Shown piece by piece: positions 1 to 64,000 of a DNA stretch of 64,000 bases (the first letter of the stretch is position 1; the number at the start of each line of letters is the position of its first letter). The DNA is taken from assembly GCA_039804105.1 (NCBI GenBank), contig JBDRZU010000002.1:256001-320000 (forward strand), read 5' to 3'. Under the pieces are notes generated by a model. That model had not been told where the DNA came from and made no database searches. It worked only from the letters and a program-made list of their open reading frames with translations. Made by a program: the position numbers and the translations under genes. Source of the stretch: a candidate division WOR-3 bacterium (GTDB lineage Bacteria; Hydrothermota; 32-111).

Positions 1-17
1 GACCATTTAAATAATTT

Positions 18-185
18 TTAAAGTTTGAACTCTTTTCTATCTTTGAACTCTTCCCTTTTACCTTCATTCCAGTTGTTAACTGGTCTAAAATAACCAACTA
101 TTCTACTGTAAATTTCTGTTGGAATCACTTTTACTTTTTTAACATCTTTTTCTTCACCTTTTAAAACAACTTTTACCTCTTCCAT
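18..185 (-). CDS. Stand-alone C-terminal glycyl-radical domain of class III ribonucleotide reductase (55 aa; not in ORF track)
   Basis: Hand translation MEEVKVVLKGEEKDVKKVKVIPTEIYSRIVGYFRPVNNWNEGKREEFKDRKEFKL. It has the NrdD R-x-x-G-Y glycyl motif and the WNxGKxxEFxDR tail. AAGGAG lies just upstream of ATG 185. Confidence 0.9.
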   Translation of the reverse strand: MEEVKVVLKGEEKDVKKVKVIPTEIYSRIVGYFRPVNNWNEGKREEFKDRKEFKL

Positions 186-2297
186 TTACTCTCCTTTTTC
201 AACATATATTTCAACACCAAATTTTTCAAGTTCTTCAGTCGTATGATCATAGGGACAATAGTTGTGTTCTCCGGGAATATATCCATGAACAGGACATATA
301 GAAAATGTTGGGGTTATGGTAAAATATGGTAGATGGAAATTTTCCGCTATCTTTTTCACAAGTTTTTTACAAGCATTTGAAGAATATATTCTTTCCCCAA
401 TGAAACCATGCAACACTGTTCCGCCTGTATACTGACACTGAAGTTCATCCTGCAATTTTAATGCTTCAAAAAGATCATCTGTAAAACCAACTGGAAGTTG
501 TGTAGAATTTGTATAATATGGAATATCTTTTCCTGCTGTTATGATATCCGGAAAACGTTTTTTGTCCTCTTTTGCAAGTCGGTATGATGTTCCCTCAGCC
601 GGCGACGCTTCAAGGTTATACAGGTTTCCAGTTTCATCTGTAAATTTTTCAAGTTTTTCTCTCATAAATTTTAGAGTTTCAAGTGCAAACTCTCTTCCTT
701 TACTTTGACCAATATTTTCTCCCATAAGCATTAAACATGCTTCATTCATTCCAACAAGTCCTATTGTAGAAAAATGGTTTGCCCAATATTTACCATTTGC
801 TTTTTTTACCTCTTCAAGATAAACTTTAGAATATGGATAAAGATTTTCTTCTGTGAACTTTTCAAGAACTTTTCTTTTAATTTCAAGAGATTCTTTTGCT
901 ATTTCCATCATCTTTTCAAGTTTTGAAAAAAATTCCACTTTATTTTTACTGTTATAAGCTATCCTTGGAATGTTTATCGTTACAACACCTACAGAACCAG
1001 TCATCGGATTTGCACCAAAAAGACCTCCACTTCTTTTTGGATGTTTTTCCTGTTTATGTTCCTGCACAAAATTCTTGTTTGAAAGTAGATTCAATTGAAT
1101 CTTTTCACTTCTTCTTTTTAACTCTCTGTTATCCAATCTCAACCTACAGCACATGCTCCTTGCATCTGATGGATCCATATCGGAATTAATGAAATTACTG
1201 AAATATGGTATACCATATTTTGCTGTCATCTCCCATATTTTTTCAAGATTTGGATTGTCCCAATCAAAATTTTTTGTTATGTTGTATGTTGGAATTGGAA
1301 ATGTAAAAATTCTACCCTTTGCGTCTCCTTCCATCATAACTTCGGCAAACGCTTTGTTGAACATATCCATTTCTTGCTGAAATTCTTTATATGTTTCATT
1401 CATCCTATTTCCACCGATTATCACTCTCTCATCCTTTAATGTTTCAGGACAGACAAGATCCATGGTTACATTTGTGAACGGTGTTTGAAATCCAACTCTT
1501 GTTGGAACATTAACATTGAAAACAAACTCCTGCATCGCCTGTTTTACTTCTTCATATGTTAATTCATCATACCTTATAAATGGAGCAAGATATGTATCAA
1601 AATTTGAAAATGCCTGTGCTCCCGCTGCCTCTCCCTGTAATGTATAAAAAAAGTTAACTATCTGTCCAAGAGCGGTTCTGAAATGTTTTGCTGGTTTTGA
1701 TTCTATTTTGCCTGAAACACCTCCTAAACCTTTAAGCAAAAGTAGTTCAAGATCCCATCCACAACAGTAAACTGAAAGCATTCCAAGATCATGTATATGT
1801 AAATCTCCCTCTCTGTGAGCATTTGCAACCTCTTTTGGATAAATTTTTTCAAGCCAATATGATGCCGAAATCGTTGAAGAGATATGGTTGTTAAGCCCCT
1901 GCAGAGAGTATGACATATTTGAATTTTCATTAACCCTCCAATCGATCCTTTCTATATACTCATCCATCAAATCGATACTATATTTCATCAACTCTTTACT
2001 CTTTCTTATCTGATTATGCTGCTCTCTGTAAAGTATATACGCTTTTGCGGTTTTAGCGTGTCCCGCTTCGATAAGCATCTTCTCAACAAGATCCTGCACA
2101 TTCTCGACTGTTGGAATCCTTCCATCTTTATACAGAACTTCAAGAACAGCAACTATCTGATTCGTTATCTTTTTGGCTGGCTCAATATCTGTTCCACCAA
2201 CAGCTTTCACCGCCTTAAAGATCGCTTCAGTTATTTTGTTTTCGTCAAATTTTTCCAGCCTACCATCTCTTTTTCTTATGTATTCAACCTTGGTCAC
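186..2297 (-). CDS. nrdD: Anaerobic (class III) ribonucleoside-triphosphate reductase, large subunit with N-terminal ATP cone, lacking the glycyl-radical loop
   Basis: ATP cone (IRKRDGRLEKFD...KI), HIHDL, SMCCRL finger loop, EASPAEG, YYTNS and C-terminal CPVH..CP. Likely start is GTG 2297 after GGAGG. Confidence 0.95.
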   Translation of the reverse strand: MTKVEYIRKRDGRLEKFDENKITEAIFKAVKAVGGTDIEPAKKITNQIVAVLEVLYKDGRIPTVENVQDLVEKMLIEAGHAKTAKAYILYREQHNQIRKSKELMKYSIDLMDEYIERIDWRVNENSNMSYSLQGLNNHISSTISASYWLEKIYPKEVANAHREGDLHIHDLGMLSVYCCGWDLELLLLKGLGGVSGKIESKPAKHFRTALGQIVNFFYTLQGEAAGAQAFSNFDTYLAPFIRYDELTYEEVKQAMQEFVFNVNVPTRVGFQTPFTNVTMDLVCPETLKDERVIIGGNRMNETYKEFQQEMDMFNKAFAEVMMEGDAKGRIFTFPIPTYNITKNFDWDNPNLEKIWEMTAKYGIPYFSNFINSDMDPSDARSMCCRLRLDNRELKRRSEKIQLNLLSNKNFVQEHKQEKHPKRSGGLFGANPMTGSVGVVTINIPRIAYNSKNKVEFFSKLEKMMEIAKESLEIKRKVLEKFTEENLYPYSKVYLEEVKKANGKYWANHFSTIGLVGMNEACLMLMGENIGQSKGREFALETLKFMREKLEKFTDETGNLYNLEASPAEGTSYRLAKEDKKRFPDIITAGKDIPYYTNSTQLPVGFTDDLFEALKLQDELQCQYTGGTVLHGFIGERIYSSNACKKLVKKIAENFHLPYFTITPTFSICPVHGYIPGEHNYCPYDHTTEELEKFGVEIYVEKGE

Positions 2298-2321
2298 CCA
2301 TTCCTCCATTTTTTTCAAAAA

Positions 2322-2349
2322 ATATTATCACTCACTTGAAAAATGTCAA
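2322..2349 (-). promoter_or_regulatory. Putative sigma70 promoter of nrdD
   Basis: TTGACA (2349-2344), 16 nt spacer, TAATAT (2327-2322). Confidence 0.6.
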
Positions 2350-2350
2350 T

Positions 2351-2376
2351 AGACCCCACAAAATATAGTGGGGTCT
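2351..2376 (-). terminator. Hairpin, possible terminator of the btu operon, overlapping the first NrdR box
   Basis: 9-bp stem AGACCCCAC/GTGGGGTCT, 8-nt loop, only a weak U tail. Confidence 0.5.
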
Positions 2377-2403
2377 TATTTTGTAAAATACAATATGTTG
2401 AAA
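2356..2403. promoter_or_regulatory. Tandem NrdR boxes
   Basis: ccacaaaatatagtgg (2356-2371) and atacaatatgttgaaa (2388-2403) match acaCwAtATaTwGtg. They are 32 bp apart, directly upstream of nrdD. Confidence 0.85.
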
Positions 2404-2426
2404 AATAACAGAACTTAAGGTTTTAA

Positions 2427-3383
2427 TTATTTTACAAACATTTCAGCAACCTTAAGAGGTATTTCATAGCTCAAAGAATCAACCAATGTAAGTTCTGAAA
2501 AATCAACAAGATACAATTTTCCAACATTTGTTGAAACAACCACTTTTCCTTTGAAATATTCAATATCTGAAGGTGATGGAATTTCAAGAGTTTTTATCAG
2601 GTTTAAATCCGTATCAAGAATGTATAACTTATTGAATATATCAGTTAAAAATAGTTTATCCTCAATAACTTTAATTTTTCCAAGAAAATTATCAAACTCT
2701 AAAGAATCAACATCAACACCATCTTTTACCTTTTTGATTTTACCTTTTATATCGTTATAGTTACCAACAAGAGAGACATAGATTTGATCGTTCTCATCAA
2801 GATCAAGGTAGGAAGGATTTGAACCTTTTGCAAGATCGGTTTCAACATTTTGAAAATCTTCAGATATTTTATAGATATGCCCATTCAAAGAGGTATTGTT
2901 CGATCCCACATATAAAAATCCATCTCTATAAACAACCTCCTGTGGTGCTGTAACTGATAATGAATCAACTATCAAAAAATTTTCTTTTTCTATTTTTAAA
3001 ATAGAATTCGAAAGCCAATCGGTAACAAAAATATAATTTTGATTACCTTCAATGTATGCAGGTGAACTCAAATCTCCCCTTTCGATCTGTGAAATTTTGT
3101 TTCCAGAAAGATCAAACTTTTCGATCGTTGGTGTTCCACCAAAACCTGAATTTGTAATGTAAATGTTTTTATCGTCAACATATATGTCTGTAGGTGCTGA
3201 ACCCGTTATCAAAAGTGGGGTTATTTGAAGCTGAAACAGAGAATCCACCGTATAAACCGATTCCTTTTCCCAATCAAGAATATAGATTGAACTTTCTACT
3301 TTTTCATTTTTAAACAGAGAACAGGAAATACTTAACAACAAAATCAATAAAACAGATAGAACAGCAAAAACTTTTTTCATCAT
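2427..3383 (-). CDS. Beta-propeller lipoprotein (YncE/BtuG-like), probable cobalamin-binding surface protein
   Basis: Lipobox LSISC, repeated P-x-x-I/IYV propeller blades, coupled to a TonB receptor under a B12 riboswitch. Confidence 0.65.
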   Translation of the reverse strand: MMKKVFAVLSVLLILLLSISCSLFKNEKVESSIYILDWEKESVYTVDSLFQLQITPLLITGSAPTDIYVDDKNIYITNSGFGGTPTIEKFDLSGNKISQIERGDLSSPAYIEGNQNYIFVTDWLSNSILKIEKENFLIVDSLSVTAPQEVVYRDGFLYVGSNNTSLNGHIYKISEDFQNVETDLAKGSNPSYLDLDENDQIYVSLVGNYNDIKGKIKKVKDGVDVDSLEFDNFLGKIKVIEDKLFLTDIFNKLYILDTDLNLIKTLEIPSPSDIEYFKGKVVVSTNVGKLYLVDFSELTLVDSLSYEIPLKVAEMFVK

Positions 3384-5266
3384 ACCTCCATTTTGAAGTT
3401 TAAAGAGAATTTTCTTCCTTCCTTAATATAACCTCTCACACTCTCAATTTTCAAATCGAACGGATTATCAATCGAAAGTGTAACATACAAACTCTTCAAT
3501 CTGTAATCCAAACTCACTTCATCAAAACAAAAATAGGGGGGTAAATATTTTGTGTTTTCATTGTTTAAAAACCTTTTCGATCGATATTCAAAATAAAGAG
3601 AAAAAATTAAATTCTTAAACTCATAACTCAAAGAATAGTTCAAGTTTATAAAAGATGTGTATAAAAGTATCTTGAATCTGTCCAGATACATTGGAGATAT
3701 TGTGAAGACGAGAGAGTTGTTAAAATTCAATATATTTTTGTTGTATTGAAAACCTATGTAAGGATTATAAGTTTTTAAAATGTTTTCTGGAGTATAAATT
3801 CCATTTATGTTTATCCATCTTATAAGGTCCTTGTAAAAGTTGAATCCACCCCAAAATTTTTTATCCTCTTTTGAAAAAGCAAAATGGTATGAATAAAGTT
3901 TTTCGTTTACAAGTTTTTCATTCCCTCGAGTAAAAATATCTCCAGTCCAGTAAAGTTCATTGAATGTCGGCCTTCTGGTTGAGATTTTCAAGGAGTGTGT
4001 TACAAGATATTCATTAAAATTGAACATTTTTAAAATCGAAAAACTGTATACAAAATTATTTTTAAAATTATCTTTTTTCCATGTAGATGAGATCGAAAAT
4101 GAATTCGAAATTTCAAAAGATTTTATAACAAAATTTGAAAAGATTCCGTAAAAAAATTCATTTGAAAATAAAACTTTCGTTGATACTATCGAGTTATTTT
4201 GAAAAAATAATCCAAAATCATTTTTCAGATCATTATAATTCACAATTATATTATTAGAACTTGTTTTTGAAGTATCATAAATTATCAGATCTTTATTATC
4301 GTAAATATAAGTGTATAGGTTATGTGAATAGAGTATTTTTAGGTTTTTTGCGGTTAAAAATTTAAAGTTTATAATTCTATTTTTTTCATAAATTGTTGAG
4401 TTATAAAATCTATGTCCCAAAATTCCAGGATCCCCTGTTTTGATTTTACCATCGATCATTAAAGTTGAAAAAAAGTTGTTATTAAAATAAAGATAATTCA
4501 AATACCCTTTCTGATAGGAGTTCAAAATTTTTTCTCTTTCAGGGATAACCATATCACTTTTATCAAAAGTTTCGTTTCCAATTTTTAACCCTTTGAATGA
4601 TAGAGTTAAATCAACATCATAAGATTTTTTGTCATCAAAATTAATATTAACTTTTGATCTATCAAGTTTCTCTATCTCAAAATTTATTCCCGATGAAAAA
4701 ATATTTTCACCATAGAAATTTGATATGCCATTTTTATAAAAACTGATAGTTGAAAAAATATTTTTTGGTAAAAGGTTTATTGGGACCGTTCTTGACTGCT
4801 GGTTAACGATTGGAACTCCATCAACACAAATCTGGTTATCTTCATTTAAGAGTCCATCAACAGAAATCACATAGTTTCTGTTGTACTCTCTTATAGTTAC
4901 AGAAGGAATTTTTTTTATAATAGAAACTGGATTTTTATTTTTTGTTTCCAATTTTAAAACTTCACCGTTTATCCTCTCTTTTTCGATTACAAGCGGTTTA
5001 TATGTAAAAGGTTCAATTTCAAGATAGATCCTTAAAGTTTCTTCTAAGACTTTAAATGTTAAAGATCTGTATCCTAACGAGGAAACTGTTATTTCTTTTC
5101 CTTTTTCTATTTCGAATGGAGTTTTTGTTTGATAAGGTTTATTATCAGAAGATACTGTAACATAATATATTTTTTCACCACTATTTTTGTCATAAACATA
5201 TACATAAGATGAAAATGATTTCATCAGGGAGAAAAAGATAAAGATAAATATAGCACACTTTTTCAT
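3380..5266 (-). CDS. TonB-dependent outer membrane receptor, BtuB-like (divergent)
   Basis: Signal peptide, plug-like segment (IPSVTI...VDGVPI), RRPTFNELYW, IDNPFD...GRKFSL C-terminus; downstream of a cobalamin riboswitch. Start ATG 5266. Confidence 0.8.
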   Translation of the reverse strand: MKKCAIFIFIFFSLMKSFSSYVYVYDKNSGEKIYYVTVSSDNKPYQTKTPFEIEKGKEITVSSLGYRSLTFKVLEETLRIYLEIEPFTYKPLVIEKERINGEVLKLETKNKNPVSIIKKIPSVTIREYNRNYVISVDGLLNEDNQICVDGVPIVNQQSRTVPINLLPKNIFSTISFYKNGISNFYGENIFSSGINFEIEKLDRSKVNINFDDKKSYDVDLTLSFKGLKIGNETFDKSDMVIPEREKILNSYQKGYLNYLYFNNNFFSTLMIDGKIKTGDPGILGHRFYNSTIYEKNRIINFKFLTAKNLKILYSHNLYTYIYDNKDLIIYDTSKTSSNNIIVNYNDLKNDFGLFFQNNSIVSTKVLFSNEFFYGIFSNFVIKSFEISNSFSISSTWKKDNFKNNFVYSFSILKMFNFNEYLVTHSLKISTRRPTFNELYWTGDIFTRGNEKLVNEKLYSYHFAFSKEDKKFWGGFNFYKDLIRWININGIYTPENILKTYNPYIGFQYNKNILNFNNSLVFTISPMYLDRFKILLYTSFINLNYSLSYEFKNLIFSLYFEYRSKRFLNNENTKYLPPYFCFDEVSLDYRLKSLYVTLSIDNPFDLKIESVRGYIKEGRKFSLNFKMEV

Positions 5267-5312
5267 CAATCCATCCTTGTAAGGACGGACCCTGTCATAG
5301 CAGGTTCCGAAC

Positions 5313-5460
5313 ATCAGGCAGGTTTCCTGGCTTGCGGCTTAAACCTCCTGCCACCTTCCCCGGAATGGGTGGTATTAGGCATTCGTATCCGCTTACAGTT
5401 GCTTGACAGCAGTGGATTTTCACCACTTTCCCTTTTACCTCAAAAGAGCACCTGACAGAT
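5313..5460 (-). ncRNA. Cobalamin (B12) riboswitch
   Basis: Minus strand reads AGGTGC...AAAAGGGAAAGTGGTGAAAATCCAC...GCAACTGTAA...CCAC...GGGAAGG...AAGCCAGGAAACCTGCC (B12 box). It is a GC-rich patch in an AT-rich genome. Confidence 0.95.
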
Positions 5461-5521
5461 AAGCATTATATACAATGAAAAAATTTGTCAACATCTTTCA
5501 ACTTTTACAACCAATTTAATA

Positions 5522-5549
5522 TTGACAATTTGTTTATTCTTTATATACT
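5522..5549 (+). promoter_or_regulatory. Putative sigma70 promoter of the rpsP operon
   Basis: TTGACA-N16-TATACT. A divergent TTGACA-N15-TATAAT (5491-5465) faces the riboswitch. Confidence 0.6.
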
Positions 5550-5584
5550 ATAAAATTCTAAAAAAACAAAACCCATAGGAGGTT

Positions 5585-5863
5585 ATGATGGTTAACATAC
5601 ATTTAAAAAGAATTGGGAAAAACAAAACTTCCTGTTACAGGATTGTTGTTGCTGATTCAAGATTTCCAAGAGATGGCAGATTTATCGATTGTATCGGTTC
5701 ATATGATCCTAAAGGAAAAAATCTTTCAAAACTTGATCTTATGAAATACGATGCATGGATAAAAAAGGGAGCAAAGCCAACCAAAAGAGTTCAAATGATA
5801 GTTAAACTCTATAGAGAGAATAAACTTGAAGGAAAGGTAGAGAAAGATGAAATCACTTCTTGA
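5585..5863 (+). CDS. rpsP: 30S ribosomal protein S16
   Basis: YRIVVADSRFPRDGRFI...GSYDP, GAKPT. Confidence 0.97.
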   Translation: MMVNIHLKRIGKNKTSCYRIVVADSRFPRDGRFIDCIGSYDPKGKNLSKLDLMKYDAWIKKGAKPTKRVQMIVKLYRENKLEGKVEKDEITS

Positions 5864-6077
5864 GTATATAGTAAAATCACTTGTTGATAAACCTGATAAA
5901 GTGAAAATACATGTGTGTGAAGGTCAGAAGACAACACTTTATGAAATCGAAATAGATAAAGAGGATGTTGGAAAAGTTATAGGAAAAGATGGAGCAACAC
6001 TTGAAGCGATCAACACTTTGGTGTCAGTTTCATCTGTAAAAAATAATAGAAAATCCGTTATCGAAATCATTGATTGA
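5847..6077 (+). CDS. khpA: KH-domain RNA-binding protein
   Basis: DVGKVIGKDG KH motif, canonical position after rpsP. Confidence 0.93.
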   Translation: MKSLLEYIVKSLVDKPDKVKIHVCEGQKTTLYEIEIDKEDVGKVIGKDGATLEAINTLVSVSSVKNNRKSVIEIID

Positions 6078-6078
6078 T

Positions 6079-6567
6079 ATGTTGTTTAAAGTTGGGAAAA
6101 TATTAAAACCACATGGATTAAAAGGAAATTTGAAGATCCATTTTTATGATAAGGATCGTGAATTGCAGATTCCTGAATTTTTTTATATCAACGGTGAAAA
6201 ATTTTTTGTAGAAAGTGCTGGAAGGATTGGATCAAATTTTATAATCAAATTTAAAGGAATAGATGACAGAACAGGTGCAGAAAAATTACAGAACCTTTAC
6301 GTTGAGGTTGAAGAAAAAGATCTCGTAAAATTGAAAAAGAATCAGTACCATTCACATGAAATAGTCGGTTCAAAAATTTTTTCTAAAGATGGCTGTGAGA
6401 TAGGAAAAGTCGTCAACATAATCTTTCTTGAAAATGGAGATGTACTCGAAGTTGAAGTAAAAGGAAAAAAGGAGACGATTCTTTTTAAAAAAGATTTTTT
6501 TTCACAAATAGATCCTGAAAATAAAATTTTAAAATTAAAATACGAAGAAGATTTCTATGCGTTTTAG
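6079..6567 (+). CDS. rimM: Ribosome maturation factor RimM
   Basis: VGKILKPHGLKG, PRC barrel, synteny. Confidence 0.93.
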   Translation: MLFKVGKILKPHGLKGNLKIHFYDKDRELQIPEFFYINGEKFFVESAGRIGSNFIIKFKGIDDRTGAEKLQNLYVEVEEKDLVKLKKNQYHSHEIVGSKIFSKDGCEIGKVVNIIFLENGDVLEVEVKGKKETILFKKDFFSQIDPENKILKLKYEEDFYAF

Positions 6568-7300
6568 TATTATAACTCTTTTTGGAGAGTTGATAAAACC
6601 GTTCTTTGAAACATCTTTATTGAAAAGGGCAATAGAAAAAAAACTTATCTCCATTGAAATAATAAATCTAAGAGATTTTGGAATTGGAAAACATAAAAAG
6701 GTTGATGATTATCCATACGGTTTATCTTCTGGAATGATACTCATGTGTGAACCGCTCAAAAAAGCTCTCGACTCAATCGATGGGGATAACAAATATGTTG
6801 TTTTGACTTCTCCTTCAGGTGTTCTTTTAAATCAGGAAATCGTTGAAAAAAATCTAGCTAAGAAAGATCATCTCGTTATAATAGCTGGAAGATATAAGGG
6901 AATAGATCAGCGATTCATTGATAAGTATGTTGATCTTGAAATATCCATAGGTGATTATATACTTCAAGGTGGAGAAATTCCAGCTTTGATAATAGTTGAA
7001 ACAGTTAGCAGATTCGTTAATGGCTTTTTACATTCTATCGATTCTGCAGAGAATGACTCATTTTCAAAAGGTTTTCTTGATTCGCCTAAATATACAAGAC
7101 CAAAGGTCTTTGAAGGTATGGAGGTCCCTGAAATATTACTTTCTGGAAACCATAAAAAGATAGAAGAGTATGAAGAATACCAATCTTTGAAACTCACATA
7201 TAAAAGAAGAAAAGATCTATTAAAAAATAAGGACTTGACAAAGAGACAAAAAGAAATTATAAATAAATTAAAATTGGAGGAAAAGAATGGCAAAACTTAA
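6557..7300 (+). CDS. trmD: tRNA (guanine37-N1)-methyltransferase
   Basis: [37 protein letters not shown]. Confidence 0.96.
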
Positions 7301-7640
7301 TATTGACAGAATAAAAAAAGATTTTGAAAAATCTTTTGAGAAAAACGAAAAATACGACTTCAATGTTGGAGACACAGTGGATGTGTCTGTAAAGATAGAA
7401 GAGAGTGGTAAAACAAGAACACAAAAATTCAGAGGTATAGTTATAGCAAAAAGAGGCACTTCAGTTGGACAAACAATAACTGTAAGAAAAATCTCTGAAG
7501 GTATAGGTGTTGAAAGGATATTTCCACTAAATTCTCCAAATGTAACAGATATTAAGGTCGTAAAGAAAGGTAAAGTTAGAAGAGCAAAACTTCACTATAT
7601 GAGGGGAAGAACAGGAAAAGCTGCTACAAAAGTTGAATGA
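7287..7640 (+). CDS. rplS: 50S ribosomal protein L19
   Basis: [24 protein letters not shown]. Confidence 0.97.
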
Positions 7641-8269
7641 AAAAAAATTTAAGAAATTTCGAAGAAAAATGGTGGCGTAAAAATCGCTACTTTGTTGCAG
7701 GTGTCGATGAGGCAGGAAGAGGTCCAGTTGCAGGACCTGTTGTCTCTGCTGCTGTTATTTTCCCAGAAGATATTTATATAGAAGGTATAGATGATTCAAA
7801 AGAATTATCTCCCGAGGAAAGAGAAGATTTATTCCAAATAATAATGGAAAAAGCGCTTGCAGTCGGGGTCGCTTATACTGATAATGTGGTTATAGATAAG
7901 ATTAACATTTTGCAAGCAACATATCTTTCGATGAAAAGATCTATAGCAAAATTGAATATTGTTCCAGATGTTGTTCTGGTTGATGGATATCCAATACCGG
8001 ATCTTTTGTTAGAACAGGAATCGATAATAAAAGGTGATTCCAAGTCAATTTCGATAGCAGCAGCATCAATAGTTGCAAAAGTGCATAGAGATAGGATTAT
8101 GGAATTTTATGGTATGGAGTATCCTGAGTACGATTTTGAAACAAATAAAGGTTACGCAACACCAAAACATATAGACATCATCATAAAAAAAGGTCCATGT
8201 GAAATACATAGAAAAACTTTTACCCCAGTAAAAGAGATTATCAAAAAAGTTTTTGGTGATAAAATCTAA
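7637..8269 (+). CDS. rnhB: Ribonuclease HII
   Basis: [30 protein letters not shown]. Confidence 0.96.
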
Positions 8270-8645
8270 AAATATTTCAAAAGGAAAAAGCGGAGAAATT
8301 CTCGCCATAAAATATCTAAGAAGAAAAGGTTTCCAGATCCTGGAGCAAAATTTCCGTTTCGGTAAAATCGGAGAAATTGATATTATCTGTAAAAAGGATG
8401 ATACTCTTGTATTCGTTGAAGTAAAGTCAAGAGAAAAAATGGGAAAGGGAACTCCAAAGGAATCGATAACAGATTTAAAAAAAGAAAGAATTTTTAAGTG
8501 TGCAAAATTTTTTTTGATGAAACACCCTGAATTTTCAGATTCAAATTTTAGATTTGACTTTGTAGGTATAAAAATTACAAGTAATATTTTTAAAAGAGTT
8601 GAAATAGAACATATTGAAAATGTTTTCTTTTTTGATGAATTTTAA
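8256..8645 (+). CDS. YraN/UPF0102 family putative endonuclease
   Basis: GEIDII...LVFVEVKSR, RFD; follows rnhB. Confidence 0.9.
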   Translation: MIKSKNISKGKSGEILAIKYLRRKGFQILEQNFRFGKIGEIDIICKKDDTLVFVEVKSREKMGKGTPKESITDLKKERIFKCAKFFLMKHPEFSDSNFRFDFVGIKITSNIFKRVEIEHIENVFFFDEF

Positions 8646-9046
8646 AGATTTTTTCTAAAAATCTCTTCAACGAGCTTATGACATTCTTTGTTTTCGTTTC
8701 TTGGTACATGTTCGATTCTAAAAGATTTCACCCTTGATAGAATCGATTTAACTTCTTCGTATATTTTTTTTAATTCAGGATCTTTTACTTTATAAATATT
8801 TAAAAGTTGTTTAACTACAAGTTCACTATCAGAAAATATTTCTATCTCCAGTTCATTTAAAGAGAATCTTTTTGAAACATCTTTTAACGCATAAAGTAAG
8901 CCAGACCATTCAGCACGATTGTTTGTTGAGTTATCGAAAAATCCCCCACCATCTATCTTTTTATCATCATAAGTTATTCTATATGCGTAAGCAGCCGGTC
9001 CTGGATTGTTTTTACAACCACCATCAAAACTTATCACTATTTTCAT
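8642..9046 (-). CDS. rnhA: Ribonuclease HI family protein
   Basis: FDGG..NPGPA, TNNRAE, SDSELVV, HVPRNEN. Confidence 0.85.
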   Translation of the reverse strand: MKIVISFDGGCKNNPGPAAYAYRITYDDKKIDGGGFFDNSTNNRAEWSGLLYALKDVSKRFSLNELEIEIFSDSELVVKQLLNIYKVKDPELKKIYEEVKSILSRVKSFRIEHVPRNENKECHKLVEEIFRKNL

Positions 9047-9746
9047 CTTTTTTGAATAGTATTATTCTTCCACAGTTGATACAGAATTCTATTTTTTTCA
9101 TAGATTTCACTTTATCAAAAAGTTGTGCTGGTATGGAAGAATAACAACCAAGACAGTACGGTTCGTTGATCAGTATGACTGCTCTTTTTTTCTTCTTTTC
9201 ATATATTTTTTGATATTTTTTTTGATATTCTTCAGGTAAAGATGAAACAAGTTTTTCCCTTTCAATATTAAGTTTCTCGTTTTCTTCTTCTATATCCTTT
9301 ATTATATTGTTGATCTCATCTATCTCCTTTTTTATCTTTTCCATAGTCGAATTTTCCTGTTCAAGTTTTTTTATATCGTTTTCAAGTTTTTCAATTTCAG
9401 AAAGGTTTTTTAGAATTTTATCTTCACTCTGAGATATTATATCCTTTTTGTGTTTTATACCTTCAGATATCATCATGTATTCATCATTAGATTTTACATT
9501 TGACAGATATTTTTTATCCTCTTCTATTTTATCCCTTAAAACCAATATTTTCTGTTCTATTTCCTTGTTTTCCTGTATAAGTTTTTCTTTTTCCTTTTTA
9601 AGATTTTCGATTTTTGATATGATCGTATCGAGTTGTTCCATTAACTCTTTTCTTTTAAAAGGTTTATCTCCCATTTTTATCCTGTTGTTTTCGATCCTTT
9701 CTTCTATCTGCCCTATTTTTTGAAATATTTCATATACATCTTCCAT
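9024..9746 (-). CDS. Coiled-coil hairpin plus C4 zinc ribbon protein (DUF164, HP0958/CT398-like)
   Basis: Long coiled coil followed by CLGC...CINCGRI. Confidence 0.85.
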   Translation of the reverse strand: MEDVYEIFQKIGQIEERIENNRIKMGDKPFKRKELMEQLDTIISKIENLKKEKEKLIQENKEIEQKILVLRDKIEEDKKYLSNVKSNDEYMMISEGIKHKKDIISQSEDKILKNLSEIEKLENDIKKLEQENSTMEKIKKEIDEINNIIKDIEEENEKLNIEREKLVSSLPEEYQKKYQKIYEKKKKRAVILINEPYCLGCYSSIPAQLFDKVKSMKKIEFCINCGRIILFKKDENSDKF

Positions 9747-9758
9747 CTTCACCTCCAT

Positions 9759-9790
9759 AAAAAAGGGAGTGTTTTAAAACACTCCCTTTT
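9759..9790 (-). terminator. Intrinsic terminator downstream of tRNA-Val
   Basis: Perfect palindrome aaaagggagtgttttaaaacactccctttt with A/T tracts on both sides. Confidence 0.75.
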
Positions 9791-9882
9791 AAATTTTATT
9801 GTTTCAAAATATATATTACTATCACTCACAAATCTTCCCTTGTTTATTTTTTTCAATTTTTTCCATACATACCTCTTTAATA

Positions 9883-9956
9883 TGGGCGAAACAGGAGTCG
9901 AACCTGTGATCTCCGGTATGTGAGACCGGCGCTCTAACCAACTGAGCCATTCGCCC
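9883..9956 (-). tRNA. tRNA-Val (CAC), CCA not encoded
   Basis: GGGCGAA/TTCGCCC acceptor stem, CCGGT-CTCACAT-ACCGG anticodon arm, GGTTCGACTCC T arm. Confidence 0.96.
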
Positions 9957-10060
9957 TAGAAAAAATAATTATAATTTTTTAAGTATTAAAGTCAAGTAAT
10001 TTATAAAATATTGTTGACTTTTAAATTTTTTGTATGTAAAATTTTAAAAAAGGAGGAACC

Positions 10061-11101
10061 ATGATGAAAAAAATTCTTTTTCTTATTATTGTATTTTCAC
10101 TCATTTTAACATCCTGTTTTCTTTTACCACAAAAGGTGAGTGTGGATGACACAAAAACATTTTTAAACGATTTTGAAAACTCGATTAACGATCCAACATC
10201 ACAGTATAATGGAGAAAATACAACTTTAAGTATGGCTGCTGCAAACGACTTTTTCAACAAAGGCGGAACATCAAAAGGCACATTTTTGTTCCCTTCAATT
10301 TCTTTCAGAAATCCATTTAGACCTGATGTGAAAAGTGTTCAACTGTTGTTTGATACTGTATATGGAACATATCAATATGATACATTAATAGATCCTTGGG
10401 GATATGAATATTATGATTTTGTTCTAGTTGATAACTCATACCCTGCTAATGGCTACCTTTTCAAATGGATCTTCATAGATTCACTTGGAACAAGTTATAA
10501 TATGAGATTTTTGTTTGATTCTTTACAGTACTACTCAGGGGATCCATATGAACAGACACCAACAAAAATGTATGTTGAACTTTCAGCAAATAACAGCAGA
10601 TTGATGTGGATGAGGATGAACGCACAGTATACAACTATTTCAGGCTACGATTATGACGAATATCAACCAACAAATTTACAAACACATTTTGAGATAACAA
10701 ATGAAGTTGCATTCGAACTTGATTATGTTGGGCATGAGAGTGGAGACACAACAGTTATTATTGATTCTCTAAGAGCAAAAATAGAAGATTTTGTTAACGA
10801 TGACTGGAATGAATACACTGTAAAGATGAATAGTGATGAAACAACTGATTTCACTATGGAGAATAAAGAGGGATGGTTCCTTGTGATAAATGCTGAAAAA
10901 CCTGTTGAAGTTGATTCTGTTTACACAAAAACCGATTATACTGGAGAGTTAAAATTCAAAGGAACACATGCTGCAGATCTTGAAGGATACTTCTGGAATC
11001 CAGAGGATGTCAATCATCTTTCGATTATGGTTGCAACATACCCTGATGGTTCAACAGATACAATAATTTTAAATCCTCCGGTGCCTCAAACAAAAAGGTA
11101 A
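10061..11101 (+). CDS. Hypothetical lipoprotein
   Basis: Lipobox LTSC, AGGAGG RBS, TTGACT-N17-TAAAAT promoter; acidic and rich in aromatic residues; family not recognised. Confidence 0.75.
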   Translation: MMKKILFLIIVFSLILTSCFLLPQKVSVDDTKTFLNDFENSINDPTSQYNGENTTLSMAAANDFFNKGGTSKGTFLFPSISFRNPFRPDVKSVQLLFDTVYGTYQYDTLIDPWGYEYYDFVLVDNSYPANGYLFKWIFIDSLGTSYNMRFLFDSLQYYSGDPYEQTPTKMYVELSANNSRLMWMRMNAQYTTISGYDYDEYQPTNLQTHFEITNEVAFELDYVGHESGDTTVIIDSLRAKIEDFVNDDWNEYTVKMNSDETTDFTMENKEGWFLVINAEKPVEVDSVYTKTDYTGELKFKGTHAADLEGYFWNPEDVNHLSIMVATYPDGSTDTIILNPPVPQTKR

Positions 11102-11106
11102 ATTTT

Positions 11107-11130
11107 AAAGGGGAGTTTTAACTCCCCTTA
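11107..11130 (+). terminator. Probable intrinsic terminator
   Basis: taaggggag-tttt-aa-ctcccctta hairpin directly after the stop codon. Confidence 0.65.
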
Positions 11131-11135
11131 TCTTT

Positions 11136-14100
11136 ATGAGGAACTTAGTACCTTCTTTTATAATAGATAAATTGAATTCAAATCTCACAAGAGGTAATTT
11201 TTTTGGTTATGTTGTAAGTGGGGATATCGAAAATTTTACACCGATGGTAGAAAATCTGATGAAAAAAGACAAAGAGGGAGCAGAGATACTTGGAAACATC
11301 TTGAACAGAACTCTTGGAAATGTGACCGATATTATATATAAAAACAATGGCTTTATAACATCGTTTTCAGGAGATGCATTCACCGCAATATTTTCAGATG
11401 AAAAATCGTTTGTTAATGTACTCCAGGTTTCAAAACAGATACTTGATATTTTTTCAAATCTTAACAGAAAAGGTGGGGTGAAACTCAACATAAGGTTGGG
11501 TATATCCTCAGGAAATATCGATTGGGCAATCTTTAACAATGAAAGATCAATATATTATTTTAGAGGTTGTGGTATAAACTCGGCGATAAGAATCCAACAT
11601 GGTAATGAATCATCTGTTATCAAAGTTGATAAAAATCTTATTGAAAAAATAGATAAAAATTTTATTAAAGAAATAAAAGATGAATATTTTATAGTTGATG
11701 ATCAAAAACTTGAACCATCCAAAAACTTGAATGAAAAAATTGAAATCATTCCATTTAAAAGTTTGAATTCAAAATTTTTTCCAGAGATCATTTCTGATCT
11801 AAAAATCGAAGGAGAATTCAGAAAGGTTATTCCAATTTTTATAAATTTCCCATTCGATCTTGATGATGAAAAATTGGATCTCTTTTTAAAAATACTCGAT
11901 GAAAATTCAAAGAATTATAACGCATATTTGAACAAGGTAGAATTTGGAGATAAGGGGGGAATGGCACTTCTTATCTTTGGGGCTCCCTATACACAAGAGG
12001 ATATGGTTGAAAGAGCGATCCTTTGCTCCACAGGCATATTTAACCACTTGAACGAAAAAGGAATAAAAGTAACGATCGGTCTTGATTATGGAACAACATA
12101 TTCAGGTTTCATTGGAAGTACATTCTGGCAAGAGTATACGGTAATAGGTGACATAGTTAACACCTCGGCACGAATTGCAACATTAAATAAATTCAGCGTT
12201 ATGATTTCCGAAAGGTTGGCAGGCGAAACAAAGAGGGTTGAATTTTCTGATGAAACAGAAATTTCCCTAAAAGGAAAAGAAAAAAAGATAAAAGTTCTAA
12301 CTGTTAAAAATATAACACCGAAAAAAAATTTTGATTTTATATCCCCTTTTATAGAAAGAAAAAATGTAACAGAAAAACTTGAAAAGTTTTTAAAAAATAT
12401 TGATCAGAAAAGGATAACCGGAATAGTCAACATCTCTGGCGAAAGTGGAACAGGAAAAACAAGAATCTCTTTTGAACTCTTTTCAAAACTTGGATATGAA
12501 CCTCTTTACACAACTGCTGATCCTATAATAAAAGAACCGATGATGTCTATTAAAAATCTTTTTGCGAACATAATCGGAATCAACACATTTGATAAGGAAA
12601 TCAAAAGAAAAGAGATTTTAAAAAAATTTTCACAAGATTTTGAAAAATTCTATGAAATCGAAAATGAGAGATTGTATTCTTTTTTACTTTATTTCTTTAA
12701 CCATGACGAAACATATCTGATAAAAAATCTTCCAGCAAGAGAAAAATTAGAGGGCACATTTTTCACTCTAAAAAACATTCTCTTCAAAAATATTAAAGAT
12801 AAAAAGATCGCATTGATTTTTGATGACTTTATGTGGGCTGATCAGGAGACGGTTGATTTTATAAACTATCTTTTGAGGGATCAGTATGAATTCAAAGGAG
12901 TTCCTTTTGTTTTTCTTTACAGAGAAGAAAACGAAAATATAAGAAGGTTAAAAAAATTAGGTTTTGAATCCATAGTTATAAAACTTGAGAATTTTAATTT
13001 TGAAAATGTTAAAACATTTCTGCAAAACTTTTTTAAAAGCGAGATCTCAAAAGAACTGTTAAACACTCTATGGCAAAAAAGTGAAGGTAATCCATTATTC
13101 CTTGAACAACTTTCGGTTCACCTTGTTAATAATGGATTATTGATAAATAAAGATGGTATGATAAGTTTAAAGGAAACAGAATACGAAATACCCTCAAATA
13201 TCGATAGATTGATAGTGTCCCGACTCGATTCACTCTCAGCGATCACAAGAGATGGAGTTCAAAAAGCGTCTATTATTGGAAAAGAGTTTGAAATAATTTT
13301 GCTTTCATTTTTAATTGAAAAAAAACATCTCAATAAGATACTTTCTGAAGCTGAAAAAAATAAGATAATCACAATTATTTCTGATAAAACTGCACTTTTC
13401 AGACATATTCTTTTATATGAGATAACTTACAAAATGCAGTTTAAAAAAGTGGTAGAAAAATTACATAGAAGAATTGGTGAACTTTACGAAACACTTTTTA
13501 AAGAAAATCTCATAAATTACTATGAAACACTCTATTATCATTTTTCTAAGGCAAATGTTAAAAACAAAGCGATATATTATTTAAAAAAATCGATCGAAAA
13601 GGATATATCATCTTTTTCAAATGAGAATGCTATAAAACTTATAGACCAATATCTTCAATATAGAATAAAAAAAGATGAAAAGATTCTGTTTACCATTAAA
13701 AAAGCAGAAATACTATCACATATTGGAAAATATAAAGATTCAATAAAAGAGTATAAAAAAATTTTAAGAGAACAGAATCTTAAGTCAAAAACAAAAGCTA
13801 TCGTTTTGAAAGGCATTGGGAATTCTTTCTGGGCGATGGGGGATTATAAAAAAGCATTATCAGAATATAAAAAGAGTTTAAAAATTGTTAACACTTTAAA
13901 AGACAACAAAGAGATTGCAGATATTTACGAAAAGATCGGGATCGTATATTACAACAGAGGCGATTATTTAAAATCAAAAGAAATGTTTAACATCGCATTA
14001 AAATATGCGAAAAAGGATATAGAAAAAAGATTTTCAATCTATTCAAACCTTGGACTTTTACTCTACAGACAGGGAAACTATGAAAAGGCGATGGAGTATT

Positions 14101-14804
14101 ATACAAGATCACTCGATTATGCGAAGAAGAACAATAATCTTTCTGATCAGGCATTATTCCATCTTAGAATAGGACTTATTCATTATGAAAAACAGGAATA
14201 TGATAAGGCACTTAAAAATTATTTTGTTTCCCTCGATCTTAATAGAAAAACCGGTAACAGAAGGAATGAGGGAGTCACTTTAGGAAACATTGGAACCGTT
14301 TACAACGAAATGGGTGAAACTGACAAAGCTTTAGATTATCTTTTTAAAGCGTTACAGATCGATAAAGAGATAAACAATCTTGAAAATGAATCAATAATTT
14401 TGGGTAACATTGCAAACATTTATGGATCAAAAGAGGACTGGGAATCATCCCTTAAATACTATAAGGAGGCACTTGAGGTTGATCGAAAAATAGGAAGCAA
14501 ATGGTCAGAAGCAATAGATCTTGGAAACATCGGACAACTTTTCAAACTTCAGAAGAAATACAAAGAAGCTGATGAATATTTTAAAAAATGTATAAAAATA
14601 ATAAAAGAGATGAACGCAAGATATCCTTTAAGTCATTTTTTGTACCATCGTGCCCTACTTTTATATGAGATGAAAAACTTTCAACTATCTTTAAAACTTT
14701 CCAAAGAATCACTAAAAATAGCAAAAGAATTGAAAAAAGAGAACCTTGTCAAAAGTTGTGAAGATCTGTTAAAGAAATTGGAGGAAAAAAATGTTAAAAT
14801 GTAA
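11136..14804 (+). CDS. Tandem class III nucleotide cyclase + STAND ATPase + TPR protein (soluble adenylyl cyclase-like)
   Basis: GDIENFT/FSGDAF (domain 1), FGDKG/IGDIVNTSAR (domain 2), Walker A GESGTGKT, Walker B LIFDD, GNPLFL, C-terminal TPRs. Confidence 0.9.
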   Translation: MRNLVPSFIIDKLNSNLTRGNFFGYVVSGDIENFTPMVENLMKKDKEGAEILGNILNRTLGNVTDIIYKNNGFITSFSGDAFTAIFSDEKSFVNVLQVSKQILDIFSNLNRKGGVKLNIRLGISSGNIDWAIFNNERSIYYFRGCGINSAIRIQHGNESSVIKVDKNLIEKIDKNFIKEIKDEYFIVDDQKLEPSKNLNEKIEIIPFKSLNSKFFPEIISDLKIEGEFRKVIPIFINFPFDLDDEKLDLFLKILDENSKNYNAYLNKVEFGDKGGMALLIFGAPYTQEDMVERAILCSTGIFNHLNEKGIKVTIGLDYGTTYSGFIGSTFWQEYTVIGDIVNTSARIATLNKFSVMISERLAGETKRVEFSDETEISLKGKEKKIKVLTVKNITPKKNFDFISPFIERKNVTEKLEKFLKNIDQKRITGIVNISGESGTGKTRISFELFSKLGYEPLYTTADPIIKEPMMSIKNLFANIIGINTFDKEIKRKEILKKFSQDFEKFYEIENERLYSFLLYFFNHDETYLIKNLPAREKLEGTFFTLKNILFKNIKDKKIALIFDDFMWADQETVDFINYLLRDQYEFKGVPFVFLYREENENIRRLKKLGFESIVIKLENFNFENVKTFLQNFFKSEISKELLNTLWQKSEGNPLFLEQLSVHLVNNGLLINKDGMISLKETEYEIPSNIDRLIVSRLDSLSAITRDGVQKASIIGKEFEIILLSFLIEKKHLNKILSEAEKNKIITIISDKTALFRHILLYEITYKMQFKKVVEKLHRRIGELYETLFKENLINYYETLYYHFSKANVKNKAIYYLKKSIEKDISSFSNENAIKLIDQYLQYRIKKDEKILFTIKKAEILSHIGKYKDSIKEYKKILREQNLKSKTKAIVLKGIGNSFWAMGDYKKALSEYKKSLKIVNTLKDNKEIADIYEKIGIVYYNRGDYLKSKEMFNIALKYAKKDIEKRFSIYSNLGLLLYRQGNYEKAMEYYTRSLDYAKKNNNLSDQALFHLRIGLIHYEKQEYDKALKNYFVSLDLNRKTGNRRNEGVTLGNIGTVYNEMGETDKALDYLFKALQIDKEINNLENESIILGNIANIYGSKEDWESSLKYYKEALEVDRKIGSKWSEAIDLGNIGQLFKLQKKYKEADEYFKKCIKIIKEMNARYPLSHFLYHRALLLYEMKNFQLSLKLSKESLKIAKELKKENLVKSCEDLLKKLEEKNVKM

Positions 14805-14982
14805 CAACACCAATGAATGTTCGTGCACTTATCCAGGTTGTTCAAGACATGGAAAATGTTGTGAATGTGTCGCATACCATAGAAAATATAACGAATTTCC
14901 AGGTTGCTTTTTTTCTAAAGATGGAGAAAAAACTTACGATAGATCTTTTGAAAATCTTGTAAAAGATAGAAGGAAAAATTAA
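14791..14982 (+). CDS. Small Cys-rich protein (DUF6485-like)
   Basis: CSCTYPGCSRHGKCCECVAYH...PGCFF...TYDRS, GGAGG RBS. Confidence 0.8.
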   Translation: MLKCNNTNECSCTYPGCSRHGKCCECVAYHRKYNEFPGCFFSKDGEKTYDRSFENLVKDRRKN

Positions 14983-15027
14983 ATCTCTTGTCTTTTTAAA
15001 TATTGATAATATAATAATATTTTTGAT

Positions 15028-15100
15028 GGGCCAGTGGCTCAGTTGGGAGAGCGCATCCTTCGCAAGGATGAGGTCGGCGGTTCGACTCCGCTCTGGTCCA
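15028..15100 (+). tRNA. tRNA-Ala (CGC), CCA not encoded
   Basis: GGGCCAG/CTGGTCC with G3:U70, CATCC-TTCGCAA-GGATG anticodon arm, GGTTCGACTCC. Confidence 0.96.
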
Positions 15101-15118
15101 TTTTAAAAAAGGAGAAAG

Positions 15119-16207
15119 ATGATCAAAAGGATTGGAATTTTAACTGGTGGTGGTGACTGTCCAGGATTGAATGCTGTGATCAGAGCATCAGTTAAATCAG
15201 CTATTTTGCACTACGGCTGGGAAGTCCTTGGGATAATTGATGGTTTTGATGGATTGATAATGCCAGACAAAATTTTTAAAATGGATTTAAACACGATAAA
15301 AGGCATACTTCCAAAAGGGGGAACAATTCTTGGAACATCAAACAGAGGTAACCCTTTCAAATATCCTGTAAAAAAGAATGGTGAAATAGTAACTGAGGAT
15401 AAATCTGATGAAATTTTAAAAAATATTTTGAAATTTGGAATCGATGGATTGATCGTTATAGGTGGAGATGGAACTTTAAATATTGCATACCAACTCTATA
15501 AAAAAGGTGCCAACATCGTTGGAGTACCTAAAACGATTGATAACGATCTTGCAAAGACCGACTATACATTTGGTTTCTTTACCGCTGTAAACACAGCAAC
15601 AGATGCTATAGATAAACTACATACAACAGCAGAATCACATCACAGGATCATGATCGTTGAAGTAATGGGAAGAGACGCTGGATGGATAGCTTTAAATTCG
15701 GGTATAGCAGGTGGTGCTGACATAATACTCATTCCCGAAATACCTTTCAGCATCGACAAAATCATCGAAAAAATAAATGAGAGAAACTCAAGAGGATCAC
15801 ATTTTTCAATCATTGTTGTTGCCGAAGGTGCATACGAAAAAGGAAAAGATAAACATTATATAGAAAAGGCGAAAAATGAAGGCACATTACCAAGATATGG
15901 TGGAATAAGTAACTATATCGCCTCCCTCCTGAGTGAAAAAACAGATATGGAGATCAGAACAACAATTTTGGGACATATTCAGAGGGGTGGATCTCCTACA
16001 GCGTATGATAGAATCTTATCTTCAAGATTTGGTGTTGAGGTCTGCGATCTAATAGCACAGAAAAAGTTTGGATATATGGTCAGTTTGGTGGGAACAGAAA
16101 TAGTTTCAAGACCAATCGAGGAGAGTATAAGTAAACAAAAACTTGTCGATCCATATGGACAACTCGTCGAAACAGCGAGAAGATTGCAGATTTCTTTGGG
16201 GGATTGA
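15119..16207 (+). CDS. pfkA: 6-phosphofructokinase (GGDG type, probably ATP-dependent)
   Basis: TGGGDCPGLN, GGDGT, PKTIDND, EVMGR, LGHIQRGG. Confidence 0.95.
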   Translation: MIKRIGILTGGGDCPGLNAVIRASVKSAILHYGWEVLGIIDGFDGLIMPDKIFKMDLNTIKGILPKGGTILGTSNRGNPFKYPVKKNGEIVTEDKSDEILKNILKFGIDGLIVIGGDGTLNIAYQLYKKGANIVGVPKTIDNDLAKTDYTFGFFTAVNTATDAIDKLHTTAESHHRIMIVEVMGRDAGWIALNSGIAGGADIILIPEIPFSIDKIIEKINERNSRGSHFSIIVVAEGAYEKGKDKHYIEKAKNEGTLPRYGGISNYIASLLSEKTDMEIRTTILGHIQRGGSPTAYDRILSSRFGVEVCDLIAQKKFGYMVSLVGTEIVSRPIEESISKQKLVDPYGQLVETARRLQISLGD

Positions 16208-16211
16208 ATAT

Positions 16212-17402
16212 ATGAGAGTTTTAATAGTTACTCCTTTTCCTTTGGTCGCATCTCAGAGTGGAATATATTCAAAAGATATAGCTACCTACCTTACAAATCA
16301 AGGTGATGAAGTTCTGGTCGTGAATTTTGATAACGAAGAAACAACCTATAACGAACAATTTAAAATCACAACTTTGTTTTTTGGAAACAATAAAATACCT
16401 TTTAAATTCCCCTGTTTCACAACACATCCACACACCGATAAAAATTTCTATCAGATGACTTTACAGGAAATAGAAATTTATGAAAAATATTTAAACATTG
16501 CATTATCAAAAATAATAGAATATTTTAAACCAGATATCATACATTCCCAATACCTTTGGATAAACACAAAGATTCTTGGAGAGATAAAAAATGGTATACC
16601 TCTTGTTTCGACAAGTTTTGGAAACGAGATACAGGTATCTTCTGAGGATATAAGATATGAAGAATATGTTAACAAAGCTGTTGAGTACTCACGATTTATA
16701 GTTGCACCATCAAAACAGATAGAGTTATTGTTGAGAGAAAAATTCAAACTCGATGCAGTAAAATTGAAATTGATCTATAAAGGATACGATGATGATCAGT
16801 TCAAATTTATAGATGATAACTTTGAAACATATAGGGAATATTTTGGAATAAGCGATGAGATAAAATATATTGTTCTTTTTCCTGAGAGTTTAAACTATAT
16901 GAAAGGAGCTGATATTTCGATCGGTTGTGCAAAAAAAATTTTAGAAATTCGAAAAGATATATGTTTCATTTTTACAGGAAAAGGAGATTTTAGAAAAGAG
17001 ATAGAGGATCTCGTAAAAACAGATCATAAACATTTTCTATATTTTCCCGATCTAACATATGAAGAGCGACCAACAGTGTTCCATATAGCTGATCTTGTTG
17101 TTCTACCTTTAAGATTTGAGCAGTTTGGAACAATCGCTCTACAATCTTTTGCGATGGGAACGCCAGTTTTATCTTCAGATGTTGGAGAATTACAATTTTT
17201 TGTTAACAATGAAAATGGAAAAGTATTAAAAGAGATCAATATCGAAAATTTTTACAAAGGTATCATAGAAATGATTGAAAAAAATTTTAAAAAGAAGTGT
17301 TCACTTTTCTGTCATCAGTACGCTTTCAGAAACTTTTCAAAAAATTCTGGACTCGCTTTATTAAAAAAGCTTTACGAGTATGCTCTTACTGAAAAATATT
17401 AG
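16212..17402 (+). CDS. Glycosyltransferase family 4
   Basis: PDIIH, EQFG...AMGTPV GT-B motif. Confidence 0.85.
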   Translation: MRVLIVTPFPLVASQSGIYSKDIATYLTNQGDEVLVVNFDNEETTYNEQFKITTLFFGNNKIPFKFPCFTTHPHTDKNFYQMTLQEIEIYEKYLNIALSKIIEYFKPDIIHSQYLWINTKILGEIKNGIPLVSTSFGNEIQVSSEDIRYEEYVNKAVEYSRFIVAPSKQIELLLREKFKLDAVKLKLIYKGYDDDQFKFIDDNFETYREYFGISDEIKYIVLFPESLNYMKGADISIGCAKKILEIRKDICFIFTGKGDFRKEIEDLVKTDHKHFLYFPDLTYEERPTVFHIADLVVLPLRFEQFGTIALQSFAMGTPVLSSDVGELQFFVNNENGKVLKEINIENFYKGIIEMIEKNFKKKCSLFCHQYAFRNFSKNSGLALLKKLYEYALTEKY

Positions 17403-17410
17403 GAGGCAGG

Positions 17411-18586
17411 ATGGAGATAAGAAAAGAATCTATCTGTGGTTCTGAAAATCCCAATGATGTTCTCATAAAAATTGAACCGGCTGAAAACGGTATAGACATT
17501 GAAGTTTCCTCAAACTCTGGAGAAGAGCAGTTCACAAAAATAAAAAATCTTGTTGATCAGATTCTCAATTTTTATGGTATAGTTAACGCAAAAATTACTA
17601 TTAAAGATTTTGGAGCACCAGATTTTATAATCAAAGCGAGAATGGAAACCGTAATAAAAAGAGCGTCTCAGGAAATCGAAAAAAAGATCTATGTTGAAAA
17701 AATGGATTTGAGATATCAACCGATAAGATCAATCTTCAAAATCAATGTCAATAATCCAAAATATCTGAACGACTCTTTCAAATTAAAACCTGATGCGTAT
17801 CTTTTAGATCTTTATAAAGGGATTCCTTTGAACGAAAAAGATAGTTCAAGAATTCTTGTTGGAAATTTTCTAAATGAAAAATTGAATGAAACAATATTTA
17901 GAATGGTAAAAATAAATCCCCTAGATCTCGGTGGTAATGATGATATAGATTATCTTACTCAGTTCTCTCCAGATTTTTTTGTATTGACTAAATGTGAAAC
18001 AGAGTTCGATGTAAAGAAAACTTTGGAGTTGGTTGAAAAAGCAGAAAAAAAATATAAGATTTTTAACAGGACAATGCTAATCCCTTCAATTGAATCAGTT
18101 AAAGGATTGATAAACCTATATGAGATCTCTTCTGTTTCTGATAGAGTTTTCGGAGCGATCTTAAACATTAAAGAATATTTAACATCTCTTGCTCTTCCTT
18201 CTGACAACATTACAGACCATATCTATTTTGCTAAACTTGAATTCATAACAAAGGTAAAAGCAGCAAACATAATGGCTTTTGATACAACAACTTCCAAAAT
18301 AGATAACAACGATGAGATTAAAGAGGAACTGAGAATTTCATGGGATATGGGTTTTGATGGAAAAATTGTAACGCATCCAAAAATAATAGAACTGGTAAAC
18401 TCCATCTTTAAGATAGAAGGGAACATGGAAAAATATGAAAACATCACTTCATTGTATTCAAAAGCAAACGATATGGGTTCAGGACTCGTGTTGAATAACT
18501 CTTACCTTGTGGACAAATATGAAATCATAAAATCTATAAAATTCGTTCAACTCTCAAAAATAAATAGAGAAGAGACAAAGGAGTGA
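17411..18586 (+). CDS. Citrate lyase ACP (CitD)-CitE/HpcH fusion, degenerate
   Basis: N-terminal ACP-like segment (DFGAPDFIIKARMET); CitE-like IES..G and MGFDGK..HP; several catalytic positions appear substituted. Confidence 0.75.
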   Translation: MEIRKESICGSENPNDVLIKIEPAENGIDIEVSSNSGEEQFTKIKNLVDQILNFYGIVNAKITIKDFGAPDFIIKARMETVIKRASQEIEKKIYVEKMDLRYQPIRSIFKINVNNPKYLNDSFKLKPDAYLLDLYKGIPLNEKDSSRILVGNFLNEKLNETIFRMVKINPLDLGGNDDIDYLTQFSPDFFVLTKCETEFDVKKTLELVEKAEKKYKIFNRTMLIPSIESVKGLINLYEISSVSDRVFGAILNIKEYLTSLALPSDNITDHIYFAKLEFITKVKAANIMAFDTTTSKIDNNDEIKEELRISWDMGFDGKIVTHPKIIELVNSIFKIEGNMEKYENITSLYSKANDMGSGLVLNNSYLVDKYEIIKSIKFVQLSKINREETKE

Positions 18587-19653
18587 ACATGTTCAAAATT
18601 GTTGCGATAAATCCTGGAGCAACTTCAACAAAGATCGGTTACTATGAAGATGAAAATGAAATTTTTACTGAATCTTTGAGACATCACAACGAGGATATTC
18701 AGAAGTTTAAAAAAACTATAGATCAACTCGATATGAGGGTTCAGGTTGTAAAGGACTTTTTAAAACAGAAAAATATCAAACTTGAAGAAATTGATGTCTT
18801 TGTGGCAAGAGGTGGACCATTCAAGCCTTTGAAATCAGGAACCTACTCTATAAACAAAAAAATGATCGACGATGTTTTGTCCGGAAATGTACTTGCTGAT
18901 CATGTATCCAATCTTGCATGTCTCATAGCTGAAAAATTGGCTGTAAACACAAAACAAAAAAAATTCATAGTTGATCCAGTTTCCGTCGATGAATTCGATG
19001 ACATTGCAAGAATTTCAGGTCTTGAAGGTATTGAAAGAAAATCTCTTTCCCATGCTTTGAATATGAAAATGATAGCAAAAAGATGGGCAAAGGAAAACAA
19101 GAAAGATTATTTTAAATCATCTCTTATAGTGGTTCATCTTGGAACCGGAATATCTGTTTCAGCCCATAAAAATGGAAGAATGATAGATGTGAACAATGCT
19201 AACGATGAAGGACCATTCTCTCCACAAAGAACTGGGACATTGCCAGTCACACAACTTTCAAAACTCATCATATCAAAAAAGATGGAATATGAGGATGTAA
19301 AAAAAATGTTGACAATGCAGGGCGGAGTTTACTCTTACTTTAAGAATGATAACATTTCAGAACTTGTAAAACTTATGAATGAAGGAGATAAAAAAGTTGA
19401 ACTGATCCTTTCCGCAATGATGTATCAGGTTTCAAAAGAAATCGGAGCTATGGCTACAGTTCTTTATGGAAAAGTCGATGCGATACTTGTCACGGGTGGA
19501 ATCGCATACAATAAATGTTTAACAGATATAATAGTTGAAAGAACAAAATTTATTGCACCCGTCATAGTTTATCCAGGAGAGGATGAAATACTCGCTCTCG
19601 TTTTGGGTGCATTAAGGGTTTTAAAAGGTGAAGAAAAGGAAATGGAATATTAA
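18583..19653 (+). CDS. buk: Butyrate kinase
   Basis: INPGATSTK, RGG, DPVSVDE, HALN, HLGTGIS, GPFSPQR, YPGEDE. Confidence 0.93.
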   Translation: MNMFKIVAINPGATSTKIGYYEDENEIFTESLRHHNEDIQKFKKTIDQLDMRVQVVKDFLKQKNIKLEEIDVFVARGGPFKPLKSGTYSINKKMIDDVLSGNVLADHVSNLACLIAEKLAVNTKQKKFIVDPVSVDEFDDIARISGLEGIERKSLSHALNMKMIAKRWAKENKKDYFKSSLIVVHLGTGISVSAHKNGRMIDVNNANDEGPFSPQRTGTLPVTQLSKLIISKKMEYEDVKKMLTMQGGVYSYFKNDNISELVKLMNEGDKKVELILSAMMYQVSKEIGAMATVLYGKVDAILVTGGIAYNKCLTDIIVERTKFIAPVIVYPGEDEILALVLGALRVLKGEEKEMEY

Positions 19654-19656
19654 AAA

Positions 19657-20721
19657 ATGAATAAAAAAATTTTTTGTTCAATTCTTTTGATTTTGATAGT
19701 CGTTTTTGTTTTTCCAGAAAAAGTTCCAATTCCAACAGATTATCCAACGATTTTTCCATCTGCAAGAATCAGAGGCCTAGGCGGTAATGGAACATCGATT
19801 ATGGGAGATATCAGTTCAACATTTTATAATCCAGCTACACTTTCCGGTTTAAATTCTGGAGGAATATCTTTATCCTTTGAAACCGATCATTTCTCTTCTT
19901 ATGCTGAATTCCTTCAAAAAGAACAATCTATTTATGGAAAAAATGTATCTTTTTTTACGATTTCAACCTATCAGGGTGGACTAAGTTATATGCCACTTTT
20001 CAAAATCTCTTATAGAGATTCATTTGTTGATTCTTTGAACATTGAGAGAGATTTTGAAATGAAACTTGACCAATACTGGTTGTCCTTAACAAGTTTCACA
20101 GGTTTTAATGAAAAATTTTCCTCTCCAATATATTTTGGAATCAACTTGAAATATCTTAATGGAAAAATCGCTGAAGCGAAATTATCTTATGATTCTTTAG
20201 GCAATATCATCGATGGTTTTGCTGATATATCTTACGGCAATGGGTATGGTATTGATGGAGGACTTATAGTATCATTATCGAATCTTTTTGTATCACTTGT
20301 TTTCAGAGATATTTTGACTCACATATATTGGGATTCTTATGATAAACAGATAATTCCAATGAATGGTAACCTCGGGGTATCTTTCGTTCCAATATCAAAT
20401 CTTTTGTTCAACTTTAATGTTTCCAAATTTTTAAGAAATGAAACACCTTTTGTTTACACTTTGGGTGGTGAATATACATTTTTTGAAATCTCAGAAAAGA
20501 CAAACTCTTTCTGGGACGATTTAAAAAAAGGATCACCAAGTATCAGAATCGGAACATCATTTAAAGAAATTCCAACACTCAGTACTGCAATAATAGATTT
20601 GGGATTAGGTTATAACTCTAATTCTGTTAGAGTCGATCTATGTTTTGAATCAACACTTGAAAGGTATTATATAGGAAAATTTGATTACTATTTAACTTTA
20701 ACCATTCCAATAACAATTTAG
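19657..20721 (+). CDS. Outer membrane beta-barrel protein (PorV/FadL-like N-terminus)
   Basis: Signal peptide, SARIRGLGG...D....YNPA.L motif, amphipathic beta strands. Confidence 0.6.
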   Translation: MNKKIFCSILLILIVVFVFPEKVPIPTDYPTIFPSARIRGLGGNGTSIMGDISSTFYNPATLSGLNSGGISLSFETDHFSSYAEFLQKEQSIYGKNVSFFTISTYQGGLSYMPLFKISYRDSFVDSLNIERDFEMKLDQYWLSLTSFTGFNEKFSSPIYFGINLKYLNGKIAEAKLSYDSLGNIIDGFADISYGNGYGIDGGLIVSLSNLFVSLVFRDILTHIYWDSYDKQIIPMNGNLGVSFVPISNLLFNFNVSKFLRNETPFVYTLGGEYTFFEISEKTNSFWDDLKKGSPSIRIGTSFKEIPTLSTAIIDLGLGYNSNSVRVDLCFESTLERYYIGKFDYYLTLTIPITI

Positions 20722-20729
20722 GAGGAAAA

Positions 20730-21200
20730 ATGTTGATATCACAGTTTTTAAAAAAAGAAAATGTGATTTTTGATCTAAAGAGTAAAACAAAAGATAAAGC
20801 ACTTGAAGAAATGGTTGACAAAATGAAACTTTCAAAAGAAAAAAAAGACCTAATACTTCTTTCTTTAAAACAGAGGGAAATCCTTGGAACAACGGGTATA
20901 GGAAATGGAATAGCGATACCACATGCTAGATCTGTAGTTCTGGATAAACTCTGTCTCTATGTTGGTATTTCTCCAAAAGGTATAGAATATGAAGCACTTG
21001 ATGGAAAAAATGTAAACATCATTTTTTTGATCATAGCACCTCCACTTGACTCTTCAAACCAGTATCTTATCCTCCTTGGAAAGATAGCTGCTCTTTCAAA
21101 GAAACTGATAAAGAAAAAAGATTATCTCAAAATAGATAACTATGAAGATTTTATTGAGTTGATAAAAAAAATGGAAGAAAGTATGGAGGATGAAATATGA
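20730..21200 (+). CDS. ptsN: PTS EIIA component (Ntr/fructose type)
   Basis: RE..GTTGIGNGIAIPHAR. Confidence 0.85.
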   Translation: MLISQFLKKENVIFDLKSKTKDKALEEMVDKMKLSKEKKDLILLSLKQREILGTTGIGNGIAIPHARSVVLDKLCLYVGISPKGIEYEALDGKNVNIIFLIIAPPLDSSNQYLILLGKIAALSKKLIKKKDYLKIDNYEDFIELIKKMEESMEDEI

Positions 21201-21553
21201 ACATTCAATTACAATATCTCATCCAGTTGAGTGATCTTGATACACAACTTGAGGAGTTAAAAAATGACAGGATAAGAACAAAGGAGGAATCCTTAGGTTT
21301 TAGAGTTCAGGCAAAAGAGAATGAAATAAATAAATTGAGAGAAAGTATCAGAAAAAAAATTGAACCTGATCTTTTAAACAAATATGACAAAATACAGAAA
21401 AGGTATAAAATGAGGGCTGTGGCTCAGGTTAATGATGGTGTTTGTTATGGATGTTTCACTGCTCTTCCGACAAGTTATGTTGCTGAAGGAGATAAAAACA
21501 ACAAAATTATAACATGTCCTAATTGCGGGAGGATTCTATTTTGGATAGAATAG
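21197..21553 (+). CDS. Short C4 zinc-ribbon protein (DUF164-like, truncated coiled coil)
   Basis: CYGC...CPNCGRIL. Confidence 0.8.
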   Translation: MNIQLQYLIQLSDLDTQLEELKNDRIRTKEESLGFRVQAKENEINKLRESIRKKIEPDLLNKYDKIQKRYKMRAVAQVNDGVCYGCFTALPTSYVAEGDKNNKIITCPNCGRILFWIE

Positions 21554-22155
21554 TTGAAAAAACGATCAAAAATTTAGAAAAACATTATTTCGAAGTTTTC
21601 TACTATCAAGATTTTGAACAACTGAAAGAAAAGGTAAAAGAATTTTTGAACACTTATGAAAGTTTTTCTTTGGGAGGTTCAACCACTCTCGTTCAAACGG
21701 GATTAAAAGATTTTATAATTCAACACGGAAAAAGATTTATTGAAAGAATAAGTGGTGACGATGAAGAAAAGAAAATTGAATCTGAAAGAGCAGCTTTACT
21801 TTCAGATATATACTTTATGTCAACAAATGCAATCTCATCAACTGGAGCATTGATAAATATAGACAAAAGGGGAAACAGAGTGGGTGCACTTTTGTTTGGT
21901 CCAAAAAAGGTTGTTGTGATAGCATCAACGAATAAAATTACAAAAGATATAGATTCTGCAATCGAAAGGGCTAAAAATGTTGCAGCTGTTTCGAATTGTA
22001 AAAGGTTCAATTTAACAACTCCATGTGTAAAACTTCAAAGATGTATAGATTGTGAGGATGAAAACACTATATGTTATTCAACGGTGATAACAAAAAGATC
22101 TTTTCCTCACAAAAGGATTTCGATTTTACTCTTTGAAGGAAACTATGGATTCTAA
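21541..22155 (+). CDS. LUD-domain (lactate utilisation family) protein
   Basis: GGSTT, STNA, NIDKRGNRV, GPKKV, TPC...CIDC; TTG start after GGAGG. Confidence 0.85.
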   Translation: MDRIVEKTIKNLEKHYFEVFYYQDFEQLKEKVKEFLNTYESFSLGGSTTLVQTGLKDFIIQHGKRFIERISGDDEEKKIESERAALLSDIYFMSTNAISSTGALINIDKRGNRVGALLFGPKKVVVIASTNKITKDIDSAIERAKNVAAVSNCKRFNLTTPCVKLQRCIDCEDENTICYSTVITKRSFPHKRISILLFEGNYGF

Positions 22156-23407
22156 ATATATTCCTTTTGCACAAAAATTTAGACCTGAAACACTTGATCA
22201 ATTCGTTGGGCAAAAACATCTTGTTGGAGAAAATGGTGTTATAAGAAAATTTCTTGAAGATAAAATATTGATTTCCATGATCTTTGTTGGACCACCTGGT
22301 TCAGGAAAAACAACTCTTGCTAATATTTTAGCAAAAAATTATTCCTTACCAAAACTCTATATCAACGGGATAAATTTTTCGACCACAAATTTAAAAAAAA
22401 TAATCGAAGAATCAAAATCATCAACTCTAATTATCATCATTGATGAGATCCATCGTATGAACCGAATACAACAAGATGCTCTTTTACCATATATTGAGGA
22501 TGGAAATGTAATAATAATTGGAACAACAACAGAAAATCCTTCTTATGAACTAACTCCCGCATTACTTTCAAGAGTTACAGTTTTTAAATTCAACAGATTG
22601 GAAGAAGATGATTTAAAAAAAATAGCAGAAAATATCTTTAAAAATCTTAACATGGAAATTAAAGATGAAAAGATTTACCAGGTTTTGATATCTTTTTCTA
22701 ACAACGATGCAAGACAACTTATAAATATTATTCAAAACTTTTATCAAGATCTAAAAACAACCATGGATGCCGAAGAATTAAAAAAATTGATAGTTTCAAA
22801 AAAATTGATCCAGTATGATAAAAAAGGAGATTACCATTATAATCTGATCTCAGCTTTTCACAAATCTATAAGAGGAAGTGATGTTAATGCATCGATTTAC
22901 TATTTTGCAAGAATGATAGCCGGTGGAGAGGATCCTCTTTACATCGCAAGAAGAATGATCAGGATTGCATCCGAGGATATCGGGACTGCTGACCCAAATG
23001 CTTTGATCTTAGCAAACAATGCTTACGAAGCCTTTGAAAAATTGGGTTCACCTGAAGGAGAAATCGCTTTGTTACAATGTGCAATCTATCTCGCTCTATC
23101 ACCAAAATCTGTTGCAGTTTACAACGCATATTCAAATTCTATAGATTATGCACAGAAAACATCTCATAAAGATGTTCCCCTGCGATTTAGAAACCCTGTT
23201 ACAGAGTTTGATAGAAAAGAGGGAATCGGAAAAGGTTATAAGTATCCCCCAGAGTTCGAAAACAGTTTTGTTCTGGAGAACTACTTTCCAGATGGTGTTG
23301 AAGAAAAAATATTCTACTTTCCGGTAGAAAGGGGATTTGAAAGAGAGATGATAAAAAGGATAAATTATTATAAAAAATTGAAGGACAGATTAAAAAATGA
23401 AAAATAA
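22145..23407 (+). CDS. rarA: Replication-associated recombination protein A
   Basis: GPPGSGKTT, DEIHR, TTENP, ISAFHKSIRGSD, ASEDIG. Confidence 0.95.
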   Translation: MDSKYIPFAQKFRPETLDQFVGQKHLVGENGVIRKFLEDKILISMIFVGPPGSGKTTLANILAKNYSLPKLYINGINFSTTNLKKIIEESKSSTLIIIIDEIHRMNRIQQDALLPYIEDGNVIIIGTTTENPSYELTPALLSRVTVFKFNRLEEDDLKKIAENIFKNLNMEIKDEKIYQVLISFSNNDARQLINIIQNFYQDLKTTMDAEELKKLIVSKKLIQYDKKGDYHYNLISAFHKSIRGSDVNASIYYFARMIAGGEDPLYIARRMIRIASEDIGTADPNALILANNAYEAFEKLGSPEGEIALLQCAIYLALSPKSVAVYNAYSNSIDYAQKTSHKDVPLRFRNPVTEFDRKEGIGKGYKYPPEFENSFVLENYFPDGVEEKIFYFPVERGFEREMIKRINYYKKLKDRLKNEK

Positions 23408-24218
23408 AAAAATCTCTTCCATTCTACTTTTAACACTTATTAACCTCTTCTCATGTAGTGATTTAAAAAATAGAAACACAATTATCATTTCAACTCTGTA
23501 TCCAATAAGTGCTTTTTATCAAAATCTTCTCGATTCCACAATCGTTAGTGTAAGTGTTCTCGAAAGGAATATGGATCCACATATTTCAGAAATTTCTCCT
23601 TCCAACTTCAAAAGAATTTCCGAATCGAAAATTTTTGTTTTTCTTGGATCAAAAATTGAGTTTGAGGAAAAAAATAAAAATCAGTTTTTGAAAGAATCAA
23701 AAAACTCCATAACTATAAACTTATCCAAAACACTCACAAAAGTTAACGATCCACATATCTGGCTTTCTCTTGATAATTTAAAAATATTCTCAAAAGTTCT
23801 TTATGATACACTATTATTCTACAATATTGTTGAAAAAGAAAACCTCAACAAAAAATTTTATACTTTAAATAGCAAAATCGATTCTTTAAAAGAATCTATT
23901 GAAAAAATAATAATGGAAAAACAGGTAAAAATTATTTTTACAGACCACAATGCCTTCTACTATTTTGCACAGGAATTTAATTTAGAAATAAAAACCATTT
24001 CCAATAATGAGGATGAAATTTCTGTAAGAGATTTGAAAAATATTTATGAAAAAATGTCAAAAGAAAAATTTAAAATCTTTTTCTATACAAACAAATCCTC
24101 AGAAAATTATGCTAAAAATTTTGAAAAAGAACTTAAAGCAAAAAGTTTATATATAGATCCTCTTGAAAATCCTCTAACAAATTTTGAGAAAATTTTAACA
24201 TTTTTAAAATCTTTATGA
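23397..24218 (+). CDS. znuA: Metal (Zn) ABC transporter substrate-binding lipoprotein
   Basis: Lipobox, DPH, DPHIWL, DHNAF. Confidence 0.85.
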   Translation: MKNKKISSILLLTLINLFSCSDLKNRNTIIISTLYPISAFYQNLLDSTIVSVSVLERNMDPHISEISPSNFKRISESKIFVFLGSKIEFEEKNKNQFLKESKNSITINLSKTLTKVNDPHIWLSLDNLKIFSKVLYDTLLFYNIVEKENLNKKFYTLNSKIDSLKESIEKIIMEKQVKIIFTDHNAFYYFAQEFNLEIKTISNNEDEISVRDLKNIYEKMSKEKFKIFFYTNKSSENYAKNFEKELKAKSLYIDPLENPLTNFEKILTFLKSL

Positions 24219-24940
24219 ATTCTGATTACATCTTAAAAATAAAAAACTTAGGATACACTTTAAACGGAACAGTTATTCTCGAGAATATTAATTTCAAGAT
24301 AGAAGAGAATGAACTCGTTTCAATAATAGGTCCAAACGGTGGAGGGAAAACAACACTTTTAAAACTGATACTCGGTATAATGAAACCAACAACAGGAATA
24401 ATTGAATTTTACAACAAAAATATTCCTATAGGTTATCTTCCTCAAAGAAAAACAGATCCTTTTGATTTTCCCATATCTGTTTATGATTTCATACTTCTTG
24501 CAAGATACAATGGGGTTTTTAGAAATTTCACCAGATATGATCACAAAAAAACAATCGAAACGATCGAGAAAATCGGTATAGAAAAACTTTTAAAGAAAAG
24601 ATTATCAAACCTTTCAGGAGGAGAATTGCAAAAAGTTCTTCTAGCAAGGGCTATCGTGAACGATCCAAAACTGCTTATACTAGATGAACCAACTTCGTTT
24701 ATAGATATAAAATCACAGAATGAATTTTATAACCTTTTATTTGAACTGAAGGAAAAAATGTCCATAATACTTGTAACACATGATCTCGGTGCGATTTCAA
24801 CTAAAATAAAAAGAATAATCTGTTTAAATAAAAGTGTAAACTTTGATGGTGATATAAATAAAAACAGAGTTTTTGTAATGAACAATCTTTACGGATTCGA
24901 TGTAAACATAATAGATCACAGTGATCATAAAAAATTATGA
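24215..24940 (+). CDS. znuC: Metal ABC transporter ATPase
   Basis: GPNGGGKTT, LSGGE, LDEP. Confidence 0.88.
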   Translation: MNSDYILKIKNLGYTLNGTVILENINFKIEENELVSIIGPNGGGKTTLLKLILGIMKPTTGIIEFYNKNIPIGYLPQRKTDPFDFPISVYDFILLARYNGVFRNFTRYDHKKTIETIEKIGIEKLLKKRLSNLSGGELQKVLLARAIVNDPKLLILDEPTSFIDIKSQNEFYNLLFELKEKMSIILVTHDLGAISTKIKRIICLNKSVNFDGDINKNRVFVMNNLYGFDVNIIDHSDHKKL

Positions 24941-25728
24941 TTTTTGAGTATAAATTTATTCAATTAAGTGTATTCTCTCTTATCCTTTATTCTCTTCTTG
25001 CCTCAATAATTGGAACATTTGTTGTTTTAAGAAAAACCACATATATTTCAGGTGGGATTTCACATGCCGCCTTTGGAGGCCTTGGACTTGGAATATTTCT
25101 TTCATTAAATCCTATTCTTGTTGCTATACCTTTTACTTTAATTTTTACATCCATTATGTTTTATCTTGGGAAAAAATTTAAAATTGAAAATGACTCAACA
25201 GTTTCGATAATATGGAGTTTGGGTATGTCCTTAGGGATAATACTTTTAAATTTTAAAAAAGGATATACAGGGTATATGCTTGGCTATCTTTTTGGAAATG
25301 TTCTATCGATAAACACATTTGATATTATTTTACTCTCTGTTGTTCTCTTTTTTACAATTCTAATTTTTTTCTTTTTTATGAAGGAATTTATTTTCATTTC
25401 ACTCGATCAAGAATATTCAAAAATTGTTGGAATCAAATATAATCTATTCGATACCATTTTCTATCTTTTTGCAACTTTAGGCATTGTTGTTATGATAAAA
25501 ATTTCAGGGGTTATAGTCAACATAATTTTTCTGACTATAGCCCCTTTGATAACAAAGAACATTTTTACAAACATCTATAAAATAATTTTCTTCAATTTCC
25601 TACTGAATGTATTCTTTTCACTTACAGGATTACTCCTTTCATACAATCTCGATTTTCCTTCTGGTCCTTCTATAGTTATTGTTTCCATAGTCACATTCAT
25701 AATTTTCAAAATCTTTAAAAATTTATGA
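24937..25728 (+). CDS. znuB: Metal ABC transporter permease
   Basis: ISHAAFGG, YLFGN, PSGPSIV; hydrophobic. Confidence 0.88.
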   Translation: MIFEYKFIQLSVFSLILYSLLASIIGTFVVLRKTTYISGGISHAAFGGLGLGIFLSLNPILVAIPFTLIFTSIMFYLGKKFKIENDSTVSIIWSLGMSLGIILLNFKKGYTGYMLGYLFGNVLSINTFDIILLSVVLFFTILIFFFFMKEFIFISLDQEYSKIVGIKYNLFDTIFYLFATLGIVVMIKISGVIVNIIFLTIAPLITKNIFTNIYKIIFFNFLLNVFFSLTGLLLSYNLDFPSGPSIVIVSIVTFIIFKIFKNL

Positions 25729-26967
25729 TAGTTTGTGAACTATCAGTCCACTTCTGAGTTTTGGTTCAAACCAAGTCGATTTTGGAGGCATTACATTTCC
25801 AGAATCAGCAACAGTCATCAACTGTTCCATACTTGTAGGATAAAGAGCAAAAGCAACTTCATATTCTTTTGAATCGACCAACTTTTGAAGTTCTTCTATT
25901 CCTCTGATTCCACCTACAAAGTTTATCCTTTTATCCGTTCTTGGCTCTTTTATTCCAAGAAGTGGATTTAAAACATTATCCTGTAAAATTGAAACATCGA
26001 GAGATTTTATCGGATCATTTCTAAATATTATATCTTCCTTTGCCTCAAGTTTATACCACTTTTTATCTATGTACATGGAAAATGTATGAATCTTTTCAGG
26101 TTTTTGAGGTCTTTTCAATTCAACGATATTGAATTTCTTTTTTAACTGTTCAAAAAATTTTTCTTTAGTAAGACCATTTAAATCCTTTACCACTCTGTTG
26201 TAATCCATTATTTTCAGCTGATCATCAGGATAAATTACCGAGAGGAAAAAATTGAATTCCTCTTTACCTGTGTACTTTTTAAGATTTTCTCTTCTTTTCC
26301 TGGCTACTCTTACAGCAGCTGCAGATCTATGATGTCCATCAGCAACATACAGATTTTCTATATTGGCAAAAAGTTTTACCAATTTTTCAATTATCTTCTT
26401 ATCCTTCACAACAAAAAGTATATGTCTCACGTTCAACTCATCTTTGAAGTCATACTCAGGATCATTTTTTTCTATAAAATTTTTAACTATATCATCTATC
26501 TCTTTTTCTTTTCTATAAGTAAGAAAAACTGGACCTGTGTTCGCATCTATGATATCAACATGCATCGCTCTTTCGATTTCTTTATCCTCTCTTGTATGTT
26601 CATGTTTTTTGATCACATCAGATATATAATCATCAACCGATGCACAAGCAACAATTCCAGTTTGCTCATGTTTTCCCATTATCTGTTTATAGATGTAAAG
26701 GTAATCATCCTTATCCTGAAATAAAACCTTATCCTTAAGAAACTTTTCAAAATTCTCTTTTCCTTTCAAGAATATCCTTTCATCATGAACATTCCAATCA
26801 TCAGGACATTCGATTTCAGATTTTTCAATCTTCAAAAAAGAATATTTTTTATCCTTAACATACTCTCTTGCTTCCTTAACTGAGACAACATCATACGGTG
26901 GTGCCGCTACTTCTGCTACTTTTTCTTTAACAGGTCTTATACCTTTAAAAGGTTTTATCACTGCCAT
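25723..26967 (-). CDS. DUF1015 family protein
   Basis: PPYDV, IKKHE.T, YVADGHHR, MPPKSTWFEPKLRSGL. Confidence 0.92.
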   Translation of the reverse strand: MAVIKPFKGIRPVKEKVAEVAAPPYDVVSVKEAREYVKDKKYSFLKIEKSEIECPDDWNVHDERIFLKGKENFEKFLKDKVLFQDKDDYLYIYKQIMGKHEQTGIVACASVDDYISDVIKKHEHTREDKEIERAMHVDIIDANTGPVFLTYRKEKEIDDIVKNFIEKNDPEYDFKDELNVRHILFVVKDKKIIEKLVKLFANIENLYVADGHHRSAAAVRVARKRRENLKKYTGKEEFNFFLSVIYPDDQLKIMDYNRVVKDLNGLTKEKFFEQLKKKFNIVELKRPQKPEKIHTFSMYIDKKWYKLEAKEDIIFRNDPIKSLDVSILQDNVLNPLLGIKEPRTDKRINFVGGIRGIEELQKLVDSKEYEVAFALYPTSMEQLMTVADSGNVMPPKSTWFEPKLRSGLIVHKLS

Positions 26968-26980
26968 ATATTCTTCCTCC

Positions 26981-28225
26981 TTACCATGCAAAAAGTTTAA
27001 AGTGTGAAGTGAACTTCTTCACTTCATCTCTGATTTTATTTATCTCTTCTTCGTTTTCTATATTTGTTAAAACCCTATCTATAAAGGACGCTATCTTTTT
27101 CATCTCATCCTCTTTCATCCCTCTCGTTGTCATCGCAGGGGTTCCCAACCTGATTCCACTTGTAACAAAAGGTTTTTCAGGATCAAATGGAATCGTATTT
27201 TTATTTACAGTGATACCCGCTTTATCGAGTGCTTTTTCTGCAACTTTTCCAGTCAATTTTTTACTTCTCAAGTCAACAAGCATAAGATGTGTATCCGTTC
27301 CGCCTGACACAAGCCTATATCCTTTTTCTTTTAAAGATTCTGCGAGTTGTTTTGCGTTCTTCAAAACCTGTTCCTGATACTTTACAAAAGATGGTGATAA
27401 CGCTTCTTTGAAAGCAACGGCTTTCGCAGCAATGACATGCATCAACGGTCCACCCTGTATCCCAGGGAACAAGGTTTTATCGATCAAAGCTGCATGCTCC
27501 TCTTTACATAAAACCAATCCACCTCTTGGTCCCCTTAAAGTTTTATGAGTTGTCGAAGTAACTACATCAGCGTATGGTACAGGTGATGGATGGAGGCCCG
27601 CTGCAACAAGCCCAGCGATATGCGCTATATCAACAACCAGTTTTGCTCCAACTTCATCTGCTATCTCTCTAAATTTAGGAAAATCAAAAAATCTTGGATA
27701 AGCACTCGCACCCGTTATTATCATCTTCGGTTTAACCTCTTTTGCAAGTTCTCTTAATTTCCCATAATCGATAACCTCCGTATCCTTCTCAACTCCATAG
27801 TGAACTGCATTGTAAAGAATCCCTGAAAAACTTATCGGATGTCCATGTGTTAGATGTCCACCATGTGAAAGATCCAACCCCATAAATGTATCGTTTGGTT
27901 TCAAAAAGGCAAGGTATGCTACCATGTTTGCCTGTGAACCACAATGTGGTTGAACATTTGCATGATCGGCTTTAAAGAGTTGTTTTGCTCTTTCCCTTGC
28001 TAAATTTTCTGCAACATCAACGAATTCACATCCACCATAATACCTTTTTCCAGGATATCCTTCAGCATATTTGTTTGTCATAACACTTCCCAATGCTTCA
28101 AGAACAGCATCGGAAACAAAATTTTCAGATGCGATAAGTTCTATCTTTTCCGTTTGTCTTCTTTTTTCATTCTCTATTGCTTCGAAAATTTCAAGATCGA
28201 TTTTTTTTAAATTTTCTTTTTCCAT
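26981..28225 (-). CDS. glyA: Serine hydroxymethyltransferase
   Basis: [26 protein letters not shown]. Confidence 0.98.
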
Positions 28226-28227
28226 AA

Positions 28228-29247
28228 TCACTCCTTATGTTTCAGTTCTATACTTTGTGTTGGGAAAGCAAAATTTATCCCTTCTTTATCGAAATTATAT
28301 TTTACAAGATAGTGAAAGTCCTCTTTTATCTGTGCTATGTTCTGGGATCTATTTACTGCAAAATTCACATAAAGATTCACCGAGTACTGGTCAAATTTGT
28401 AAAACCCAATATTTATTGAGTTTTTATCTTCAATCCTGTTATCATCGTTCAGGATTTTTGTAACTATATCAGAAGCTTTCTTTATGGTTTCAACAGGTGT
28501 TCTGTATTCGAGTTGTAAAACATAGGAGATTTTTACAACATTGTTCTCCATATGGTTTATAATTTTACTTTTTGCAACAAGGCTATTAGGAAAAATTACG
28601 ATCTTGTTATCATACCTTTTCAATTTTGTTGTTCTTAATCCAATATTTATGATATACCCCAACTCATCATTTATTTCTACAAGGTCTCCAACATTTAAAA
28701 CTTTCGAGAAAAATATCGTCATTCCACCTATAACGTTTGATAAAAGGTCCTGGGCTGCAAGTGCTATTGCAGCACTTCCTATTCCAAGTCCTGTGATTAT
28801 AGACAGAACATTGACTCCAAGAATACTTAAAATAAAAGTTAACGCCACGATCAATGAAAATACGAGTACAGTTTTTTTCAGAAGAGATTCTATCTGTAGC
28901 GAAAGATGAATATGTTGCCTCAGGATATCATCTCTGTAAATTCTCTCGATAAAAAAATTCATAATAGATATGAAAAGGAATGTAAATGTTAAAACATATA
29001 ATATCTTTGTTATATCAACCAATATGTTGAACACCTGTGTATACTTCGTAAAGAAAGATACAGAGATATGAAACGAGATCGAATACAAAAGGAAAATTGT
29101 GAACCAGAAAAATCTTTTGAAAAATTTATATTTTTTCTCTTTGAAAAAAATTATCAAGAACAATGTTATCGATGTAGAGATCAAAATGAGAAATATCAAA
29201 AGAATGTATGAACTTATTTTGTTTTCAAAGATTAACCTGTCCATCAT
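28228..29247 (-). CDS. mscS: Small-conductance mechanosensitive channel
   Basis: [31 protein letters not shown]. Confidence 0.88.
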
Positions 29248-30440
29248 CCTTTCCTTCGGTTATACTCTTTTATTCCAAGAGAAAGAATTTTTATAGCATC
29301 TTCAAGTTCTTTAGTGTTCAAAACATAAGCTATCCTTATCTCATCTTTTCCCTTATCAGGTGAAGCGTAGAATCCATTTGCTGGAGCAACCATAACAGTT
29401 TTTCCATCAACTTCAAAATCTGTTAACATCCATTTAGCAAAATTATCTGCATCATCCACAGGAAGTTTTACAACAACATAAAACGCACCTTCAGGTTTTC
29501 TTGTAAAAACGCCTTCAACTTTCATCAGATTCTCATAAACAACATCCCTTCTTTTCTGATACTCTTCGATCATTTCTTTCATAAAACTTTTCATATGTTT
29601 ATAACCCTCTATCATTCCTATCTGTTCAATCGTTGGGGGACATAATCTTGCTTGTCCCAATTTCAAAACGCCATTCATTATATTTTTGTTTTTTGAAACG
29701 AGATATCCAATCCTTGCTCCACAAGCTGAAAACCTTTTTGAAATCGAATCAAGCATTATCGAATTCTCCTGTGTTCCCTCGATTTCAAGGATCGAAGTGT
29801 GTTTTTTGTTATCAAAAACAAACTCTCTGTAAACTTCATCAGAAAGAATGAAAAGATTATGTTTCTTTGCAATTCTTACAATCATTTCCATTTCCTCTCT
29901 GGTAAAAATCGTTCCAGTTGGATTGTTCGGGGTACAGATCAGAATCGCTTTTGTTTTCGGTGTTATCAACTTTTCAAATTCTTTTTCTTCTGGCAAATGA
30001 AAACCTGTTTCAACTCTCGTTAGCAATGGAACAACTTTCAAGCCAGCCATTGAAGCAAAACCGTTGTAGTTAGTGTAAAATGGTTCAGGGATTATTATCT
30101 CATCACCATGATCCGCAACAGTCATCATCGCAAATATTATTGCTTCTGATCCACCTGTTGTTATAAAAACCTCATTTGGATTAACATCATAACCTATTCC
30201 CGAAAGATATTCTGCCACAGTTTCCCTTGCAACCTTTAACCCTTGTGAAGGACCGTAAGCTAAAACATGTTCAGAATAGTTTTTTATAGCATCGTAAATA
30301 TAGGTCGGTGTTGGTATATCAGGTTGTCCAATGTTCAGGTGGTAAACTTTTATTCCCCTGCTTTTTGCATCATCAGAGTATGATAAAAGTTTTCTAATCG
30401 GTGATTCCTGCATATTAATTATTCTTTCCGAGATCTTCAT
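29244..30440 (-). CDS. PLP-dependent class I/II aminotransferase (aspartate aminotransferase-like)
   Basis: LNIGQPD, PNNPTG, DEVY, SISKRFSACGARIG. Confidence 0.92.
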   Translation of the reverse strand: MKISERIINMQESPIRKLLSYSDDAKSRGIKVYHLNIGQPDIPTPTYIYDAIKNYSEHVLAYGPSQGLKVARETVAEYLSGIGYDVNPNEVFITTGGSEAIIFAMMTVADHGDEIIIPEPFYTNYNGFASMAGLKVVPLLTRVETGFHLPEEKEFEKLITPKTKAILICTPNNPTGTIFTREEMEMIVRIAKKHNLFILSDEVYREFVFDNKKHTSILEIEGTQENSIMLDSISKRFSACGARIGYLVSKNKNIMNGVLKLGQARLCPPTIEQIGMIEGYKHMKSFMKEMIEEYQKRRDVVYENLMKVEGVFTRKPEGAFYVVVKLPVDDADNFAKWMLTDFEVDGKTVMVAPANGFYASPDKGKDEIRIAYVLNTKELEDAIKILSLGIKEYNRRKG

Positions 30441-30645
30441 TCAATTCCTCCATTTTTTCTTTTCTTTCTTTCCCCAACCTCCGAATTTCATCGAGAACTT
30501 CCTGCTTCTTCAAAATGTGTTTACTTTCAAGAACATTAACTAAAGCTTCTATTGAAAGCGCATTCGTGTAAAACATTTCGGCTGGAGAAAGATTGATTTT
30601 TAAAAGTTTAGTATCTTTTTTCTTCTTTTTTTTGAACAGATTCAT
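30415..30645 (-). CDS. Small hypothetical protein
   Basis: Overlaps both neighbours, GAGG RBS. Confidence 0.7.
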   Translation of the reverse strand: MNLFKKKKKKDTKLLKINLSPAEMFYTNALSIEALVNVLESKHILKKQEVLDEIRRLGKERKEKMEELNEDLGKNN

Positions 30646-30959
30646 TTTAACCTCACTATAGAATAACCTATTCCTATTCCAATAAAATCGTAAATAAGAT
30701 CTTTGTAAGAGACAGTTCCATCTGAAAAATTGTCATAAATTTCTTTTCCGAATGAAAATAGAACAGGAACACTTATTGAAAAAGTTATATTTTCAAATTC
30801 AGAACGATCTTTCATAAAACTTTTAACAAAAAGTGTCGTCGATGCTGTTATTGCAAAAGTTGTAAACAGATGATCGATTTTATCTTTTGAAAAAAAAGGA
30901 TCCGGAAAAACATTTATAAAGAAGATTGTTAACAATAAGAGAATTAAAAGTTTACGCAT
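30642..30959 (-). CDS. Small membrane protein (YfiM/DUF2279-like)
   Basis: DKIDH...KEIYD....S.KDL..D..G. Confidence 0.65.
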   Translation of the reverse strand: MRKLLILLLLTIFFINVFPDPFFSKDKIDHLFTTFAITASTTLFVKSFMKDRSEFENITFSISVPVLFSFGKEIYDNFSDGTVSYKDLIYDFIGIGIGYSIVRLK

Positions 30960-31885
30960 TTTTCTGGTCTCCTCTTTTCAACAAGTACTTCTACTATCGA
31001 TCTGGCACATATCATTGCCATTTTTTCTCTTGTTTCTTCGGTTGCACTTCCGATATGTGGTAACAAAACAACATTGTTCATTTCTAAAAGTTCTTCTTCA
31101 ACTATAGGTTCATTCTCATAAACATCGAGTCCTGCCCCTTTTATTATGTTATTTTTTAGAGCATATACAAGATCCTTTTCTTTTATAAGTTTCCCTCTCG
31201 CCGTATTTATAATAATAACATCATTTTTCATCTTTTTAAATACATCGATGTCAAACTTATAAAGAGTTCTATCGTTCAAAGGTGCGTTGATCGAGATAAA
31301 ATCAGATTCTTCTATCAATCTTTCGAAACTTACTTTTTTACCTATTCCATCTTCCTGAACAATTTCATCGGTAAAGATTATTTTCATCCCAAAACCTTTA
31401 GCCCTTCGCGCGACAGCTTTTCCAATCCTTCCGTAACCAAAGATTCCAAGAGTTTTACCAAAAAGATCTTTCCCTAAAAGAAGATCCGGCTTCCATCCTT
31501 TGAACCCACCTTTTCTTACCAAATTATCGCCTTCAACTATTCTTCTTGTGACAGCAAGAAGTAAAGCAAAAGCTATATCAGCTGTTGCTTCAGTTAAAAC
31601 ATCGGGTGTATTTGTTACAAAAATATTTTTTTCCTTCGCATACAAAACATCTATGTTATCGTACCCAACAGCATAGTTTGCCACTATTTTTAAGTTTTTC
31701 CCTTTATCTAAAATATTTTTATCTACTCTATCACTCAAAAGACATAAGAGTCCATCGTAATCTCCTATAAGATTTTCAAATCTTTCATAAGAGATTCCAT
31801 TTTCGAATATATCAACATCAATTCCATATCCTCCTAAAAAATTTTTCGTATCAAAAGGTAATCTATGGGTTTGTAAGACTTTCAT
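30944..31885 (-). CDS. gyaR: D-2-hydroxyacid dehydrogenase (glyoxylate/hydroxypyruvate reductase)
   Basis: AVGYDNID, GYGRIG, NTARG, LDVYENEP, PHIGSAT. Confidence 0.88.
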   Translation of the reverse strand: MKVLQTHRLPFDTKNFLGGYGIDVDIFENGISYERFENLIGDYDGLLCLLSDRVDKNILDKGKNLKIVANYAVGYDNIDVLYAKEKNIFVTNTPDVLTEATADIAFALLLAVTRRIVEGDNLVRKGGFKGWKPDLLLGKDLFGKTLGIFGYGRIGKAVARRAKGFGMKIIFTDEIVQEDGIGKKVSFERLIEESDFISINAPLNDRTLYKFDIDVFKKMKNDVIIINTARGKLIKEKDLVYALKNNIIKGAGLDVYENEPIVEEELLEMNNVVLLPHIGSATEETREKMAMICARSIVEVLVEKRRPEKCVNF

Positions 31886-32430
31886 AGTCCTAAATCCTCC
31901 GAAATGGATTTCATCGATTCAAGACAAATATTAATAAAATCTTCCAATTTTAAACCTGTTTCTTCTATCATCTGTATTTGTTCTCTGTTCGCACCAGCAG
32001 CAAATCTTTTCTCCTTAAATCTTCTGAGTACAAACTCTGTATCGATCTTACTTATCTTCTTTTCAGGATGCATCAAAGCGGCGGCAACGATCAATCCTGT
32101 TAAGGGATCAACAGAAAAAAGAACCTTTTCTATAAGTTTTTCTCTCTCTTTATGACCAGGATGAGCTAGTATCGAATCAAGAATGTTTTTTGTAACATCA
32201 AGGTCTTTCAACTTTTCAACTGTAATAAAACCATGTTTTTGAGGATCCTTGAAGGTCTCTTTATAATCCAAATCATGTAGAAGTCCCGCGAGCGCCCATT
32301 CTTCTTGATCCTCTTTAAAATGTTTTGCTAGTTCTTTCATACAAACTTCACAAGCGAGCATATGTTTTATAAGATTCTGGTTATCAACATTCTCTTTAAC
32401 GAGTTTTAAAGCTTCATCTCTTGAGATCAT
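31882..32430 (-). CDS. HD-domain phosphohydrolase
   Basis: KH, GLLHDLD, KEKRFAAGANRE. Confidence 0.88.
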   Translation of the reverse strand: MISRDEALKLVKENVDNQNLIKHMLACEVCMKELAKHFKEDQEEWALAGLLHDLDYKETFKDPQKHGFITVEKLKDLDVTKNILDSILAHPGHKEREKLIEKVLFSVDPLTGLIVAAALMHPEKKISKIDTEFVLRRFKEKRFAAGANREQIQMIEETGLKLEDFINICLESMKSISEDLGL

Positions 32431-32440
32431 TTACACTCCT

Positions 32441-33253
32441 TCATTTTTGTTCGCTTTTGTTTTTCCTTTTAACAATGTCGTTGTAAAGGTTCATATACTT
32501 AAAAATGGAATCGTTCAATCCTATTTTATAATAATATTTTACGATCCTATCGTAAGCATCAAAATTCGTCGAATCTATCGATATAACCTTTTTAAGAATC
32601 TCTAATCCTTTTTTTTCGTTTTTTGATTTCATATTCAACTCTGCATAATTCATCAAAAGTTGGCAATCAGATGAATCAATTGTAAGTCCATCTTCATAAT
32701 ATTTTTTTGCATTTTCTATATTCCCCTGAAGAAATTCTATATTACCTAAGAATTTATACGCTTCTACATTTTTACTTTCTATCTTAAGAGATTTTAGAAG
32801 AAAATCTTTCGCTTTAACGAGATCATTTTTTCTTACAAAAACCTTTCCTAAAAGAAGATATACTTTAAAATTTTCAGGTGAAAAATGTTCCGCTTTTTTT
32901 AAATAGTATTCACAAGAGTCATATTCTCCTTTTTTATAAAGTGATAAAGAATAGTTATAGTACAATGTTCCAACGACCTTTTCTATACCTGTAAAATCAC
33001 CTTTTAAATCTTCATACCTTTTCGTATTTATGACCGCTCTTTTGGTATCATAAAGTTTTTCATCTAAAAGAAAAATTATATCAGCAAGTGTTTTTTTATC
33101 TGGTTTGATTTTAAAATTTTCCTCAGCAATTTTCAAAGCATTCTTATAATCACCTCTTTCCATATACGATCTATAATCTTTCCGTGAACATGACAAAAAG
33201 ATTAACAAAAACAAAAGGAAGAATTTAAAGTATCTTTTCATAACGATTCCCAT
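32441..33253 (-). CDS. TPR lipoprotein
   Basis: Lipobox FLSC, TPR repeats. Confidence 0.8.
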   Translation of the reverse strand: MGIVMKRYFKFFLLFLLIFLSCSRKDYRSYMERGDYKNALKIAEENFKIKPDKKTLADIIFLLDEKLYDTKRAVINTKRYEDLKGDFTGIEKVVGTLYYNYSLSLYKKGEYDSCEYYLKKAEHFSPENFKVYLLLGKVFVRKNDLVKAKDFLLKSLKIESKNVEAYKFLGNIEFLQGNIENAKKYYEDGLTIDSSDCQLLMNYAELNMKSKNEKKGLEILKKVISIDSTNFDAYDRIVKYYYKIGLNDSIFKYMNLYNDIVKRKNKSEQK

Positions 33254-34262
33254 TTTTTATCAACAAACTTTCAAATCGAACACCATATTTCAATGGTATA
33301 AATATCGATGAAGTCAATTTAAAAATTTCTCCATCCTTTACAGTTCTATCAGTAACGAAAGTGTTTATTTCACCAGTTCCAGCACATGAAACATAAGAAA
33401 AACCGTATTCTATTGACATCTTTTCAAGCTTATGACTTTTCAGATAATCCCTATAATTCATTTCACACTCTTTGATACTTCCTCTCTTTGCAAGACCAGC
33501 GAATAAAACATCTATTCCATCTTTTGCTATATTGAAAATTTTTTCTTTATTGCTGGATAGTTTTCCAAAAGGAAAACTTCTCGAAAAAGAAAAACCAACC
33601 CCACCTTTCATAACTCCGATATCAAGAACCACTATTCTGTTTTCTTTCAAAATATCTCCGTTTAGAGTTGGATATATCGTTTTAACATCAAATCCAACAT
33701 AAGTTGGTAAATATCTTTTGAATCCATCTTCATAGATCAAAAGATCTACAGCATTTCTGAGCTGAACATCCAAGATTCCAACCTTCAACATTTTTTCAAC
33801 TTTTTCAAAGATGACTTCCATCCTTTCTGCGATCTTTTTGATCTTTGAAATTTCATTTTTACTTTTTAAAGTTCCCAGAGTTTTTGAAGGTGAAACAAAT
33901 TTAAATGTTACAAAATCTTTAAAATATAGAGAAAAGGAAGTGTTTACAAGTCCCACTCTTGTAATACTGTTTTCTTTTAAAATGTTCAACCATTCTTTAA
34001 GAAACAATCTACCATTTTTCAGATAATTTATAGTATCACCTTTTACGACCTCTACTGAATCAAAATTTTTCACCCTTGGATATAGAAGATAATCAACAAT
34101 AAGATAAACTTTCTTTTTACCGATGAAGAGATTTGCATCGTACTCACCATAGTTGAAAGAGAGATCTTTTTCAAGAAGATCAAAAACCTGCTCAGGATCA
34201 TCGATAAAGATCATCTCTTTATCCTTTAAAAGATTCTGAATTATTTTTATTTTATTTTCCAT
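33225..34262 (-). CDS. M24 (Xaa-Pro aminopeptidase-like) fold protein, degenerate
   Basis: KS..EI..I, VLDIG, GVRFES; metal ligands partly missing. Confidence 0.7.
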   Translation of the reverse strand: MENKIKIIQNLLKDKEMIFIDDPEQVFDLLEKDLSFNYGEYDANLFIGKKKVYLIVDYLLYPRVKNFDSVEVVKGDTINYLKNGRLFLKEWLNILKENSITRVGLVNTSFSLYFKDFVTFKFVSPSKTLGTLKSKNEISKIKKIAERMEVIFEKVEKMLKVGILDVQLRNAVDLLIYEDGFKRYLPTYVGFDVKTIYPTLNGDILKENRIVVLDIGVMKGGVGFSFSRSFPFGKLSSNKEKIFNIAKDGIDVLFAGLAKRGSIKECEMNYRDYLKSHKLEKMSIEYGFSYVSCAGTGEINTFVTDRTVKDGEIFKLTSSIFIPLKYGVRFESLLIKNGNRYEKIL

Positions 34263-35295
34263 AATTTTTCAACTCTTCATAAAAAATCTTTAAAATTTCT
34301 TCGATAGGCCCCGTTTTAACTATCTTTCCTTTTTTAAAAAGAACTCCAGTTCCATGTCCACCAGTTATACCAAGATCAGCATCCTTCGCTTCTCCAGGCC
34401 CATTGACAACACATCCCATAACTGCGACCTTTATCTTGGTGTTCACATTTTCAAGTATTTTTTCAACTTCTTTTTGAACTGAAATAACATCAAAGGTTGT
34501 TCTACTACATGTTGGACATGCTATAACATCGGGTACATTTGAATTTATATGTAATGAGGATAAAATTATTTTCGCCACATCAACCTCATAGAGTGGAGAT
34601 TCTGAAAGTGATACTCTTATAGTATCACCCACTCCATTCAAAAGGAGATATGATATACCTATAGAATTTTTTATCGAACCTCTCAAAAGTCCTCCAGCTT
34701 CAGTTACCCCAAGATGTATGGGAAAATCCAATTCTTTCATTTTCATATTAGCATCTATCATTTCAAAAACATCTGATGATTTAACAGAAAGAACAAGATT
34801 ATCAAAATCGTTATCGAGAAAGAAATCAACCGATTTTTTTATAGATTCAAAAAGAGCATCGGCATTAGGATAATTATACTTTTTCAAAATTTCTTTTTCA
34901 AGTGATCCACCATTTACACCTATTCTGATAGGGATATTCCTTTCTTTTGCAACTTTAATTATTTTGAGCAAATTCCTTTTTGATATATTTCCAGGGTTTA
35001 TCCTTATTTTCGCACAACCGATTTCCATCGCTGATATTGCAAGCTTATAATCAAAATGTATATCAGCTATAATAGGGCATGGAGAATTTTTCACGATCTT
35101 TTTCAAAGTATCTTTGCACTTTATATCTGGATACGAAACACGAACGATCTGGGCACCTCTTCTATGAAGATCTTCTATTTGTCTTATGGTGGTTTCATAA
35201 TCCTCTGTTTTTGTATTCGTCATCGATTGGATAACAACAGGATTTTTACCACCTATCGGGACCTTTCCAACATATACAGTTTTTTTTGAGTTCAT
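34252..35295 (-). CDS. ispG: 4-hydroxy-3-methylbut-2-enyl diphosphate synthase
   Basis: QSMTNT, ADIHF, RINPGN, CPTCSR, MGCVVNGPGE. Confidence 0.97.
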   Translation of the reverse strand: MNSKKTVYVGKVPIGGKNPVVIQSMTNTKTEDYETTIRQIEDLHRRGAQIVRVSYPDIKCKDTLKKIVKNSPCPIIADIHFDYKLAISAMEIGCAKIRINPGNISKRNLLKIIKVAKERNIPIRIGVNGGSLEKEILKKYNYPNADALFESIKKSVDFFLDNDFDNLVLSVKSSDVFEMIDANMKMKELDFPIHLGVTEAGGLLRGSIKNSIGISYLLLNGVGDTIRVSLSESPLYEVDVAKIILSSLHINSNVPDVIACPTCSRTTFDVISVQKEVEKILENVNTKIKVAVMGCVVNGPGEAKDADLGITGGHGTGVLFKKGKIVKTGPIEEILKIFYEELKNYGK

Positions 35296-36554
35296 TCTTC
35301 AACCCTTTTGATCTTCGCACCTATTTTTCTCAACTTCTTTTCTATAGATTCGTATCCTCTGTCAATATGATATATCCTCTTTATCTCACTTTCACCTTCT
35401 GCTGCAAGAGCTGCGATTACAAGTGCTGCAGATGCTCGAAGATCCGAAGCCATAACTGGTGCACCCAAAAGTTTTTTTACCCCTTTGATTATCGCCTTGT
35501 TTGAATCAATTTTTATATCAGCTCCCATCCTTAAGAGTTCTGGTACATGCATAAACCTTTTTTCAAAAATGTTTTCAGAAACTATTGATATTCCATCAAC
35601 AAGTGAAAGCAAAGAAACAAACTGTGCTTGCATGTCTGTCGGAAAGAAAGGATACGGTAAAACATCTATGTTGACAGGTTTCAAATTCTTTGTTGACTTT
35701 ATATAAATTTCGCTTTCTCCCACAGAGAGTTTGTATCCGATTTCTTTCAGTTTTCTTAAAACAGCGTCCATATGCTTCGGATTACATTTTTTCAGAACAA
35801 GTTCCCCACCTGTTATAACAGCAGAGACAAGTAGAGTTCCTGCTTCAATTCTATCAGGTATAACTGTATATTCAACAGGATTAAGTTTTTCAACACCATC
35901 GATCGTTAGAACAGGTGTATCTATACCTGTTATTCTTGCTCCCATACTATTTAAAAAATTTGCGACATCTGAAACTTCTGGTTCTAAAGCAGCACCTTTT
36001 ATTATGGTTTTTCCATCCGCTTTAACCGCAGCCATCATAACATTTATTGTGGCTCCAACAGATGTTCCCTTACTACCTTCAAGGAACATTTCCTTACCTT
36101 TTAACTTTTTACATCTTGCTTTTATATATCCCTTTTCAAGTTTTATTTTACATCCTAGTTCTTCAAAACCCTTTAAATGTAAATCTATCGGTCTTTCACC
36201 AATTGCACATCCACCAGGTAAAGATGCATCAACTTTTCCCTGCCTTCCAATCAATGCACCCATAACATAGTAAGATGCTCTCATCTTTCTCACAAAATCG
36301 TATGGAGCCATAAATCCAACCTTTGATGGAACATCTATTACAAGAGTATTTTTATCGAATTTAATCTTTGCTCCTATGTATTCCAGAACTTTGATCATAT
36401 GTTTCACATCATCAACATCGGGAACATTTCTGATCACACTTTTTCCAGTTGTGAGAAGAGTTGCAACCATTATCGGAAGAACTGAATTTTTTGATCCAGA
36501 AGTGTTCAATTCTCCTGAAAGTTTTACTCCCCCTTTGATTATAAACTTATCCAT
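35292..36554 (-). CDS. murA: UDP-N-acetylglucosamine 1-carboxyvinyltransferase
   Basis: GSKN, MRAS, LPGGCAIG.RP, DLRA, HIDRGY. Confidence 0.97.
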   Translation of the reverse strand: MDKFIIKGGVKLSGELNTSGSKNSVLPIMVATLLTTGKSVIRNVPDVDDVKHMIKVLEYIGAKIKFDKNTLVIDVPSKVGFMAPYDFVRKMRASYYVMGALIGRQGKVDASLPGGCAIGERPIDLHLKGFEELGCKIKLEKGYIKARCKKLKGKEMFLEGSKGTSVGATINVMMAAVKADGKTIIKGAALEPEVSDVANFLNSMGARITGIDTPVLTIDGVEKLNPVEYTVIPDRIEAGTLLVSAVITGGELVLKKCNPKHMDAVLRKLKEIGYKLSVGESEIYIKSTKNLKPVNIDVLPYPFFPTDMQAQFVSLLSLVDGISIVSENIFEKRFMHVPELLRMGADIKIDSNKAIIKGVKKLLGAPVMASDLRASAALVIAALAAEGESEIKRIYHIDRGYESIEKKLRKIGAKIKRVEE

Positions 36555-36555
36555 A

Positions 36556-37791
36556 TTACTCCCTTTTTATGAATGGATCAAAATTTGAATAAAACTGGAT
36601 GTAACCCTTATCATAGAAAAAATATTTGCCACCTTTTTGAATATCTCTGTAATCGGTTTCAAATCCTTTTCTGGCTATAAGATAAGAATTTTCACCCAAC
36701 CTGATCTTTAAACTCAAAATAAATCTTGTTTGAAATGAATTGTAAGAAACTGTATCACTATCAAATCTTTTTATATTTGAAATCAACTGACCACCACTGA
36801 TATCAAAAATATTTTTTGAAAAGGTATAACCAAAATATAAAAGATCCGTTTCTTTTTCAAAAACTTGTTCAAGTTCCCGATAACCTTTTTCATAAAAAAA
36901 GCTCAATCTGTTAACATTTTTTTTGTATGAAAAATAAAATGAAAGATATATTCTTGAATCGAGTTCTTCTATTGTATCTGTAAAATCAAAAAATGAACTT
37001 GATAAGTTTAACATTGTCAATCTAAATCCGGTTGACAACAGATTTTTTTCTTTTTTATCATTATAAAATATTTGAGAAAAGATATAATCATAACTTGTAT
37101 CAACTGAAAAAATGTACAAAAAGGAATCTAAAACTTCATCATAAAAATAATGTTTTTCTCGTGTAAAAAGTTTTTTTCTGTAAAATGTTAAAAATTCAAT
37201 TTTTTTCAATTCTCCTTTAGAATAAAGAGATAATATGTATGGATTGTTCTCATATATCCTTGGTCTATCTATAATATTTTCGTTCCAGTTTTTATGGGAA
37301 TAGTTGTTATCAAAATTTTCAAGTGTTAACGAAAATCTGTTTTCAGTGTTAAACCCTTTAAAATCGAAATGGAAAGTTAGATCTGAATCCTTTTTATAAA
37401 AAGTTGGGTTTGCTAAAAACCCTAAACCAAAAAAATCTCGGAACCTGTAGGTTAAACCGTATTCTAAAATTTTATTGTGGAATTCAAAATCATCGTAATA
37501 AAAGTTGAAAAGTTCAAAATTCAAAGATTTCATCAAAGGAATTTTTAAACCTAAAAAAGATTTGATCGAAAGTTGCTCAACGTTGTAACAACCACCCGAG
37601 ATCATAACAAAATTATCTTTCTTTATAAGATCGTTAAAAATGTTTATATCAAAATCTGAACAAAATTGATCAACAATATATTCAGAATCATATGACTCAG
37701 GCAGGATATAAGCGAAAACGAAAAGGGGTAAAAGAAGAAAAACTAAAAAAATTCTTTTTTTATTCAATTTTAAAATCCTCTGCTTTTCCAT
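36556..37791 (-). CDS. Hypothetical exported/outer membrane protein
   Basis: Signal-like N-terminus, aromatic beta-strand pattern; family not recognised. Confidence 0.6.
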   Translation of the reverse strand: MEKQRILKLNKKRIFLVFLLLPLFVFAYILPESYDSEYIVDQFCSDFDINIFNDLIKKDNFVMISGGCYNVEQLSIKSFLGLKIPLMKSLNFELFNFYYDDFEFHNKILEYGLTYRFRDFFGLGFLANPTFYKKDSDLTFHFDFKGFNTENRFSLTLENFDNNYSHKNWNENIIDRPRIYENNPYILSLYSKGELKKIEFLTFYRKKLFTREKHYFYDEVLDSFLYIFSVDTSYDYIFSQIFYNDKKEKNLLSTGFRLTMLNLSSSFFDFTDTIEELDSRIYLSFYFSYKKNVNRLSFFYEKGYRELEQVFEKETDLLYFGYTFSKNIFDISGGQLISNIKRFDSDTVSYNSFQTRFILSLKIRLGENSYLIARKGFETDYRDIQKGGKYFFYDKGYIQFYSNFDPFIKRE

Positions 37792-38107
37792 AAACGTTAT
37801 CGATTTTAAGTAAATAGATCCTTAAAGTGTCCTTTTTGTCTGGATCAACTTTTATGTCTTTTAAGATTTTTACAAGATGCTCAACCTGCTCTTTATCCTC
37901 AACTGTTGAAAAAATTATTTTTGAGTATTTATCAGAATCTTTCAAACGATATTTCAAACCGGAAAAAATTGGTATGTTTATATTCACAGCTTGATTTATT
38001 GTCTGTCCTTCAACTACAAAAGAATCGTTTATCCCGCTTTCCACAAGGGAATTTAAAACATCCTCATAAAATTCTTCTTTATATAAAAGAAGTATCATAA
38101 AGAACAT
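37760..38107 (-). CDS. P-II-like small protein
   Basis: 115 aa; pattern resembles PII (E...DVL..L...GI...V.G, loop, K.I); AGGAG RBS. Confidence 0.6.
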   Translation of the reverse strand: MFFMILLLYKEEFYEDVLNSLVESGINDSFVVEGQTINQAVNINIPIFSGLKYRLKDSDKYSKIIFSTVEDKEQVEHLVKILKDIKVDPDKKDTLRIYLLKIDNVYGKAEDFKIE

Positions 38108-38121
38108 ATATTTTCTCCTTT

Positions 38122-39243
38122 TTATTTTCTATAAAGGTAATTCAGCCAGAAAGGTGTTATTAGAGTTGTAAACAGAATCATGATCACAAATCCATTGTAA
38201 ACCACCTGATCGACAAAACCCCTTGAAAGTGCTATGGATGCTATAACAAGTCCAACCTCACCTCTTGGGATCATTCCAACACCAACTTTCAATGATTCAT
38301 CCAGGGTTAAACCATTTAAATAACTCGCAACACCACATCCAATAACCTTTGAGAAAATTGATATGACTATCAAAATAAAAGTGAAAAACAAATTGATATC
38401 CTTAAAATTTATCGATGTTTTTAATCCAACAACAAAAAAGAAAAATGAGATAAAAAGAGTATCAACAATTATGTGGGTATTATCCAGAACCCTTTTCGAA
38501 AACCTTGTCTTGGATATTGAAACACCTGCAACATAAGCACCGGTTATTCCTGCAATTCCCATCTGCTCAGAAAAATATGAAAGAAACATCATAAGTATCA
38601 CAGAAAGACTTAAAACCATATCATGTGATTTGAAATTTGAAACGAAATGGAAAGCCCTGTTGATTATATACGTATACAATATATAAATAAAAAGTATCAA
38701 AAGTAAAATTTTTAAAATAACTAAAACAAAATTTCCAGAATGAAAAAGAAAAACAAACGAAATTGACATAAAAAGTATACCTATAACATCATCGATAACT
38801 GCTGAACCCAAAATTGTTATTCCACTTCTTGTATTAAGTTTTCCGATCTCCAAAAGGGTCATTACAGTTATCGACACAGAAGTAGCTGTAAGGGTCAAAC
38901 CAACAATATATGCTGAATTGAAACTGAATTTCATGAAAAGGAATAAAAAAGCACAGAAGAATGGAACCAGAACACCTGACAATGCTATTATGAAAGATGC
39001 TTTCCCCTGTTTTTTTATACTTTCTAAATCCGTCTCAAGTCCCGCAAGAAACATTAAGAACAGAATACTTATATCAGAGAAAAATTCTATAGTGTTATCA
39101 ACCTGTATAATTTTTAATACCGGACCACACAATATTCCAAGAACTATTATACCTACTACAGAAGGGAGTTTTAATCTAACGAAAATTTCGTTAACTATTT
39201 TTGTTGCAAGAAGGATGAATACAAAAATAAAAATTTCATTCAT
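38122..39243 (-). CDS. Cation:proton antiporter (CPA2, NapA-like)
   Basis: FLAGLE, ATSVSIT, AVIDD, GMIPRGEV. Confidence 0.92.
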   Translation of the reverse strand: MNEIFIFVFILLATKIVNEIFVRLKLPSVVGIIVLGILCGPVLKIIQVDNTIEFFSDISILFLMFLAGLETDLESIKKQGKASFIIALSGVLVPFFCAFLFLFMKFSFNSAYIVGLTLTATSVSITVMTLLEIGKLNTRSGITILGSAVIDDVIGILFMSISFVFLFHSGNFVLVILKILLLILFIYILYTYIINRAFHFVSNFKSHDMVLSLSVILMMFLSYFSEQMGIAGITGAYVAGVSISKTRFSKRVLDNTHIIVDTLFISFFFFVVGLKTSINFKDINLFFTFILIVISIFSKVIGCGVASYLNGLTLDESLKVGVGMIPRGEVGLVIASIALSRGFVDQVVYNGFVIMILFTTLITPFWLNYLYRK

Positions 39244-40180
39244 TTTCTAAAACCTTGTAATAAAATTCTCCATCAAATTTGTCGATCTTTAATTTATCTT
39301 TCAAATCCCTTTCAAGTTCCTCAATAATTATTTTTAACCTTTCAGAATCTATTCCCAAAGAGACAGATATCTGATCAAAAGTACATGGTCTTCTTTTTAA
39401 AAGTTCTTTAACTTCATCTTTACCAACATTGGTTTTATTGTTCATATCTTTTCCAGAAAAAATAAGATCCAGCTGAACAAAATCTCCCAAAAGATTTTTT
39501 ATCCTTTCTTTATCATCTTCACCTATAGGTTTCGCTTCACTGTATGCTGGAGGTCTTACAACAGTATTTATCTGAATTTTATCAACCCTCATCTTTTCGA
39601 TGACTTTTCTTAATCCGATAAGATCGTTATCTGAGTCATTTACACCTTTAACAAGCAATATTTCAAGAAAGATTTTTCCTCTGTAATCTTTAGAAAACTT
39701 TATCAAACCTTCTATAATGTTTGAAAGTTTTAATTCTTTGTTTGGTTGATTAACTTTTACAAACGATTCCTCACTAACCGAATCAAGAGATGGAATCACT
39801 ATATCAAACCCCATAGATTCTATTCTTACATCCTCTCTAAAGAACAATGATCCATTTGTTAAAAGTGTTATGGGCAGTGTAGTTATTTTTTTAACTTCAT
39901 TTAAAATTTTTCCCATTTTTATGTTGAGTGTTGGTTCTCCTGATCCTGTAAAAGTTATACAATCTATTCTTCCAGTGTAATCTTTTAAAAATTTTTCAAT
40001 TTGGGAAACGATCAACTCGTCGTTATGAAAATCTATTCTTTCAACTATATTATTTGTTGTTTTTCCTACTTCACAATAGATACAATCATAAGTACAATAT
40101 TTTTTTTCAACAAGATCTATACCTAAAGAGTAACCTAACCTTCTCGACGGAACAGGTCCAAAAATATATTTTTTATTCAT
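39236..40180 (-). CDS. Radical SAM protein
   Basis: FGPVPSRRLG.SLG, CTYDCIYC, GSGEPTL. Confidence 0.9.
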   Translation of the reverse strand: MNKKYIFGPVPSRRLGYSLGIDLVEKKYCTYDCIYCEVGKTTNNIVERIDFHNDELIVSQIEKFLKDYTGRIDCITFTGSGEPTLNIKMGKILNEVKKITTLPITLLTNGSLFFREDVRIESMGFDIVIPSLDSVSEESFVKVNQPNKELKLSNIIEGLIKFSKDYRGKIFLEILLVKGVNDSDNDLIGLRKVIEKMRVDKIQINTVVRPPAYSEAKPIGEDDKERIKNLLGDFVQLDLIFSGKDMNNKTNVGKDEVKELLKRRPCTFDQISVSLGIDSERLKIIIEELERDLKDKLKIDKFDGEFYYKVLENE

Positions 40181-40223
40181 AGATTGCAATTATAACATAA
40201 AGAAGTTAAAAGTCAAATTGACA

Positions 40224-40625
40224 CTACTGGATAACCAAAGATCCTGCTATATACCATCTATCCTTTCTCTTAATAAGGATGTGCTCCATATTGTTAAAAA
40301 TTTCATCTTTCCCCTCTATTTGAAAAACCATTCTTGTAAAAACATGTGCTGTCTCAGAAGATAGAGAAATGATTGAAAAACTATCTATTTTACTTTGAAC
40401 ATTTACACTGTTAAAAATAAATTCCACAGTGTTTTTTGTAGAGTTGAATTTAAAAGTATCCTCAGGATCGATGGTTTCCATATATCCACTTATATCTTTT
40501 CTGTTCATAGAATCGGTATTTTTATAAATAACATCTCTTATCAATTCTGGATCATTTTCTTTTATTTTTTCACAGGAAGAAAAAACAAACAAAACAAGCA
40601 ATACAAAAAAAATTTTTTTCATCAT
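40224..40625 (-). CDS. Lipoprotein, NTF2-like
   Basis: Lipobox FSSC, C-terminal K..RWYI. Confidence 0.65.
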   Translation of the reverse strand: MMKKIFFVLLVLFVFSSCEKIKENDPELIRDVIYKNTDSMNRKDISGYMETIDPEDTFKFNSTKNTVEFIFNSVNVQSKIDSFSIISLSSETAHVFTRMVFQIEGKDEIFNNMEHILIKRKDRWYIAGSLVIQ

Positions 40626-40637
40626 CTATAACTCCTT

Positions 40638-41843
40638 TTAAAAAATTAGATTCATAAAAAATGGAATCAAAATTATAGGTAAAGTCGATGGAAGTAATAT
40701 TCTATAAATTTTAGACCAATCAGCCTTATAATATTCCCTTGTTAAAGACAAACATAGATGGACAGGTGAAAGCAAGACACCCAAAAAACCTGAAGCATAA
40801 AAAAGTGTAAGTTTTATAAAATCAACCGAACCATTCTCTTTTAAAATGACAGTTGAAACCAATGGTAGAAGTATACCAACATACGCTTGATTTACTCCTG
40901 TAAACATCCCAACAAGTATAGGCAACATAACAAGAAGTAAATAATAAGTTGCTTTGTAATTTTGAAGAATAAGAAAATTATCCTTTATTATCTGTGAGTT
41001 AGAAAAAAAATCTTTAAAAATCATAACACCAACTATCAGAAATATCATATCAAAAGAGAAGGATTTAAAAAATAGTTCAATCTTTCTTTTAATATCAGTT
41101 TTCAAAAAAAGAAGGAACAAAAAGGAAACAAAAAAAACTACCACTTCCTCTTTTACATTTGAGAACAGAATCAAAACTACTATTATAAAAACTGGAAGAA
41201 AACCTTCAACTACATTGAATAAACTCTTTGTTAAAGGTATCTTTCTTTCGACTTTAACATTCTTTAATCTTTTTATGTAAACTATACCTATAGTGAAAGC
41301 TATTATGGTTAAATAAAACTGATATTTCATGACCATTTTTATCGGTACATTCAAAATGTTTGAGGTTAAAATTAAACCTGGATACAATGGCCAGAAATAT
41401 TCCCAGATATGTCTAAACCAGTAATTTATAAAAGTTTTTTGTTCTGGTTTCAATTCTATCTTATCACCTAAATCGTTCACTATTTCTGCTGGGAAAAGTG
41501 CTCCACCTGGCATAGGCAAAAGTCCTATAAACATTGGAGGAAAAATTATAGCGTATTTTACATCTCTGAAGATTTCAAGCAAACTATCGGATAATACTTT
41601 TATACCCTTTTCTTTTATAACATTTGAAAGAAGTAAAACCGAATAGATTATTATTACAGTTTTTATCGTTGTATATGAAGTTATAGATTTGATAAAAACT
41701 TTTCCTATCTCTGCAAACCCGGAATAAAAGAAAATTCCAACAAAAATAGAGGATACAAGAAGAGATATACCAATATTGATTTTCAACCTTAAGAAAAGAA
41801 CAAAAAGTATCAGAATGAAAAAAATTTTTCCCCAGAAAAACAT
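40638..41843 (-). CDS. DUF401 family membrane protein
   Basis: GLLPMPGGA, NYWFRHIWE, SPVHLC. Confidence 0.85.
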   Translation of the reverse strand: MFFWGKIFFILILFVLFLRLKINIGISLLVSSIFVGIFFYSGFAEIGKVFIKSITSYTTIKTVIIIYSVLLLSNVIKEKGIKVLSDSLLEIFRDVKYAIIFPPMFIGLLPMPGGALFPAEIVNDLGDKIELKPEQKTFINYWFRHIWEYFWPLYPGLILTSNILNVPIKMVMKYQFYLTIIAFTIGIVYIKRLKNVKVERKIPLTKSLFNVVEGFLPVFIIVVLILFSNVKEEVVVFFVSFLFLLFLKTDIKRKIELFFKSFSFDMIFLIVGVMIFKDFFSNSQIIKDNFLILQNYKATYYLLLVMLPILVGMFTGVNQAYVGILLPLVSTVILKENGSVDFIKLTLFYASGFLGVLLSPVHLCLSLTREYYKADWSKIYRILLPSTLPIILIPFFMNLIF

Positions 41844-42757
41844 TACTCTCCTAAATTTAAAAGTGGAACAAGATTCTTATCAAATGGAAGAATAACTATT
41901 TTAGAATTTTGCGTGTTCAAGAGTTCTTTAAGATTTTGAATGTAGTACCATTGCAAATATTGTTTATTTAAGGATTCAGAAATCTTTTTCTGTGCCTGTG
42001 CTATACCTTCAGCTTCAATAAGTTTTCTTTCTTTTTCTTTCTTCTCCTTTTCAAGTATATATATCATTTTTTGAGATTCCTGTTCTGCTGCTATCTTTTC
42101 ATCTATTGCGTTTTTAACCCTTGTCGGAAGATCTATGTTTCTTAACAAAACTTTGTCAACGACTATACCTTTTTCACCAAGGTTTGAATAAAGTTCATCA
42201 AATATCTTTTTGGATAACTCTTCCCTTTTTTCCGAGAAAATTTCTGAAACGTTGTAAAGAACCGTCGCATTCCTTATCGAAGTTCTTATCGCTGGTCTTA
42301 CGATCTTTTCAACATAGTTTGTTCCGATGTTTTGATAGACATCAACAGCCCTCAAAGGGTCGAGTTTATACCATACACTTATGTCAAGAGAAATTGTCAA
42401 TCCATCCTTTGTCAGAGATGTTATAGCATCATCACCTTTTTTTACACCTTCTTCTTTCGCAATCGACATAGTATAATCCTGCGTTCTTACATCCATCATA
42501 ACAACTTGTACCAAAGGGAAAACAAGATGCAATCCATTTTTTAGAACTTTCTTATCAAGGTTACCAAAAAGGATTTGAACTCCAACATATCCAGGTTGAA
42601 CGATTCTAATGGAACTTATAAAAATAAAAAAAGTAAGAAGAACTGTGAGAACTATAATAAAATTTTTTCTGTTTACATATTTGATTTTCAATCCAGAATT
42701 ATAAGCGATTATATAACCAATAACCAAAATCATTATAAAAACAATAATAAAGAACAT
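41843..42757 (-). CDS. SPFH/prohibitin family protein
   Basis: GYVGV, TKDGL, LRNIDLP, AEGIA. Confidence 0.9.
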   Translation of the reverse strand: MFFIIVFIMILVIGYIIAYNSGLKIKYVNRKNFIIVLTVLLTFFIFISSIRIVQPGYVGVQILFGNLDKKVLKNGLHLVFPLVQVVMMDVRTQDYTMSIAKEEGVKKGDDAITSLTKDGLTISLDISVWYKLDPLRAVDVYQNIGTNYVEKIVRPAIRTSIRNATVLYNVSEIFSEKREELSKKIFDELYSNLGEKGIVVDKVLLRNIDLPTRVKNAIDEKIAAEQESQKMIYILEKEKKEKERKLIEAEGIAQAQKKISESLNKQYLQWYYIQNLKELLNTQNSKIVILPFDKNLVPLLNLGE

Positions 42758-43357
42758 TTATCCTCCTTTTTTAACTCTGTTAAAGATTTCCTGAACATCT
42801 TCAAAATTAAACCCTTTTCTATAATATTTTTGAACAAGTTTCTCATCCAATCTTTTTTCTCTCCTTATTAAATTTTCAAGAACATTTCTTTCATCATAAT
42901 CCTCAAGATATTCTTTTAAAAAAATATTATCCAAACCCTTTTTGAATTTTAAATATAATTTGGATTCTATTTCTTTTTTTGAATATTTTTGTTGAGATTT
43001 TAAATAATCAAGATAATCTTTTATAAATTTGCTATCATCGACCAGTCCATTCTCTTTTAACTCATTCAACAAACTTTCTATCGTTTCTTTGTCAACTTTT
43101 CTGAAAAAAAGTTTATCCCTTATCTGGTTTTCTGTGTAGCGTTTTTTAGAAAGTATTCTGTAAATATATCTTTTTGAGTCAAATATCTGTGTTTCTTTTT
43201 TTACAGATTCAATCCAGTTACAATTTACTTCTTTCCCAGCAAAAATATCAAATTTTAGTAAAAGTTGATCATATGTTGAAAAAGAATATCCTCCATCAAC
43301 AAAAACATTAACTTTCTCTTTATTTTTCTTTGCTCTCTCGATTTTTGTTATCTTCAA
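42758..43357 (-). CDS. recX: Regulatory protein RecX
   Basis: Follows recA; GLVDD..F, RKGF. Confidence 0.8.
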
Positions 43358-44345
43358 CTATCATCCCCAGTGCTTTTCTTATTTTTAATTCGATCTCATC
43401 CGCTATTTTTTTATTTTCTTTTAAAAATTGCCTTACATTCTCCTTCCCTTGACCAAGTTTTATATCACCATAGGAAAACCATGCACCTGTCTTTTCAATG
43501 ATGTTTAAACTCGTTCCAAGATCAACGATTTCACCATCTTTAGATATACCTTCTCCAAAATATATTGACACAAGAGCTTTTTTGAAAGGTGGTGCAACCT
43601 TGTTCTTAACGACTTTAACCTCTATGTTGTTTCCAACTTCATCTTCACCAACTTTTATAGAACTTATCCTTCTTACTTCTAATCTCACGGATGCATGGAA
43701 TTTGAGAGCCAAACCTCCAGGAGTTGTCATCGGATTTCCAAACATCACTCCGATTTTGTATCTGACCTGATTGATGAATATCACAGCAGTTTTGGATCTG
43801 TTGATAACGGCTGTCAACTTTCTCAACGCCTGTGACATCAACCTCGCCTGTAATCCCATATGGGAATCACCCATATCACCTTCTATCTCAGCTTTTGGAA
43901 CAAGAGCAGCGACAGAATCTATCACAACAACATCAATACTCCCACTGCTCACAAGTTTTTCTGTTATCTCAAGTGCCTGTTCTCCAGTATCAGGTTGGGA
44001 TACTAAAAGATTATCTATATCGACTCCAATCTTTGTAGCATACACAGGATCAAGTGCATGTTCAGCATCTATATATGCTGCCATTCCCCCATTCTTCTGT
44101 GCCTGTGCCACAACCTGCAATGCGAGTGTCGTTTTTCCACTTGATTCTGCTCCATATATTTCAACGATTCTTCCTCTCGGAATACCACCAACACCGAGTG
44201 CAGCATCTATAGCAATCGATCCAGTTGAAATGATATCTCCCGCCATCATCGCTTTATCACCAAGACGCATTATCGCACCTTTCCCAAAATCTTTTTCTAT
44301 CTGTTTGAGTGTCATTTCAAGTGACTTCATTTTGTTGTTATCCAT
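43320..44345 (-). CDS. recA: Recombinase A
   Basis: [25 protein letters not shown]. Confidence 0.99.
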
Positions 44346-44347
44346 AT

Positions 44348-44914
44348 CTATACCTCCTGATTTATTTCATGTAGTGGAATGTAGAACGGTTGATTATCAA
44401 CAAATTTTGATTCGTATAAAATAAGTGTATTGATAAAATATCTTTTTGGTTCAAAAAAAGTTTTCTTTTCATTTACAAACTTGTACAATAGATTTCCATC
44501 ATATCCTTCTTTTATCCTTGCGATTGTTATGTGCGCATTGAAGCTTTTTCTATCAAAGTCGATTCCCTTTTTTATAAGATTTTCCCTTATCGATCCAACA
44601 GTATCTTTAAGTTCATCTGAAACTTCAAGAGAGTAAAAAAATATTGCTGGATAGTTGTTTTTATTAAAGAATTTTAACCCTTCACCTTTTAACTGCATAG
44701 ATTTAAAATTAACTGAGTTCATAACTTCGATTATCTGGGGAACAATTTTTTCGTCAACCTGACCTAAAAATGCAACAGTTATATGCATATTTTCTGGCTT
44801 AACCCAGTTGACACCTTTCAGATCGAGATTATTTCTTATCTTGTGTTGAACAAGCAAAAGTTCGTTCTTCAGATCGGATGGAATTTTAAAAGCGATGAAT
44901 AATCTTTTACTCAT
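44348..44914 (-). CDS. thpR: RNA 2',3'-cyclic phosphodiesterase (2H family)
   Basis: RLFIA and two HIT motifs. Confidence 0.9.
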
Positions 44915-46091
44915 CCTTTATCCTCCTTAAAATTGAAAACATTGATAGATTAATAGATTTTTTTCTAACAACATCTCTGCTTCCTGAAAAAAGATACTTT
45001 TCAGTTTCAACTTTACCTTTATAAAAAGTTGAAATAAAAACGGTCCCAACCGGCTTTTCAACACTTCCACCTGATGGTCCAGCTATACCTGTTATTGAAA
45101 CGGAAATATCCGATTTAAAAATTTTAGCACAGTTTTTTGCCATATTAGAGGAAACCTCTTCTGAAACAGCTCCATATTGTTTTAAAAGTCTTTGATCAAC
45201 TTTCAGCAAATTCTTTTTTGACTCGTTTGAATAAACAACCACTCCTCCAAGAAAAAAACTACTCGATCCTTCAACATCGGTTAACTTTTTAGCTAAAAAA
45301 CCTCCTGTACATGATTCTGCAACAGAGAGTGATAAATTTCTTTTTTTCAATTCTTCTTTTAAATATACCACCAAACTCTTCGAGCCAGTTTCAAGAAAAT
45401 CTTTATTAAATTTTATTTTCAGAAATTTTAAAATATCCCTATCTGGAAAAAAAAGATCGATAAATCCAAAAGATGGATAAAAATGGACTTTCGATAACCG
45501 TTTTGAATCAAATTTTTCTTTTAAAACTTGGTAGATATAGCTTTCTGTTGTGTTAAAAATTTTCAGGTTGTACTCAACTGTGATTTTTTTATCTGGAATC
45601 AAGTTTTCAAGGACATTCTCTATTATCCACTCTACTTCCCTTACTACACCAGGTAATAAAAATATTTTAACTTTACCATATTTCAAGAAATGACAGAACG
45701 CTATCCCTGCTTTGTTCTCAAAAATTTTCGAACCTTCGATTATTCTTGATTGTCTGTTGATTATATCATCCGATACATTTTTCATTTTCTTTGATGCCTT
45801 CCTAAAAATTTCTTCAGAAAAAACAACTTTTCTTCTTAAAGAACTCGCAACAGCATCAAGTGTTATATCATCAGGTGTTGGACCAAGTCCGCCGGTTATT
45901 ATTATAAAGTTTGAATCTTTTAGTAAAATTTTTAAAACATGATCGATACTTCGGTAATTGTCTCCAACAATAAATTTCCCTACAATTTCATATCCTTTTC
46001 TAATGAAAAAATTTGAAATGATAGATGAGTTACTTTCAGTGATCTGGTTTTTTAAAATTTCATCTCCAACGATTATTATTGAAACTTTCAT
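44907..46091 (-). CDS. cinA: Competence/damage-inducible protein CinA (MoCF-like plus NMN deamidase)
   Basis: GDE, GGLGPT.DD.T, AESCTGG, TGIAGP. Confidence 0.92.
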   Translation of the reverse strand: MKVSIIIVGDEILKNQITESNSSIISNFFIRKGYEIVGKFIVGDNYRSIDHVLKILLKDSNFIIITGGLGPTPDDITLDAVASSLRRKVVFSEEIFRKASKKMKNVSDDIINRQSRIIEGSKIFENKAGIAFCHFLKYGKVKIFLLPGVVREVEWIIENVLENLIPDKKITVEYNLKIFNTTESYIYQVLKEKFDSKRLSKVHFYPSFGFIDLFFPDRDILKFLKIKFNKDFLETGSKSLVVYLKEELKKRNLSLSVAESCTGGFLAKKLTDVEGSSSFFLGGVVVYSNESKKNLLKVDQRLLKQYGAVSEEVSSNMAKNCAKIFKSDISVSITGIAGPSGGSVEKPVGTVFISTFYKGKVETEKYLFSGSRDVVRKKSINLSMFSILRRIKDE

Positions 46092-46528
46092 ATAACCAGG
46101 ATAATCAATTGTGTTATAAGATTTGCAATAATACCAGCCATTATATCATCAAGTATTATTCCGGTTGGGCCTTCAATATTTTCAAATTTATCAAGAAAGA
46201 ATATTTTCGAAATATCAAGATATCTGAAGATCAGTATTGAAAAAAACATGACAAAAAAATTTTTAGGTAAAAACATCACCGATATTAACGCTCCAAGAAG
46301 TTCGTCAACTACTATTTTTCTATCATCTCCAGAAAATTTTTTTGAATTGGATATACTCACATAAGAAAGAAAAAGAATAAAAACAAAAAGATAATAGATG
46401 ATAAAAAAATTAACATTCTTGAAAAAAAACAATAACAAAAAGAAGAGAAAAGATACTATCGTTCCACCACCTTTGATATATCCAATAAAAAAAACCGTAT
46501 TAACGATTGAATATAAAATCTCTATCAT
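46088..46528 (-). CDS. pgpA: Phosphatidylglycerophosphatase A
   Basis: VVDE..G, FR..DI.K, GI.LDD..AG. Confidence 0.85.
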   Translation of the reverse strand: MIEILYSIVNTVFFIGYIKGGGTIVSFLFFLLLFFFKNVNFFIIYYLFVFILFLSYVSISNSKKFSGDDRKIVVDELLGALISVMFLPKNFFVMFFSILIFRYLDISKIFFLDKFENIEGPTGIILDDIMAGIIANLITQLIILVI

Positions 46529-47262
46529 CTGTAAATTTCTGGAATCTTTTTAAGTTCTTTTATCTCTTCCTGTGAAAAAAGTGAGAGATAATTCAGAATT
46601 ATTATTATTCTTTTCTCCTTTTTAAAAATTCCAACACCTTCTATGTATTTCAACTTTTCCTCAGGTAAAAAAGGTGGGATTTTCTTTATATCAGATTTTT
46701 CCATTTTCACAATACCAATAAGTTTATCAACATAAAAACCTATTCTTAAATCATCAAGTTTCATTATAACTATCGATCCATTCTCATTTCTCTTATTTAG
46801 TTTTAAACCAAATTTCTCTCTGAGATCAAAAAGAGGTAGAAATCCTTCTTTGTCATTTAAAACTCCAAAGAAACTTTTACTTTTTATTCCAATATCAAGT
46901 GGATCTTTGTATTTAATTATCTGCTTTACAAGATCTGAATCTATACCATATTCTTCCTCATCCAATTTGAAAGATACATATTCTTTTTCCTCTTCGAACT
47001 CATTCTCTTTTTTTGAAATTTGCTTTTCTAAAAGAAATATGTTTTCTTCCCTTTTTTGTTCAACTGTTTCAAAATCTTGATTGTTTTCATTTATAATATC
47101 CATCTTCCTATCAGAAGAGTTTTCTTCTTTGATCTCTTTTTTCTCATACTCTTCGGTTTTCATGGTACCATTTTCATTTTGTTCTTTGAGTTTTTCCTTT
47201 TTATCTTCAGTTTTATGTTTATCACTTTTGAAAAGAGAAGAAAGGTCAACTTTCTTTTTCAT
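46525..47262 (-). CDS. cheW: CheW protein with charged N-terminal extension
   Basis: F.L..EEYG, GVLN..G..P..DLR, IGFYVD. Confidence 0.85.
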   Translation of the reverse strand: MKKKVDLSSLFKSDKHKTEDKKEKLKEQNENGTMKTEEYEKKEIKEENSSDRKMDIINENNQDFETVEQKREENIFLLEKQISKKENEFEEEKEYVSFKLDEEEYGIDSDLVKQIIKYKDPLDIGIKSKSFFGVLNDKEGFLPLFDLREKFGLKLNKRNENGSIVIMKLDDLRIGFYVDKLIGIVKMEKSDIKKIPPFLPEEKLKYIEGVGIFKKEKRIIIILNYLSLFSQEEIKELKKIPEIYR

Positions 47263-48091
47263 ATTTTTCCCCCAGAATCTCTTTTAATTTGAGTTCGGCT
47301 TTTTGAGCCCATTTACTGAATCTATTCTTTTTAATCAATTCTTTTAAAATTGTAATACCTTTTTTTTCCATTCCTGCGGAGAGATGAACAAGTCCAAGAT
47401 AATAATAAGCTTCAAGATGGTTTGGCCCAAGTTGGATAGTATCTTTGAGAAACTTTATAGAATCATCATACATCTCCCTTTCCATATAGATAAGGCCAAG
47501 ATAAAAGTTCGCATACATCAAAGCAACCCTGTCCTTCGAATTTTTTAAAACATATGTTAAATGTTCTATAGCTTCTCCGTATATGCCTTTTTTGAAACAG
47601 ACAAAACCAAGATTATTTTTGGCAATCGAATTTTCAGGATCTATCTGTAAAACTTTTTGAAAAACTATCATCGCATCATCATATCTTTCCTTATTTATAT
47701 ATGCCCATCCGAGAAGATCAAGTGTTTTAACATCTTTTGGAGCAAGAGAACTTGCCTTTTCCAAAACCTCTATTGCATCATCGTATTGTTCTTCCACGAG
47801 AAAGTTCCACCCTTTATCTATGTAGGTCGATAGATCAACTTTTGATATTCTAATGTTCTGAACAAAATTTTCAAATGAACTCTTATCCATTTTTTTTGTT
47901 TTTAACTTTTTTGCAAGTTCCTTTATTTTTATATCCGTTTGGACAAGAAAATCATTGAGTTCAAGTATTTCTTTATGAAGATTTACTATTTGATTTTTAA
48001 CACTCTTTTCATCATAAGAATTCGTATCGATCTGGGATGATAAAATGTCAATCTCTTTTTCAAGATCTCTTTTAAATTCTTTAAATTTCAT
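47246..48091 (-). CDS. Coiled-coil plus TPR protein
   Basis: About five TPRs after a helical N-terminus. Confidence 0.85.
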   Translation of the reverse strand: MKFKEFKRDLEKEIDILSSQIDTNSYDEKSVKNQIVNLHKEILELNDFLVQTDIKIKELAKKLKTKKMDKSSFENFVQNIRISKVDLSTYIDKGWNFLVEEQYDDAIEVLEKASSLAPKDVKTLDLLGWAYINKERYDDAMIVFQKVLQIDPENSIAKNNLGFVCFKKGIYGEAIEHLTYVLKNSKDRVALMYANFYLGLIYMEREMYDDSIKFLKDTIQLGPNHLEAYYYLGLVHLSAGMEKKGITILKELIKKNRFSKWAQKAELKLKEILGEKYEKES

Positions 48092-49112
48092 TTAAAAGTT
48101 CCTCTATCTTTTTTGCTATATATTTTCTATCTAAAACAAAATCTACAGCACCAGTTTCCTCAGCAGATTTTGGCATTCCATAGATAAGAGCACTCTCTTT
48201 TGATTCCACTATATTTTTTCCATTCATTTTTTTTATAATTTTAACCCCTTCACTTCCATCTTTACCCATACCTGTTAGAACAACACCGATAATTCTATTT
48301 TTAAAATATTTTACTGCAGAAATCATCATTATATCAGCAGATGGACGAACAGAATGGTATGGAGGATCATCCGTATGTATGATGTATCCGTTTTCATCAA
48401 ATACCATGTGTTTTCCACCCTGAGCTATAACACAATCACCATTTAGAAGTTTATAGTTATCATAGGATTCAAAAACATTCAGATTGGATATTGAATCAAG
48501 TCTTTCCGCAAAAGATTTTGTAAAACCAGCAGGCATATGTTGAACTATTGCAATCGCTCCATCGATATCATTCTTTATATTAGGTATTATATCCATCAGG
48601 GATTTAGGGCCTCCTGTTGAAGACGCTATAGCTACAAGTTTTGTAGCTTCAACTCTTTTTTTATTGAAAATTTTTTCATTTTTTTCAATTTCCAAAACCG
48701 ATTGATTCAAATTCATAAGATTGGCTTTTACACCTGTTTTTAATTTCACAATAATTTCATTTTTCTTTTCCTTATAATCTAAAGAGGATGGTTTTTCAAC
48801 AACATCTATTGCTCCAAGTTCAAGTGCTTTCAATGCGATTTTCGATCCAGTTTTTGTATATGAACTAACTATTAGAACCGGTAAACTTTTTATCCTCAGA
48901 ATATGTTGAAGTGCTATAAGACCATTCACTTTTGGCATCTCAATATCGAGTGTCACAATATCAGGATCAACTTCTCTTATTTTATCTATCGCTTCAAGTC
49001 CATCACTCGCTTCAGCAACCACTTCAAAATCCTCATCTGAATTTATTATATCCTTCAAAATTCTTCTAATCAAAGCGGAGTCATCAACCACAAGGACTTT
49101 AAACTTTTTCAA
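48081..49112 (-). CDS. cheB: Chemotaxis methylesterase (REC + CheB)
   Basis: VVDDS, LDIEMP, SSTGGP, QHMP, LTGMGKDG. Confidence 0.96.
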   Translation of the reverse strand: MKKFKVLVVDDSALIRRILKDIINSDEDFEVVAEASDGLEAIDKIREVDPDIVTLDIEMPKVNGLIALQHILRIKSLPVLIVSSYTKTGSKIALKALELGAIDVVEKPSSLDYKEKKNEIIVKLKTGVKANLMNLNQSVLEIEKNEKIFNKKRVEATKLVAIASSTGGPKSLMDIIPNIKNDIDGAIAIVQHMPAGFTKSFAERLDSISNLNVFESYDNYKLLNGDCVIAQGGKHMVFDENGYIIHTDDPPYHSVRPSADIMMISAVKYFKNRIIGVVLTGMGKDGSEGVKIIKKMNGKNIVESKESALIYGMPKSAEETGAVDFVLDRKYIAKKIEELLNEI

Positions 49113-49588
49113 ATGAAAATCTCCCCATTTTTAAACGAAATTACTCTTATGATACCATTTTTCACTGTAAATTCAACAGACCTACTATAATCACTACCAA
49201 CATCTTCAGCAACGATTGGAATCCTCAATTCTTTTAACATTTTTCTTGCCATTTCCACATTTCTATATCCTATAGAATCTTCTACACTCTTTATGAAAGT
49301 TGAAAACATATTTGCACCACCAACTATTTTTGATTCCATCCTGTATTTTTTTGCACCAAGTTGTTCCATCTCTAAAATAAGGTTTGAAAGCCCACTATCA
49401 CAGTATTTGTATGGGTTAAAAACAACATTTGAATAGGTTCGTGAAGGTAACATATAGTGGATCATTCCTCCTATCTTTTTTTCCCTATCAAATAAAGTTA
49501 AAGCAACACACGATCCAAGGCCTATCGTTTTTAAAACATCGTCTTCAAAACCTATATTAGCATCAGCTATCTTTATATTGATTATCAA
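49109..49588 (-). CDS. cheD: Chemoreceptor glutamine deamidase
   Basis: GLGSCV, HYMLP, GGANMF, IG.RN, EDVG. Confidence 0.93.
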   Translation of the reverse strand: MIINIKIADANIGFEDDVLKTIGLGSCVALTLFDREKKIGGMIHYMLPSRTYSNVVFNPYKYCDSGLSNLILEMEQLGAKKYRMESKIVGGANMFSTFIKSVEDSIGYRNVEMARKMLKELRIPIVAEDVGSDYSRSVEFTVKNGIIRVISFKNGEIFI

Positions 49589-50381
49589 TTTTTTTAAAAA
49601 CCCTCTCTTTAATATTTATTGGTTTGTAAAGTATTTTTGTGTTACCTGTTAAAATTTCAACCTTCCCAAGAACAAGAAATCCATCAGGAAGTAAAAGTTC
49701 ATAGAATAAATTGAAAATTTTTTCCTGAAACTCTTTTGAAAAATATATGAGAACATTTCTACATATTATAAAATCAAATTTTCCGAGTGTAAAGAGTATA
49801 TTTTCCTCTTTTATATCAACAAGTTTAAAATAAACATTTTCTTTCAACGATTCATCTATTGAATAATAATCTCCCATCTTTTTAAAATATCTGTTAATCT
49901 CACTTTCAGTCAACTCTATAAGAGAATAATCTTTATAAAGTCCTATATTAGCTTTTTTTATAGCATCCTCATCAACATCGATTCCAACTATTTCATAGGT
50001 GAATTCATTTTTTAATTTTAACCTTTTTATTATCATATTCAAAGAATATACTTCTTCTCCAGTAGAACATCCCACACTTAAAATCCTTATTCTCTTCTTT
50101 TTTTTTATAATTTCGGGGAAAATAATCTCTTCAAGATAATCAAATGTTTCCCTATTTCTAAAAAACCTTGTAACATTTATCGTTAATGTTTCCTTTAATA
50201 TGTTCAATTCCTCTTTATCATTTTTTAAAAATTGTAGATACTCCATAAAAGATTTTTTGCCTGTTGCTCTCATTCTGACCATAAGCCTTCTTTTGAAAGG
50301 TCTCTCTTTGTAAATGTTACCATCGATGCCGATCTTTTGGCTTATATAATCAACAAGAATTTTATAATCTATTTCATCCAT
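49563..50381 (-). CDS. cheR: Chemotaxis methyltransferase
   Basis: NVTRFFR, GCSTGEE, CRNVLIYF. Confidence 0.95.
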   Translation of the reverse strand: MDEIDYKILVDYISQKIGIDGNIYKERPFKRRLMVRMRATGKKSFMEYLQFLKNDKEELNILKETLTINVTRFFRNRETFDYLEEIIFPEIIKKKKRIRILSVGCSTGEEVYSLNMIIKRLKLKNEFTYEIVGIDVDEDAIKKANIGLYKDYSLIELTESEINRYFKKMGDYYSIDESLKENVYFKLVDIKEENILFTLGKFDFIICRNVLIYFSKEFQEKIFNLFYELLLPDGFLVLGKVEILTGNTKILYKPINIKERVFKKIDNQYKDS

Positions 50382-51972
50382 TTCTAACAGTGTTAATTGT
50401 TTTTTTCAGTATTTCATTGTTGGGTTGCAGTTTTAAAGCTTCTTCCCAAAATTTTAGCGCATCCTCCTTTTTTCCTTTTCTATATTTGATATTTCCCAAT
50501 TTGTAAAAAACATCAAAATCTCCCTTATTCATATTCACGATCTGCTCAAGAACTATCTCAGCAGCCTCAAAATTTTTTTCCAAGAAGTAGAATTCAATCA
50601 ACGATTTATACGGTAAAACCTCATCACCACATACCTCTACACTCTTTTTCAAAAAATTTCCAGCACTTTCATATTTCCCAACAGCAAGATACATCTGTCC
50701 GAGATTATAATGATACTGCCATACTGAAGGGTCATTTTTGGAAAGTTCAAAAAATATTTCTGTTGCTTCGTTTATCATTCCATATTCAAAATATATCAAA
50801 CCCAAAAAATATTTTGCATATTTTAAACCTTTATCAATGTTTAAAGCCATCTTTAACTTTTCTTCTGCATCCGAAAAAAGATTTTCTTTGAAAAGGAGTA
50901 TACCATAGTTAGCAAGAATTTTGGGATTCTCGGGTTCCATCTTTACTGCTCTTTCATAAAACTCTTCAGCTCTTTCAAAAATTCCTAAACGTTCATATGT
51001 AAGAGCGATATTGTTAAATAGTGGAACACTCACAATACCCAATTTTAAAAGTTCCTCAAAATATTTTAAAGATTCATTGTAATCACGCATTCTAAAATAT
51101 ATGAGACCAAGATAAAAATATGCTTTTACATCACTCCTATCAAGTTGTATTATATGTTTAAATTCCCTTATCGCTTCTTCATACATTTCAGTCAAAAGAA
51201 AAGCAATACCAAGATTATAATGTTCCATTATCTTGTTCTGGGAATCGACGATCATCTCCGCACTCTTTTCCTCACCAGCATATATATAACCAAGTTTCAG
51301 TAAGGTATAAAGTTCCTTCCCTGTTTCATATTTTCCAACAGTTGATATTTCAAAAATCTCTTTAACGGTTTTGAATCCATCAACAAGTGAGAATACATAT
51401 CTCGTGATCTCATTATCTATCTCCTCTTCTTTTTTTATTCCCGTTTTCACAAGGACAGTTTTTTCCGAAGGCAATTCTTTTTCGATTATTGACCATTCAT
51501 CAATTTTTCTTGCCTCTTCAAGAAGAACATCATCAGCTTCTATTTCAACCGTAATCGTTTCGGTAACAGGTTCGATATTTGGCTCAAAGTTAAAAAATCC
51601 AGTTTTCCAAGTCAAAAGAGTGAAAATACTATCGGTAATCTGTTGTTTTATCCTTTTTTCAAGAACCTCTTTTGAAACAAAATTCATCTCAACGAGTATA
51701 TCACCGAGTCTTTTTTTCGATTTTATTTCCTCCTGATATTCAAGTGCTTTTTCCAATTGCTCTTTTGTGATATCGTTTGATTTTAACAGAAGATTCCCAA
51801 TCCTTTCCTCTCTGTTAACAATAGAACAATAAATTATTTTACCATCCTTGAAAAATATATCTCCAAAATTTTTCTTATCCGATACACTTAAAACTCCTGT
51901 CTTCCTCCCAAGAGAAAGTAACTGTATTATATCGGGTAAAGATGCTTCCTGTAAATTTCCCCTTATAGCCAT
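50374..51972 (-). CDS. DUF4388 (PATAN-like) + PilB/GSPII N-terminal-like insert + TPR protein
   Basis: GNL...SLPDIIQLL...KTG.L, RIGNLL/RLGDILV, W..G.F.F, ARKIDEW, then many TPRs. Confidence 0.85.
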   Translation of the reverse strand: MAIRGNLQEASLPDIIQLLSLGRKTGVLSVSDKKNFGDIFFKDGKIIYCSIVNREERIGNLLLKSNDITKEQLEKALEYQEEIKSKKRLGDILVEMNFVSKEVLEKRIKQQITDSIFTLLTWKTGFFNFEPNIEPVTETITVEIEADDVLLEEARKIDEWSIIEKELPSEKTVLVKTGIKKEEEIDNEITRYVFSLVDGFKTVKEIFEISTVGKYETGKELYTLLKLGYIYAGEEKSAEMIVDSQNKIMEHYNLGIAFLLTEMYEEAIREFKHIIQLDRSDVKAYFYLGLIYFRMRDYNESLKYFEELLKLGIVSVPLFNNIALTYERLGIFERAEEFYERAVKMEPENPKILANYGILLFKENLFSDAEEKLKMALNIDKGLKYAKYFLGLIYFEYGMINEATEIFFELSKNDPSVWQYHYNLGQMYLAVGKYESAGNFLKKSVEVCGDEVLPYKSLIEFYFLEKNFEAAEIVLEQIVNMNKGDFDVFYKLGNIKYRKGKKEDALKFWEEALKLQPNNEILKKTINTVRNG

Positions 51973-51974
51973 TT

Positions 51975-53633
51975 TCAAACCTCAAACTCTACATACAACC
52001 TGTCGGTATCACTTATCCATTCCTTAATCAACTTTGAAGAATCAAATTCACCTTTTCTAATATATTCTCTCTTTTTAATCGTTCCTGATGGAAACACTTT
52101 TTTTATAAGATCCTCGGTTATGCTCATCTCATACTTTTTCAACTCAAGAAAATATTTTTCAATTTCAGATAATGGAGTCGTAACATAATCTAAAAGAAAA
52201 TTAAAAAGTAAATCGTTCATTTTAATACCATATTTCAAAAGTAAATTTTTATACACATTCTTTTTTATAAAAAGTGAAGTTGGTTGAATATTGTAGGAGG
52301 TGTACTTATTGAACATATCAAGGATCTCTCTATCATCGATGCTGAATTTTCTTTGGAGAGTTATGACCTTTACAACATTATTTGAAAGAATATTCTTTAT
52401 CACAGGAACATTTTCTCTTCTTTCATAGATTTTATCAAGATCATCTATCAAAACAAGATCCACCTCGCTTATAAATTTCATAACATAAAAATTGTTTGCT
52501 GCCTGTTGTATGTTATTTCTGTTTATGAAAATGACCCTTTTATCAAGCAAACTATTAAAGAGTCCATTCAATATATGCGTTTTTCCTGTTCCAGGGCTAC
52601 CGGTTATCAAAACGATTTTATCAGTGTTAACTCCATTAATTATTTCACTGATTTTGTTTATTACAGATCTGTTCGAAGAATCTATAACAAAATTATTCAG
52701 ATTCATCAGAATACTTGTTTCTTTTTCAAAGAAGGTAAAATAGTTTATCTTTTCTTTTAAAAGATCAATTTTTTCTTTCAAGATCTCCACTCGATCTGGA
52801 TCAAAAAGCATCGATTCAATCTCTTTTGCTTCATTTTTAAACTTTTTCACATTAAGAAGTCCAAACTCCTTATGCAGATCAACAAGTTTTTTAACATTCT
52901 CAGTAAACTTTTCAAACTCTTTTCTGATATACCCAATATCTTTTGAATTGATAACATTTTTAAGATGCTCGACGTTAAAACCTTTCATCTCCCACACATA
53001 TAGTTTTTCTATAAATTCCTCTTTACTTTCCTGCTCGTCGAGTTTCTCTTCAACCCCTGCCTCTTTTTTTACCTGGCTTATGAAATCAACAAAATTTATA
53101 AAATTGTTATTTGTTTTCTTTTCCTTTATTAGATTATATACTTTAAACTGTAATAAAAATTCTCTTATCCTTTCAATATTCTTTATTTCCTCAACCTTTT
53201 TTGATGATGTAATCAAAAGAAAAGTGTTCGATTTTAAACCTAAAAAAAGTTCCTCAACAAATCTTAAAAGTTCAGGATGTTTTTCGATGTGATCAAAATT
53301 TTTTACCAGAAGAATATTCGCATAGGGAAAAATATTTTTGTATTTGATTAGTGTATCAGTTTTTTTTAGTTCAAAAATTTCTTTAAAATCAAGAACAAAA
53401 AGATATAATTCCCTGAATTTTCGTGAAAGATCGAAAAAAAGTTTATCAGCGAATTCATTCCCCGATCCATCGTTAGAATAAATTATTTCAAATCTATTTG
53501 TAAGATACCCTGTCGATAATGAATAGGAATATTCAGATTTTAAAAAGGGATCATCAGGTAAATTTTCTTTTACCGACCTGATACTAAAAACTGTAAAATT
53601 TTCCTGAAATTCCTTTATATCATTTTGGTTCAT
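51975..53633 (-). CDS. DnaA/Hda-like AAA+ protein with a degenerate N-terminal copy of the ATPase domain
   Basis: NFV...SN, GSPGTGKTHIL, DLVLIDD in the C-terminal half; degenerate YSNDGSGN/ILLVKNFD in the N-terminal half. Confidence 0.7.
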   Translation of the reverse strand: MNQNDIKEFQENFTVFSIRSVKENLPDDPFLKSEYSYSLSTGYLTNRFEIIYSNDGSGNEFADKLFFDLSRKFRELYLFVLDFKEIFELKKTDTLIKYKNIFPYANILLVKNFDHIEKHPELLRFVEELFLGLKSNTFLLITSSKKVEEIKNIERIREFLLQFKVYNLIKEKKTNNNFINFVDFISQVKKEAGVEEKLDEQESKEEFIEKLYVWEMKGFNVEHLKNVINSKDIGYIRKEFEKFTENVKKLVDLHKEFGLLNVKKFKNEAKEIESMLFDPDRVEILKEKIDLLKEKINYFTFFEKETSILMNLNNFVIDSSNRSVINKISEIINGVNTDKIVLITGSPGTGKTHILNGLFNSLLDKRVIFINRNNIQQAANNFYVMKFISEVDLVLIDDLDKIYERRENVPVIKNILSNNVVKVITLQRKFSIDDREILDMFNKYTSYNIQPTSLFIKKNVYKNLLLKYGIKMNDLLFNFLLDYVTTPLSEIEKYFLELKKYEMSITEDLIKKVFPSGTIKKREYIRKGEFDSSKLIKEWISDTDRLYVEFEV

Positions 53634-54235
53634 CTTTTATTTTTTTCAAATCTAGTTGTAAGATTCTTTATAACCGAAAACATCGACTCTTTAAGTGTTT
53701 CTATAACACCTATCCCCTTCGTTGCAACCGACTCAAAACTTTTCCATTCGTTTTTAAGTTGAAGAGTTGTTTTTATGGTTTCAATATCAAGAGCTGTTGG
53801 AAGATCCCTTTTATTGTATTGGATTATGAGAGGAATATTTTCTATCGATAGATTGTTCTCTTTTAGGTTTATTATAAGATTCTCAAAAGATTCTATGTTA
53901 TCTTCCATCCTATCAGCCTGTGAATCAATAACAAAAACAACTCCATCAGCACCCTGTAAAACGAGTTTTCTTGTTGAATCGTAATAAACCTGACCTGGAA
54001 CAGTATAGAGTTGGAATTTTGCATTGAAGTTACCAATTTTGCCAACATCAAAAGGTAGAAAATCAAAAAATAGAGTTCTATCCATTTCTGTTGCAAGTGA
54101 TGTCATCTCTCCCCTTTTGTCAGCAGGAATTTTACTGAATATGTATTGAAGGTTCGTTGTCTTACCTGACCTTCCTGGACCATAATAAACTATCTTACAG
54201 ATTATCTCTTTTTTTGCATAGTTTACAAGTGACAT
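53630..54235 (-). CDS. mglA: MglA-family small Ras-like GTPase
   Basis: KIVYYGPGRSGKTTNL, DRTLFFDF, LYTVPGQV, DGVVFV.DS, QYNKRDL. Confidence 0.93.
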   Translation of the reverse strand: MSLVNYAKKEIICKIVYYGPGRSGKTTNLQYIFSKIPADKRGEMTSLATEMDRTLFFDFLPFDVGKIGNFNAKFQLYTVPGQVYYDSTRKLVLQGADGVVFVIDSQADRMEDNIESFENLIINLKENNLSIENIPLIIQYNKRDLPTALDIETIKTTLQLKNEWKSFESVATKGIGVIETLKESMFSVIKNLTTRFEKNKR

Positions 54236-54242
54236 AATTACC

Positions 54243-55346
54243 TCAATCACCTTTTATTGTGTTGAAAACATCAGCATCGGTCGATTCTATTCCTCTCAAT
54301 TTTAACTTGAACTCATCAACATTTGTAACCGACTGTATTGCATCCTCATAGGAAATGATTCCACTTTTGTACAATCTCATGATCGATTGATCGAATGTAT
54401 GCATCTGATACATTGAACCTTCTTCTATCGCTGTTGGTATGAGAAGTGTTTTTATTGGATCAAGAAGGTATTCTTTTATCGTTGGCGTATTTATCATAAC
54501 TTCGGTTGCTGGAACCCTTCCCTTTCCATCTATTCTTGGAAGTAATCGTAATGAAATTACTCCAACAAGGGTTGTTGCAAGAAGAACCCTTATATGTTGC
54601 TGTTGGTGTGGTGGATAGAACGATAGTATTCTATTGATCGTTTCGGATGCATTCAGAGTATGCAGGGTCGAGAGAACAAGATGTCCTGTGTCCGCTGCTT
54701 TGATCGCGACATCCATAGTATCAACATCTCTTATCTCCCCCATGAGTATTATATCAGGATCCTGTCTTAAAACATGTTTTAAAGCACTCTCGTACGAGTT
54801 CGTGTCATTACCAACTTCTCTTTGAGAGATAACAGATTTTTTATCTCTAAAAAGATACTCTATGGGATCCTCTATCGTAATGATATTTTTCGAATGGTTT
54901 TCATTTATGTATTCTATCATCGCAGCAAGTGTTGTAGATTTTCCTGAACCTGTTGTACCGGTTGTAAGAATAAGCCCCCTCGGTTTTTCTGCCATCTCTT
55001 TTAAAACTGGTGGGAGATTCAGTTCATCTATTGATTTTGCGGATATAGGTATCGTTCTCATCGCTATTGCAACACTTCCTCTTTGCAGGTAAACATTTAC
55101 TCTGAACCTTGATAAGCCAGCTACTCCTATCGCAAAATCTATCTCTTTTTTTGCAGCAAACTCTTCCTGTTGAGTTTTCGTCATTATCTTTAATGCAATA
55201 TTCTTCAACTCATCTGGGCTCATCGGTTCTTCTTTTAAAATTTGCAATTTTCCATCTATTCTTAAAATAGGTGGAGTGCCCGCTTTTAGATGAAGATCCG
55301 ATGCTCCATCCTTTACCATTTTTTCAAGCAACGCTTTCAATTCCAT
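54243..55346 (-). CDS. pilT: Type IV pilus retraction ATPase (PilT/PilU family)
   Basis: ASDLH, GTTGSGKSTT, TIEDPIE, RQDPD, GEIRD, TGHLVLSTLH; AIRNLIRE motif replaced by TIKEYLLD. Confidence 0.88.
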   Translation of the reverse strand: MELKALLEKMVKDGASDLHLKAGTPPILRIDGKLQILKEEPMSPDELKNIALKIMTKTQQEEFAAKKEIDFAIGVAGLSRFRVNVYLQRGSVAIAMRTIPISAKSIDELNLPPVLKEMAEKPRGLILTTGTTGSGKSTTLAAMIEYINENHSKNIITIEDPIEYLFRDKKSVISQREVGNDTNSYESALKHVLRQDPDIILMGEIRDVDTMDVAIKAADTGHLVLSTLHTLNASETINRILSFYPPHQQQHIRVLLATTLVGVISLRLLPRIDGKGRVPATEVMINTPTIKEYLLDPIKTLLIPTAIEEGSMYQMHTFDQSIMRLYKSGIISYEDAIQSVTNVDEFKLKLRGIESTDADVFNTIKGD

Positions 55347-55358
55347 ATTCTCTCCTTA

Positions 55359-55916
55359 TTATACTCTTTCAACATATTCACCGGTTCGTGTATCTATCCT
55401 GATTCTATCTCCAACATTCAAAAAAAGTGGAACCGTAACTTTAAGTCCAGTATCACAAACAGCCGGTTTACTACCACCCGATACAGTGTTCCCTCTTACG
55501 CCTGGTTCGGTTTCTACTATCTCTAATTCCACAAAGATTGGAACTTCAATATCAATAACTCTATCTCCAACAGAAAGTAAAGTAACATCCATATTTTCTT
55601 TTAAATAAAACCTTTTCTCCTGCAATATATCCTCTGTTAAACTTATCTGTTCATATGTCTCGTTGTTCATGAAAATGTACTCTTCTCCATCTCTGTATAA
55701 AAATTGAAATGGATTCCTTTCTAGTTTTATCTCGTTCAAACTTTTTCCAGAATCAAAAGTCATATCGATAATATTGCCATTCTCAAGGTTCCTTAACTTC
55801 GTTCTTACAAAAGCTCCACCTTTACCTGGTTTCACATGTTGAAAATCAACAACAAGGTAGATCTTTCCTTCATATTCAAAAGCAAAACCTTTTCTAATAT
55901 CTGCAGTAGTAGCCAT
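55359..55916 (-). CDS. efp: Elongation factor P
   Basis: HVKPGKGGAF, PGVRG.T, DTRTGEY. Confidence 0.97.
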   Translation of the reverse strand: MATTADIRKGFAFEYEGKIYLVVDFQHVKPGKGGAFVRTKLRNLENGNIIDMTFDSGKSLNEIKLERNPFQFLYRDGEEYIFMNNETYEQISLTEDILQEKRFYLKENMDVTLLSVGDRVIDIEVPIFVELEIVETEPGVRGNTVSGGSKPAVCDTGLKVTVPLFLNVGDRIRIDTRTGEYVERV

Positions 55917-55926
55917 TAAACCTCCA

Positions 55927-57348
55927 TCATTTTTTCTTTTGGTTTATAAATTTTATCCACTCCTGAAAATTTCCATCGAAAGAAGATTTTTCTTCTTTCT
56001 TTTCTTCCGATTTGTTTTCATTATCCCGTTTTTCTTTTGTACTCTTTATCTCGTAATCCACTTCTTTTTTCTCTTCAATTTTTTCCTCAGATTCTTTTTT
56101 ATCTGTTTCTTCCATCATTGTTTTATTTTCTGTCTGTTCAACATTTTTCGTTTCAAATGTGGCATTTTCTTCAAGGTTACCAAACTTTTTTTCAAAATCA
56201 ATTTTTTCCTTTTCAGAAATATTTTCGATAGATAAGGATCTGTTAAGCTTTTCAATAAGCTCAGCTCTATTTTCTTTTTTCTCGACCTCATCACTTTTAA
56301 ACATTTCTTCATCAACCTCATTTTTTATCATAAGTTCTCTAAGGGTTCTAATCTTTTCTGCATATCTTTCCTCATCGGGATTCTGACGAAGAAGTGTCTG
56401 ATAAATATCTATAGCTTTTTCATACTTTTTCTGTTCAATATATATATTGGCCATCTCTTCGGAAAAGTATAGAAATCTTTTTGCACCACTCAACTCATAA
56501 GGAATAATCTTTTCTTCTTTTTTCTCTTCCCTTTTTATAAAAGGATCAACATCCTTTTTAACAAATTGTTCCTCATCGATTATTCCAACACTTTTGCTTT
56601 CCCTGGTTTCATCTTTATTTGTATTATCAGTGTTATTTTTCTCCTCTTTTGTAAAAATAAAAGAAGTTTTTGAATGTTCTAAAACCATTCCATTTTCTTC
56701 TTTTGTTTCAATCTCTTTAATCTTTTCCGATTTTTTCTCATCTTTCTTTTGATCTGTTTTCTCTTCCTTTTTTTCTTCCTCATCAAAACTGATGACATTT
56801 GAGGAATGTTGAATGATAAAGTCATCAACTATTTTTTTCTCTTCAAAAGCATCTTTTTGAATAACTTCTTTCTTTTCTTCCTCTTTCTTTAAAAGTTTTT
56901 CTTTTTCTTCTTTTATTCTATTTTCCTCTTCAATCTTCCCTTTAATAAACTTCAATTCCCTTTTTGCATCTTCGTTAAGAGGATCAAGGAAAAGAATCGT
57001 ATCATAAAGTTTTAAGGCCTCCTGTAGGTTTCCTTCCCTTTTCTTTATTTCTGCAAGTTCAGAGAAGGCAACTATGTTTTGAGGATCAAGCTTGATGACC
57101 TTTTCAAAATTTTTTGAAGCGTTAACAAAATCTTTTTTTTCTTTAAGAGCTTTTCCATAGAGAACAAGAGCTGAAACATTATCAACATTGTATCTTAAAC
57201 CCTCTTTTAAAACCGCAAGAGATTCATCAACCATATTTATTTTCAAATAGATATTTGCAAGTTTAATAAAAGATTTAGATTTAGGATTCTTAGAAATATC
57301 CTCAAGTAATTCTTTTATCTCTTTTTCATACATACTGTAAGAGTTCAA
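55927..57348 (-). CDS. TPR protein with long E/K-rich linkers
   Basis: N-terminal TPRs, an isolated TPR (MANIYIEQ..Y..A..IY..L), F..W C-terminal tip; TTG start after GGAGG. Confidence 0.8.
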   Translation of the reverse strand: MNSYSMYEKEIKELLEDISKNPKSKSFIKLANIYLKINMVDESLAVLKEGLRYNVDNVSALVLYGKALKEKKDFVNASKNFEKVIKLDPQNIVAFSELAEIKKREGNLQEALKLYDTILFLDPLNEDAKRELKFIKGKIEEENRIKEEKEKLLKKEEEKKEVIQKDAFEEKKIVDDFIIQHSSNVISFDEEEKKEEKTDQKKDEKKSEKIKEIETKEENGMVLEHSKTSFIFTKEEKNNTDNTNKDETRESKSVGIIDEEQFVKKDVDPFIKREEKKEEKIIPYELSGAKRFLYFSEEMANIYIEQKKYEKAIDIYQTLLRQNPDEERYAEKIRTLRELMIKNEVDEEMFKSDEVEKKENRAELIEKLNRSLSIENISEKEKIDFEKKFGNLEENATFETKNVEQTENKTMMEETDKKESEEKIEEKKEVDYEIKSTKEKRDNENKSEEKKEEKSSFDGNFQEWIKFINQKKK

Positions 57349-57455
57349 AGTTCCTCCGTTGAGATTTCTTAAAATAAAAATTATAATTAAAATATATAAA
57401 AGTGTCAACAACTCTTTTATATTGATTTTTGTTTATAATTTAATATAATTTAATA

Positions 57456-57800
57456 ATGAAAAGGATCATACTCATTGAAGACGATCTTGATATAATTGAA
57501 CTTTTACTTGATATACTTTCCGAAAAGTATCAAATCTTCTATGAAACGAATGTTGAGAATTTTTTTAACCGAACCGATATAGAGACATTTGATCTTATAA
57601 TAACCGACTATCTTTTGAACAATTATTCAGCAAAGGATATAATCCAAAAATATACTCATAAAAAAATTCTCATCATTTCAGCCCTATCCATATCATCACT
57701 TGAGATTTTAAATTTTGTTGATAATAAAAGGGTATTCTATTTACAAAAACCTTTCGTTATCGATACTCTTATTTCAACAGTTGATAGTATCATCACCTGA
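57456..57800 (+). CDS. Single-domain response regulator (CheY-like)
   Basis: IEDD, ITD, ISA, KPF. Confidence 0.85.
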   Translation: MKRIILIEDDLDIIELLLDILSEKYQIFYETNVENFFNRTDIETFDLIITDYLLNNYSAKDIIQKYTHKKILIISALSISSLEILNFVDNKRVFYLQKPFVIDTLISTVDSIIT

Positions 57801-58428
57801 ATTTTTTTAAACTCTCTAAAGTTTCAAAATACTCTTCACCTTTTAACATACTTTTAAAGTGGTCAACGGATAAAAAGAAATAAATTAACGCAAAAATTAT
57901 AGCCATTCCAACATATATTGTAGAGTATTTTTGAAGATAAAGGATCAAAGGAAAGAGTGAAAAAAGTATTAAACCCAAAAGAGCAGGTCTTTTTAACACA
58001 GGTGTTAAAATCAAAAAGATGAAAAGGTATGAAATCAAAATCTCTGGAAATAAAGCAAGAAGAACACCCAACGTTGTTGCAAGCCCTTTTCCTCCTTTAA
58101 AGTTTAAAAATATGGGAAAAATGTGTCCCATAACAGATATTATTCCTGCAAATATTAACAGGAGATCTTTCTGTGAAAAATTTTCCGGAAGAATTCTTTT
58201 TACAACGATAACAGATAGAGCACCCTTTGAAATATCAAAGATTAAAGTTAAAATACCTATAAAAGCGCCTCCCTCGATTAAAACATTCGTTGCTCCAATA
58301 TTCTTTCTTTTTCCTTCTTTTCTTATATCTTTTCCCGTTTTCAGTTTATAGAATATGTATCCGGAAGGGAAAGAACCAAATAGGTAAGAAAAAAGCAAAA
58401 TTGTAACAAGGTATAGATACACATGCAT
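57793..58428 (-). CDS. plsY: Glycerol-3-phosphate acyltransferase
   Basis: GSFP, NIGATN, DISKG, GH.FP..L.FKGGKG.AT. Confidence 0.9.
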   Translation of the reverse strand: MHVYLYLVTILLFSYLFGSFPSGYIFYKLKTGKDIRKEGKRKNIGATNVLIEGGAFIGILTLIFDISKGALSVIVVKRILPENFSQKDLLLIFAGIISVMGHIFPIFLNFKGGKGLATTLGVLLALFPEILISYLFIFLILTPVLKRPALLGLILFSLFPLILYLQKYSTIYVGMAIIFALIYFFLSVDHFKSMLKGEEYFETLESLKKFR

Positions 58429-58442
58429 ACTTTCTCTGCTCT

Positions 58443-58472
58443 AAAAAAAGAGGGCTTTTAAAAGCCCTCTTT
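58443..58472 (-). terminator. Intrinsic terminator after pilQ
   Basis: Palindrome aaagagggcttttaaaagccctcttt with a U tract on the minus strand. Confidence 0.8.
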
Positions 58473-58481
58473 ATTATCTTG

Positions 58482-60083
58482 TTATTTTATATCCCTTATT
58501 ATGTGTGGTGTTATGAAGATTAAAACTTCTTTGTTATTTTTGGTAGATATATCCCTTTTGAACAGATTACCTAAAATCGGTATCGCTCTTAAAATTGGTA
58601 TTCCACTTTCAGATCTCTGATCCTCTGTGAGAATGAAACCACCCATCACAACAGTTTCACCATCTGAAACCATTTGAACGGTTTTTGCCTGTGTCTTATT
58701 TATTATTGGCTGTCCACCTGCATCAGCGGTAACAGTTGAAAGTTCCGCTTCTATTTCAAGAGTTATATCCTCTGCTGAGTTTACATGTGGTATCACATTT
58801 AAAATTGTTCCCACAGTATATTTTGTATAGTTGACTGTTCCATCTGTGTTTATAGTTGTAAGGAAGAATTCTTTTCCACCAAGAATGTTTGCCTGAGTAT
58901 TGTTTGTAGTTGTTATCCTTGGATTTGACACAGTTTTTGACTTTCCAACAACCTCAAGTGCATCGAGTCGTGCACTCAATTGACCGAAATCTCTTGTTGT
59001 TCCTATTGTTACGGTTCCAGCTGTCATACTCGAAGGATCAACTCCCGGAATTCCTCCACCGATTGTGACCTGATTTATTCCAACATTGTTCAATGTCCAT
59101 GATATTCCAAGTTCTTTTGAATCGTTCAACTGGATCTCAACAACTTTTACAACGATTTCAACCTGGAGGTTTTTCTTATCAAGATCCTCTATAATACTCT
59201 GTATTCTGTTTTGAACATCCTGAATATCCTTAACGATTATTGAGTTTGTTCTTTCATCTATCGTTATTATACCTCTTTTCGACAGAACAGGTCTTAAAGA
59301 ATTCTGTAAAACTTTTGGATTAGCAAATTCGAGTTTATACACTGTTGTTATCAAAGGTAAGGCATCCTGCATAGCTGTTTGTTCTGAAGAGAACTCTTTG
59401 TATGTTCCAACCCTTATCATGTTTGGATATTCTTGATAGGTCAGCCCCGCTAACCTTGTTACCATATCGAAAATATCTTTCCATGGAACATCTTTTACAT
59501 GGATTGTTACTCTACCGGTCACAGAACTTGATATCACAAGGTTTACCCCAACATAATCAGCGATTCCTCTTAAAAGTGTCACAACATCAGCATTTTCGAC
59601 ATCAAGTGAAATCAAGAAATCTGAATTCTTTGTTGTAACACCACCGGATTGTTCTTTGGATGTTGGTTTGGCGGTTGATGCTTTCCATACGGGGATATCG
59701 GTATTTACATTCTTGTTCAGTTGAATAACGATATCGTTGCCTTTATATTCCTTTGAATACGCATACTTATCATCTGTTTCAATCATCACTCTTAAAAAGT
59801 TTGTTTCATAGTCCTTTATGATCTCAAACGAAATAATCCCTGAACCATTGTTAACCTTATAGTATCCTCCATTTAACCCATTGTCTATACCTATAAGATC
59901 GATAACTATCATGTTTGGTGAAGTTATCGAAAAATCTGTAAAATTTGCAACTTTATCAAGTGAAAATCTTATCTCCGTTTTGCCATTTACGGTGTTAACA
60001 GTTATATCGTTGAGAAGCCCAAGAGAAAAAACCGAGATTGAGAGAAGAAATACAAAGGACAAAATAAAAATTCTCTTTATCAT
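58482..60083 (-). CDS. pilQ: Type IV pilus secretin
   Basis: AMIN-like domain, DERTNSIIV, DGETVVMGG, GIPIL..IPILG.LF, IFITPHI. Confidence 0.93.
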   Translation of the reverse strand: MIKRIFILSFVFLLSISVFSLGLLNDITVNTVNGKTEIRFSLDKVANFTDFSITSPNMIVIDLIGIDNGLNGGYYKVNNGSGIISFEIIKDYETNFLRVMIETDDKYAYSKEYKGNDIVIQLNKNVNTDIPVWKASTAKPTSKEQSGGVTTKNSDFLISLDVENADVVTLLRGIADYVGVNLVISSSVTGRVTIHVKDVPWKDIFDMVTRLAGLTYQEYPNMIRVGTYKEFSSEQTAMQDALPLITTVYKLEFANPKVLQNSLRPVLSKRGIITIDERTNSIIVKDIQDVQNRIQSIIEDLDKKNLQVEIVVKVVEIQLNDSKELGISWTLNNVGINQVTIGGGIPGVDPSSMTAGTVTIGTTRDFGQLSARLDALEVVGKSKTVSNPRITTTNNTQANILGGKEFFLTTINTDGTVNYTKYTVGTILNVIPHVNSAEDITLEIEAELSTVTADAGGQPIINKTQAKTVQMVSDGETVVMGGFILTEDQRSESGIPILRAIPILGNLFKRDISTKNNKEVLIFITPHIIRDIK

Positions 60084-60091
60084 TTATTACC

Positions 60092-60670
60092 TCACTTTTT
60101 TTTCTTTGTATCAACAGTTTTAACCAATTTGATCACTTTATTTCTAACGACTCCATATTCATCCAACTTAAAGATTACGGAGTCCTGTTCTATTTTCAAA
60201 AGAATACCATTTTTTATCCTCTGTCCCTCATAAAATATGAACCCAAGCCCAGAAGCATCTTTCAGTAAGGCAAGTTTTCCATTCTTTCCTTTTATCATTC
60301 CAAAATACATTGCACTCTCGATATCGATCTGTACTTTTCCATCTCTCTGTTGTTCAAGTATCGAAACGAAAGGATCATTTTTTGTTTTCGTTTTGAAAGT
60401 ATATGTTTCAACAGTAAAAGGAAGTACTGATGTTGTATCGTAAGGCAAAGAATCTGAATTTTGTTCCTCAACACCCGTTGTTGTAACATTCGTATCTGAT
60501 GTTGAAGCAATATTCTCTGCTGTTTTCACATTCTTTTTAGAAGTCAAAGCGTTTGATGATTTTTCAATCGCTGAATTCACAGGATTGCCTCTTGAACAGG
60601 AGAACATGAGAAATATAACCATTACTATTGAAAAAAGAAGGGTTGATTTACTATTTTTTCTTTTTAACAT
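60092..60670 (-). CDS. pilP: PilP-like lipoprotein
   Basis: Lipobox FSC, DPF motif, position between pilO and pilQ. Confidence 0.8.
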   Translation of the reverse strand: MLKRKNSKSTLLFSIVMVIFLMFSCSRGNPVNSAIEKSSNALTSKKNVKTAENIASTSDTNVTTTGVEEQNSDSLPYDTTSVLPFTVETYTFKTKTKNDPFVSILEQQRDGKVQIDIESAMYFGMIKGKNGKLALLKDASGLGFIFYEGQRIKNGILLKIEQDSVIFKLDEYGVVRNKVIKLVKTVDTKKKK

Positions 60671-61244
60671 TTTTACCTTCCTCTGTTTTTGTTTGGGCTC
60701 CTGGACCTTTATAGTAGGTTGATAAGGTTAACACAGTTTGAATCGTATTGAGATTTTCATCAGGATTTTTTAACGGTTTAATCGAAATACTGTTAACCTT
60801 CGTTATCCTTTTTTGGTTTCCCATATCAGTTAAAAACAATCCAAGAGAAGAAAAATTTGAGTTGAGAGTTATCTCCTGATTGATACTTGCGTAGTCGTTT
60901 GTTACAGATACATTCAAAGGTTTTATGTTCATTATTTTAACATTGTTCTTATTTGCATAAACGGTTAAACTGTCAAGAGCATCTTCGAGTAATTGTGAAT
61001 CTGGGAGCATTTTGTTGGCAATTTTCAACTGATTCTCAAGTACTTTCAACCTTTTGGTGTACTCTACCAAACTTGCTGCTACCTTTCTCGCTTCATTCAC
61101 CTGAGTGTTCAGTTTATCATTTTCAGCTTTGAGTTGAGAAATCGTTTTTGAATTTTTTGAATAATCGAATTTCCAGTATAGAAAGAGGATCGCTATCAGA
61201 ACAACCACGGTTATTATAGTTTTTAATAAATTATTTTTTTCCAT
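60651..61244 (-). CDS. pilO: Type IV pilus assembly protein PilO
   Basis: TM segment, coiled coil, LP, F..L..F......RI. Confidence 0.85.
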   Translation of the reverse strand: MEKNNLLKTIITVVVLIAILFLYWKFDYSKNSKTISQLKAENDKLNTQVNEARKVAASLVEYTKRLKVLENQLKIANKMLPDSQLLEDALDSLTVYANKNNVKIMNIKPLNVSVTNDYASINQEITLNSNFSSLGLFLTDMGNQKRITKVNSISIKPLKNPDENLNTIQTVLTLSTYYKGPGAQTKTEEGKNVKKKK

Positions 61245-61253
61245 CTGTCACCC

Positions 61254-61832
61254 CTATTTTTTGTAGGTACAATTTATTTCAAAAGAGATTATGTCGTAGC
61301 CACCCTCTGGTTTGTTAACAATATCTTTTAATATGAAATTATCAAAATATTCTGTTTCTTTTTTCAGATTTGTTAGAAGATCGGTTATCATAAGGTTTGA
61401 AAATGTTTTTCCCTTTAAAATTAACCTTTTATCTTTTACGGTTAACTCTTCGAGCCAAACATATTCTGGGAGAAGTTGGTTTATCTTATCAAGAAGTTGG
61501 GCATAGGCAAACTTTCCGGATATAAGATTTTTTATTGTTTCCATCTTTGCATTTATTTCACTCTCTTTCTGTTTCATCTTTTCAACCTTTGCAACTTCTT
61601 CCTGTAATTTTTTAAGTTCATTCTGTTTTTCAGTTATTTTCTTTTTCAACTGATTTATCTGCCCAACCTGAGAAAAATGTATTATAAAAATAATTATGAA
61701 AAGGAGTACTGCAACACCTATTGAAACAAAGAAACCGAGATTCGTTGGGATCTTTATTCCGATTTTTGGTATCCCACCTTCACTCTTCTTTCGCTTTCTT
61801 TCCTCTTCTGGTAGTAAATTTATCTCTATCAT
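61254..61832 (-). CDS. pilN: Type IV pilus assembly protein PilN
   Basis: IEINLLP, TM segment, coiled coil, LP..VWL. Confidence 0.9.
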   Translation of the reverse strand: MIEINLLPEEERKRKKSEGGIPKIGIKIPTNLGFFVSIGVAVLLFIIIFIIHFSQVGQINQLKKKITEKQNELKKLQEEVAKVEKMKQKESEINAKMETIKNLISGKFAYAQLLDKINQLLPEYVWLEELTVKDKRLILKGKTFSNLMITDLLTNLKKETEYFDNFILKDIVNKPEGGYDIISFEINCTYKK

Positions 61833-61845
61833 CTTTACCTCTCTT

Positions 61846-62874
61846 TTATGGATTTCTTAAACTCAAACCTATTGAAGGAACAAGTAATGGTGATATTTTT
61901 TCAACCTCTTCAAGAGTCAGAAGACCTTCTTTGATTTTTACTTTTCTGAACGGATCAAGTTTTTCAACATTGATTTCAAATCTGTTCTTAAAATAATCAA
62001 GAATTTCGGGCCCATTCGCTCCACCACCAGATATGAAAATTTTGTCAATCTTTTCCCTGTTTGTAAATGGGATAGCCCTTTCAATATGTGTGCATAGTTC
62101 ATCATAGAACGACTCAAGACCCTCTTTAATCTTATCTTCAGAAATCTCGTTTAAAGTTTCTCCTTTAAAAACTTTGTCGAGTTGATCCTTTGTTATTCCG
62201 GGGATCTTTTGTAATAACGACTTTATAGCAGTTGTAACATCCCTTGTAAAAAGATTGTTTGTCCCCTCAATAAAACTCAATATCGTATTTTCATAACCGA
62301 TGTGAACCAGTGTAACTATCTCATTTGGAACTGGATCATAGTTTGCTTCAAAACAATTCTGTATTGTAAACGCTGGTACATCAATAACACATGGATTCAG
62401 TTCCATGTCCTTTATGAGTGTAACGAAGGGATAGAGTATCTCCTTCTTCGCTGCCACAAGCAAAACATCGATTTTTCCCTGTTCTTCAGATGGACCTAAA
62501 ACTTTGTAATCAAGTTGAACATCCTCGATGCTGTATGGAATATTCGTTTCTGCTTCCTGTTTGACCATAATCGAAAGTTCACTATCTTTCATCTGATCCA
62601 TTTTTAATTTTTTAACTATAACGCCTCTTCCGATCAAAGCACATGAAACATCTTTCTCTTTCACATCCCTTGACACCAAAAGATTCTTAACTGTGTCAAC
62701 CAGTTGCAATCTGTCCATAATTTCACCATCAGCGATTGCTATATCCGAAAGTTCTGAGAAACCAAAGTCCTTCAACACAGGTTCACCTGAAGAAAGATCA
62801 ATGATTGAGTATTTTATAAACGAACTTCCAATGTCGAGACCAAGATAAGTTTTTTTTCTTTTTTTAAAAGCCAT
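61846..62874 (-). CDS. pilM: Type IV pilus assembly protein PilM
   Basis: GLDIGS..IK, VLLVAA, SGGG, IGLSLR. Confidence 0.92.
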   Translation of the reverse strand: MAFKKRKKTYLGLDIGSSFIKYSIIDLSSGEPVLKDFGFSELSDIAIADGEIMDRLQLVDTVKNLLVSRDVKEKDVSCALIGRGVIVKKLKMDQMKDSELSIMVKQEAETNIPYSIEDVQLDYKVLGPSEEQGKIDVLLVAAKKEILYPFVTLIKDMELNPCVIDVPAFTIQNCFEANYDPVPNEIVTLVHIGYENTILSFIEGTNNLFTRDVTTAIKSLLQKIPGITKDQLDKVFKGETLNEISEDKIKEGLESFYDELCTHIERAIPFTNREKIDKIFISGGGANGPEILDYFKNRFEINVEKLDPFRKVKIKEGLLTLEEVEKISPLLVPSIGLSLRNP

Positions 62875-62886
62875 AAAACCACCTTT

Positions 62887-63072
62887 TTATCCTTCGATAA
62901 ATTTTTTTATTTCCCTACCTTCAATATACCACTTTTTTCCTATTTTTTTTCCTTTCAGAAGTTTCATCTTTAAATGTTTTCGAACTGTCTGTTCTGTAAC
63001 ATTTAAAATTTCAGCAACCTCTGACACTGTATATAATTTGTTTTCATCTATCTGTGATGGAATGACTGCCAT
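62887..63072 (-). CDS. Small winged-HTH DNA-binding protein (HTH_17; Xis/BldC-like)
   Basis: LYTVSEVAEILNVTEQTVR...L.G.KIG..W.I. Confidence 0.85.
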   Translation of the reverse strand: MAVIPSQIDENKLYTVSEVAEILNVTEQTVRKHLKMKLLKGKKIGKKWYIEGREIKKFIEG

Positions 63073-63102
63073 ATATCCCTCTTTTTGTATTTTTTTGTGT
63101 TT

Positions 63103-63310
63103 TTATACATACTTGTATATATTTATACACATTTTATCCACAATGTCAATAGGTTAAAATCATTTTTAAGATTTTTTTCTAACTGCATATTTGTTCATAA
63201 TTTTAATTTTTAAAATTCATTTTAAAACACCTTTTAATAAAAGATGTGTGAAAAATTCCAAAAAATTTTTTAAAAATCGAAAAAAAATTATTTTTTAAAA
63301 ATGTGGATAA
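63103..63310. promoter_or_regulatory. DnaA-box cluster in an AT-rich divergent intergenic region, overlapping the pil operon promoter
   Basis: TTATCCACA 63134-63142, TTATACACA 63123-63131, TTATACATA 63103-63111, TGTGAAAAA 63247-63255, TGTGGATAA 63302-63310. Minus-strand promoter TTGACA(63149-63144)-N16-TATAAA(63127-63122). Confidence 0.75.
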
Positions 63311-63366
63311 CTTTTTTCTTGATAATTTTTAAATTTTATCTAAAATGTTTAAAAAGGGGTAATTTT

Positions 63367-63819
63367 ATGGAAAAAGAAAAAAAGTATAAAGAGGTAATTG
63401 AAAAAATAAAAAGTATTGATCAAAAAGACAGAAATACAATTCTGAAAAAAACAACAGAAATTCTTCAAGAGAGTTTTGAATATTTTGATTGGGTAGGGTT
63501 TTATCTCGTCAAAGATGGGAAACTCATACTTTCTGAATTTGTTGGTGAACCTACAGTGCATACAAAAATAAACTTTGGTGAAGGAATATGTGGACAGGCA
63601 GCAGAAAGAAAAAAAACTTTCATAGTAAAAGATGTTTCAAAAGAAAAGAATTATCTTTCCTGTTCTCCAAAAGTGAAATCTGAGATCGTTGTTCCAATTT
63701 TTAAAAATCAAGAAATTGTAGGAGAACTTGACATAGATTCACACACTCTAAACGCTTTTGATGAAACCGATAAAATAAATCTTGAGAAGATATGTAAATA
63801 TCTTGAAAAATTTTTTTAA
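63367..63819 (+). CDS. msrC: GAF-domain protein, free methionine-R-sulfoxide reductase-like
   Basis: WVGFY, GEGICG, YLSC, SEIVVP, LDIDS. Confidence 0.8.
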   Translation: MEKEKKYKEVIEKIKSIDQKDRNTILKKTTEILQESFEYFDWVGFYLVKDGKLILSEFVGEPTVHTKINFGEGICGQAAERKKTFIVKDVSKEKNYLSCSPKVKSEIVVPIFKNQEIVGELDIDSHTLNAFDETDKINLEKICKYLEKFF

Positions 63820-64000
63820 TCGATTACGGAATCAAGATAAAAGAATCTATCATCTTTTTTGAACCCAACTATACCATTTTCAAAGTTTAAGATATAGTTA
63901 GAAAGAATAGTTGTATCTTTCTGCTCTAAACTCATAAGAATGTTTATAGTAACAAAGTATGATGAATCATAAACTTTGTTTTTATATTCAAAAGATTTTA
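63816..64000 (-). CDS. C-terminal fragment of an unknown protein running off the window edge
   Basis: Open frame ...KSFEYKNKVYDSSYF...FFYLDSVID* converging on the GAF gene. Confidence 0.55.
   Translation of the reverse strand, partial: KSFEYKNKVYDSSYFVTINILMSLEQKDTTILSNYILNFENGIVGFKKDDRFFYLDSVID

What the first reader, a model, noticed from the sequence alone, without database searches (positions are those of the whole stretch)
18..300. Split class III RNR: glycyl-radical loop encoded as a separate 55-aa protein
Seen: NrdD ends after its Zn-ribbon-like segment (CPVHGY...CPYDH...EKGE*) with no RxxGY motif. The missing part (YSRIVGYFRPV..WNEGK.EEF.DR) is the next in-frame ORF, joined as AAGGAGAG-TAA-ATG, so it has its own SD-like signal inside the end of nrdD. 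Known: the radical glycine of glycyl-radical enzymes lies in this C-terminal loop, O2 cleaves the chain there, and PFL has a stand-alone spare part (GrcA/YfiD). Inference: a two-subunit RNR with an exchangeable radical carrier, so oxygen damage would cost only a small peptide. The usual second CxxC reads CPYDH, suggesting an altered Zn site. An ATG at 4-6 may begin nrdG.
Basis: partly seen in the sequence, partly recalled or inferred. Interest (0 to 1): 0.8.

Follow-up and report, generated by a model that had tools for sequence, protein, structure and literature searches.

The report
Two-piece anaerobic ribonucleotide reductase
This uncultured hot-spring bacterium encodes its only detectable enzyme for making DNA building blocks as two genes, with the oxygen-sensitive radical glycine on a separate 55-residue protein; I found no paper describing this layout.

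Summary
On the minus strand, nrdD (stop TAA at 188-186) ends after a Cys/His knuckle and has no RxxGY loop. The next ORF (185-21, 55 aa) supplies that loop and has its own AAGGAG ribosome-binding site. nrdG starts at 6-4.

The break is neither a sequencing error nor a recent mutation. I checked 37 WOR-3 genomes from 7 families directly and all have a stop plus a separately started small gene. The junctions differ: in frame, 1-nt spacer, 8-28-nt spacers, or overlap. The small gene is under strong purifying selection (dN/dS 0.06-0.09). No class I or II RNR was found in any of the 5 genomes of the genus. A co-fold scored 0.83 against 0.00 for the best control.

The same hinge is split independently in Victivallales, including cultured Victivallis vadensis, and in single Thermoguttaceae and Woesearchaeota MAGs. 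Some lineages and viral contigs carry extra unlinked small chains.

The best reading is a working two-chain class III RNR. Whether the small chain is exchangeable is inferred, not shown, and this genome has only one copy.

My four relevant searches found no published description, and a 2026 review says spare parts are known only for formate lyases. This scan has noted split NrdD before on other DNA (8 notes).

The parts
189..2297 (-). nrdD-L, the large catalytic chain of class III RNR. It is 703 aa from GTG 2297 (707 aa from ATG 2309, 710 aa from TTG 2318). It has an ATP-cone, the barrel, a double-Cys finger loop (SMCCR) and a Cys/His knuckle, but no glycyl-radical loop.
   Evidence: Start codon. 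C387 and C388 are invariant in 15 split rows and in 23 mixed rows (numbering of the 707-aa version).
243..296 (-). Cys/His knuckle: C672 (296-294), H675 (287-285), C685 (257-255), H689 (245-243) in 707-aa numbering. It reads C-P-V-H ... C-P-Y-D-H where one-piece relatives have C-P-x-H ... C-P-x-C.
   Evidence: In the HMMER alignment to P. copri NrdD 8p23, H675 falls at the second Cys of a CxxC. Metal binding was not tested.
189..242 (-). 18-residue tail TTEELEKFGVEIYVEKGE, found only in split forms. Its last part (GVEIYVEK) is predicted to touch the N-terminal strand of the small chain. Its last codons also encode the small gene's ribosome-binding site.
   Evidence: Co-fold contacts: large-chain 697-705 appear in the interface list, with small-chain residue 21 named against 697 and 698. 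Tail dN/dS 0.08-0.14 within the genus.
189..196 (-). Shine-Dalgarno-like AAGGAGAG inside the end of nrdD-L, 5 nt before the small gene's ATG.
   Evidence: An AAGGAG or GGAGG type signal sits before the small-chain start in all loci printed.
186..188 (-). TAA stop codon of nrdD-L, directly abutting the ATG of the small gene and in the same frame.
   Evidence: At this position the genus has TAA in G000, G001 and G004 and TAG in G002 and G003. Unchanged in a strain-variant contig.
21..185 (-). nrdD-S, the 55-aa small chain (stop at 20-18). It has a variable N-terminus, a Lys-rich strand VKKVKVIPTE, then the glycyl-radical loop IYSRIVGYFRPVNNWNEGKREEFKDR.
   Evidence: dN/dS 0.09 and 0.06 against G002 and G004.
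93..95 (-). GGT codon of Gly31, the predicted radical glycine in the R-I-V-G-Y motif.
   Evidence: G31 is invariant in 15 of 15 small chains. It aligns with the RVVGY of one-piece relatives.
1..6 (-). Start of nrdG (ATG at 6-4), the radical-SAM activase. The gene runs off the left end of the window; the whole gene is 233 aa at L002 779-1480.
   Evidence: TIGR02495 NrdG2 199.9 bits, cut-off 131.15.
2320..2405 (-). Likely operon promoter: TTGACA, 16 nt, TG-TAATAT at 2349-2322. Two palindromic NrdR-box-like sites (CAACATATTGTAT and CCACTATATTTTGTGG) lie just upstream.
   Evidence: 10 of 12 consensus matches, best in the region. One search shows conservation in 5 of 5 species of the genus. An nrdR gene is present in the genome. 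The NrdR-box consensus is recalled, not from a call.

Best explanation
The window encodes a working class III (anaerobic, glycyl-radical) ribonucleotide reductase built from two polypeptides. NrdD-L (about 703 aa) carries the ATP-cone, the catalytic barrel with its double-cysteine finger loop, and a Cys2His2-type knuckle. NrdD-S (55 aa) carries the radical glycine (Gly31 in RIVGY).

The two genes and nrdG form one operon. The small gene is translated from its own ribosome-binding site, which lies in the last codons of the large gene, with stop and start abutting (inferred translational coupling). NrdD-S is predicted to dock by laying its Lys-rich strand against the knuckle and the acidic 18-residue tail of NrdD-L, and by inserting its glycine loop into the barrel where the covalent C-terminal domain sits in one-piece enzymes. 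NrdG then makes the glycyl radical on Gly31.

Shown here: the gene layout, its conservation, purifying selection, and the lack of any other detectable RNR. Inferred: assembly, activation on the small chain, and catalysis. Whether the small chain is held permanently or can be swapped after oxygen damage is left open here; see the novel case.
For: 1. Conservation. 37 of 37 inspected WOR-3 loci whose large-piece match ends at NRDD profile position 521-535 have a stop codon plus a separately started small ORF with an AAGGAG or GGAGG signal. They come from 7 families. Phylum context: 271 genomes were searched and 184 have NRDD.
2. Junction geometry varies, which no single recoding event could explain. 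It is in frame with 0 nt between stop and start in 5 of 5 genomes of the genus (TAA or TAG). Sister genera have a 1-nt spacer. Family f2 has 8-14 nt. Family f11 has 15-28 nt, mostly with TTG starts. G021 and G234 overlap. In G241 the small gene's frame has a stop between the two genes.
3. Purifying selection. Against G002 and G004, dN/dS is 0.09 and 0.06 for the small ORF (0.02 for its radical-loop part against G002; not computable against G004) and 0.04 and 0.05 for the large body.
4. No other RNR. PF02867 (class I/II large chain) was found in 0 of 5 genomes of the genus, four of them 95-100% complete. The control search found it in 12 of 14 reference genomes.
5. Co-fold. ipSAE was 0.83 (median of 3 runs) against a best control of 0.00. 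The tool's mark was reached by 116 of 157 solved complexes and 2 of 215 mismatched pairs. The runs agree in at least 94% of contacts and the partner's pLDDT is at least 72. Small-chain residues 13-55 contact the knuckle, the tail 697-705 and barrel residues.
6. nrdG follows 11 nt after the small gene.
7. Independent splits at the same hinge occur in Victivallales: 10 loci inspected, including cultured V. vadensis DSM 14823, and 24 of 41 sampled genomes of its order show the two-piece pattern. Single Thermoguttaceae and Woesearchaeota MAGs are also split.
8. All of the best 150 of 4,863 cluster representatives matching the small-chain profile are 49-106 aa long.
Against: There are no RNA, proteome or enzyme data; no RNA run was listed as holding the stretch. 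The co-fold may score high from memory of solved one-chain NrdD structures, so it shows likeness to them and not that these two chains bind. Its calibration counts hold only roughly because my own alignments were used. The stop codon was checked on assembled contigs only, not raw reads, and the only independent contig is from the same study as the possible source. In this genus the two ORFs are in frame, so a low level of read-through product cannot be excluded from sequence. Zinc binding by the Cys2His2 pattern is untested, and one split relative (G093) has lost three of the four ligands. The genome is 85% complete, so 'only RNR' rests mainly on its four more complete congeners. An AlphaFold model to check geometry could not be made.
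Confidence: 0.85

Rival explanations
1. A stable, obligate heterodimer with no exchange. The split is a neutral or nearly neutral by-product of an insertion in the hinge, and NrdD-S behaves like the covalent C-terminal domain in every respect. This rivals only the 'exchangeable' reading, not the two-chain enzyme.
For: This genome has one small-chain gene, abutting the large gene stop-to-start, which suggests equimolar synthesis. The predicted interface is large, 175-181 contacts. The tree needs at least 3 changes between split and fused, and a one-piece form (G114) nests among split ones. This suggests the two states are close to equivalent.
Against: Extra unlinked small-chain genes under selection occur in 13 of 15 genomes of WOR-3 genus g17. 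There are many orphan copies in Victivallales. Small chains lie beside terminase genes on viral contigs. All of these are hard to explain if the small chain never leaves its partner, though none of them comes from this genome.
Confidence: 0.45
2. Recoding: stop-codon read-through here, and frameshifting in relatives, makes a normal one-chain NrdD. The 55-aa ORF would not be translated on its own.
For: In the five genomes of this genus the two ORFs are in the same frame, separated by a single stop.
Against: The stop is TAA in three species and TAG in two. Other genera put the small gene in the +1 or +2 frame, overlapping or up to 28 nt away. In G241 a stop blocks the small gene's frame upstream of its start. 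Every locus has a strong ribosome-binding site and a start codon at the right distance. No single recoding mechanism fits all of these.
Confidence: 0.04
3. A sequencing or assembly error, or a recent nonsense mutation that makes nrdD a pseudogene.
For: None beyond the bare presence of an in-frame stop.
Against: The break is in 37 of 37 inspected loci from 7 families and in a strain-variant contig. Both pieces are under purifying selection. No other RNR was found.
Confidence: 0.01
4. A remnant of a mobile element: an intein or split intein joins the two halves after translation, or a homing-endonuclease insertion split the gene as in phage Aeh1 nrdA.
For: The break coincides with an insertion of about 40 residues or more relative to one-piece relatives. 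One relative (G006) carries an unrelated insertion of about 320 aa elsewhere in nrdD.
Against: Only 18 + 23 residues flank the break, far too few for intein halves. Pfam found no Hint, intein or endonuclease domain at E up to 1. No gene lies between the two pieces. The residue after the would-be junction is not a conserved Cys, Ser or Thr.
Confidence: 0.01

Closest known systems
One-chain class III RNR NrdD with activase NrdG (phage T4 1H78/1H79, Thermotoga maritima 4COI/4U3E, Prevotella copri 8P23)
   Same: Same family by curated models and by hits to these PDB entries. It shares the ATP-cone, the barrel, the finger loop with the double-Cys MCCR motif of the T. maritima-type subclass (passages of PMC9669993), a metal knuckle before the radical loop, the RxxGY loop, and an adjacent nrdG.
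   Different: Here the radical loop is a separate 55-aa polypeptide. The second knuckle is C-P-Y-D-H instead of C-P-x-C. About 40 extra residues flank the break: an 18-aa tail on the large chain and a 23-aa leader on the small one.
GrcA/YfiD of E. coli and Y06I of phage T4, autonomous glycyl-radical 'spare parts' for pyruvate formate-lyase
   Same: A small free-standing protein that carries the radical glycine loop and must dock into a large catalytic body. The activase acts on the small protein (passages of PMC8683613).
   Different: GrcA is a back-up for an enzyme that has its own radical domain and acts after oxygen cleavage. Here the large chain has no radical domain at all, so the small chain is the normal and only carrier. 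There is no sequence membership: no Gly_radical (PF01228) or GrcA model hit at E up to 1. A 2026 review states that formate lyases are the only GRE class with identified spare-part proteins (PMC13450708, section 5.3).
Split class II RNR NrdJa/NrdJb of Pseudomonas aeruginosa
   Same: An RNR catalytic chain naturally encoded as two polypeptides, both required. The small C-terminal piece serves the radical or redox cycle and not substrate binding (abstract of PMC4520616).
   Different: NrdJ is a different class: B12-dependent, with no glycyl radical. NrdJb carries the reducing cysteines, not the radical. [quoted passage not shown]
Phage Aeh1 split nrdA (class I gene split by a homing endonuclease); recalled, not seen in any call
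   Same: An RNR gene in pieces that still gives an active enzyme.
   Different: It is class I, the break is in the body of the protein, and an endonuclease gene sits in the gap. Here there is no intervening gene and the break isolates the radical loop.
Multi-subunit glycyl-radical enzymes (benzylsuccinate synthase alpha-beta-gamma, 4-hydroxyphenylacetate decarboxylase); recalled
   Same: Glycyl-radical enzymes with small accessory chains.
   Different: In those enzymes the radical glycine stays on the large chain. The small chains are Fe-S or structural subunits.

Membership tests
Class III RNR NrdD (Pfam PF13597, NCBIfam TIGR02487 / NF006126) | Sequence match above the curated cut-offs | tested here: met
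   Large chain: PF13597 626.2 bits (cut-off 26.2), NF006126 1065.1 bits (548), TIGR02487 544.9 bits (326.35). Small chain: PF13597 37.8 bits (26.2)..
Class III RNR NrdD (Pfam PF13597, NCBIfam TIGR02487 / NF006126) | Glycyl-radical loop (RxxGY) at the C-terminus of the same polypeptide as the barrel | tested here: not met
   The large chain ends at profile position 527 of 562 with no RxxGY. The loop is on the next ORF. This is the feature that makes it a variant.
Class III RNR NrdD (Pfam PF13597, NCBIfam TIGR02487 / NF006126) | Finger-loop cysteine(s) in the barrel | tested here: met
   SMCCR is present. C387 and C388 are invariant in 15 of 15 split and 23 of 23 mixed rows. This is a sequence result only.
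Class III RNR NrdD (Pfam PF13597, NCBIfam TIGR02487 / NF006126) | Four-ligand metal (Zn) site just before the radical loop | tested here: inconclusive
   C-x2-H ... C-x3-H is present in 34 of 35 split rows. G093 has lost three ligands.
Class III RNR NrdD (Pfam PF13597, NCBIfam TIGR02487 / NF006126) | Dedicated radical-SAM activase NrdG encoded alongside | tested here: met
   TIGR02495 NrdG2 199.9 bits (cut-off 131.15). It starts 11 nt after the small gene.
Class III RNR NrdD (Pfam PF13597, NCBIfam TIGR02487 / NF006126) | Glycyl radical formed and NTP reduced | not testable with these tools
   Needs EPR and activity assays.
GrcA/YfiD autonomous glycyl-radical cofactor | Membership of the PFL-type Gly_radical domain family (PF01228) or NCBIfam GrcA models | tested here: not met
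   The small chain hits only NRDD-type models at E up to 1.
GrcA/YfiD autonomous glycyl-radical cofactor | Small free-standing protein carrying the radical glycine loop | tested here: met
   55 aa with its own SD and ATG, and RIVGY.
GrcA/YfiD autonomous glycyl-radical cofactor | The partner enzyme has its own radical domain, and the small protein replaces it only after damage | tested here: not met
   NrdD-L has no radical loop and the genome has no one-piece NrdD.
Split RNR of the NrdJa/NrdJb type | Class II (B12-dependent) catalytic chain, Ribonuc_red_lgC domain | tested here: not met
   PF02867 was found in 0 of 5 genomes of the genus. The large chain is NRDD.
Intein or split intein | Hint-domain halves flanking the break and a nucleophile at the C-extein | tested here: not met
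   No such Pfam hit. Only 18 + 23 residues flank the break. There is no conserved Cys, Ser or Thr at the junction.

The most novel reading that the evidence does not exclude
The 55-residue chain is a detachable radical cartridge. NrdG charges it, it plugs into the catalytic body, and after oxygen cuts it at Gly31 it is thrown away and replaced while the 80-kDa body survives. This would be the GrcA repair principle built into an RNR as its normal design. The same socket would then accept the paralogous small chains seen in other WOR-3 and Victivallales genomes and the small chains carried by phages, which could use them to keep host dNTP synthesis running.
Probability: 0.35. Interest if true: 0.85.

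Novelty: new variant of a known kind. Interest (0 to 1): 0.75.

Why it matters
All glycyl-radical enzymes lose their radical, and their chain, to oxygen at the radical glycine. The only known remedy is the GrcA/YfiD spare part of pyruvate formate-lyase. Whether other such enzymes have one has been an open speculation (PMC8683613 discussion; PMC13450708 section 5.3).

A natural RNR whose radical loop is always a separate 55-aa protein makes several questions directly testable:
- Does the activase work on a free peptide-sized substrate?
- How tightly must the radical loop be held for catalysis?
- Is exchange used for repair or for regulation?

The split recurs in unrelated lineages, one of them cultured (Victivallis vadensis DSM 14823), so the experiments are feasible. 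For genome annotation, it means 'truncated' nrdD genes and 50-100-aa 'hypothetical' or 'NrdD fragment' ORFs should not be called pseudogenes. It also contradicts the published view that split RNRs in free-living organisms are confined to NrdJa/b.

Tried and rejected
- AlphaFold model. So there is no model, no fold search and no check of the knuckle geometry.
- Expression. The look-up of sequencing runs listed no RNA holder, so expression could not be examined. Only contigs, not raw reads, could be laid.
- Rfam on window 1-3500 at E up to 1 gave two chance-level eukaryotic families and nothing relevant.
- The roughly 320-aa insertion in G006 nrdD gave no Pfam hit. My coordinates or frame may be off, so it remains unidentified.
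- A weak promoter-like site at 229-201 (9 of 12 consensus matches) lies inside the end of nrdD-L. The scan found 17 such sites against 9.3 expected in shuffles, so I do not count it as evidence.
- One search aligned the wrong stretches (my coordinate slip). One search is the correct alignment.
- Single origin of the split within WOR-3 is rejected. The tree needs at least 3 changes. Holding all 35 split rows together costs 71.4 log-likelihood units, p-AU 1.8e-6. The group was defined after seeing the tree, and the tree is a quick LG+G4 tree. Rows left out were G006 (insertion), G017 (frame break), G233 (contig end) and the duplicate L002.
- The heuristic count of viral small ORFs 'without a large gene' (60 of 80) is an overestimate. 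It looks only 500 nt upstream, and L205 has an NrdD-large piece 1.35 kb upstream.
- Literature. Four searches bear on whether this is in print, and I read passages of six papers. I found no split or spare-part NrdD. Subscription-only papers are not covered.
Full report
THE OBSERVATION

The genes lie on the minus strand. One reading frame gives an NrdD that ends ...FSICPVHGYIPGEHNYCPYDHTTEELEKFGVEIYVEKGE. It is followed by TAA (188-186), then directly by ATG (185-183) and a 55-codon ORF: MEEVKVVLKGEEKDVKKVKVIPTEIYSRIVGYFRPVNNWNEGKREEFKDRKEFKL, with its stop at 20-18. AAGGAGAG occupies 196-189, 5 nt before the ATG.

Pfam places the large ORF on NRDD profile positions 1-527 of 562 (626 bits), with an ATP-cone (82.5 bits). 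It places the small ORF on positions 533-562 (37.8 bits, cut-off 26.2). NCBIfam agrees: NF006126 1065 bits for the large chain, and the small ORF on TIGR02487 positions 552-580 of 581. Small-chain residues 22-55 align with the last residues (654-687 of 688) of a one-piece relative, 22 of 34 identical.

The ATG at 6-4 begins a 233-aa NrdG2-type activase (TIGR02495, 199.9 bits against a cut-off of 131).

One refinement concerns the start of the large gene. It most likely starts at GTG 2297, with GGAGG 5 nt upstream. In G004 the codon just before the equivalent GTG is a stop, and all sister genera begin V-S-x-I. That gives 703 aa. Residue numbers below use the 707-aa version from ATG 2309, which was the one sent to the co-fold.

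IS THE BREAK REAL?

The window lies in a 1.8-Mb genome, 85% complete. Database names for near-identical small proteins assign it to candidate division WOR-3.

Among 40 relatives, 30 have NRDD, and many of those show a two-piece match. In a phylum-wide search of 271 genomes, 184 have NRDD, and 36 listed rows show a large-piece match ending at profile position 521-535.

I read the junction in 37 such genomes from 7 families: f1, f2, f6, f8, f11, f30 and f39. All 37 have a stop codon, then a small ORF with its own AAGGAG or GGAGG signal and a start codon. An additional locus (G233) ends at a contig edge and could not be judged.

The geometry differs between lineages:
- This genus: stop and ATG abut in frame in 5 of 5 genomes. 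The stop is TAA in G000, G001 and G004 and TAG in G002 and G003.
- Sister genera: a 1-nt spacer, so a different frame.
- Family f2: 8-14 nt.
- Family f11: 15-28 nt, mostly with TTG starts.
- G021 and G234: the two genes overlap.

In G241 a stop in the small gene's frame lies between the genes, so no single frameshift could fuse them. This variety rules out a sequencing error or a recent mutation. It also makes a common read-through or frameshift mechanism very unlikely.

Contigs from the possible source run match exactly. A 999-nt contig from another run of the same study carries 4 differences within 1-804, spans 186-188 and keeps the stop. Raw reads were not available.

SELECTION AND NECESSITY

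Against two congeners (G002, G004), dN/dS values are:
- small ORF: 0.09 and 0.06
- its radical-loop part: 0.02 against G002 (not computable against G004)
- its N-terminal 23 residues: 0.26 and 0.21
- large-chain body: 0.04 and 0.05
- 18-residue tail region: 0.14 and 0.08

Synonymous sites are near saturation, and comparisons beyond the genus were mostly not computable.

No class I or II RNR large chain (PF02867) was found in any of the 5 genomes of the genus, four of which are 95-100% complete. The control search found the family in 12 of 14 reference genomes. The genome has one large and one small nrdD piece and no one-piece nrdD. So the split enzyme appears to be the cell's only route to deoxyribonucleotides.

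WHAT CHANGED AROUND THE BREAK

In 24 of 25 one-piece rows the C-terminus reads C-P-x-H-G-Y...C-P-x-C-(4-5 residues)-E-V-Y-S-R-V-V-G-Y. The four most distant of these rows have C-x-x-C as the first knuckle.

In 34 of 35 split rows the second knuckle is C-P-x-x-H: CPYDH, CPYEH, CPYPH and variants. Extra residues follow it. Families f1 and f2 have an 18-21-aa tail, and f6, f11, f30 and f39 have 45-55 aa. The small chain adds a variable leader and a conserved alternating Lys/hydrophobic strand before P-T-E-I-Y-S-R.

Two exceptions are informative. G093 is split but has lost three of the four ligands (S-P-V-S ... D-P-N-P-H). G114 is one-piece yet reads CPKEH-TEEEIRKYGKNGKIPAEVYSR, so it has the altered knuckle and the start of the insertion without a break.

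I built a tree of 60 large chains with the C-terminal part cut off. I left out G006, G017, G233 and a duplicate. The tree puts the split forms in two well-supported groups, f1+f2 and the rest. G114 is nested beside split G116, and one-piece G096 is sister to the second group. At least 3 changes of state are needed. Forcing all 35 split rows together is rejected (log-likelihood difference 71.4, p-AU 1.8e-6). The group was named after seeing the tree, and this is a quick tree. So splitting or re-fusing happened more than once even within this phylum.

HOW THE TWO CHAINS MAY FIT

I ran a co-fold of the 707-aa and 55-aa chains, each with a 15-row alignment. It scored 0.83 (median of three runs), against 0.00 for the best of three controls. 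On the tool's calibration that mark was reached by 116 of 157 solved complexes and 2 of 215 mismatched pairs. The runs agree in at least 94% of contacts, and the partner's pLDDT is at least 72.

Small-chain residues 21-26 are placed against large-chain residues 668-672 and 681-685, the two knuckle strands. The large chain's tail 697-705 is part of the interface. Among the tightest pairs the tool names small-chain residue 21 against 697 and 698, and small-chain residues 13-35 all lie in the interface. The glycine loop and the C-terminal helix touch barrel residues 127-133, 278, 333-339, 365-367, 570-579 and 592-650.

This supports binding but does not show it. The two chains are halves of a fold solved many times as one chain, so the score may come from memory. 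The acidic tail (EIYVEKGE) facing the Lys-rich strand (KKVKVI) is my reading of the sequences. An AlphaFold model to inspect the knuckle could not be made.

THE WIDER PICTURE

I scanned named genomes with 13 small proteins of a different, 'xCG' type. Most of the best 80 loci are one-piece: my motif script classed 62 as fused, 2 as cut by a contig edge and 7 as small, and it missed 9. Reading the small and missed loci by eye and with a wider motif gave these results:
- 10 Victivallales/Lentisphaeria loci are split, including cultured Victivallis vadensis DSM 14823.
- One Thermoguttaceae MAG and one Woesearchaeota MAG are split.
- In the Victivallales type, the large chain ends C-P-V-H...C-P and the small chain begins M-A-K-C-G. 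The fourth ligand would then sit on the small chain.

V. vadensis has two one-piece NrdDs, one split NrdD and one orphan small piece. Of 41 sampled genomes of its order, 24 show the two-piece pattern. A further 7 rows show a full-length match with 1-2 internal stops, which I did not inspect. Several genomes have 3-5 small pieces. One long-read MAG (L098) has three identical small ORFs in tandem before nrdG.

In WOR-3 genus g17, 13 of 15 genomes have a second, unlinked small chain. It has its own AAGGAGG signal and ATG, and its dN/dS is 0.09-0.16. Eleven of the 14 orphan loci I read lie between two rhodanese-domain genes, and 8 of the 14 small chains end in a C-x-C motif.

On viral contigs, my heuristic classed the best 80 of 269 hits as 16 one-piece, 4 split-and-linked and 60 small ORFs with no large gene within 500 nt upstream. 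That last count is an overestimate. Two of the six loci I checked place the small ORF right after a terminase large subunit.

A profile search of 1.84 billion cluster representatives found 4,863 hits, and all of the best 150 are 49-106 aa long. Some of those may be fragments.

WHAT IS KNOWN

Four searches of 8.1 million PMC papers and bioRxiv bear on this: NrdD + glycyl radical + split; autonomous glycyl radical + ribonucleotide reductase; spare part + anaerobic ribonucleotide reductase; WOR-3 + ribonucleotide reductase. None found a description of a split or spare-part NrdD.

From passages I read:
- Andorfer et al. 2021 say only YfiD and Y06I are validated, and speculate that other GREs may have such proteins (PMC8683613).
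- The abstract of Crona et al. [quoted passage not shown]
- Burnim et al. 2022 describe the glycyl-radical domain as C-terminal and divide class III into single-Cys and double-Cys finger-loop groups (PMC9669993). The window's SMCCR places it in the double-Cys group. I saw no mention of a split class III there or in PMC4390871.

Subscription journals are not covered by these searches.

This scan itself has met split NrdD before on other DNA. Eight notes cover Caldisericota phage, Asgard archaea, methanogen viruses, gut bacteria and the g17 orphan. They are unchecked AI notes. I had found the g17 orphan independently before reading them. My viral scan was prompted by them.

VERDICT

It is a class III RNR in every sequence feature except the defining one: the radical loop is not on the catalytic chain. 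I therefore file it as a new variant of a known kind.

It works like GrcA only in that a small protein carries the glycine. It is not a GrcA family member, and it is not a back-up copy. Whether the small chain is exchanged after oxygen damage is open (about 0.35). The orphan and viral copies elsewhere point that way. The single, translationally coupled gene in this genome does not.

Noticed in passing
window 2320-2405, minus strand: Upstream of nrdD-L is a strong promoter-like site (TTGACA, 16 nt, TG-TAATAT, 2349-2322) preceded by two palindromes, CAACATATTGTAT and CCACTATATTTTGTGG, about 32 bp apart. These are conserved in 5 of 5 species of the genus. They look like NrdR boxes (consensus recalled from memory), and an nrdR gene is present on contig C1. 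The second palindrome was also scored as a terminator-like hairpin on the plus strand (2351-2376).
   Followed up: partly
L049/L076 (G039:C35), L053, L061, L064, L070-L072, L074, L075, L077, L079 and others; WOR-3 genus g17: A second, unlinked NrdD small chain of 57-61 aa occurs in 13 of 15 genomes of the genus. It has its own AAGGAGG signal and ATG, and dN/dS 0.09-0.16. Eleven of the 14 orphan loci I read lie between a double-rhodanese gene and a metallo-beta-lactamase + rhodanese gene. Eight of the 14 small chains end in S-C-[EG]-C-E-E. In G027 the copy instead lies between genes that by eye (no family search) look like metY, nifS and nifU.
   Followed up: yes
L080 1465-1848 (G250:C168): A 128-aa stand-alone protein has two CxxC pairs followed by the EVYSRIVGY radical loop (PF13597 positions 519-562). 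It amounts to a whole Zn-ribbon plus glycyl-radical domain as a free protein.
   Followed up: partly
L096 (G114:C28) and L039 (G093:C55): G114 is a one-piece NrdD that already has the altered knuckle and part of the insertion (CPKEH-TEEEIRKYGKNGKIPAEVYSR). It nests among split forms, so it is either an intermediate or a re-fusion. G093 is split but has lost three of the four knuckle ligands (SPVS...DPNPH).
   Followed up: partly
L031 (G006:C67), L026 (G017:C182): G006 nrdD-L carries an insertion of about 320 aa between NRDD profile positions 156 and 157, in one open frame of 1031 aa. It may be an intein, but there was no Pfam hit with my coordinates. G017 nrdD-L changes frame at profile position 434/435, probably a frameshift or an assembly error.
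   Followed up: partly
L104 and genome G271 (Victivallis vadensis DSM 14823); L097-L105, L109, L110, L128: The same hinge is split independently in Victivallales, and there the fourth knuckle Cys lies on the small chain (MAKCG...). V. vadensis has two one-piece NrdDs, one split NrdD and one orphan small piece. Single Thermoguttaceae and Woesearchaeota MAGs are also split.
   Followed up: partly
L098 2418-3135 (Lentisphaeria long-read MAG): Three identical small-chain ORFs lie in tandem between the large gene (frameshifted in this assembly) and nrdG. This is either a real dosage increase or a long-read assembly artefact.
   Followed up: no
L194 3001-3111, L236 3001-3111 (viral contigs): NrdD-type small chains lie directly downstream of terminase large-subunit genes, with no NrdD large gene within 3 kb. 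Many more small stand-alone copies were seen on other viral contigs.
   Followed up: partly
window 201-229, minus strand: A weak promoter-like site (TTGAAA, 17 nt, TATGTT, 9 of 12 consensus matches) lies inside the end of nrdD-L, just upstream of the small gene. Such sites are only about twice as common here as in shuffled sequence, so it may mean nothing.
   Followed up: no
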